A stretch of DNA of 61,931 bases, the filler included, from Sluysia triapertura (taxonomy: Eukaryota), in assembly GCA_046118255.1 (NCBI GenBank). It is 4 parts of 4 records of this genome, joined end to end, with 100 filler letters (N's around TTAATTAATTAA, not from the genome) between each part and the next. Parts side by side here need not be neighbours in the genome. Positions count along the whole stretch, not along the records: positions 32,248 to 48,136 come from JBJNIA010216030.1; 3 more parts are not named here. One strand, given 5' to 3'. Made by a program: the position numbers and the translations under genes. This document shows positions 1 through 61,931 of this stretch, piece after piece. The notes beneath the pieces are model-generated. The model worked only from the letters and a program-made list of their open reading frames with translations. It was not told the DNA's origin and did not search any database. The first letter of the stretch is position 1. Each line of letters begins with the position of its first letter.

Positions 1-998
1 GTATTTATTAATGAATATAAGGATTTTGATCCAGGCGAATGCGTGGATTTTAAATTGAAAATAAGCTTAACTTGGATTTTGATGCAAGTTATTTATGCAG
101 ATCTTAACAGTATTAAGCTTACTTTTTGTTACTTATTATAGTAGAATTCCATTGAATAAGTAATCCGATGGCTAGTTGAAATTAAAAGTTTGACTGCTTG
201 ATTTCTCTTCGAAGAAACTTGAGTATAATGATCAAATCTTAAATTCAATTCTACGACAAATTTCAAGAAAATCTTTTGTTCAGCGATTCTGTTACCACGT
301 TTTATATTTATATAAGAACTGCTTTTATGGAATTTTTGATTATTATTTGTGCGTCATTCTTTGGTCTTTATATATGATTACAATACATCAATTACTAATT
401 ACAATAATAGATTTATAAATAATTAATTTGCATAAATAATAGAATAGGTTTTCATATAGATAAATAATATTTATAAAAATCAATTATTATTATAAATATT
501 ATTTACATCAAACATTTTATTCAATACTTAAATTTTATTTACAATATTTACAATAATTTCAAATTAAAGTTTAATGTGCGATGTTTTATGATATTTATAC
601 CAAGTATTATTTACAAAATTTAATTTACAGCGAAATTATAACGAAATGATATTATTTACAGGTGTAATCTTGGATACTCTTATAGTGTCCGTAATTTTTA
701 ACTTAAATTTAACGCATTTATAATGTTCACACTGAGAATTTTTATGCAACGTACGTAATTTCAATTAAAACAGAAAACTTTTATGTACTTCGTAAATTTT
801 AACATTTTAACTGAAGGTTTCTTACAATGTTCGCAATCTTAATTTTATCTGCAAACTTTTAAAAAATTTTTATTAATTATATTATAACTTTAATTAAACG
901 ATCTGGAACTATTCGTCATTTTAATATTTTTAACAATAAAATAACAAACTCGAATTAATTAAATTTATTAAGTATAAGAGTATAATACAATTAAGATA

Positions 999-1406
999 CT
1001 AATAAGAAGTATAATAGTAGTCATAAAAATGATTAACATATTTATCGTTACACATTGATGTTTCAGAAAAGTAGTGCACATGCGCATTTCCACATTTAAT
1101 GCATGGATAATTCATAAACACAATAACTCCAGCCATACGTTTGATATTAACCCAATCCATAACAATTGATTCGTCAAGAAAAACTTCCAGTGGTAGTATG
1201 AAAAATTTTTGTTCCTCTGACAATTGGGACGTTTTAAAAAGCATTTCGAATTTGGAATGTATTACAATTACAGAACCTCTGCTTTTATTCACGGTTAATT
1301 TATAAAAACAAATAGAAAATGCTGAACTAGGTATTTCCAAAAATGCATAGCCACCAATATATTTGAAAGCATACGACATTATAAGTATGACAATTACTGT
1401 TGTCAT
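999..1406 (-). CDS. Hypothetical 135-aa protein, possibly secreted
   Basis: Uninterrupted ATG-to-stop ORF in very AT-rich DNA; hydrophobic N-terminus (MTTVIVILIMSYAF); C-terminal CIKC..HVH..C cluster. No family recognised. Confidence 0.35.
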   Translation of the reverse strand: MTTVIVILIMSYAFKYIGGYAFLEIPSSAFSICFYKLTVNKSRGSVIVIHSKFEMLFKTSQLSEEQKFFILPLEVFLDESIVMDWVNIKRMAGVIVFMNYPCIKCGNAHVHYFSETSMCNDKYVNHFYDYYYTSY

Positions 1407-2379
1407 TACTTATATTGACAAAAATTATTAATAATGATTTTTATTTTGATATCATTTGAAAAAATTAAAACATATGCATATGCTTTTATTACTAAATTTC
1501 AAAATATGAATATAATATATACATAATTCTATTACACATAATCGTATTGTTGCTCTTCCAATTTTTTTTCAAGTAAAATTAGTTGAAATATATAAAAAAA
1601 TGTTTCATCATATAATCGATCTTGAAATCGCCGACGCATTACTATACGACCAACAAACTTAACAGTTTTCATTGTATTATCAATAGCCAGTTCTAGTAAA
1701 ATAATGAAAATAATAATGATATGAGTTATAATTAATACTAAATTTATGAATTTTATGTAAAATAATCGAATTATTTATATTACTAATTTCACACATTATT
1801 TCCACCACTTTGTAAACATAGTTGTACGGTATATGTAAATAATTCTGTTTCTTTGTATCTATCATACCATTTATTATTAATGTTAAGGTTGTGAAATACT
1901 CATCTCGTATATAACCATCGTGAGTACATTGTACAATACTGCCTGCTGTGTTTAAATGTAAAAAGAAACATATTTTGTTGGTGATTTTCGAATACTAAAT
2001 GATATTTTTCGAGTATACAAATTCAATAAATCGAATATCAATAGACAGATCATTGTGTAAATCGAATCAGAAATTTGATCAATGAACGCTACATGTTTAA
2101 CTATTTTCAAATCAAATGTGCCAGATACTTGTATTATTTGTAAATCAATATAATAATAAAACGTATAAACATTACAACTTAAATTATCGTTATATTTAAA
2201 GATATTGTATTGTTTGTTCCAATCAAAGTTCATGTAATTTGTGCAGCAAAACATTTTAGTAATAAGTGAAAATAAAAAATATTTCTTTTGATCAAAATTA
2301 CATGACAATTAGTGTTAATTATAACCATTTTATTGTACACAACAGCTAAGTTATGACTACTGTTAATAAGAAATGGATT

Positions 2380-2586
2380 AGTTTTATCGGCCGCACTTGG
2401 GTATGCAATTACATCTTTAACACCTTCTATAACACGACTCATTTCAATATATATATTTCTTCTTTGGTTTTATTCTTTGGTATTCCGCCAACAAATAAAC
2501 GACAGTTGTCAACACTTAAACAAACACCTAATGGTTTTTCTGGACGTATATCATAACTATTTAATTCTGCTACAGCACGTTTTGTA
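2380..2586 (-). pseudogene. Fragment of an RBM47/A1CF/RBM46 (hnRNP R/Q-related) RRM gene, frameshifted
   Basis: Reads [44 protein letters not shown] / [22 protein letters not shown], matching the RRM1-RRM2 junction of this family ([30 protein letters not shown]). An extra AT in an (AT)n tract near 2448-2456 breaks the frame; similarity stops before the expected NRGFAFVEY. Confidence 0.85.
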
Positions 2587-3469
2587 TTTCGAAAATTACT
2601 TTCTCCAGATGGTACAAACTGACTTTGTTCAAAACTGGTGAAATGTGCATCGATGGATCTTGCTTATAGAAAAGTACAAATTTTCCGGTAACGCAGTCAG
2701 ATATATCGCATAGTATAAAAAAAGAAGGAAATATTGATAATAAAATGAACGAAAGAAATAGTAGGAATACGAAATAATAATAATGATAACAATTATGTGG
2801 TTATTATGTTTATTAATGCAGAATCATTGAGATTTATTATGAAATTTTATCATGAAAATTATTATAAAAGTTATTATTTGATATTTATATTATATAACAA
2901 TAATGACTATAATTGTTACACATATTTTAATATGATATGAATCGTAATAATAATAACGATAGTTCATGATAGTTAGATGTGATGGTCGTGTTTATTTTTA
3001 AATGAGTTTAGTAGTTTGTTTAATAGTTTGTGTATATGTGGAGTGTTTTTATGCGATGAAATGTGATGGATTTGATGTGATGAATTATGATGAATTTTAA
3101 TTTTGATATTTGCAACGTAATTTTTTAAAAAAATTGTTTAACAACAAAAAAATATTAATCTATATGTTGTTTAAATGTATTAAAAAACTGTTACCAAGGA
3201 AAACTTTTAAAATGCTAAAACGTTTTAAAATTCAAAAATTATAATTCAAAGTTTAGTTTATGAATGGTTTTAAAAACCAATACATGTTTAGATTAGTTAA
3301 ATTCTAATTGTTTACCTGATACTACATACGCATTCGGATATTTCAATAAATAAGTTAACGTTTTTAATCATAAACCATAATATAAATATATTAAAAAATT
3401 AAGGTTAAAAATAAAACACCAAAAATAATTTCATTTACTATACTGCTTCGTCCATAATACATGCATAAC

Positions 3470-3715
3470 TATATTATATTTCCTCATATTTCAGTGATTA
3501 ATTTTATTTATTCTTCTGCGTAAATTAATATATGTATTTCTTGAAAGTGGTTATTCGACATCATTCGTGATTCCTTATCAAATTGGAAACGAACACTTTT
3601 ATCTTTATCTATTTTTAATCCATTATATTGTCAAAAGTCACCGTATTGTTGATAGTTTAATCCATAAAGCAATTTCTTGTTTTTAAAATTCTTTAAAATC
3701 ATATTTAGTCGATTT
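3470..3715 (-). mobile_element. Possible degraded Polinton/adintovirus-type capsid C-terminus
   Basis: Broken frames KEF*KQEIALWIKLST.. NGLKIDKDKSVRFQFDKE..EIHILIYAE resemble the ALWIDLR..HG.G..I......L.I.K..IF..DA capsid C-terminal pattern. Recognised from memory only. Confidence 0.35.
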
Positions 3716-5568
3716 TTTAATTTTTATATTTTTATATCTTCTAAGTTATAAAACTTTATTTATTACATTTGATATTTTTATTAGTTAGGTTAGATATAAT
3801 ATCTGTCGATTTAATACCTCTAATAAACTTTTTAAATCAATATGAAAAGTAAAAATCGGTTAAGTAGTTACCCACTGGGAAAAGCTTTTAATGATTTTAT
3901 ATTCGAGTTGAATATTTATCTAAAGCTCAATAAAAATGAATCAGAAAGTGCACAATAATGCATGAACGTAACATAATTAGTCATTATTTAATTTGTGTCA
4001 CCATGGGCTTCTACGAATACTTAGATAATTACATATTACAAATATAGCGAATGAATAAATATTTAGTTCACAAATACAACATGCTGTAATACCAAACTGA
4101 TTGCATAATATAAATTTTTGTCACATTACTTTCAGGAAAATAAATTACATGTTAACACATTGAATGCCACGCTAATTGTACATGGCTTGCTCGTCTGGCC
4201 AAAATGAATTTCTCAGTATGTGTTTCTATTAATCTTGGCTTCGCCGGTTACCGATGAACACCATGACATTCAACGTGTTGAATGACAATATAACCATCAC
4301 TATTTATTCAGGTGACGAAAAAAATTTTGTGTTTTTTCTACTAAACGATGACTAATTATGAATTAGCCGATCTTGACTAATAAATAGTTATCTCAGTCAA
4401 TAATGACGAGTAATCGAGTAACTAATCAAGTAGATTTTACTTTACTTTGAATAATGTTGGTTGTAACTTGGTTCAATTTGTAGGTAATGCAAATGCTGTT
4501 GTAGATTTCTCGAATTCTATTTAGTGTTTTAAGATACTAACCAAGAAGAAATAGTGTGAGTTCGTTGGTACAGACCCAGTACCAAGAAAGATGTTATAGA
4601 ATTCAATTTTATAAATCTTTCCATAGTTAAAGAATATTGAATGATGTTATGTATCCATCTGATCTAAGTGTGATAACTTGATGCGAAAAATTGTATTTCT
4701 TTAGCTTACTGTGTAGAAGAATCATAAAATTCTTGCAAGAATTTGGAGACTATTTGAATTGTTAGAATTTTATTAAAGAAAATGTTGAGAAATTTACCTT
4801 TTGAATCTATATTTTAATTTAATTAAAAGTTATTTTATTAGGGTTTTGAGCGGAATTATTAAAGACACAAGATAAATCACAGAATAATTAATGAATCGAA
4901 ATATTTTTGAGCATCAAAAGTTGATAAAATGTTTTTGAAAAATTATACTAAATGACCTATCAACTTAATCAAACTATTTATTTTTATTTATTTTCATTAA
5001 ATAACTATTTTTAATCTTATTAAAGCTAAAAAGATGTTTCACTAAATACTGAAAAGAAATGGTTTTATAATTTTTACAATTAAAAACCAATCATTTTATT
5101 TCTTCAGTTTTATAAATAAATATTATAAATCTTTTAGAAATATATTAATCGATTTCTAAAAATTAAAATATTTAACTATTTCTTAATTTTATTTGATTTA
5201 TATATAATGAAAATTTATAGAATTATTATTTATAATTTTATTATAAAATATTACAATGAATTAACAAGTGAATAAATATTATATTATAATATTACAATAA
5301 CTATATTATCATATTTATAAGCACAAGTTCTATAATCTATTTTTATCTGATCAATAAATAGTGATAATAAATACTTTATTAATATTAGAAAATATTAAAA
5401 ATAATACTTTAGTGTTCTAATAAAAATTCATATTGCAATAAATAAATAAATAAAAATTTTATTTTATTGTCCTCAAGAAAATGATATAGAATAATTAATA
5501 GGACTTATGTGGTGAAGTTTTGTTTCAATAACACTGATGGCAAGATTTGAGTTAGTTGTTATATATTT

Positions 5569-5718
5569 TCAGTTATTATTAGAATTTTCCATTGCATCCA
5601 TTATTTCTGAACATAAATATTTAACTAAAATTATCCATGCAATTTCTGTGTTATTATCCCACAAATTATGTTTTTCTAGTCTTGGTTGTATTGTTCGAAG
5701 AAATCTTTCTCCAATGTA
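5569..5718 (-). CDS. Globin terminal exon (G7 to end, helices G and H), globin-X-like
   Basis: Acceptor tttcatttgcag then YIGERFLRTIQPRLEKHNLWDNNTEIAWIILVKYLCSEIMDAMENSNNN-stop (49 aa). Starts in phase 0 at the canonical globin G7.0 intron position, has the H-helix AW motif, and resembles GbX YVGAEFICAVQPIL...EEAW. Too short for the ORF track. Confidence 0.75.
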   Translation of the reverse strand, partial: YIGERFLRTIQPRLEKHNLWDNNTEIAWIILVKYLCSEIMDAMENSNNN

Positions 5719-7789
5719 CTGCAAATGAAATATAAATAGTTATTAATTGATAAATTTTAACTTCAGATAATAAAACATTTTACATTTTTTTACATTTTAC
5801 ATTTGTTATTATTTGTATTTAAAGCTTCTAAATGTTTAAAGGATATAATTACAAATAATTAAATTTATTTAATGTTAAACCTATTCTCAGTTATTAATTT
5901 TAATTTTATCTTTTTTTAAATAAATAGTAAATAAATTATTTTACACAATCTACAAAATAATAAAGAAATGATATTAAAATAATTATCCTTATTTATATTA
6001 TTTATTATAACATTTTTTTTAATTCAATTTTTGTAATTGCTTCCTGATGCTTGTGTATCAATTACGGTTTTAAATGTTATTTGTTTTTAAAACATTTCTT
6101 TGCTTAATTATTTGAATGTCATGTTAGATATTTAATTTAAAATTATTCCAGTTAAAGTTAACAACTTATTATTTTCATTTTACAAATAATAAGTTTTTAG
6201 TCAATTTATTTATTATTGAAATCATAACGTTTACAAATAAATGAAATACTCAGTGGCAAACAACATAAAAATTCTAACTACAATATTTAAAGGTCTTTAA
6301 AGTCTCTAATATATGCTTTAATGCTCAAACACATAATTCTTTCATTAATGTTTTGATTATCATTTTAACATAAAGTTTCTGTGCATCTGATCAAGTTTAT
6401 TCCATCTGTTCTTTCTTGGTTTAGCATTAGGACAATTCCAACAGTTATATGAATAAATATTTACTAATTATTTAATATTTCTAACAAAATAATTGTATAT
6501 GATGTTTCTTCGAATAAATTTAGTATTAAGTTATGTACAACAATATTTACACCATTAATAGTGTCAAAAGTTATTTTAGAAATAAATTCCACATCTTACG
6601 TTTTATTTTCTGTAATAATCTGCATCAAATATAAGTAGATAAATCAATTTTTGCTACTCGTAGTTTGCGAAAGCTTATAAACAGATCTAAAAAAATAACA
6701 GAAGGTTTCACTTACACTTTCACAGTTGGATTTTTATTTGATACCGATTTATAAAGTTAGTAACATTTATGTAATTTTAAATTTTGCAGCTATAATTAAC
6801 TGCAAATATGTTTGCTTACCACACAATCTACAATTTCATTCTTGACAAAACATACAATCACGCATTATACAAAATATCCAAACAATCAATTAAAACCTAA
6901 AAACATTGCACAGACCTTACAACTTCTCATTCCAAATTCTCTACACATTACTTACACACAATGTCACATTAGTTTTATGAATTCCTTTTCAATCAAACAA
7001 TTCGGAACACTTATATCAGTACAATACAAACAGTAAATAATACAAATTCATAGTTTACAATCAGCAAAATCAGAACTTAGACAAAATAAACATATTTCAC
7101 TTTAATTTCATCTCTAGCAGTGTTACAAAATTCAGAATGGAAGCCACTTCACATACACATTCAAAATTATATGTTATCAGTTAATTCAAGTAGTTACAGA
7201 TTTCAAACTTTATATTTTGAGAACTCATTTCTATTATATCTTAAAGTTATCTATCTTTAACTGTCCCTAACAATCAATATTCATCAGTTTTAAATCAGTT
7301 TTAACATAAAATCAAGACTTAAATTCAAGGATAAAGATATTTTTAAGTTTTATAGAAAAATACGGATTAAGATGATACTTATAATTCGTTAAAATGAGGT
7401 ATAGTAAGATCTTTAACATTCTTAATATTGCTGCATTAGAAATAACTTAACTTTATCCTTAATATAACTTAAGTTTACTTTTGGAATCTTGCATTAATCA
7501 TAGTAAATAATTCAAAAATTAATAATTTTCATTTAATGGATCATTATCTAAATAAGCATAATTATATTGACAATAAAATACAAATAAAAATGAAATTTAA
7601 TACTTTAAAATTCAATAATGATAAATAAAGCTTGGTATTTCAATTGAATCAATATAAATATCATTTTACTAAAAATTATTTTTGTAAAGTCGTTACCGAA
7701 TTCATCAATACAATTAAATGTGAAATGGAATGCTTTCAAAAAAATAAAATTTAGAAAATACTAAAATGTTTTTACAATTTAAAGATTAT

Positions 7790-10560
7790 CATGGTGCATT
7801 TATTTTGCGTGAGATTTATCAGCATGTTTAGGATTTGATTAAAGAATTGTATATGTAGCAAGTAACTCTCCTTCTTTATTGAATACAGCTCTAAGTCACG
7901 TAAATTTACTTAGATTTAACTGAAAAGATTTATAATGGACACAAAAAAGTACTATTATTGAATAAATTTGGTTAGAAAATGGTAAAGAACATGATGCACT
8001 TACTGTAAATATAAAAAAATCCGACTTATTTACCTATATCATCATCTATAAATATTACAGGAATTAATATTCGTTATGATCTTTCATACTGAAGTAAAAC
8101 AAGTTTAACTATTCATTTACGAAAAATACAATGATTCCTGAAATTACTAACGATTATAGTCAACCGCAAATGAGTGTTGAATTATCATATTTTCTTAGAA
8201 AATAATAAGGTAATGGTTGGTTAAGAATACTCGGAAGACTAAATTTTCTTTAATTAAGCGATTTGGATGACTTTTTGGCATAACTGTGGAAGATGTATTA
8301 GTTAACGAAGGACCAATAATTGAATCTATGAAAAAATGCTATAAACAAAGCAAAAGAGGCACTACTGGTAGTTAAAAAATTTACTGGAAGCGGTTTAATT
8401 TTCCCTAATGAACAGAAAAAAACGAAAAATAAGTAGAACTACATTTAATGATAAATGAGTTATGTAAAACTGAATTATGTATTTTTGATTGTTTTCCTGA
8501 AATTTTTATACCAAATGCAGCTTTTGAAGAGATGTATCTATTAACGTAACAAATAATAATGATGGGGACATAGAAAATAAAATACAGGCATCAGAAACTC
8601 ATTGCCTTCGTTTGAATGATATATTATTATTTGCTGAAATTTCCAAAATTAGATGGTACAGATTTATCTGATAAAGAAGATGCTTGAGTAATTAATTACA
8701 TGTTTCATGTGTTATGGAAAGATGTGATTTTGTCATTTAATAATACTCAAATTTAAAATAGAATTTTCGTTATGCACAAAATATTCTAAATTATAGTCAT
8801 GATAGCAACTGGCTACGATTCAAATAAAAGTTATAAAATACAATGGATTGAATAATCAAAAAAGTTTGCAGTTTGAATTTTTTCAATCAACTAAAATATT
8901 TGATTCTATGTGTAAATTTTTATTTGAAATTTGAAAAAATAAATCAAGCTTTTGCCTTAGTGCAGGCACTGGTTGTTATGAAGTTGTTTCGACAGATGCA
9001 AAAATATATAAGACGAGTTAAAGTTGAGTCATATATCTTAGATAGATATCACTTAGGTCTACAAAATCAAAAGCAATTTGTCCAATTCGTCAAGCAAAAC
9101 TTTTAATTTATAGTATTTATAGAATTTCATAACATTTTTGGAGATTCACGATTATGGAAATTTGTTTTTGTTACACTTAAAAACACAAATACAATTAATG
9201 GAACTATTAAAAAAGATGCATCAAGTTTTGTAAATAGTAATGTCGAATCATTTAGTTTAAGTCAACATAGAGACAATAGATAAACATATACAATGAATTT
9301 TGATATGTACATGTATATATGTATATATCAATTATTAGAAACTTAGGATATCTTAATAAAAATATAAGCAATAGAATAGGAATGACTTATTTCGATCTAG
9401 AATAAACTTTCTTTATATATCTGATTTTGATATCAATAAAAAACAATTACCATGGGCAATTTGAAATTAGAAGTTAACTTTGTTAAAGGAAAGAAGAACC
9501 AACAAGTGTTATTGTTAGACTTCAATAAACGGACTGACCGGGAATCGAACCGAGACCTCTCGCTTCACAGCTGTGCGGTTCTATGCTCTTCAAACCATCA
9601 GCTCCATTTAAACAATTTTGTTTTATTATAGTCAATTATTCTTGTAGCACAACATTATGATTTATGGCTTAAGTAATAACGGTCTAATTACATTGTAAAT
9701 GAAGTACGTTTCTTAGTTTTTTATAATTTAAATAGAAATTAATCAAATAATGAAAATTAATCAAATTAATTTAAAATGAGTTTAAAGGTATATACCACTG
9801 GACAAAATTCCATCATATTTGAATGAAGGTAGTTACATTTTAAATACACATACAAGAAATTTAGATGGTGAATAGTGGCTTGCAATTTATGTGAAACTTG
9901 AATGTGTTTATGTATTTGATCCATTTGGTTTTTATCCAAATTCACTAGTTTATCAACTTATTCAAATTGGGAAACCCGTGTATTCAAATGATTCAAAAGG
10001 TACTAACAATATGTTGCGGATAATTATGTATTTTATGGGTGTATTATCAATATTTTTGCAAATAATTTGAATTAATATTGTCATTTTATTTGTATAAACA
10101 AAATTTTCCGCCCGAAAAAATATGATATGGATGTAGAAAGTTTTATTAATAATGAAAACAAATTATTAATTAAAGAATTATATATTATGAAAGTAGAAGA
10201 CTGGTTTGATCTAATTCATGTTAAATATTTATCATCAATTAAATGGTATGATTTGAACGAAAAAGCCAAAAAGTTCACAAGTATTTAATGTAACCATCAA
10301 TTAATATGGTATGAAAGGAATAAAACTTTTGCAGAGAGGGTACTAAATGAAATCAAATTCAAACATGATATTAAACAGATAGTATTTTATATATTTGGTG
10401 AATAAAAGTATATGCATGTGAAAGAGTTATTTCTAGAGTTGAAATTAGTTTTGTATAATATGACAACAAACTTAAAACCCAACCAAAAAATATCATGTAT
10501 ATATTTCGTCATCATAACAATGTTTGGCATTATGCCTTCATTATTTCATCAAAATAGTTT
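7790..10560 (+). mobile_element. Degraded Polinton/Maverick structural module: penton, core protein, major capsid, cysteine protease, downstream conserved ORF
   Basis: In order: penton-like C-terminus KTSLTIHLRK (~8095-8125); core-protein motif SYFLRK**GNGWLRILGRL (~8185-8245); MCP motifs KLDGTDLSDKEDA.VINYMFHVLWKDVILSFNNTQI (~8645-8755), NIFG..NGTIKKDASSF and GNLKLEVNF (~9455-9485); adenain-like LNTHTRNLDGE*WLAIYV..YVFDPFGFYP and CG*LCILW (~9840-10040); MDVESF..LIKELY ORF (~10128-10560). Many stops and frameshifts. Confidence 0.75.
9513..9614 (-). mobile_element. tRNA-derived short element, degraded copy
   Basis: Homologous to 58781-58879 (TGTTAGACTTC..GGACTGACCGGG.ATCGAACC..ATCAGC.CC); lies within the 3' end of the Polinton MCP remnant. 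Confidence 0.7.
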
Positions 10561-10726
10561 GTATATATTTTTTTATAATTGTATCAATAAATATTTGTGT
10601 ACTTTGTCTTTTAAATTATTATCAAAATTTATATTACTAAAGTTTGTAAATAAACTTCAATAAATTAAGTCATCAATATTTTAGTAGTCAAAATTATTTT
10701 AAAATCAAGTTTTATCAATGATATAT

Positions 10727-10858
10727 AAAAATAAGATAAAATTAAGAATATATAAATAAAAAATGTGATATTAATAAAAAAATCAATAAGATAAAATTAA
10801 GAAAATATATAAATAAAAAATGTGATATTAATAAAAAAATCAATAAGATAAAAATTAA
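10727..10858. repeat. Tandem repeat, ~55-bp unit, ~2.4 copies
   Basis: aataagataaaattaagaa..tatataaataaaaaatgtgatattaataaaaaaatc repeated directly. Confidence 0.9.
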
Positions 10859-11084
10859 CTAAATAAAGACGTTATTTGTAGTAACTTAACTGTTTCAGTT
10901 ATTACTTTATTTTTTCATTCAATGTTGAATACTGTATACGTATTAATGAAATTAATTCACAGGAAGACGGAAATAAAGAAAAAGTAATTTAATAATACAT
11001 GGGTTTAGAATGATATTTAAAAAGTTATTTAAGCAACAATTGCAAGTGTTTTATAGTAAAAATACTCTTATTCTTGCAAAATAA

Positions 11085-11700
11085 CTGAGTCAATTCGCCT
11101 AATACACACGGTTTATACCATTACCGGAGACGTGCTATTAGGATTTTACGAAAGAATCAAACTTAAATAAAGCTATATTAATCTTACTAATCCTAATGTT
11201 GATTTTAAATTCTCTTTACTTTATTGAAATTTAGTTATATTCCACTAGTTTTCCTAAGGTCTAGTTTCAAAATGATATAATAATTTTATAAAATTAGACT
11301 AGCCTTATTAAGGTCTAGTTTTGTAGGAAGTATTTTACTAGTAACAAATTAAAAACTACTTCTACTACTAACTTACATTCTATAACAGAAAAACACTAAA
11401 ACTTTTGTACGGTTTATAACAGTATAATAAATATTAAAAAAGTTTCTTTTTGAGGTTGAAAAATATTTTATTTTAAATTACACTAGCCAGTATTAAAACA
11501 TAAAAACTTTAAGTTAGAATTTGTATTTCTCTTATAAGATGAAATAAAAACTCAAGTAAGATAAATTACTTGTTCGACATGGAATAAATTTAATCTTCTG
11601 TTGTTGGAGATGTAAAATATTTTTTTGTTCTGTTGATTATTAAAAATTTTCCTAAATTTACATTATTTTTCTATTTCCATTTTACCTCTTTGTGGAATTG
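11085..11700 (+). repeat. Dispersed repeat with ACTAG-CCTTATTAAGG-T-CTAGT hairpins (related to 55815-56480)
   Basis: Shares actagccttattaaggtcta, an upstream taata...ctattag stem-loop and downstream aaattactt..catggaat and tatttccat blocks, in the same order, with the 56-kb copy. Confidence 0.65.
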
Positions 11701-12849
11701 ATTGATTTGAACAAAATTATTAAATTAATTAAATTAAAAAAATATTACAATTTATTTAGAATTTTAAATTTAAAACCAAAATGTTAAAATTTATTATTTC
11801 ATAATTTAAAATTAAATATTAAAATTTATTTTATTTTATTTTATTTTTTATTTTGATTTTCTTCAAATTTTATTTTGTGATTTATAATTAAAATTTATTA
11901 TAATACAAATAATTATTTTAATTAAAAATATACTTAAAAATCATAAAATATAAATCGTACAAAATGTAATTTATACGAAACATAAATCACACAAAAAATA
12001 TAATTTGATAATTTGCATCTTGACATAATAATTTAGTAATAATAGCTTTTACAGACGTTTAAGATTTGTGATTATGCATTAAAGATATGAAGACAATTGT
12101 CTATTATTTTTTTAATGTATTCATAGTCTAAAATATATAGATTTTGTGATGTTGATGATTTTCTTTTATTATATAGTAATATTTGATAACCGTTAGCAAC
12201 AACATCATTACAAGACTATGTTGGTATTAAGTGAAGATGGAGATTTCTTCGAAGATTCGCATCATTCTTCAATAGTGCAATCGCTGCAAGATTTGGTATA
12301 TATTAGAGTTTGTAAGCTGCTATTAAACACAGAACCTTCGCAAGCATAATTATTATAACCATGGAACCATATGGGTATGTAATATATAATATTATATATA
12401 TCACATTCTTAAATAAATTACATAAGTATGGTTGGTTGTTAGATTAAGTGATAGAAGATCATAACAGGTGCGGTAGTGATAGGCGACTCATTTTTCTGAT
12501 TAACCTTTGACTACTTAAAATAAAACCCGTGCAAATACATACATATTTAAATACAGTAAGTTCCACACACTTTCATATACAATAAATATCATATAAACCA
12601 AAAATTAAAAAATCCTTTCCAATTAATTAACATCAAATCTGAATTAAATATAATACTCACTCTAAAATAAAACAATTAACCAATCATAATGATTTATAAT
12701 AATTCAAATTAAGCACGCACGAGTAAACCATATCCATTCCCTGTAAGTGTGGCTTGGTTGAGCGCTGACCTTGTATAAAATGAACATAAATCCTACTATT
12801 TTTATAACATATTTTAAAATTAATTGAAATACTAATACTAATAAAATTA

Positions 12850-13010
12850 TTTTCGACAGAGAACAAAGATTTGGAACAGATTCCCGAAATGAAAGATCTA
12901 GGTAATGATCAACCAATGCGATTAATCGTCTCACTCCTTTATTGTTTAGGCAGACTTGAAATGTTCAAATAACTTTTCCCGCGACAATATACTTACTATT
13001 ATTATGAGTC
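12850..13010 (-). mobile_element. Possible Ty3/gypsy pol (RT thumb) remnant
   Basis: ISSLPK/TIKGVRRLIALVDHY resembles the P.T.K.VR.FLGL..YY motif; frameshifted. Confidence 0.35.
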
Positions 13011-13598
13011 TCCCTCAAGGGGTAAAAGTTGCCTTCAATTATAAGAATGAGGTAAAAAAATATAAAATTACATCAATTTAATGCCACTAGCTATTTATCA
13101 ATCCGCAAAAGTAATAAATATCGAAAAAAGGTCCATGAGTAAATCAGATCCTGAATTGGAATACTCCTAGATTGAATTTAAGCAGATACCTAAAAACGAA
13201 GTACGTGAACTCCAATTAAAGCACTTAGGGCAAATACAAAATAATAAAAATGGCATTTTTTAACAAGACCATTTTCATTGTATATTTATCTTTTTATATT
13301 TTTGTCCTGTTTTATGTATACCTTCATGAATATTATTTTTCAAAGTTAAAATGGGAGATCGTACCTGTGGTGAGCTCAAAAACACTCTAATCACAAATAC
13401 AATCAAAGGCAAACATCAACACACCCAACACAATTCTTATAAATTAACTTTTAAGTACTGTCACAAAATATTAAATCTACAAACAAAATACATAATACAA
13501 ACAGAATTTTTATAAAACTATACATTTTAACAATCACATAGTCTTACAATCATACTTGTTTAAATTTTATTACCAAAATTATTGTCAATAATATTGTT

Positions 13599-13698
13599 NN
13601 NNNNNNNNNNNNNNNNNNNNNNNNNNNNNNNNNNNNNNNNNNTTAATTAATTAANNNNNNNNNNNNNNNNNNNNNNNNNNNNNNNNNNNNNNNNNNNN
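13599..13698. other. Assembly gap with TTAATTAATTAA spacer
   Basis: N44 + TTAATTAATTAA + N44; identical at three joins. Confidence 0.97.
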
Positions 13699-14178
13699 TC
13701 AACAACCACAAAGACTTATAGCTCCTATTAATTGGCAGCAACAAAATAATAATACTATGTCATTTTCAACAAATTGTACAAATATGACAAGTTGTAATCC
13801 AGTGTTAGATACAAATCTCATATCCAATCCAGATAATTGTGATATTAATACTAGTTCTAAATTTAATTCAAATATTACCACTAGTAACGCTTTAGATATG
13901 GCCAATAGTAGTACAATTATATCAACAAATAACTCTACTGCTCTTTCACTACCTCATATTCTTTCTTCGAATAATAGTGTGTCTTCAGCATTTAATTCTA
14001 GAGGTACTTTTATATATAATTTAATTTAATCACATATTTCAAGTTCACCCAATAATGTTCTAAAACGTTAATTAACATTTTGAAAAAATATTGACATGAA
14101 AAATACTTCGTCCAAAAATTTTTGATTTGTACAGTAATTACAGAAGCTTTTAATTATGATTTTAAAATCTTTTAAGTG

Positions 14179-14637
14179 CTACATAAATATTAAATATAAT
14201 AAATTAAATATTAAATAAATATCAAACCGTGGCAAATTTGTTGTAAAAGTAACCGTTGTAGAAGCAGACTTTTGATCACTGTCTAACGTATCTGTAACAA
14301 CTACAACTAAAAATACTTTTTGTACAGTTTCTCTGTCAAGTATTTTTCCAAAAGTGTTAATCCATCCCGTAACAGGATCAATGTTAAAATAATCAGTTGC
14401 ATTAGCACTTGAATTATTTTCATCTAATGAATATCTTAGAGTAGCATTTTTGTCTTCATCAGTAGCTTTAATTTGAATAATTCTGGCACCAGGAATTGTG
14501 TTTTCTTTAACAAAAGTTTTATACATATTTGTATATTCAAAATACGGCTTATATTCATTGATATCGATTATATAAATAATTATTTGTTTTTTGGAACTCA
14601 GTTGTGGTATTCCATGATCACGACAATATATTGTAAT
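14179..14637 (-). CDS. Cadherin-superfamily ectodomain exon (about 1.3 EC repeats), possibly pseudogenic at its 3' end
   Basis: Acceptor aaacag at 14638-14643, then ITIYCRDHGIPQLSS..IIDINEYKPYF..VKENTIPGARIIQIKATDEDKNATLRYSL..FNIDPVTGWI..LDRE..VVVTD with DxNE, xEN, AxDxD and LDRE motifs. No clear donor; the next DxND linker is missing. Confidence 0.9.
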   Translation of the reverse strand: MTIYCRDHGIPQLSSKKQIIIYIIDINEYKPYFEYTNMYKTFVKENTIPGARIIQIKATDEDKNATLRYSLDENNSSANATDYFNIDPVTGWINTFGKILDRETVQKVFLVVVVTDTLDSDQKSASTTVTFTTNLPRFDIYLIFNLLYLIFM

Positions 14638-16329
14638 CTGTTTATTTAAACAAAGAATAAATATTTTATTATACGAAAATGTTTTATTTGTTTAATTTCA
14701 TTTTACAATGATAAAATAATAATAATAATAAATGATTAAATAAATCAATATTTATTAAAAGTTATTTTAAAAATTAATCATTTGCAGTAATAAAACATCC
14801 TTATTGTTAAAATAAAAGAATCTTCTTTAAAATATAGCTATTAAAAGTTTAGATGTAAAACTAAACCTATGATATATAGGATGCTATATGAATTCAAAAA
14901 TGAACATGAGATAAACTATCATTAGTATTATTAACATGCATATGATAAACTAATGTTTCATTCATTAATAGCTACAAAACTTATAATAACTGTGTTTTTT
15001 GTCGAATTTGTGTAAAAAGTACAAATATTACAATTACTAATGAATCAATTTTCAGTAACAATAATTACTTTTATCTTAATAATGAATGAAAATAATAAAA
15101 TGTGAAAACCAAACTGATACATGAAATTAAACAATATTAAGATAATTTAGGCACCATAAATAACTTTTAATTTGTTAGCAATTGGGTTAAATATATCAAA
15201 TTTCGATCTTTTAAATTCATATTCAGTTAATTTTTTTATTTTTAAGAACAAAATTGTATATTACGTTTTAATTTAATATTTAATACGCATTAAACTAATA
15301 TCTTTAGATTATTTTGAAAGTTCTTAATGTTCTTAAATTATTAAAATAATAATAACTGATTTTTGGAAACAACAGAAAAATACGAATTTATGTTAAACTT
15401 ACTTATTCTGTCAATTTAATACACAATTAAATGTTTATTTTATAAAATAATTGACAATAAAAATGATAAAATCATATAGACTTTATGCAAGATAAATAAT
15501 GAAAATATAAAATAAAAATATTGATTTTATCTTAAAATATTTTACTCAACTAAAAAACAGTACTACATTCTTAAATATTGTTCTGTTGAAAATATTTATT
15601 TTGAATTTATTGTAACATGTATTATTTTTTAATTAATTCTTTAATATTTTAATTAATATTTTGATAATTTAAGTAATAAATAAAAAAACTGAACAATGTC
15701 TAAATATGTTGTTTTGCTATATATTAAGATAATATCATAATTTAACTTTAAGAAATTAAAAATTTATGTCTTTCATCAATTAATTAATGTTTTTTGAGCA
15801 AAATTTGTGAATTATTTAAGCACGAAAAACAAAATTACATTATTTATTATAGTATTTATTTTTTTGATTATTATAATTTTATAATATATGACTCAAAAAC
15901 TTATTTGGTGAATTAATTATAGTTAATCTTTAATTAGTAACATGAATTAAAATCTCTGAAAAATCAAAAACAACATTGGATTATATAACTGAGACTGCAG
16001 CTTTAAAATTAAGTGAAGGATTATCAAAAGACGTTTATTGAAAAATAGAAATCGTCACGAGCTCTATACAAAATTAAAAAAGAAATAAATAAAAGCAGAG
16101 TGAAAATGAAAACAATTAATTTAGTTATTGCAATTAATTTTAGAAAAAATGTTTCAAATTATTAATAATCGCGACTTATTCCTATAAAATATTTGCTACA
16201 AAAAACATCCAATTCTAAAGAATGTAGCAATTTAAAAGTAGGCAAAACAAGATGCTTTGAAAAAGGATAACATAAATTCAGTATCTGCTTTGTCTTACAA
16301 AAAGCGGTTTGATATCAGTGAATGTAATT

Positions 16330-16900
16330 GTAACTGTGTTTTGATAATGTATTTTTTAAATTACGTTTGTTTGATAATGAAATAATTTTTGCAGATAAAA
16401 CATGAATTAAATTTAAATGAATATTAATTGTATTGTTTAAAAAGTGTAAATATCAATTAAAGAATATATCAAATATTCGAAAATTTATTAATAAAGATAA
16501 TACTAAATTGATTGTTAATTCATTGATAACTAATACTATAGATTATAATAATTCTATACAAAACCTGCAAAAATGAGAATTTTCTAGGTAAGAACATCTC
16601 ATATAACAGCTTACAGAATTACATTGGTTACCAATAAAAGCAAAAGTAAAATTCAAAATAATGATGGTAATTTATAAATGGTTATATTGTGGATATCATG
16701 ACTATCTCTTGGAAGTAATAAACAATTCTGAAACCAAAATGAATGTCATTAAGATACAATAATTTGTGTTTCAAAAATATACAACTAGCCACCAAATAAT
16801 GTTAAATTATTAGAAGATTTTGAAATGTTTAAGAAAAAGTTCTGTATACATTGAATGATTTATATAAAGCATTTTTGAATACTTATTTTGTAGTAGATAT
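16330..16900 (+). mobile_element. L2/CR1-clade LINE ORF2 3' remnant
   Basis: CKYQLKNISNIRKFINKDNTKLIVNSLITNTIDYNNS and LHWLPIKAKVKFKIMMVIYK match the L2/CR1 C-terminal motifs (LRNI..IR..L, SRLDYCNS, LHWLP). Confidence 0.8.
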
Positions 16901-19062
16901 TAGTGCAATATAAATTAATAAATTATTAATTAATTAAAATGAAATAAATTGAATTAAAAATACTAAATTAAATATTACTTTTCAATTACTAATAATAAAT
17001 GATTTATTTTAAGTGCCTTTGAGTACTTATTTTGGCTGTTAATGTCTTATTATCGTTGATGTGACACAGAAATGTTAATATATGAATTGATAAAAAATAA
17101 TAAACGTTTGTAAAAAGTAAAATATTGTAAAAAACGTAAATTGAAAATAAGTAAAATTAGCATTTAGTTGGTGACATAAATCCAATAATAATCGTAGATA
17201 TTAACATTCAAATATTCTAATTTATTGATCACGAATAGTTCTGGAAACATCTAAAGAAAGTATTGCAGATTTTTGTTTTAAAAATGAAAAAGTTAGATGA
17301 GAAAAGACAGACAAAACACAAAACAGATTCAGATCATAAACCAATAGGCCAACTAAACACTCTGAAATGTTCAATTCTTTGAATGATGCTTAAAACTTAT
17401 TTGATTTTAAATTTATTTATATTTTTTGAATTTAATTTTTTCTATTTTTGATTAATTAAAAATCCGGCTTAAGATCTGCCAAACAAAGTTGTGCAAAATT
17501 TTATGGGCAAGTTGATTTAATAAAAGAGACAAAACAATGTAACAAAGATAAAAATTTAATAAATCGAGTCATAAATCGAATTATTAAGATGTTTGTTCAA
17601 ACCAGACATATATACGTTGGAATTCGGTATATCACATTCACAATTTGATATTTTCGAATTAATTGGTGTTGTAATGTTGAATTAAATATAGATCTTTCAC
17701 ACCAGTCACTAAAGAATTAAGATACCATAAATTTCCATAAGGTTCAGTTCCAATTTCATCAATTAGTAGTAGACATTACACAGGAGGACTATATTAATGA
17801 AAAAGATGCTGAAATGAAAATTTATAATAATAATCAGGAGGACACGAAAAGACACTATGAAAGAATTATTTAAATAAACTTTTGATTTATCTTAACTATA
17901 ATTTTATTAAGAATTGAGGTTAAAAATAAATTATAATTAAGAATATATATAAGATTATAACACACACACACATATTATATGTACGGTATATTTGAAATGA
18001 AATTTTATTAAAAGAATAAATGAATAATAATTAAAACTTTTGTTTTATATAATGTATTATTATTATTATCATTATTATCATTATATTTATCTTAAATTAA
18101 AGTATTTTAAAAATAAAACAAGATTTTTTTTAATTGAAGTTATTGATTTTTCATTGAAATTTATTTTTGTTTTGTTTAAACTCTATACTAAACAGGAAAT
18201 ATATTATATAATAATGATAATATTGATTATGATAAAAATGTTTGATTTTAAAAATAAATAATGCAGAATAAAAATTTCTTCTCAATTATATCAATTATTG
18301 TTATTATTATCATTGTTTAGTATTTGGTAATTGCAATATCAAAAACGATATAAAGTATTTCCGCTAAACTTAAATAATTACAATACTTAAAACATAGATT
18401 TAAGTATAATAGATAAGCATTAATTTTAGATTGTTTAATAACAATATCACAATGTGTATTAATTAGCAAATTCAAAAAATGTATTATTAAATACTGCTTA
18501 CAAATATTTTAAATCAAAGAAATAAGTAGTATTAATTATAATGATAATGATAAACTTTTCATATGATTTTGTTGCTTATTGCTTTTATTTTATTTTATAT
18601 TTCCGTGAAATGTAATATAATTTTTTTACTGTTATTTGTACCAATTGTTTTTGATAATTTTAGTTTTATGTAGTAATACTGCTCAATGAACCTAGCGCTT
18701 TTTAAAATAAGCATAAATTTTGCATTTACAGTATTTTAAATAAAAATTGAAAAATCTATTCAACAGTTTAATGCTACTGGTGGTATTAAAAGGGTTAAAA
18801 TTTATAATTATTTAAATGAAAAAAACTAAAAACATTGCCTAAAGAAACCAAACTTTAAATTATCTTATTTCATTTATATCAACAATATTTGAATAATGTT
18901 TTGAAAGTTTAATTAATTAGAGATCTAACATATAACCGACAAAAAGTTTGTAGCAGAGTATAAATGTTTAGAAATTTTGACTTCCGAATATCTTTCCTCA
19001 CTGCAAATAATAATTCTTTCACGTGCTACTTCAGTCAGTTCTTTTCATGTCATTAAAGATAC

Positions 19063-19233
19063 TAAAACCCTTACACAGGACCTTGGAACTCCAAGGTATT
19101 CTTTAACTGTTAGATGTTTTTACTTTTATGATTCTTATTTCAACAATGTTTACCATGTTCAATCCATCACCTTGTATCAATTCTTCCTTCATTTAATAAT
19201 TCTACATATTTCTCACTCATTTTTTGATCTACA
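19063..19233 (+). repeat. LTR-like repeat family A, partial copy ending in ..GATCTACA
   Basis: Reverse complement aligns with 25612-25795 (taacag.taaagaataccttggagtt); followed by a TGGACAATCCC PBS-like flank shared with that copy. Confidence 0.8.
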
Positions 19234-20082
19234 GCTGGACAATCCCAACAAAATTTATGTTAAAAATAAAAAAAAACATAATTATTATATTTGTTTGCCG
19301 AAAAATGATTCATAAATAAATGTTAGTAAAATTAATGTTTAAGAATCATCTTTAAGAGAAATGTGAAATTCCGTCGTTACATAACGAAATAGTTAATCTT
19401 GGAAATCAAAGATACATCAGAAATCCTTTAACTAATTCTGTACGAAATAATTATTACTTTTAGTTTATTTTATGGACGAAATACAAACCTTTATTTTAAA
19501 AACGAAAACATCATCCTTTAAATTAAATTGCATTGTATCAAAAGGTATTTTCAGATTTGGAGATTCAGCAAAAGTATTAAAATATTATTCTCACAGAGTA
19601 TCAATGTATATGAGAACAAATATAATAATGAAAATAGCCTTTTGGTTGCCAAAAAATATATAGAATAAGATGAACTCTTTCAAAGAACTCAAGAAAGATA
19701 TAAACATTCATTTTTTATTGAATCAGACTTAGCAAGTACTATGTCCAATACCTTTAAGTGTCACATATTTGCAATTTCAGCTATTTGTTTATTAACCCGT
19801 CTTATATTTACCTATTATAAAATGTCTCATACTAATCATATGTCGATGATTTACAGATTAGTAACTGGTCTTTGTTAAGTTGTAGCAATTTACTCGGGAT
19901 AAATAATAGTAGAAAGAAATCAATTCATTACAACAGTGCTATTTCAATATTTTCAAAAATAGTTCAAAATTTATCTATTAAAATTGATTTAAATCAGTTT
20001 TGATAAATAAGAATCTGTCCAGTCACGAAGCGAAGTTCTCGGAAGAAGTAGATGATTAAGATCAACTGGAGTTGCTAGAGGC

Positions 20083-20148
20083 TCCTCAAGTGAATGACGT
20101 TGACAAAACCCTTTAAGAGTGTGATTTCTACAACAAACAATACGCATC
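20083..20148 (-). pseudogene. Internally deleted CCCH-family zinc-finger remnant
   Basis: MRIVCCRNHTLKGFCQRHSLEE has the first half of the finger and the H..E tail but lacks the third Cys segment. Confidence 0.4.
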
Positions 20149-21586
20149 ATCTTATGTCGAATTATTAATAGAAAGGAAAACCAATTTATAAGTCATCTGT
20201 GATTATTTCATGAAGATTTTTCATTCACAAAGATAATATCAGAAAATGCTGAAATATTATGAAGAACCTGCAATAGTTTGTAAATCTCAATTAAAAACCG
20301 TTTAGTGGATCTTGTATGCTTTACTTTTATTATGTACTTTACTATCGTTTTGATACTTCTAAGGTTGATCATAGTCTCATTCTCATTTTTGGTCATACAA
20401 TAAATAAAAACAAATTTACGTTAAATAATAATATTAAACAATTTAAGATTCAGATGGGGGTTGAAATAAATTTTCTCAATTGCCACTATTCGGCTTTGAA
20501 AGTAAAATAAATCTCAACCGAAATTCGAAACTAATAAGTAATAAATTTATAACCATCTATTAACAAAGATTTCTTTATTTCTACTTCAAAACGAAACATT
20601 AAGATCTACCCGAACTAACTTCATTCACATTAAAGTGCTCTTCCAACACCGCAAACGTAATTATTAAACATTCATTGTCACTCAAAAATATATCATCACA
20701 AAATTGGAGTATGAAACGTTCTAAAAATATTACATACAAAATTACACATATGAACCTTAAATAGACAATTACAAATAATGAATATTTAAACACTTCTCCT
20801 AATTTTAGAATCACAATTAATATTTATTTTATAAGTATATATTATAGAATAATTATTGTTCAAACTTTTACCAATGAAAAATCGAAATATTTAATCGAAA
20901 TAGTTTTAATATAATACCAGTAAGTATTATATCATTATTTTCAAAATTTAATCAAAATAATAAATGAATTGGAAATATTTGTTTATTTATTTAAAGTAAA
21001 TAAAAATACACTGTTTGCTTGTACAATTCATCAACTAATTATAAATTAGTTGTTTTGAAAATATAGTTACAAAATAGCATAGTAAATCAGTCTGATATCA
21101 GGTAGTTGTAAACTATACTAACTCAGATTCATTGACAGACATTAATTGAAATATTCCCTTTAATTAAGTGGACACATATGGACTATTCCCATGTCGAGAT
21201 TATAATTTGAATATTTAGTAATAAATAATAATAATAATAATAATAATAATCATCATAATCATCATCATCATCATCATCATCATCGTATGGATAATAGAAT
21301 AAATAAAATTTAATTAGTTATTTTATTTATATTAAATTAAATTTTATTATTTTTTTAATTACTATTTGTAATTATTTATTCTTCTGGAAGAATTACTTAA
21401 ATAACTGGCTATATTTTATTGAAATTTAAATAATTAATAAAATTTTTATTTTATCAAAAAAAGATAACATTAGTTTCCCCTTTTCTGAGACTTAAATTTA
21501 TATAATTTTAAAATTGACTATTTTTCAGTATATTATTTATTAGATATTCTATCATAAATTTGTGTAGCAACTTCTCAAGAACTCTA

Positions 21587-21710
21587 GAACTGTGATCGAG
21601 GAATAGGGTGAAATTACCTCCAAATAGAGTAAAAGTGAAATTTTAGGGATGAATGACAATTTCTAAATCATATTAGGATAGTGGAGGTAAAAGTTCCTCG
21701 ATCACGGCTG
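21587..21710. mobile_element. Tc1/mariner-type MITE (~124 bp)
   Basis: Inverted repeats CTGTGATCGAGGAA / TTCCTCGATCACGG plus inner TTACCTCCA / TGGAGGTAA; TA on both sides; the right end reads TA-CAGCCGTG on the minus strand. Confidence 0.75.
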
Positions 21711-24346
21711 TAGAAGATAGAAACAAATGTTTGTTTCATGATTAAAGAAATAATCTTAGTCGTAAATCGTTGGATTGCTGTTAAATGTTTTATTTATTTG
21801 CCAGTTATATATCTAGTATTATAAATAAATAATTCTGTAGTTGCAATTGTTTTCAATGTTGTTAAATAAATCTTTCAAAATATCTGAAACAGTATCATTA
21901 AAATCTATAAAAGAAAATAATTTCCTAATAATGTTAATAAGGATTTTCTATGGTTTTGTATACTTTCTTTGTTTATCTATATTTTACTCCATTTTAATAT
22001 AAAATTATTTAAATAATATCAAATTTAATGTTGTTATTTTATTATTTTGTTTCGAATTATTAAAGCTCGGTTTCTTGATTCCGTAATTAAATTTAAAAAT
22101 ATTATAAGCATTATATTAACATCATATGATAAAATAAATATAATTTTTAACTAATTATAAAATAAAAATAAAATATCTAGTTTTTTTGACAAGATGAACT
22201 TTTGTTAAACATTAAATTATGTGACATTTCAAAAAATAATAATTTAAAAAACATCAAGGTGATAAACAAAAGTTTAGTGTTAAATTATTATTAAATATGT
22301 AATGTAAAACCAACAAACTAATATTTTGACGTACTATATGATTTAAATATTTGTAAGGTGTGCTCTATGCTCTAAAGATTTTAAAAATCTTTTAATCATT
22401 AATTTTTCAAATCTTTTCATTATGAATTAGAAAATTTATCATTAAAATTTATTAAAAATTAACTGTTATTCAGCTATAATTTAAAAAAGGAAATATTTTA
22501 ATTATTTTTAATCAGCTGTTAAGAAATAATTTTAATGGAATATAGTTCAACATATAAAAGAAGGAATGTTATGCTACAATTTTACAATTAAAACATGTTT
22601 ACGATTTGCTGTATCTTTAATTTGGATATCACGATTGATCATTTTAAAAGGAGACAGTTTACTATAAAAGGAACTATCAATATTATTAAATGCATTATCA
22701 ATCCATTTGAATGTTTCGTTGTTTTGTTATTCAGTGCAACCGGATAAATGAAGCATGTGGTATTGTTAGTTTAAGCAATTGTTATTTTGTCGGAGATACA
22801 ATAGCGAAGGACATTTCTATTTTAAAGATTTCGTAAGCTTTTATGCGTAAGTTCCCTCTTTTTTACGCAAGAGATAAAATATGACTTAAAATTCATTTTA
22901 TTTTACACTAGTAATAAAATCTTAATTTTAAATTTGGAACAATAAGGCCTAAGCTTTATTGTAATAAATCATTGTGTGTGTATAAACCAAGAGTCTATGA
23001 TAAAGTGAAAAATCCTTACTTGAGTCAGAAAGACCCTCGCAGAACAAAAGAGTAATTGTCTATTAATTTATAAGAAAATCTTATAAGTATGTCACTTAGG
23101 AAATTTAAATAAAATATTGTAGTCGAACCAAATTAAGATGTAAATATCAACTTTGAAAGTAAATTAAGTTTAAATAATATTAATAAAAATCATTGCAAAT
23201 TAATTTTAAATGTAACTGTTGTCAGTGTAAATTAATAAAAATTAATAAACAATTTGATATTCAATTCGGCTGTTGCTAGTCTGCAAAGATCAAATGAAAG
23301 TTTTAATTTTTTTGTTATTAGCATGTAAAAAAGTATTTTAGACAATTTTTCTAATAGATTACGTTATATTAATAATGTTACTATATTATATTATAAAATG
23401 TGAATAAGCATTTTTAATATGATATTAATTTATTTAATTATTAATCCACCGTGATTAAATCATGTTTCTTAATTTTAAATAATAAAGCCAAAAATATTAA
23501 AAATAAAATATATTATTATTATTTTTATTAAACTATAATAATTTATTAGATTTTGTCTTGATCTGGTTTATAAATATTTTGTCAATATTTATAATGTATA
23601 AAATATACAAATAAAATATTATGATTAGCAGGATTAGCATTATGTAACAATCATCAAAAACAAAAACAGTACTTAATTTAGAGCTTCAATTATTTATATT
23701 TCATATATAAACATTTATGTAAAAGTTGGTTATTTTTTAAACGCATTTTATTAAATTTTAATTGTACTTTACTAAATTTTAATGATATTATTTTGTAAAA
23801 TATTTTGTAAAAGTTATTGATTTTTTGATAATAAAATATATTTTATAAAAATGAATGCCTATCTATTAAGAGATGGACTAAGTAATTTTTAAAGGGAAAA
23901 ATTTCGGTTTTAATGAAGAAAAGTTGTCAAACGGATTGAAATTAGGGATCTCCATGAAGAAAAATTAATGTAACACATTTTAAAGAATGGTTGAAATTTA
24001 TCGACAAAGAAAATTTACTGAACTTCGATTAGTTCATTATATTTTTAACGTATTTGGCAAACCATTACGTATTTTTCATTAAGTAATGAGTTTTCAAATG
24101 AAAAAGAACTAAGAAATTACTTATTTTTTTAAAAAAACTCTTGTAATTATATTTATATTACGAAAACACATTTTGTTTTAATATTACTTTTTATTTATGT
24201 AATATGAAGGAAGTTGAATATAGATCAATAATTATGCTTTTTATTCAAGAAAGAAAGGAATAATCAAATAATTAATCGATAGGAATAAAAATGAATGTAC
24301 AGTGAAAACAAATAAATGATGATATAAGGAAGAATTTCAGATTTAA

Positions 24347-24882
24347 CCATTTCGCCGTCGCTCGGACCTATTGGTCCCACTCATATTTCTGCAAGTTTCT
24401 CAGCCTTAAGCAGGTCATGTTACAATGTGAATAATTTTAATGATATACTATTTTGGTTACATATTGTTTTAGAGGATTAAATAAGAACAATGTTTTGCAT
24501 AATCGTTTCTGCTTTTAAAGTTTGTGCACAAAGTTATTTCAATAACATACCACCATTTTGTGAGAAAAATAATTAAATCAAATAAAATAAGTGAAAATAT
24601 TATAAAGTCTAAAGTTATATTACTTTTGTTAGAAGATGGCAGATTGATTTAGAACATTCCACACTATATTACACTTTGGTAGAGAATACTAAATTTACCA
24701 ATTTTCACATTTTATGCCATTTTATTGAAAATTCATGAAAAATTATACATTTTTTAATTAATTTTGAAATTTACACTAACGCAAGTGGAGCCAGCTTTTT
24801 AATGGCTCTTCTCACATATATTTCATATAATCTATCAAATAAATTTATGTTCGCAAAAATGCGCTCACCGGCGGTTAAAGGG
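24347..24882. mobile_element. piggyBac-type non-autonomous element (~536 bp)
   Basis: TTAA at 24343-24346 and 24883-24886; imperfect TIRs CCATTTCGCCGTCG and (reverse) CCCTTTAACCGCCG; no ORF. Confidence 0.75.
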
Positions 24883-25611
24883 TTAAAAAGAATCATTTGC
24901 AGTCAAAATAGTTTATGACACTATAAGCAAATTTACATTCCAATTTGGAGCTATGAAAAGATTTATGAAATGTCAAAAAGTGCAGTTAAGGTTTTGTGAA
25001 TTTATTCATTGTAGTTATGAGCAAGTGCTTTCTTGTTATTGCTAGTGCATATTTATGATAAACGTTGAACGGTATTAATCAATATTCAGAAAATTGTTTT
25101 ACGAAATTAATTGAGAAACGACGTTTTTCAACAAACTATTATCAAAATTAAGTAACTTTTTGGATAAAATTAAATTTTAGATAACATTATTATTTGTGAA
25201 TTAACATGTTTTAACAAAACTTAATTAGCTTTTATCATGGAAACTAACATATTTTTAGTTAAAAAAATATAATTTTTACAACCTTACAACGGGTATAAAT
25301 AGTAAAGAAAACCACTGAAAAAAATAAGACAGTGACATTTTTACGAACATTTTTATAAAACATTGCGTTAAGGATTTGTTGAAAAATAATCAGAGTTCAT
25401 AAGTCTGTTGATCAACATAATTATTGATAATTATTATTTCCAGAGAAATAATTCTATTCCGAATTCGAGTCCTGCATTATTTATTCGACCTACGACAAAA
25501 TCATCACAGCTGAAACGTTGTAATATAAAGATAATATTCGTCATTTTTTGCTGATAAGTTTAATCGTGCTTAAATAAATTGAAATTTAAAATATTGTTGG
25601 GATTGCTCAAC

Positions 25612-26880
25612 TGTGGATCCGAAGATGAGTGAGAAACATATAGAACTATAAAATCAAGGAAGAACTAATACAAGGTAATGAATTGAACATGATAAACATT
25701 ATTGGAATAAGAATCATGAAAGTGAAAACATCTATAATAATGTTAACAGCTAAAGAATACCTTGGAGTTACAAAGGCCTATATAAGGGTTTGAAACTTTA
25801 TGAAAGCTTGAGATTGACTTGGAAAACCTTTCGAAGCATTAAAGTATCTTTGAACTTGTGAACATTTAGATCATTTAAGACCTTGATAACCTGTCAGTAT
25901 TCTTGGAACATCGATGAGCATTTGAGATCCTTTAGTAATCTTATAAAGTGTTTAAAATCTTTAAAATAGTTGAGAAATAAAATCATTGTTGTTAATGTTA
26001 AGAATAATCTAGTATAGTAATAATTAACATGAAGAAGTAGAAAAATGAATCAGAGAGGTGAAAGTGAAAACACCTAGAGCCTCCTGAATGCCTTATAAAC
26101 TATTAAATAACTTTAAAACTTCGATAAAACCATTAAACATAGAATAAGATTAAGTCTAAAAATAGAATTAATTAATTAAAAATCTTAATTAACTTAATTA
26201 AGAAAAAGTTAATTAAGAATAACTTTTGAATGCGGAATGCTATGTTAAATTTGAAACTGTGTATGTTTTGTTTTGAAAAGACCTTTCAGTAAATGTATAG
26301 TTTGACCGAGTTCATGCAAAGAAAACCTTAATATTTAGCAAATTCAAATTTTAATTAATTTTTATTTATGGAATGTTGAATTTTTAATACTCAGAGTGAT
26401 TCAAATGTGATGAATGGAATATGAGATGATTGCCGTGAAAGAGGAGAATCTATAAGTGAAATTATTCGTTTGAGAATAAGAAGCTTAAAACATTTTTCTT
26501 TAGAAAATTGGGTGTGAAAAACAAAAAATTAATTAAATAATAGAAAGTGAAATTAAATTCATTATTTTTATGTACGTTAATAGTATTGCTGATTGCTATT
26601 TTAATGAGAGAAGTAATTTAAGTAAAAATAGATTGAGTAGAGTAAAAGGAAATGACGGTTGATAATAAATCAGATTTCAATGTTTTGTAACTAATAAAGT
26701 TTGACAGACCGTACCATGTAGTTGTCAAAATTGTTATTGTCGGTTTGATTCTCAAAGAGGCTTGGATGATTTGTGTGAGAGAATGTTTGGTTGTGAAATT
26801 GTGAATTGATTGGATTTCAAAATTTTTACAACGCAATGACTACAATGACACAATGGCATGAAGATCCATGCATATGGTAA
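25612..26880 (-). repeat. LTR-like repeat family A, longest copy
   Basis: 25631-26375 aligns directly with 33266-33945 and inversely with 19063-19233. Terminus TGTGGATC on the + strand; strong G/T versus C/A strand skew. Right boundary approximate. Confidence 0.8.
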
Positions 26881-26989
26881 AGTTTTTCATTGTTAATTTT
26901 TATTATATTAACAATAAGATAAGTGATAAATTTTGTTTTAATTTAATATTAGTTATTAAATTTGATTTTTCTTTATTATTATTAAAATA

Positions 26990-27210
26990 GTTTTGTGGGA
27001 AACATCCCACGTAATTTTTGTAAATTTTTTATAATTAATCAAATAATTTGAGAGAATTATTTTACGTGATTTTTGTTAAAAATTATAGTTGATTTTTAGT
27101 CATTTTTAAGGTAATTTTGTAATCAACTCCCTGCGCAATTTTTGTTAAAGGTTGTATTTGATTTTCAACCATTTTTAAGTTAGTTCTGTGAGAAGCACTT
27201 TACGCAATTT
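26990..27210. repeat. Degenerate ~70-bp tandem repeat
   Basis: Recurrent cg.aatttttgttaaa..ttgatttt..catttttaag units. Confidence 0.65.
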
Positions 27211-29017
27211 ATTATATCAAAGTATTGAGTATTTTATCTTCAGACATTGTTGTTAAGTTTTTAATAGAAAAGGTATTATTATATCAAGGAATTTCTTTAT
27301 AATCGACATCAATCTTTGTTACGTTAGCCAAAAGTATTTAAATAACAAAATTACTATTAATTTTCTAGACACTGATATTGTTAGTGTCTGTTGTGTCTCC
27401 TGGTTGTTTTGTTTTAATTAGATTGTAATATTCTTGATCTTATTATAAACGAAATTGTTATTCTTGTCATATTGATTTTTTTTAGTTTTATTTAGTGAAA
27501 TAATAATAAATTTAATTTCGATTTTTATCTAATAGTATATTATTGACTTAGTTTTGATTTGATTTTCAAGAACGTAAATTTGGGGTAATAGTTATTAATA
27601 TTAAAAAGGAAGGTTACTAATCAAGATAATATTGAGTCGCAATAACTAATAATTTTAAAGCCGCAACAATAGCGTTTGTAATAAAATCATAACTTTATTA
27701 TTAACATATAATATTCACATACTTAATCCTTTATGTTTATCTATTAAAGCTAAATTTAACTGCATGAAGTTTATTATCAAAAGGAGTCCAACTGCAATTA
27801 AATTTAACACTTTTGGTTACAACATTCATTATAATTTAATTATTACATTTGTTAAGATTCAACCATAAATAGTATAACCTTAGTTTAACGTAATAATAAA
27901 CTAAAATGTTTTGTTAATTACATATCTTAAATTTGGATATACATTTTATCACACACAATACGATGTTCATCAACACTAAAAATGAATACATTATATTATA
28001 ATAATCTAATCTATTTCTTAACATATTTAGAAACTTTACATAATAAGCTTGAGTTTGATATATGATTCTTGCATTTATGATTATAATAATAATTACCAAT
28101 TATTAACAATAGCTATTTAACGTATGCACGTTTCGCATCATTTTCTTTTTTAATCCAAATACTTTATCAGATTACATGCAATGATGAGTTTAATATAATT
28201 CTTTAATGTGACATTATTATGCGAAAATATTTTAATTTTAATTAAATTAACAAATGATCTTAAACTTGATAACATGTAACACTTCAATCATGCACAAAAC
28301 GTATTTTATGATATTTCATGTATCATTACACAATTCAAACTTTCACGTTAAACAGTTCTGACTATATTTTCATTGGCTTTATTTTTGTGGTATTTTCTGC
28401 ATTATTCGTCATGATATTAGTTCATGTTTTTTCACTTTTTCACTTATTCCATGCAATTCCTTTCTTGGCTAATTAAGTTTGATAAACTCCATTCTACTTT
28501 CTTTAGCTCGTTTCATTATTTTTAAGTATATTTATGAATTGCTTCCTTTTCATTTTCAAAATTTCAAGTTTTTCTTGAGTTTGTTGATGTCCATGAGTTG
28601 ATGAATAGAATTTTATTTATTTTATTTAAATATTTATTTTTTTAAAAAATAATTAAATATTTATTATTAAAGTTATTTCTTTACAACATCACATATTTTG
28701 ATAAGTATACTGGACCTTTGTGTTTCCATAGAGTTTCTTTACTTTGAACGGATAATGTCACTACAATTTGAAAGTATTATTCCATAGCACATGGTGCATT
28801 CACATCATCAGTTAATCTGAATCTAACTCTCGTGCATTTTTTCGTATTATTATCAAATGTGTTATCACGTAATAAAACTTTTGTTCCTGATACTAGAGCA
28901 ATATTCACTGAACTATGCTGCGAACTTGATCAAATTTTAATTTCAAGAATGTTTATTAATTAAAATGAGATCGGATAAACAAAAAGGTTATCAAAGGATA
29001 TATGATCTCAAACTAAC

Positions 29018-29341
29018 TGTATATTGTTGTAAGGCGTCTGCTTTTTTAGACATTTCTTCTGCTTCAGCTTTCGCTTTAGCTTCTATAGAAGATGCTTCAG
29101 CTTCACCTTTTAATCGAATACTTTCAGCTACAGCTTCAGCTTCTTTGATTTTCTTTATTCGTTCCGCTTCTGCAGTTTTTATGATACGATAACTCTCAGC
29201 TTCAGCTGGTTTTTTAACATTTGCATCCAATTCCCGATGGATTCGTTGGATTTCTAAGTCTTGCAATTCGATCATTCTCATTCGTTCCACTACTTTTATT
29301 TGCATTTCTTCTTCAGTAATTTGTTGCTTCATTTTAGCTGC
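29018..29341 (-). CDS. FLOT1: Flotillin-1 internal exon (flotillin coiled-coil region)
   Basis: Acceptor tttattttag and donor GTTAGT, both phase 0, 108 codons: [56 protein letters not shown], typical flotillin-1 AEAE repeats. Confidence 0.92.
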
Positions 29342-31272
29342 CTAAAATAAATCTTCACATAATAGTTGAGAAATAATTACAAAACCTTTGTTTAAATTTG
29401 TTAACAGAACTCGATAAATATAAAAGTCATTTGTTAGTTATTAATACTATTTTTATAAAACAATTTTACTTTTATGTGCATTTAATAAATTGTTAATAGA
29501 TGAAATTTTGTTATTTTCTAAATTTTCAAGGGATGTAAATAAATATTTAACCATATTATGAATATATGAACTAAACGAAAAACTCTTGTTCTAATGAAGT
29601 TTAATTAGATTCTTATATCAAAGATGAGCAAAGGTGAATTCAAAATATTTCAATTATACATTATTAAATAGCTAATATGGACTTAATATTAGTTGGTAAT
29701 AAATTAATTTTCAGAATAAACAAAATATTTGAATAAAATACATATAGTATAAAATAAAAAATGAATATCAAATCAAGTTAAAATAAAAGATGTGTTTCAC
29801 AAAATGTGGATTCATTCAAAAGTTCATTAAGACAATACAGTATTAAATTCATAAATTTCTTAAGCACTGTTATGAAAAAGGTAATGATTTAAATGATCAT
29901 TTTTTTGTAATTTCCAATTTGAATAATATTTTTCAAAAAATTATTTTAAATATGAATAAATTTAAAAAATTCAAATTTATAGTGAATTTAAATATTTAAA
30001 TTTAAGGAAAAATTATTTGCAAATTTTTCCATAATAAAGAATTATATGAATCCTAAAACAAAACTAATAAAATCAAGATAAAACGATTAGATTTAAACAA
30101 AAAATATTTTAAATAAAATGACAATATTACTTGTTTATGAAATTTTAAAGATCTATACATAAGTTCTTGCATTACTGTACTAAGAGCTAACATGCAACTC
30201 TGGTTAAAAGGTTGTTATGGTTAAAGACAAACTCACTGTAAGTTTGTTACATACGAGATCCATTAAAGTATCACTTAATGTGCAATAGCATGATTTTCTA
30301 TGATTATTTTACCAAAGATGTAATTGATGTAAGGGCTTTCCATGAACAATCATACCGAATGACTATCATGATGTCGTTGTAAAAAGCAAGTACTTCTCAG
30401 TTTTACATACTCGAATGAGCTAATATGATAAACAAAAAAGATAAAATTTGAACGACGATAAGACAGAATAAGACTAACCACATACTATGTCAATAGTGAA
30501 GATTGTATACACATATTATATGGAAGTAAGATAAGATATTATTTGCTTAGAATAGTTCAAAGTTAGTGTAGTAGGCGGGTATAAAGTGGAAAAAATAAAA
30601 TTTCGATATTTCACCTAAGTATTTAATGCGCATATACACTGGAATAAAGGTGTCTGGTTGAAGACCTTTGTATACTAAGGAGTTATCAATTAGCATCAAC
30701 AGAGACTGTTTAAAAGGACAGTTATCAATGCGATAAGAATATTACAAATAGTAAGGTTAATCAAATGAGTCCGAAGATAAATGAAAGTTTGCTGTGGCAG
30801 AGGGTTCTGCTCGTGTTCCATAACAGATAATGCAGGAGTACGAAAGACTGAAGCTGTCGAGGTATGGATTCGCAAAACTATAAGTAAAATTTGGGCTGCA
30901 ATGAAATTTATTTAATTTGTTGACCGTAAGGCGACGAGTTTAGTGATGCGTTATTGTCGACGAAATATTTCATCAATAATTTTAATTGTTTGAAAACCAA
31001 CTCGGCATAATAAAACTTGAAACGAATCACATAACAATGTAAAAGTATACATACGTAGGATATGTGTATGTTAGCTTTATAGCTTTATACACTAAGTTTA
31101 AGTTTAAATTATTCTAAATTTTATTTTTAATAAAATGTATTGTCAAGATGCTTAAAATCCAATATGTAAAATATTTATGTAAATATGAAAATGAAACTAA
31201 AGTAATATTATAAGATAATAAAAGCAATAATTAATAATAATCCGATAATAATATAAAAAATAATAACGCTTT

Positions 31273-31329
<57 letters not shown>

Positions 31330-31624
31330 GTAAATATAACTCTCAGTATAACGCTCAATAATAATTTACTTTAATGTTCTGTAAAATATTTGTAAAGTAT
31401 TTGTAAATAGTTAAATAATATACTTCTTTATTTGTAAAATAATAAAAAGTTGTAAATTTGTAAAAAATAATTGTATTTTAATATTTTTATAAATAAAATT
31501 TTTAATTTTAAGATTAATAATAAAAAAGTTTTAATTTAAATTTTTCAATTTTAAAGTTTCCAAATTATAAACGAAAATTAATATTATATTTACTTTAAAA
31601 AATCTTTATTTATCTATTTAAATA

Positions 31625-32060
31625 AAAACGGATATTTATTAGATTTATTCATTTAAAAACGGATATTATATATTTATTTGTTTTATAAACATCATTTGAA
31701 AAATCGGTTATTTGTCATTTAAAAACGGATATTTATATTATATTATTAAACGAATATTCATTAATCATTAAATTAGAAAAAGGTATAAAAAGACCTAACT
31801 TAACAATTATAAAACACAAGAGTAAAGGATTAAGTGAACGTTAAGTGCTCAGTTACAATATTCTTTGAGGAACGATCAATTCGGTTTATTAACACAAGAT
31901 TAAAGGATTAAATTTTTGGAACGTTTAAAATTAGCGATTTGGTATATTTGGTTATATTCGACTTTTCGGTTATACTTGGCTATATTTGGTTATATTTGGA
32001 TTTTTCGACTACACTTGGCTATATTCGGCTATATTTGGTTTCTTAGATCATATTTGGTTA
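31625..32060. repeat. Short tandem arrays (aaaaacggatatt units; ttggytatat decamers)
   Basis: Directly visible repeats at ~31625-31760 and ~31938-32060, just before a gap. Confidence 0.75.
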
Positions 32061-32147
32061 CGTCAACGAAATCAGCAGACAGTTTTTCTATTAGATTAAG
32101 TAAGCCTTTACTGATAAGTTATTGACCCTATTTGTTCGGTCTTAAAA

Positions 32148-32247
32148 NNNNNNNNNNNNNNNNNNNNNNNNNNNNNNNNNNNNNNNNNNNNTTAATTAAT
32201 TAANNNNNNNNNNNNNNNNNNNNNNNNNNNNNNNNNNNNNNNNNNNN
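32148..32247. other. Assembly gap with TTAATTAATTAA spacer
   Basis: Same 100-nt spacer structure. Confidence 0.97.
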
Positions 32248-32257
32248 AGCATCAAGT

Positions 32258-32267
32258 TGGCGACTCC
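32258..32267 (+). other. Putative LTR-retrotransposon primer-binding site (tRNA-Arg type)
   Basis: TGGCGACTCC shortly after ..CATCA, complementary to the GGAGTCGCCA 3' end of animal tRNA-Arg(UCU); any LTR would lie in the gap. Confidence 0.4.
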
Positions 32268-32639
32268 TGAAGTTATAACTAACAATCATAATGTAAACTC
32301 TAATAAAGTAAAATTTAATTTAATTTTAGATAATGATAATGATTTATTTAAAATCTTTTCAGATAGTAAAACAAGGATAGGTCTGACGGACTCGACTCAT
32401 GCAGAAGTAGACGTCTATATATCAAAATTTAAATTCATCAATGTAATAATAAATGTTAAAGTGTTTCGTATGATCAATATAACTCATAATGAAATTTTAA
32501 ATGTAGAGATAATATTTAATAACAACATAAAGAACACAATAAAAGTTTTAATCAAAATTTTGTTAAAGTTAGAACAATCTATAAATAAAGATCAAAACAT
32601 AAAATATCTTCTAAAAGCAAAAATACCAAAGTTAAAACA

Positions 32640-33260
32640 ATTTAAAATACCATCATTTATTCTTAAAATAGCCATTTCTGTTGAGTGATAAGTCCTGTAA
32701 ACTGAATCATACATTGTAAGCAGTTGATTTTCACTAGGAACTTTGACAATTGTTGTAAAACTGCTTTTTCATTCAATTTTGATAAGAGTGTTATATTTGG
32801 TACGAGTCTGTAATTACTTAAAAGCAATGAATCACCATGTTTCAGATGAGGTAATATAGGATACTTTTTCACTTGAAGGGAATTTTAGACTATATAATGA
32901 ATTATTAATAATTTTCAATAAAATCAGAATAACTTTAGTCAAATTTGAATTATTTTTGATAAGTTTGGTTGGTATTGGGTCAGTAGAACTTGTTTTTGAC
33001 ATTTCTGACATAATTTGTATTAAATCATCCTCACTAATTTTCTTTAATACAAATTCATTTATGTTCTTCTTCTTTTGCATTTCAAATTTAATGTTTGATT
33101 TATTAATGTTATTTCGCATATTTTCAACTTTCGATACAAAAAATTTTAAAAAATCGTTTGACATAATTTTATCATTCTGTTTACCAAATAATTTATTTAA
33201 TAATTTATAAATATCTTTAAAAAAAGCGTACTTTCTTTTCTTGTGTAGTTTTTGACAATA
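32640..33260 (-). mobile_element. L2/CR1-clade LINE reverse transcriptase fragment, frameshifted
   Basis: DPIPTKLIK..LLKIINNSL..FPSS.K / PHLK..LSNYRLVPNITLLSKLNEKAVLQQL / YRTYHSTEMAILRIND across three frames, the N-terminal RT motifs. Confidence 0.9.
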
Positions 33261-33261
33261 T

Positions 33262-33945
33262 TGTTGAGAAACATAGAACTATAAAATCAAGGAATTGATG
33301 AATTAAACATTATAAACATTGTTGAAATTTGAATAATGATATTAACAGCTAAAGAATATCTTAAAGATCCAAAGACCAAATGGAAACTTGAGATGGACTT
33401 GAAAAATCTTTAGAAGCATTAAGGTACATTTGAACTTTAGAACCTTTAGATCATTTAAGATCTTAGTAACCTTTAGGAATCTTGGTACATCGATGAGTAT
33501 TTGAGATTCTTTAGTAATCTTATAAAATGTTTGAAATCATTGAAATAGTTGAGAAATAAAATCATTGTTATTGGTATTAAGAATAAATCTAGTACGGTAA
33601 TAATTAACATGAAGAAGTAGAAAACGGATTCGGAGAGGTGAAGGTGAAAATATCTAGAGCCTCCTGAATGCCTTATATACTACTTTAGGACCTTAATAAA
33701 ACCCCTAAACATAGAATAAAATTAAGTCTAAAAATAGATTAATTAATTAAAATCTTAATTAACATAATTTAGAAAAAGTATGTTTCTGTGAATAACTTAT
33801 GAATGCGGAATGCTATGTTAACTTTGAAACTGTGTATGTATTTGCTTTGAAAAGACCTTTCGATGAGGTATGGTTTGATCGAGTTCATGCAAGGAAAGCC
33901 TTAATATTGAGCAAAATCAAATATTAATTCTTAATTATGCAATGT
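33262..33945 (-). repeat. LTR-like repeat family A copy
   Basis: Long direct similarity to 25631-26375 (e.g. gaatgcggaatgctatgttaa, ctagagcctcctgaatgccttata). Confidence 0.9.
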
Positions 33946-34987
33946 GCAAAGTTAAGCACACAGTAATCTGCCCAAAAGAAGCCAGGAATGACGCAACAAA
34001 AATTAAAATTTGAAAAATAATATTTATAAAATTTCAAATAATTATATTCTATTCTAACTCAAAAACCAAAAACTATAAGATAAATTGGCAGGGAGTCTCC
34101 CAAAATCAAATAAAGTCTATTAATAATAGATGAATTGAACAATAACTGAGCCAAGCAGAAAATGCTACACAGTATTTCATTCCTGTTGGAAATTCTGCAG
34201 TTTGCACATAAAAGTCATAACTTGAATTCAAATTCTCTTCTAGACTCCATGTATATCTCATCATAAATTAATTTACAGCTTAATAAAATTGAGTATTCTC
34301 TTAACCTGTCATAAATGTCTAAGCCAGATCTACGCAAGTATTATCTAATAGTAAAAGCAATTTTTGATATGGATGCAACTACTAGATAAATGTTTTAATA
34401 AATAAATAATGTAATTATTTTTGCATTATAAAATAGCAATGATGTTGAAACATTAAAAATATGATTAAATTATATTATATTATATATTTTCATAATAAAT
34501 GTACTTAATCTTAGCATATTTAACATACTAACGACAAAATAATTATTTTAATTAAATGTTATATTTTAAAATTATAAAATGTTAAATTTCAAAAATTATA
34601 TTTCACTTTATTTATCATTTGTGAAGCCTTTCAAAAAAATCAAAACACAAAGACAAACAAAAGTTGTTTATATTTCTATTGAAATAATTTTATCATTCAA
34701 ATATCACTTGAAGAATTATTTAATATTTTTCAGAATTAGGTGCAATAATCTTGACGTAATTATTTTAAATGAATCCAATAAAATTAATATACATTGGTAA
34801 AAATTGTTATTTTTGTGACATTGATAATAATCATAATAATAATAATAATAACAAATATCACTTTTTGGAATTTTTAAAGGTTTAATTTACTGAAGCACAT
34901 TGGTCTCAAACGATTGTTTTTTATTTTTCAAATTTCAAGGATGCTGTTGTCGCTGCTACTAGATTTATGATGATGATGGTAATGATG

Positions 34988-35032
<45 letters not shown>

Positions 35033-35203
35033 GTAATGAAACAAAAATTGACATTTCTTTGATAATTATTAAATAATCCATACAAGTATCTCTTCATGAA
35101 AATTAAAAAGCGGAATTCAGCAGTAAATAATGAAATATACAATGGACAAATTAAATTATAGAAAATATTCAAATAATTCTAAAATATGTTAGAAACGTGC
35201 ATA

Positions 35204-36531
35204 TTAAAACAAATCGTCCAATTCTAAGATATCTTCATTGTGACAAACATCGATTTCATCATGCACATGATTCACAATATTATCATGATTCGTATCTTCA
35301 TCTTCAAAATCATCATTATCAACATAATCGTCATTGCCATCATCCACGTCAGTGTTGGTCACAGATGCCGATTTGTTTGACCTACCTTCTGCACCACTTA
35401 CATTTGTTTCTTGAGTAAATTCAGTTTCTTCTTCATCCTCACCAGAAATCACAATTTCTTCATAGTCTCGTTCCAACGAAGCTACTTGTTCGCGTGCTTC
35501 AGTAAACTCGCCTTCCTCTAAACCTTCCATAACATACCAATGTATAAAAGCACGTTTACAAAACAAAACATCGAATTTTCTATTCATTTCACCGAATGCT
35601 TGAATGATTGCCGATGTATTGGCTAACATACAAACACTTCGTATGGTTTGGCACATTTCCGATCCTACAACGGACACAGGAGGCTGACAATTGATACTCA
35701 GTTTGAAACCAGTAGGACACCAATCCACAAACTGTATATCGTTGCGACGTTTGATTTCCATAATTGCATCGTTCATTTCTCGCGGACTAACATCTCCGCG
35801 ATATTGTAAACAACAAGCCATATAACGTCCCAAAGTGACATTACATCGTACCATTTGAGAGAACGGCTCGAAAACAGTTCTAGTTATTTCTCTAGTAGTT
35901 AAATCTTGATGTTCTGCGCGACTTTCTGACAAAATCGGCGAAAAATTAACCAAAGGATAATGTACTATTGGATAGGGGACCAGATTAGTAACAATTTGAG
36001 TTAAATCACAGTTTAAATAATTATTAAATCTTAATGACGCGGTAAATGAACTAAAAACTTGAGCAATTAATCGATTTAAATTATTAAATGTCGGATGAGC
36101 TATGTCCAGAGACAATCCGCAAATGTCATATATTGATTCATTATCCATTAGAACAGACACGTCGGTTTGTTCTTTTGAAGCACGCATAGCCAATAAAGTA
36201 TTTAATGGTTCAACAACACTAGTTGATAACTGAGTACTTGGGTAAATTGCAACTTGAAATTTGGAACGTTTTGCGTACTCCACTGTCATCCGATATAGCA
36301 ATAAACTCGCGAACCCGGAACCAGTTCCACCACCGAAACTGTTGATAATCATAAAGCCTTGTAAATTGTCACAAACGTCGGCTAATTTACGAATGCGCTC
36401 TAAAGTAGGCTTGATAACCATTCGACCAATTGTTCCAAAACCACGAGCATAATTATTTGATGCATCATAACAACCTGATATTAATTGATCAGGGTGAAAT
36501 AAATTGCGATACGGTCCGGTACGAATTTCAT
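35204..36531 (-). CDS. Divergent alpha-tubulin, final exon (codon ~76 to stop) with extended acidic tail
   Basis: Acceptor ttacag then (D)EIRTGPYRNLFHPDQLISG..NNYARG, GGGTGSG, VVEP, TNLVPYP, YMACCL.YRGDV, QFVDWCPTGFK, KRAF.HWYV.EG.EEGEF.EARE. Intron at the conserved alpha-tubulin D76 phase-1 position. Upstream exons not found. Confidence 0.95.
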
Positions 36532-36921
36532 CTGTAATTTTTTTGACAATTATTAATCTTTAAAAATTAATAATTTTATTAATATTTACTTACTATTGTA
36601 AATGGCAAATAAGAATAAAAATAATGAAAATTAATATTTTTATAAGCAGACTTAAAATTAACATTGCTAAATAATTAATTATTAGGATATTATATTTATA
36701 ATCTTATATTATGTATGGTTATATTATATACGGTTTCCTCATTTATTATCTATTTCTCGAATATTTATTCTGAACTCGAAATTCACGATATTCTTCCATT
36801 TGTTTTGAAGATAAAACGTTTTTTAAATATAATATTTATTATTATAATATCATATAAAATCGCATAACTAATTCATTTAATTTGGAATGTTTATAAAAAG
36901 AATTTCATGTGTAAAATAAAT

Positions 36922-37057
36922 NNNNNNNNNNNNNNNNNNNNNNNNNNNNNNNNNNNNNNNNNNNNNNNNNNNNNNNNNNNNNNNNNNNNNNNNNNNNNNN
37001 NNNNNNNNNNNNNNNNNNNNNNNNNNNNNNNNNNNNNNNNNNNNNNNNNNNNNNNNN
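36922..37057. other. Assembly gap
   Basis: Run of Ns. Confidence 0.98.
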
Positions 37058-38396
37058 AATTTTATATTTTTATGCACATTCCAAATTAATCACGAAAATT
37101 ACACTAATTTGAAACTAGAACTTATTTAAAAAATTAAAAAAACAAAGGGATGATAAAAATCATTAAAAATAGATACGAGACAATTAAAATAAAGATACAA
37201 TGTATGATAAATTGTAAAAATAATTCATTGTCAATAGAATTTTATATTAATTTATTTTAATAATAATAATGGTAATAATAATAATAAAAATATTTTTTAA
37301 AAAGTTTATTCAGTAGTTGTATTTATTTAAAAATTTAACAATAAATCTATCCTTAGGACTATTTTATTCATTTGTTAATCATAAATTCTACGCTGTGGTA
37401 AAACGAAATTGCAGCAAGTTGAGTGGAATTATATTTCCACCGAATCAAACAGTCATATTAACTGGCAACATTGCAGATTATTACGCCCTAGATAATTATT
37501 ATTATTATTATTGTTATTATTATTGTTATTATTATTATTATTATTAAATTACTTTTCTAATTTTGTCGAAGCGTGACAACCCTTGACATAACGATAAAAA
37601 TTATTATAATTTTGCAATGATTTGACATTATATTGTAAATTTTTGAAACATAAATGGTACACAGAATTTAATAATCTTATTGACTGTTTATTTTGCATAA
37701 ATTTTTATGTCACAAAGACATTTTAATTTCCTTATTGTCGGTATAATTTTAATTCAAAATATTTTATTAAATTAAACGTACAGCAAACAACTCGTGCATA
37801 CATCGAATTTTCTACCAATGCAAAGTCAATTTAGTGAGTCTCAACTATAGAAATAAGGTTGCGGTGACCCAACACTCATTAATCCAAAATTTTATTGCAA
37901 TTGAATCCCACAAAATTAGTAAATATAAATTTAACAAACAATTAACCCTTTAACGAATTTCATCACAACAATTCTATCAAAATATACTCTCTATTCAAAC
38001 CACTTTATTTATTCAAATTTCTCTTTGATTCACCAAATTTTAACATTAAAATGATACCATTCACGATATCCTTCGACTTTCCAGTTCAAAAATGACCACA
38101 TACTTAAATAGTTTAATATTTTACATAATAAAATTTTGTCAAGTATTTTACTACTCCCAGTCATTCCTTCAGTTCCCTTCCACACCTTCGAAAGTTCCAT
38201 TATTAATTTTGTGGTGGCCAACATATTTCCCTAATAATCATTCTCTACAATTCACATTTAAAAATCAACAGAAAGCAATACATTGTACATAAAACCATGC
38301 TCTTATAGTAATTGCTTTTTAAATTTGAATTTAAATTAATTTAACTACATAAAATTGAAAATTAATTTTTATTATAATTAGCTTTATGAAAATTTT

Positions 38397-39723
38397 TTAT
38401 ACATATAGAATTAATATAAAATTATACAAAAAGAATTTTAAATAAGAACATAAAAATTTATTTTTGTAAACATTTAAATTCTGGACTTCGATCCTATGCG
38501 TGAAGGATTTGATATTTATTGTTCTACCTAAAATAAAAATATAATAATTGTTGATACATGTAAAATATAAGTAAGTGTGACTAACATTATACTTGATATT
38601 TAGAATGTTGGAACTCAATTGAATCTGGTTTAACAGCTCGGAAACTCGTTTTATATGGGAATAGTAACTTGATTTGTGTCGTTCATGGAGCCCAAGTTCG
38701 TGAATGGTGTGAACATATCTGCAGAGAGAGCCATATCGTAAACAGATGCCCTTAGCGTCAGTAGTCGATGGACATAAGATAGTTGACTTGATAAGTTTTC
38801 GTTCGTACAACTTATAATACTCTTGCACATAATGTTTACATAGATAGTAATTGTCAACATGTTTATCCTCGATACTATAATTTTTATATTTAACATCAGT
38901 AAAAACATATACATAATTTTTATCTTTATGGGAATTCTTTATATCAAAAGCATAATAATAAAAGTCAGAAATTTTTAATTAAAATTTTTAATTATAAGAC
39001 CCTCAGGTTTATAAAATTTGTCTTGACGATATGTAGAGAAAACATCATTTCCTTGTTGGTTATAGGTTTTATCATTCATGTATTTACTTCTTATAATTTT
39101 CCTAATTTCACGTCCTGCATCTATGTCTTTAACATCGTTAGTTTCATTTTGGTAATTTTGAAAATCTTGCACACAACGTTGTTATCTTTCTCGCTCTAAT
39201 TCGAATTAGACTTAGTTTCGTAATTGTATATTATAAAACCGTTACGATTATCACCATTAACTTTACTTATATAATTACTAAAATTCATAAGTTGGAGATT
39301 AGCTTCTTTGTTGTTACAGAAAAGATTGGTTATAATTCCATCGTTGAATATTACATAATCTCTGCGTTTATAATCATCAATTTTACTTAGATTGTCACTG
39401 AAATTTATAAATTGTACATTAACATCTATATTGTTATAAAACAAATCATCAATCTGAGTTAGGACTTTACTAAAATTTATAAATTGTGTCTTTACATCTT
39501 TATTGTTATAGAACAAATTAGTTATAGCTTCATCTTTGAATATTACATAATCTTTACATTTGTAATCATCAATCTGATTTATAAATTGTATATTTACATC
39601 TTTATTGTTATAGAACAAATTAGTTATAGCTTCCTCGCTGAATATTACACAATCATCAAGATTAGTTAGATCTTTACTAAGAAATATAGTTGGAACATTG
39701 TTATCTTTATTATTGTCGATCAT
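38397..39723 (-). pseudogene. Disrupted ORF with internal repeats and a C-x9-C-x6-C-x3-H zinc finger (copy A)
   Basis: Consecutive frames 39723-39196 (NLFYNNKDV..QFIN..IDDYK..DYVIF repeats), 39172-38975 and ~38975-38397; finger CPSTTDAKGICLRYGSLCRYVH at 38709-38774. Confidence 0.75.
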
Positions 39724-40199
39724 TACCTTGCTGCCAAATTGCTTTGTACTAATAAAATTGAGATGATAAATTGCTGCAAAAACTAATAATAAAACTGCCG
39801 AATTGCTTCGTAATTGTTAATCTCTGCAATTAGTAATAAACATTGAGATCACAAGTAATTGTCAAAAATTTTTAATTGAGTGTATTTTCAAATGCTGCCA
39901 ACTTAATTAATGATAAATTGTCAAATAATAATCACCTTGAGTTTCTGCCTATGAAAATCAATTACTTTTAGTTTATAATAGTAAAAATTTGTGCAAGTGT
40001 TCAATAATAGGCCATCCAACCAGATGTGTTATAAAAGAAAAGAAGTAACACTTATACTGATTGAATGACCAATATAAATACGTAAAAGAGATTAGAAATG
40101 AATTTTAATGAAGTAGCCACTGATAGTGGTAGTTACTGAATAATTTACTAGTTTAATTGAAAAAAATAATAAAATGGTGATTATTATTATTATTATTAT

Positions 40200-40921
40200 T
40201 ACTAAACACATAAAGTTCTTCGAAATACTAAACATGATCTGTCTTTGAAATCTTCACCTTCTAAATATATTGGACTTAAAAATGATGAAGTCTACAGAAC
40301 TGTGAATTTGTGATATCAATGCTTTAAAAAGATTCATACGTGTTTAGTGTAAACTTTAGTTAATTCAGCCTAATGTTCAAGATAAAATAATGTTTCTAGC
40401 TGAATATGTTAACAGATCATGAGTTATTAATATGTTATAAAGGCGCGGTTTGACGTATAAAAGTAGGTAAATTGTAGTCTAACTTTCATATGTTCAGAAG
40501 GTGATTATACACTGTTGAGAATGTGGTTTAAATCGAATTGATAAGGGTGAAAATAAAATATTTTTGGTGAATTTTTGACGTAACTTAATGGTTTTGAATG
40601 CAATTGTGGTTTGGATTGTTTTGAAGATGTTTGTTGGTTAATATAAAATGTGATTGTGATTGAAATGTTATAAGATTGAAAATTTGAAATGTTTTGATAA
40701 AAAAGAGTTTATTTTGGTGAATGTGAAAAGAATTGAAGTGTATGAATGGTTATGAAGGCCTTTGCAAAGTTGTTATGTAGTGTTAAAACGAGTATGGTTT
40801 TAATTGTATTGGATTAAATTGTGAATTTGGAAATGTGAGTTATTGATCTTGGGATGAGTGTTACGGGAATATGGATTGTGACTTTTAATAAAACTATTAA
40901 AGTTACATGTTGGCCACCACA
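40200..40921 (-). repeat. Strand-skewed LTR-like repeat starting TGTGGTGGCCAACAT
   Basis: C/A-rich on the minus strand; inversely similar to 40990-41340; the same start motif occurs at 38210 (+) and, with one change, at ~54766 (-). Confidence 0.65.
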
Positions 40922-40959
40922 CCCATATTTATCTCTGTTACATCCATTAAAAACATCTT

Positions 40960-41400
40960 CACCCGTTAAAATCAACTAAACACATAATCTCATAATATCC
41001 AAACCACAATTACACTCTAACCATTAAAGTACTGTAAAAAATTCATTCAAAATATTTTATTTTTCATTTTTTAATAATTCAAGCACAATCACAATCGAAA
41101 TTAACCAACAGACATTTTCAAAACAATCCAAACATTCTAAATTCACGATCTTGTATCATTTAATCCCAACAGTTTAACATTACTTTCTTTCAAAACAACA
41201 GTGTACATTCATCACTCATTTTAACGTTTACCCTATTCCAAAGTATTTAAGTCATAACCATTTAATAACATCTTCAGTTAGAAACATTTTCCTATTTAGA
41301 ACATTAAAGTGTATTCTAACTTCCACCTAAACATGCATAGTGCCTCAAAATATTTAACACCTAAAAGTATTTATACTTAACATTAGGCGGAAGTATTATT
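40960..41400 (+). repeat. Strand-skewed LTR-like repeat, inverted partner of 40200-40650
   Basis: atccaaaccacaatt..ccattaa..aaaaattca..aaaatattttattt and ttcag.tagaaacatt blocks match the reverse complement of 40340-40640; acagtgtacattca..attccaaagta recurs at ~42993-43042. Confidence 0.7.
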
Positions 41401-41540
41401 AAGACTGTTAAATATATAAGAAAAATTAAAGATACAAGAAAAGATTGTGTTTCCTCTTTACTTTTAACATTTGATATGTCTAGAAAATTAAGATTCATAA
41501 AAGTAAGATCGTGTAAAGAATTACAAGAGTTTATGTAACT

Positions 41541-41541
<1 letters not shown>

Positions 41542-41612
<71 letters not shown>
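41542..41612. repeat. Palindromic microsatellite (AAT)n(ATT)n
   Basis: About 11 AAT units immediately followed by about 12 ATT units. Confidence 0.9.
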
Positions 41613-41616
<4 letters not shown>

Positions 41617-41847
41617 TTTTATCATTATTGTTATTGTTATTTTATTTTAAAAATATCAATATCAAATATGTAATTATAAAGGCAAGTATAGCCTTATTGA
41701 CAACACTAAAGATGATAATATTCTAGTTATTAATGTTAAAGACGATAAGAATAAAATTTTCGAGCATATAATTTTGAAGATCAGTATAACGCGATTGGCA
41801 TTAGTAGAGATAACGATTTACAAAATAACAATCTTGAAGATGACAGT

Positions 41848-42673
41848 GTGGAAGTTATTAATGTCGAAGTCGAGCATTGTGAGTCTAACAATGATAATCT
41901 TAATGACAATAAAGATAACAATGCTGGATATGAGGTTATGCTATCTAAGAGGAAAAAATATATTGATTATCAAGTCAACAACAATGAAGAACACGATGGT
42001 TTATTGCGCTGTTATGGAGATAATTTTTATAAACTGAAACAGAACAAAGTCGATTTTTATAGTATTTATAAAAATAATATACGTCTTTTCGAACTTTATT
42101 ATTATGAATTAATTGTAATTAATTTTCTTAATGATAATAATAATGTTTATTCTATTGATAAAAATAAATCTAAGATTAATGAAAGGTATAACAATGATAA
42201 CAAGTATTTTTAGTTCACTTAATAATTATAAATGTGATGACTCTCGACGTAGAGATAATGAACAAGAGTATCACATGTTCAATAAAGAAAAAATTATTCG
42301 TACAGCTGCTATGTGTCCAGCTCTTACTGAAAACAAAGGTATTTGCTTAATGCGTGGAGTGTTCTGCCGATTCACTCATTCTGTTCACGAAATGAAGATC
42401 AGCAAAGAAGATCAAGCAACTTACAACTTACACTTGCAACGAATTACGGGATTACTGAATAATATTGCAGTTGTTTCTGGCATTTCAGGAGATAATAATT
42501 TAATGGATGACAACGTTAAGGTAAATAATATTTACTTTTATTTATTTTGTGTTAACAATCATCATTATTATTTTTTATTAGTAGGTGAAACATCGAGAAG
42601 AAGTATCATACATAGCAGTCAAATATCAAAAGTAAAATTTTTCAAAAATAAATCTTTATGCTTTTGTTTTTAA
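41848..42673 (+). pseudogene. Disrupted ORF with C-x9-C-x6-C-x3-H zinc finger (copy B)
   Basis: Two overlapping frames; finger CPALTENKGICLMRGVFCRFTH at 42314-42379; homologous to copy A both upstream (YYY..NVY) and downstream (RI..LLN.I, YF.C.NN.Y.F...G, KNK.LC). Confidence 0.78.
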
Positions 42674-45600
42674 TTTTGGTCTAGGGAGGATATGACAATT
42701 ACTTTGGAACTAAAAATTTCGAACGGGGACTTTTTAATAAAAGCTAATCTTAAATTTTATAAATTTAAAAATAAATTAAATTTTAAAAATAACAATAATC
42801 CAATAACATTAAACATAATTAACTTTTCTCAGCAAGTTTAAAATTTAAGCATAATTGTTTAATATTGTAAAGAATATTTTATAATTAAATAAAATAAATT
42901 AACTAAATTAACTCACAATTTTATCAAATATGAAAACATTCATAAATACTTATAACCTTAAACATTTCATAATTCACTTAACATTTCACACCACAGTGTA
43001 CATTCAACTCTATGTTAACCACAGCTTTAGAATTCCAAAGTAAAATAATCATATTTAATTTTAGGTACTCAAACTATTTTACAAAATCAGAAAGAACTTT
43101 GCCTCCAAACGAAGTATATTGTAAAATTTATTTAATGTTAATTAATTTTATTTAATAATAATAACAATAATAAATCAATAAATATACCAAAATCAATTTA
43201 GCCCTCACCATTATTATTAACAAAATCACTAATGTCATTATTGACATTTCATTAATGTAGTCACCTTACACTGACTTTGATTCCTGCCCAATGAAATGTG
43301 AATTGCCTACAGATTTCACTGGAGCAATTTCATTAAAAATACATTTTAATGTGATATAAATATACCTTATTTTATTTAATCTCGGATTCTTACATTTTGA
43401 ATTTAACATAATATTTTCTTTTTAATGGCGAATGACATCAACTAGATTAATGACACTACAAACGAATCCTCTTAGTTTTCAATCGTCAGAATCAGTTTAA
43501 AAATGAAGCTGTTATAGTTTTAAACAAGAAATATTAATTTTTGTTCTAATAATGCGAGAATCAACTAATTATCTTAATAATTATCCTTAATTTGTGATTG
43601 ATAAAACTTCTTCATTTTATAACTAATATTAATATAACTCATCATATTAATACAAAAACAGAGCAACTGTTACATTATAATTCATTGAATTCAATCAAAT
43701 TTATGAATCAAATACAGCTCAACTTAAATTTGATAGTTGTTGAAATGTTTGATCTCATTCTTATTCAAAATGGAAAAAATAGTACATAAAATTCTCACAA
43801 CTCTGATTCAAATTATTCAGATTATTTCTTTACAATTAAGAATGTTACAGGTATTGGTATTAATGATATTTGTGGAAAAAATTTTTGATTTAAATGAAGA
43901 AGTTCTCTATAGAAGTTTCATTTATCATATCCTTATTAATTTTAAAAGCACAATCGATGATAAATTTAGTATTTTCAATTATAAAGATCCGATACCTAAA
44001 AATAAACTAATAGAAGTTGAAAATGATTTAAAGCTGAACTTAGTTAACAAAGTAAAAGCACAAAGTCTAAATGATTAATTTGTACTACTCATAAAACACA
44101 TTGATAAACCTGAATGAACCAATCGAAGATAACAATTCTGTTACGAAATATAATGATTTGTCATAATGATCTAAAACAGTTTCAGTTAAGCAAATATAAT
44201 TCAATCTCGGTCAAGCCAAAACATACCTCAAAAGTAAAATAGTTGTTAATAATTAAAAAAATTAATGAGGTTTAGTAAAGATTTCTAAAGATTTCTGTGA
44301 GTAGTATATATTAGTTTTATTTTATATTAAAATCTATCTAATAGGTTTCTTTATCACTTTGTCCAATTCTCTTACTATTTGATACTCTACGTTTTTTTGA
44401 TGCTGCGATAAGTTACTTTAATATTCTATTTTGCTAATTAGAGGGTTACTCATAAAATGAATTTTCGTAAGTTTTCGTTTTTTAAAATGCGAGAATTTTT
44501 GCTTAACTTTGTAAGTTTAAATATTATATTGTGAGTCCTCTGTGATGTTGGGCATATGCAATTATGGGCCAACTCATAGGTGTCAGCGAAAAGTGCAATG
44601 TGCATGTTTTATTGGAGGTCAATAAGAAAATAAATTTTTTGCTTGATAACTGATCCGCTGTTTCGCGAGTTTAGTTTTTATTATATTTTAAATAAGATCT
44701 GAAAGCAAGATTTTACATTACTAAAAATATCTTTAATTTACTATGTTGAATATTTAAATTAAATTTATAATTATATAAATCAAGTTCACATAAGTAACGA
44801 TAATTATTATTTAAAATAATAATAATAGTAGTTGAAGTTGTTTGAAAATTTATTTTATGGCTAATAAAGTTTACTAATGGTTACTAAAATGGATATTAAG
44901 TTTAAATTTATTCTTTTAATTAAAATAAGCAAAACCTACAATCAATATCAACTAACGAATTCATTAAAATATTTGTCACGGATAAACAATAAAAGTTAAT
45001 GAATCCTGTAATAAATTTTTCCACGAATGAATGCGTAACAAATCCGGTTATAATATAATAATCTATAATATAAATATAATATAGATATTTTGTTTTGAAA
45101 ATTTTAAAATCAATATTTGTTAAAGTTTACAACGTCGGTGCTTTTGTTAAATTGATCTGTCTGTGTGCATAAATGTATGAAAAGTTCTAATTCTAAAAAT
45201 AACAGTAATAATACTTTAATTTTTTAATTATATTAGTATCAATAATAATATTAATAATAATATTTTCGCAATTAATAATAATAATATCAATAATAATAAT
45301 ATATTCGCAAAAGTACAACTATTTAAAATTAATAATTTTATTATTTTCAAATCACTTAAAATTAAATTAATATTTTATTACATTTTTAACATAACATTTT
45401 ACACATAATTACAACAAATAATATTTTACCATTTTCATTTCTGGTTGTTTAAAGCTACCAATAAAATATAAATATAAAATATAAATATATTTTATTCATA
45501 CTAATATTGAGACATTAATATTATTAAATTTTTGTTTCTAGCTGTTATTTATTATTTACTTGTTTTATTAACATTGCTAAAATTTAGTTGAGTTTGATTT

Positions 45601-48051
45601 TAATCTACGTGAGTTCCTTATGACATTAGACTTACTCAAAAAATGTCAGAAATCTCTCAAAAGGTCTACTGGTATAACGTCAGTAATTCAAGTTTTATCT
45701 TACTGCAATTACAGGTTAAAAATGTGTATTTTACTTAAGATCCCAATTAAACAGGATCTTCAAAAGAGAATTTTAATATTAAATCGACAAAAAACGACTA
45801 ATTTGGGGGTAAATTTGAAACCATATAATTTAATATTATATACGAACTGTGATAAAATGATGTAAAGAACAGTAATAAGTTATATTTAAAAAAAATCAAT
45901 ACAAAAAGTTTAATGTATATATTTAATATGCATATAAATGTGAATTTTGCAAAATTAAAAACTGACAGTAATTAATTTTTTGTCTAATCTGATTTTAGAA
46001 GAATTTTACATCAATCTTCGTAAACGGTTGAAAATAAAAAGAAATTTAATAAAACTTTGAGTAGTATTTTACACTAAATAAAATTTGTTAGACCTCTAAT
46101 ATATTATCTAACGGATTATTCTGCTAAAATTCCTTATTCCAAAAGATAGATCGTTTGATGATGAATGTATATAATATTTTGAATTGAACTTTTAATCTTA
46201 ATTTAATTTCATTTGCGTTTTTTCTATTGTGCGTATGAGAAAATGTTTTGGCTTTATATATTTATTTTGACACAAGTTCATTTTATAAATTTATTATTTA
46301 TCAAGAAATTATTTAAGAGAAAATTTTTTAATTATTTAATATTTAATTATATTATTTAAATTTTTTCAAAATAATCCGCATTTAAATCTGTTTTATAAAT
46401 TTAAAATTAAATCTATTAATGTTACACAAATAAATTGATAAATAAATTTACACTTAAAATAATACACTAAAATAGATTATTATAAATGTTACACAAAATT
46501 ATATGATTAATGTTACTCTCTAAAAATAAATTATTGATTATTATATTATAATATTGACACTATTAATGTTACACACATAAAATAATATTTGACATAATAT
46601 TGACAGTTATCGAACATTCCGTGAACAAATTACTTTTTATATTTTGTGCTTTTAAATTATTTATGATTTGTCGCATCTTTTATAATCATATTTAATTTTA
46701 TTGTATATTTTTGGGAATTTTTGTATAAGTTTTTGCTTTATGATTAGCTAATAGAGATATTGAAGTATTTATTACTATTTCCATTTTTAACACTAGAGAC
46801 GAATTAAAATTATAACTTCACAGATAAAGATAATTTATGTTAAGTTTTAAGTCATTTGATATTGTGAAAGTTTAAATATGGTTATAATGTTAAATATTAT
46901 TCCAACAATTATTTAACTTTACGTAACGAAGCAAAAGTAATTTAAATTTTTGGTATATGTTTAGATTTTTATAATTAATAAACACAAATTAACTTTAAAA
47001 ATATATTTTGTTAATGTTAATTTTAAGGTAATAACATAAAATTTATTAAAATATAATAGTATAATGTCAATAAAATCCATTTTATATTGGAAAATAATAA
47101 TAATATATTAATTTATATTCCGCTCATATCTATTACGTATGTACTCAAAAGCGCTTAAGGTAAATCATTCACCATAATATTTCTGAAACAGAAAGAATTT
47201 TGCCTTTTTTCTTATATATTTCATAATCTTCCAGCAATTTGACATTATCTGGTAACTGGTTTTATATTTTTGAGACATAAACAGTATACAACCTATCACC
47301 TAGCTTGTTATCATTGTGAATTCTATATAAATGTGAATATTCTCTGTAAATCGTTAATCTAACATGAAACAGTCAATTATGTGCAACCATTCTGAAATCA
47401 TGTTCTTCACTTCAATCCAATTCGATTGATCTATTTTAAAAGATAATTTTAATAAATTAATTCCAACCGATGACGTAAATAATGAAATACCATTGATAGG
47501 TATTATTTAAAAGCGAAGTCTTTGGAAAAATATCATTTTGTAAAATTGAAATTAGTGACACATTTTTAAAAATCTTTAAAATCTTCTTGCAATAAAATAG
47601 CCTTTTGTTTCATCTGACTTTATTGAGATATTAAAATACTTTAGTTTTAGTTCTTTAGTTTCAAATATAACCAGTTATTTAGACTTTTAAAATATTTGTT
47701 GCGAAAACATTTTAAATTATGATAAATCTATATAAATTAATTAATTATTATTTTTGGTATTCTTAATTTTATAATTTTAAATTAAAATAAGTGTATATAT
47801 TGAATATTTATTGCAATTCAATTATAAATTTTTGCGTGATATTGATAAAACTTTGTTAAAGCTTAAATCTTGTTTCCAGTTTTTGTAATTCAATTACGTT
47901 TTATGATACTAATAAATTTTATTAAAATTTAATACCTTGTTGAGATCTTTTTCGGATAGTTGAGAAATAGTAACGATTAAAAAAACTTAGATTAAAAAAA
48001 TTTTGATTATCGACTCAAAAGTCAAATTCATAAATAAGATATTGAATAAAG

Positions 48052-48106
<55 letters not shown>

Positions 48107-48136
48107 GAAGAAACCTCATAAAGAAAAAACGATGCA

Positions 48137-48236
48137 NNNNNNNNNNNNNNNNNNNNNNNNNNNNNNNNNNNNNNNNNNNNTTAATTAATTAANNNNNNNN
48201 NNNNNNNNNNNNNNNNNNNNNNNNNNNNNNNNNNNN
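48137..48236. other. Assembly gap with TTAATTAATTAA spacer, preceded by (TA)n at ~48057-48101
   Basis: Same 100-nt spacer structure. Confidence 0.97.
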
Positions 48237-49349
48237 GTTATAATTGTAGTTTTGATAATATAACAAATATATTGAGGTTTTGAGTTTATTTAATTGTTGA
48301 GTTTTGATTTAATAATTTGGGAGAATAAAAATATTAAAAGACACAACAAAAGTGTTGTCTTAGTTAAATTAATTAAGAAGTAATTTGTAAAACTTCTAGT
48401 GATGGACTTAAGGTTTCATTGGAAAATTAAATCTTGAGCTAATAAATAGTCGAAGGAAAACAAAAAAATTTAGAAAATTTAATAAGTTACGGTCTACATC
48501 GCATTTTAAAAATGAATTCATTTAAATTAATCCAAGTTATTGATGAGTAATAGTCCCCTACAATCCTTAATAAGAATTAAATTGAAAGAACAATATTAAG
48601 TAATACTTCGGATAGATTTGAATTAATTAAGAAGATTAAGTTAAATTATATTAATGGGATAGTTTAAGAAGAATCGTAAAATAAATAGACATTGGAAGAA
48701 ATTAAGTGAGAATTAATATATCTAGTTGTTAAAGAAAATCAGAACTTTGCAAACATCGCTTCAATCATAAATTTGTTAACTGTAAGAGAACATCGTCATT
48801 AAAATTTAATTTGTTAGCGGACAGTTTAAGAAAAACACCAGTAGATTTTTTAGCGATGAAGTTATTTTGGTGAGAAATTAAAAATAAATGATTTTGAAAA
48901 TTACCTGGTTAGTTACCAAATTTTAAAAAACAATTTAAATTAAAAAGACACTTGTGGTGAAGCTGGAATAATAGATGAAAAAGAGATTACTAGGTTTAAC
49001 AAAGGGTTCGTCAAAAATGCTTGCCAAGTATGGAATAAACATATTTGAGTTCGAAAAAAGGAAAATCTTCAATGCAGTATGTGTTCTTGAGTTAAACGTT
49101 GCTATATTAAGACATATGTAATGTATAGCAAATTTTTAATAATAATGAACACGGTTTATAAAACATAAATATTGATAAGTTGCGATGTAATGGTTAAGTA
49201 AAATAAATTAGGTAAAATAAACGATTAATTTGAGCCTATAATTCCAAACTAAATTAAAATCGTTAATAATAAACGATACTTCAAAAATGCATTAAATTCA
49301 TTTCACTACTTTATTTATTTCATGATTGTTTGTTTTAATATTTTAATTA

Positions 49350-49368
49350 ATGGCGAAGTTTAACAGAA
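49350..49368 (+). CDS. NXF1: NXF1-like gene, putative exon 1 (MAKFNR)
   Basis: ATG GCG AAG TTT AAC AGA A, then a GT..TTATTTAG 34-nt intron (49369-49402) that splices in frame to the long ORF. Confidence 0.55.
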
Positions 49369-49402
49369 GTATATTTTCTATCAATTTAGTTTAGTTATTT
49401 AG

Positions 49403-50784
49403 AATCGTGGGATTATTATGAAAAAACAAAATTTGATTTACCTACTAATAAGAAGAAAAATGTTCATATTAACACCAGACATATTCGTAGCTATGATGAT
49501 ATATATAATTGTAATGATCAAAGAATATTGAAAGTTCGTTGCAATACTACTAATCCTGATGTATACCAAAATATCATTAATGATTTGCAGTCATTAATCG
49601 TTAAGTATAATGGGACAACATGTAGTTTAAGACCTATTAATCATATATATAAAAATGGTGTATTGGAATTCTACGTAAATCTTAATAGGAGAAATTTAAA
49701 AATTGCACAAGAAAAATATTCTGAAATGCCATTTGAATTATCATGTTGTGAATTTAGTGATTATCATGTTCCTTCAGAATTTCCTGCGCATTGGATTCCG
49801 CTGATACAAGAAACTATGAAAACAAGATTTAGTGTTAATGATAATGAGTCATGTTTAGATTTGTCTAATTTTTCAAAAGACAAATTTCTTAATGAAAAAG
49901 GGCTAATATTAAAGTTAAATACTGGTAAAGTTATAGAAAATATATCAAATTTACTTTTACCGGAATTAACCCAATTAACGAAATTGAACTTACAGAATAA
50001 TGGCTTGCATAATATTTATAAATTTAGGTTATTAATAAAGCAATTAAATGTTCAAAAATTAGATTTAAGTGATAATCGAATAACAGTTCTTACAGACTTG
50101 AAAGTGCTGGATGGTTCTTCTATTATTGAGTTAAATATAAAAAATAATGAAGTTTCAAATGTTTTGAAATTTTCACGTTTGAAAGATGGTATCAGAGATT
50201 TCTTGCCAAATTTAACTACACTAAATGGACGAAAGTTGGATGAACCTATTGTAATTGCTGGTGGAAGTGTATTGGTTCCTGTTTCTTCTAAACAACTACC
50301 ACAAATATTAAAAACGAGCAACACGGAAAGCACAGAGTATAAGTATTTAAATCATTATTTTTCGAAATTTGATATGAAAAATCGAGATTACGTATGTGAT
50401 TTTTACACATCAGAATCATCTTTAACAATCTCAACTTTTGGAGAAGTGCCATTTTACTATAAGTCGAATAGCTGTAATTTTAAAATATTGCAACAAACGG
50501 AACGTCGGAAAGCCAATAGAAAAATAGGGAAAGTTCAAATTATGAGTTTGTTGGGTGACTTCCCATTGACGAAGCACGTTTCGGAAAGCTTTATTATTGA
50601 TGTTATTGCATCGGGAGACGGTTTTATGACTTTTAAAGTATATGGGGTTTTTATCGAATGTCCGGCAAATAAATCTGGTGCTTATAGACCTCGGGAGTTT
50701 TGCCGATGGTTTATTGTTAAACACGATGGAACAATATTACAAGATAATATAGACATTATGCCAAATGATTATCAATTGTATTCA
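49403..50784 (+). CDS. NXF1: Nuclear RNA export factor (NXF1/TAP/Mex67 family), exon 2: LRR and NTF2-like domains
   Basis: MKTRF....CLDLSNF, LRRs LTKLNLQNNGL / VQKLDLSDNRI / IELNIKNNEV, FLPNLTTLNGRKL; NTF2-like YLNHYF..FD...R....FY...S.LTIS, LGDFPLTKH..SFIIDV, FKVYGVF.E, REFCRWFIV. Donor TCA|GTAAGC, phase 0. Confidence 0.9.
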
Positions 50785-51239
50785 GTAAGCTTTAATTTTG
50801 GTAATTATATGATTTCATTTGCAAAAAATTAAATTTTAAAATGTTAAATAATCTAAACATTAACTAATGATAAATTGATTTAACCATCAAAAGCAGGAAA
50901 TGTTGTGAAATAAATGGATGCATTATTTTACCATATATTTCTGGTATATATGGTTTATATGTGGAGTTCTTTCACTTCAAACAATGTACAAGCTTATTCC
51001 TTAAAATAGTAGTCTCTTCTGGAAGTAAAATTTTTTTGTTTCTTTGATAACTAAAGACAATAGGCTGTACATCCAGATAATAAACCATTTTGTAATCAAA
51101 AATAACATAATTGCAACTAAAAATAATATCGTTGCAATGAAAAGTTACGTTTTTTAACTCTATTTGTGTTTTTATAAGTCTTATAACATTAAAACTGTAT
51201 ACATTTCTTTAGTTTTTAATCCTTACGAGTGATAATAAC

Positions 51240-51660
51240 ATTTCAGCCACTAACAGTCTATTAGATTTAATTTTACGGACAATTTAATTATCTCTGAGGC
51301 AGCAAGGATGCTAGCTATTAATTATGCATGTGCTAGAAAAATTATTAATTATTATGAAACCGATAGCAGAAACAAAGAAAAAGTAGTGGTGAAAACCATA
51401 TTTTAACGAAGGCTGTCAATGAAATAGAGGAAAATGTGTCCTGACAGTCTGGGTTAACTTCGAAAGAAATTAAAAGTAAAAAATTGATTCATAATATCAG
51501 TAACGATCATTTATCGATGTGTCAAATTATCGCACAAAGAAATTGAAAGTAAATGAACAACAAAAATATATAGTCTGCAGTTAAATAATTATCATTCGAA
51601 TGTTGTTTTATTGATGAGTCAGGATTCAATTTACATTTAACGAGCTTTGTTGCCAAATGA
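51240..51660 (+). mobile_element. IS630/Tc1-mariner transposase remnant within the NXF1 intron
   Basis: HTH ISEAARMLAINYACARKII, second HTH-like GLTSKEIKSK, and first catalytic motif CFIDESGFNLHL (51604-51639); stops and frameshifts. Confidence 0.8.
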
Positions 51661-53815
51661 AGCATCGAAGCAATACATTGCAGAAAATATTTTAAAGACT
51701 GTTGAAGAATGAAGTAATATTTACAGAAAATCAATTGATAATTTTGTTATGATATAAAATCCAACCTCCAAAAAATTTTAAATATAGGCTAATGAATATG
51801 ATTGTAAACATAATATCATTTGCAATGAGGACGATGATGGTACCAATCATTGTGTGAACATAATTTAAAATGACTATGTAGTCATGTTTTTTCTTTATTT
51901 TTTTTACTTTGACAAGCAGTATTAGTTTATAAGACCTATTGCTCACTTCTGTTCATTTTGTGTATTTAAAAGTTTTGTATTATGCTTGTAATTGTGTGGC
52001 CATTTGATATGACTGCTGTTGTGGAAATTTTGTCTTTAGTATAATCATAACATACAAATAATGTGGTTATAAGTGATGAAAATAAGTAAATAGAACAATT
52101 TTGTAGATATCTTTTAATCTTGTGTGAACTATATTGAAAATTTCAAATGACACAATAAATAATGTCAGATTTAAAATATCAAAATTTTCATTCGAATTAA
52201 TAATAATAAATATAAAAACTAATTTTAAAACAAAACTTTATCACTACACTTGAGGTCTATATTAAAATGACTCTTGTTATTGTTTAAAATGTCTACAAAA
52301 TTTTCAATTAAGATAAGCAACTATATTAAGAAATTTAAACATCAAATAAAAATCCAGAATTATAAAATATTTAACGTTAATTAGTACGTGAAGTATGAAA
52401 CCTTTAGAATGCACTTCAGTTGTTGGAAATGAATGAAACTGTTATGATAATAAATTCTTGGCCACAACATCGGATTGTTTATTCTAATGTATTATATTAT
52501 GTTCAACACAAAGTTTTATGGTTAAAGTAGTTGTATGCATCTTACTATCTCTTGTAATGGCAGGAGTTACTTGATAATGAATATACAGTAAATGGTATTT
52601 AGAATCATGATGACGAAATTTCGTATATTACATTTAGTTAAATGAAAATTAACATTTAAATATAACCACATAACTAAATTTTATTATTATTATATTGGCA
52701 CTTTTATTTTTTCTGATGTTTTTTAAATATGTTAATGAGTATTCTTAAAGCACCTTTTAACACAGTGTATAATAAGAATCGTTTTTTGTCTCAAAACTAT
52801 ATCACCTAAGTATAACTAGGATTTTCTAACAACGGATCGCTAATAACATTCCATACCAATTTCAAAGTTTCTTTGAATTGATGAAAAATGATAGATTTGA
52901 TATATTCAGCATTGGTTTGACATAAGATTCCGTTGCACCTTTAATCATTTTACTAACTGGCATTTGATCTTTATTGAATTTATACAGTTTATACATTCGT
53001 ACTGTATATAACAACGGGATTTGATTCCATATCTTAACTGCATTAAATACACACAACCTCCAGTTTATTTTTTTAATTGGCCAATTGTTTAAACAAGTTA
53101 AGCAGGACAGTGAATATAACATTGATTTTTTCAGGCACAATGTCTTTGTTGATAGTTTTCCAGCATAGTGATGTGAATAATTATCAAACAACTCTTCGAT
53201 AGGCTTGACTGGTTGTAAAACCACGATTTCTCTTGAAATTTATGCAGATGAGAACAGATATAAAAGCCAAAATGTTCATAAAAAATATACCTGAATATAT
53301 ATACCTAATATGTTCCTCATACTTTACTTTCGTCATTTAACGATCTGGAGTTTTAGCTTGTTTGTGATGATTATCTGCTTTGCTTGTTCATCAAAGCAGT
53401 GAGTCCTTTTATTCGAATTGTTTATGCTGTCGATCAGATTCATATTTACCTTTTCAGCATCGTCCGATCGATTTCGATTGCATGAATTACTATTGTAAGA
53501 GGTGGTATATGAATTTGCGTTGTAATTTAAGATTTTTGTTAAATTGAATTTCTTCATTAATGATAAATTTAAAATTGTAAAAATTCTTAATAAAATTAGT
53601 AACATTATCACTAAAGAAATCTTTAATATTCAAGAAAATTATGATTAAATTATTATCATTAAAAACTTTTTGAAGAATAAGATACAAATGTACGTTAAGA
53701 CACGTATTTAATATCACACTGATTAAAGTATCTATTAAAATTTTTATTCTAAACTTTATGTCACTGTTCTATTCGTTTATATTTGTCCACCTTACCGTCC
53801 ATACCAAATCTAATT

Positions 53816-54095
53816 CTAAAGAGAAATAATGACAATACTTTTAGGAAACATTTTATAAATTAAATAATTTACTTTAAAATTGAAATTGTTACTGGAGGAA
53901 ACATTTTCTAATTTATTAACAAAAGGACTTGCAATGATCGAATTGAACTCTAAGCTGGAAATAAGATCTACGATGCGATTAACATTGTCGGAGAAGATCT
54001 GATCATCATTGAAATCTTGTGCGCATACTTGCAACTCGCACCGTGTCTTGAACATTGCTCATCAAGTGACGAGCCATAAAGACATACCACATTTA
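53816..54095 (-). pseudogene. CCCH-family zinc-finger remnant (copy C)
   Basis: VVCLYGSSLDEQCSRHGASCKYAH at 54019-54084 has the same 9-6-3 spacing; shifts into the frame with NRIVDLISSL. Confidence 0.65.

Positions 54096-61931: not shown

Follow-up and report, generated by a model that had tools for sequence, protein, structure and literature searches.

A divergent alpha-tubulin exon of Sluysia triapertura with glutamine at the catalytic Glu254 position, and the clade that shares this replacement

The stretch of DNA analysed here, which we call the window, comprises 61,931 nucleotides of the Sluysia triapertura assembly GCA_046118255.1. On the minus strand of the part that stems from JBJNIA010216030.1 (positions 32248-48136) it carries the terminal coding exon of a divergent alpha-tubulin. 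The exon starts with the last two bases of the codon for D76 and continues to the C-terminus, coding for 442 residues. Its reading frame extends without interruption from 36541 to the TAA stop codon at 35204-35206, a total of 445 codons. At the local base composition stop codons are expected every 14 codons, and the chance of an open frame of this length is 3e-15. The region is very AT-rich, with 13-30% G+C outside genes and 35-39% G+C over positions 35250-36250. At the exon start the minus strand reads ..aaaaaaattacag|ATGAAATTCGT.., and the AG at 36533-36532 sets the first base of the exon at 36531. The features of the locus are collected in Table 1.

Table 1. Features of the alpha-tubulin locus; positions count along the whole window.
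Feature	Position	Strand	Basis
Terminal coding exon of a divergent alpha-tubulin	35204-36531	-	Translation; Pfam; 57% identity to solved alpha-tubulins
Acidic C-terminal tail, 82 residues after ..DYEEI	35207-35452	-	Translation; ends with LELDDLF
T7 loop and helix H8 (residues 244-260), FNNYLNCD LTQIVTNLV	35978-36028	-	Segment comparison; alignment with PDB chains
Codon CAA (Gln) at the catalytic Glu254 position	35996-35998	-	Translation; phmmer alignment; contig of the sequencing run
Tubulin signature GGGTGSG (T4 loop), intact	36314-36334	-	Sequence
3' splice acceptor AG	36532-36533	-	Minus-strand sequence ..aaaaaaattacag|AT GAA ATT..; phase 1, splits the codon for D76
Assembly gap, 136 N	36922-37057		N run; 390 bp upstream of the exon

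Both Pfam tubulin domains score above their gathering cut-offs, Tubulin (PF00091) with 114.9 bits (E 7e-33) and Tubulin_C (PF03953) with 127.7 bits (E 4e-37). The PF00091 match covers only profile positions 60-189 since the exon begins only at residue 76. Aligned with solved alpha-tubulins from their residue 74 onwards, the protein is about 57% identical to them (phmmer, best E 6e-152), and the best 60 PDB matches are all alpha chains. As hundreds of chains of known structure match at this identity, the fold is settled, and so is the place of residue 254. N-site contacts that fall within the exon are kept (D98, N101, GGGTGSG, E183, N206 and N228), and two replacements, A100S and Y185L, are found close to N-site residues. 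The class-defining catalytic Glu254 was tested for and is absent, with Gln in its place, while D251 is present. Judged by its sequence, the gene is thus an alpha-tubulin by descent which is devoid of the catalytic residue of its class.

With canonical TUBA1B (PDB 3j8x chain A) the protein shares the fold domains, the GGGTGSG signature, the N-site residues within the exon, the alpha-specific S9-S10 insert, the intron at codon 76 and an aromatic C-terminal residue. The two differ in E254Q, L318Q, M398L, K96C and F138I, among other changes, and core identity is 58%. They also differ in the C-terminal tail, which exceeds the TUBA1B-type tail by about 66 residues (about 82 versus about 16). The last residues of the tail are LELDDLF, compared to LDFDDLF in the nearest relative (P0030), and the remainder of the 82 residues is only 28% identical to that relative.

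At codon 254 the plus strand has TTG; the minus strand accordingly gives CAA, which lies in frame within ...SLRFNNYLNCDLTQIVTNLVPYP..., and the phmmer alignment with solved alpha-tubulins sets this Gln opposite E254. Next to it, the T7 loop and helix H8 differ from the canonical sequence by D245N, G246N, A247Y, V250C, F255I and Q256V, while N249 and D251 are retained. According to the segment comparison, none of the neighbouring T7/H8 positions carries an acidic residue in the window copy. The sequence-only reading had claimed a CAA codon for Gln at position 254, altered neighbours in the T7 loop and an intact ORF. All three claims are borne out, and the peptide that it gave is matched exactly by our translation.

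The concern, also raised there, that reads may have GAA at this codon is answered by a Logan contig of 1967 bases with a word depth of 18. Over positions 35045-36921 it shows neither a differing letter nor a gap, codon 254 included, and it extends 58 letters beyond 36921. The run from which this contig comes is the only public run with the locus and is probably the sample behind the genome assembly; an assembly slip is therefore ruled out, yet the contig lends no independent biological support. That GAA is the true codon, with Gln stemming from a mistake in sequencing or assembly or from a rare allele, has nothing specific in its favour other than that the locus is found in a single DNA run. 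This is barely credible, given a run contig that is identical across the exon at this depth, Gln in every relative of the clade described below, and CAA wherever DNA of these relatives is available. Sequencing error was rejected on these grounds, and so was a mutation private to the window gene, as Gln254 is found in all ten members of the clade.

Microsatellites are found on either side of the tubulin exon, (TAA)19 at 34980-35037 and (ATT)17 at 37495-37546, and the contigs of the run break at the former.

Several other ORFs are found in the vicinity. Two of them, at 38397-38828 on the minus strand and at 42131-42673 on the plus strand, are diverged paralogs in inverted orientation (34% identity over 134 aa, E 9e-30). 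Both match the UNK-like CCCH zinc finger PF25427 below threshold, scoring 26 and 21 bits where the cut-off is 31. Between these two lies an ORF of 175 aa (39196-39723, minus strand) in which a unit of about 35 residues recurs throughout (..ITNLFYNNKDVN.QFINF..). This ORF has no Pfam match, and a tandem-repeat finder reported nothing for it at the DNA level. On the other side of the exon, two short ORFs occupy 32663-33164 on the minus strand. One of these contains ..SNYRLVPNITLLSKLNEKAVLQQL.. and gives the impression of a non-LTR reverse transcriptase fragment; it has no significant Pfam match.

The exon for residues 1-75, which would carry the T1 loop (GQAG), the H1-S2 loop and K40, was not found in the readable part of 32248-48136. 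This region was searched by a motif scan and by tblastn with the canonical N-terminus and five N-termini from the clade, and tblastn gave no match for residues 1-75 better than E 0.27. The sole nearby place where this exon could lie is the assembly gap upstream of the acceptor. As residues 1-75 are not encoded in readable sequence, the window copy may be incomplete. A search of public runs for the locus returned one DNA-type run which contains the tubulin locus, and no RNA run.

The acceptor has the same place and phase as an intron at codon 76 in related genes. In two of these (L003 and L005), an upstream exon of the type ..GQAG..DLEPTV(L/I) precedes an intron that is short (about 48 nt in L003) and splits the codon for D76 as G|AT. 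The sequence of L003 is CTC G|gt..48 nt..ag|AT GAA, and L001 reads ttttgtag|ATGAAGTT. Three copies (L001, L004 and L006) break off at this intron point. Where N-termini of the clade are present, they depart from the canonical MREC, with MKEI, M..PEII and MQENPKEI being found instead.

Protein relatives were collected by word-based searches, a profile search and, later, a region-limited search; 204 proteins were fetched and scanned for the T7/H8 motif. The word-based searches retrieved mostly canonical alpha-tubulins, at 55-58% identity to the window protein, together with the closer relatives P0030 (65%), P0078, P0086, P0087 and P0085. A profile of these closer relatives added P0123 (Q7Z1L8 from Schmidtea polychroa), P0129 (A7M6D9 from Dugesia ryukyuensis) and P0124, and the region-limited search contributed P0138. 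The protein collection does not contain the window gene as such, and the nearest relative in it is 65% identical. Nine database proteins share Gln254 with the window sequence, while Glu is found in all 212 other alpha-tubulin motifs that were fetched. The only named proteins among the nine are the two from planarian flatworms, Q7Z1L8 and A7M6D9, which would suggest a flatworm origin. The notion of a single odd gene, as entertained in the sequence-only reading, has thus to be abandoned in favour of a family with nine Gln254 relatives already deposited, these planarian proteins among them.

In a maximum-likelihood tree computed without columns 244-258, the ten Gln254 sequences form one clade with a support of 100/100 and a stem of 0.46 changes per site. 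With the same columns removed, this clade was recovered in 100% of 200 bootstrap trees, and a quick tree also gave a value of 100. The window sequence groups with L001/P0030 (97/87) and these then join with P0085 (100/100), while the two planarian proteins represent a sister subgroup to that of the window. In this tree, which was built without beta- or gamma-tubulin sequences, the Gln254 clade is nested inside animal and fungal alpha-tubulins. We regard it as virtually certain that the window contains an exon of an alpha-tubulin from this clade.

We surveyed fixed changes at those positions that are invariant in 25 canonical sequences. Identical replacements in all ten clade members are E254Q, L318Q and M398L. 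Positions which are altered in all ten are K96, F138, F202, V235, G246, V250, F255, C295 and D367. The window sequence has the derived residues Q254, Q318 and L398 and a residue other than Phe at position 138 (I138). All four DNA copies (window, L001, L002 and L003) use CAA for Gln254. Long C-terminal tails are found in every clade member for which the C-terminus is complete.

The planarian proteins Q7Z1L8 (AAP47197) and A7M6D9 (BAF75867), which belong to the same clade (100/100), have in common with the window protein Gln254, Q318, L398, 'IINS/LISS' instead of 'VFHS', EIKRR in helix H10 and an extended, non-canonical C-terminal tail. Their identity to the window protein amounts to only 51%, and they belong to a sister subgroup. 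Their tails are unrelated in sequence to that of the window and are devoid of the DDLF end. Another difference concerns D251, which is kept in the window but has been lost from Q7Z1L8 (LNANLSQ).

Additional copies of such genes were encountered in nucleotide data. Logan run SRR33002330 contains four different Gln254 genes, three of them with 38-40% G+C (L001, L003 and L004) and one with 57% G+C (L005). The occurrence of four genes with two base compositions in this run suggests that there are several paralogs per genome and that more than one organism was sampled. The contig L002 (ENA ERZ27235085, positions 203-2236) encodes P0085; it has no intron at codon 76 and a product of 677 aa, and may be either transcript-derived or a more derived paralog. 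The C-terminal extension of P0085 is long, non-acidic and rich in Ser/Lys, and 12 sites that are conserved elsewhere carry changes private to this protein. A 701 aa protein from Fasciola gigantica (P0121) is annotated as a fusion of a partial canonical alpha-tubulin with a very divergent second alpha-tubulin. The second half of this protein has a branch of 0.97, retains Glu254 (..LNMDIAEFQTNLIPYP) and falls outside the Gln254 clade.

Over the core of the protein, dN between the window and L001 is 0.18, and synonymous sites are saturated. NG86 leaves the core dN/dS undefined and maximum-likelihood values are unstable, so the reading is limited to dN being much lower than dS. The dN/dS comparison envisaged by the sequence-only reading gives a direction, with dN far below dS, and, due to saturation, no ratio. 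For the tail, dN/dS is about 0.45 (NG86). According to these alignments the Gln254 clade is under purifying selection, with Gln being invariant.

Three substitutions (E97Y, Y185L and I265V) are private to the window copy and affect sites which are conserved in all other sequences. In addition, ARGHYTIG is changed to ARGFGTIG (H107/Y108 to F/G) beside the T3 loop of the N-site. The changes at E97, Y185, I265 and H107/Y108 could affect folding or GTP binding. The other clade members have between 0 and 12 such private changes each, and the window copy is no outlier in this respect. Its branch is about twice that of its nearest relative (0.28 versus 0.12). A relative-rate test is significant for the window with P0085 as outgroup (41 versus 18) and not significant with P0087 or with a canonical sequence.

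These data bear on the question of whether the window copy might be truncated, or a recently dead paralog that has lost its 5' exon or promoter, so that the locus would yield no protein, in a clade that is otherwise functional. Such a loss would fit the private changes at universally conserved sites and the longer branch, as well as the lack of residues 1-75 in 32248-48136 outside the gap and of an RNA run in the run search. It would also fit the distances, since the intron is only about 48 nt in L003/L005 while the window has at least 390 bp between exon and gap. We nevertheless consider it unlikely that the copy is dead. A frame of 445 codons is open in AT-rich DNA against a chance of 3e-15, the acceptor is intact at its conserved place, dN is far below the saturated dS, and the ..DDLF motif at the C-terminus has been retained. 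Furthermore, the rate difference is not significant with two of three outgroups, and the assembly gap is located exactly where the 5' exon could be.

The T7 loop and helix H8 of alpha-tubulin complete the exchangeable GTP site in the beta subunit of the next dimer. Within this site E254 is the catalytic base, which deprotonates the attacking water (QM/MM calculations, PMC10319017). Microtubules from human alphaE254Q (TUBA1B) contain GTP throughout the lattice and do not undergo catastrophes; nucleation is increased, growth is faster and EB3 is bound along the whole lattice (PMC11893814). In human E254D tubulin, hydrolysis is only slowed, as cited in PMC10319017.

In a microtubule, the T7-loop/H8 face of a canonical alpha subunit places Glu254 in the GTP site of the beta-tubulin below and triggers hydrolysis. 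A subunit with Gln254 would be expected to fold, to bind its own structural GTP and to polymerise, while the GTP in the adjacent beta subunit would not be cleaved. Microtubules that are rich in this isotype would then remain in the GTP state and resist catastrophe. That a single residue, isosteric with Glu and without its function as a base, has been kept with no drift argues that position 254 is still occupied and still matters. Retention of Gln254 across the clade would thus mean that the subunits enter the lattice and hold the neighbouring GTP uncleaved.

It could be argued that hydrolysis is retained or slowed, with co-varying residues, D251 or a co-evolved beta-tubulin providing another general base; the clade would then represent an isotype whose GTPase activation is tuned and not abolished. 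D251 is indeed kept in eight of the ten clade members and N249 in nine, many coordinated changes surround the site (G246N/S, V250x, F255L/I, Q256V), and the slowed hydrolysis cited for human E254D would point in the same direction. This explanation seems quite improbable to us, as E254Q alone removes detectable lattice hydrolysis in human tubulin (PMC11893814), two clade members (P0123 and P0138) have Asn instead of D251, and the window has no acidic residue at the neighbouring T7/H8 positions.

The comparison of segments shows that the signature and the N-site are near-canonical, while the interdimer face (T7, H8, H10 and H11) is shifted and still fairly conserved within the clade. This combination suggests co-evolution with a partner surface. 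Mean column conservation is 0.90 among canonical sequences and 0.72 within the Gln254 clade. Human TUBA1B has been engineered to be hydrolysis-deficient by E254Q and also by E254A and E254N; the E254Q form, which gives stable GTP microtubules, has the identical replacement of the catalytic residue. It is a laboratory point mutant that is otherwise canonical, whereas the window protein differs at about 42% of the core positions, has an altered T7/H8/H10 face and carries a tail of about 82 rather than about 16 residues. Because its interdimer face is unlike the canonical one, the behaviour of the window protein is not simply transferable from that of the human point mutant.

The same divergence could indicate an alpha-tubulin that does not polymerise or acts at ends, where it would cap, nucleate or sequester or contribute to a structure other than microtubules, with Gln254 as a relic of a need for catalysis that has been lost. 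Besides the interdimer face, the M-loop differs from the canonical sequence, R264 of PYPRIH is replaced in the subgroup of the window (I in the window, V in L001, I in P0085), and the long tail could obstruct contacts in the lattice or serve to attract partners. A relic would be expected to drift, but Gln has been kept, with CAA in four DNA copies, along branches that measure 0.1-0.7 changes per site. Within the clade, the lateral and longitudinal elements have been conserved (mean 0.72), and the human E254Q mutant polymerises well. For these reasons we hold this alternative to be improbable.

Among the readings considered, we favour, with fair confidence, that the window gene belongs to an old and conserved clade in which Glu254 was replaced by Gln and Gln was then kept, and that it encodes a natural hydrolysis-deficient isotype. 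The shared E254Q probably marks a family which builds microtubules unable to hydrolyse GTP; the loss of hydrolysis and the stability of the polymers are predicted by analogy with human alphaE254Q. A hydrolysis-deficient isotype had already been proposed from the sequence. This proposal has gained from the fixed Gln254 clade, from purifying selection and from the human mutant (PMC11893814), and its alternative, a paralog that does not polymerise, is less probable.

A comparable case has been described in apicomplexans. The alpha3-tubulin of Toxoplasma gondii and its coccidian homologs do not have the canonical D251 and E254 (T and H/Q are found instead); they also have an altered N-terminal MREI motif and an unusually long C-terminal tail, of 48 residues in Toxoplasma alpha3, and little or no GTPase-activating function has been predicted for them (PMC10056924). 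As alpha3 has a separate apicomplexan origin, its likeness to the window clade is convergent. Unlike alpha3, the window protein has kept D251, and its clade is uniformly Gln254 and nested among animal alpha-tubulins. The parallel suggests a joint change of three features, namely the catalytic residue, the length of the tail and the autoregulation motif.

While the window gene is new, its kind is already represented by deposited sequences. The planarian Gln254 sequences have been public since 2003-2007, and we found no paper in the searchable literature which links E254 with flatworm tubulins. A fixed E254Q in an animal clade may thus have gone unappreciated. We see an even chance that an animal lineage, probably flatworms, has long kept a multi-paralog family of GTPase-dead alphaE254Q tubulins, with GTP-locked microtubules in its cells, in convergence with Toxoplasma alpha3.

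Removing Glu254 from alpha-tubulin is the standard laboratory route to non-hydrolysing microtubules, which serve as models of the stabilising GTP cap. If the above is true, the family would parallel, in nature, the engineered E254Q tubulin that serves today as a GTP-cap mimic, and cells would use lattices that are permanently in the GTP state for some of their structures. It would provide a native protein with co-evolved neighbours and a partner beta-tubulin, in which the state of the lattice, EB binding and stability could be studied free of mutation artefacts. The convergence with Toxoplasma alpha3 would then lie in the pairing of a lost catalytic residue with a long C-terminal tail and a modified autoregulation motif at the N-terminus. 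As human E254Q tubulin has been characterised, the function of a fixed E254Q is now directly testable.

Q7Z1L8 of Schmidtea polychroa is reportedly the 'divergent alpha-tubulin' of Simoncelli et al. (2003) and is said to be expressed in testis, in the male germ line. The planarian testis-marker papers that were consulted give no description of this tubulin. Flatworm sperm have long-lived cortical and axonemal microtubules, which would fit expression of such a tubulin in male germ-line cells. Gln254 tubulin may perhaps have a role in sperm. For flatworm biology, the family, if it is what we propose, would be a sign of a specialised cytoskeleton, which might be the one found in sperm.
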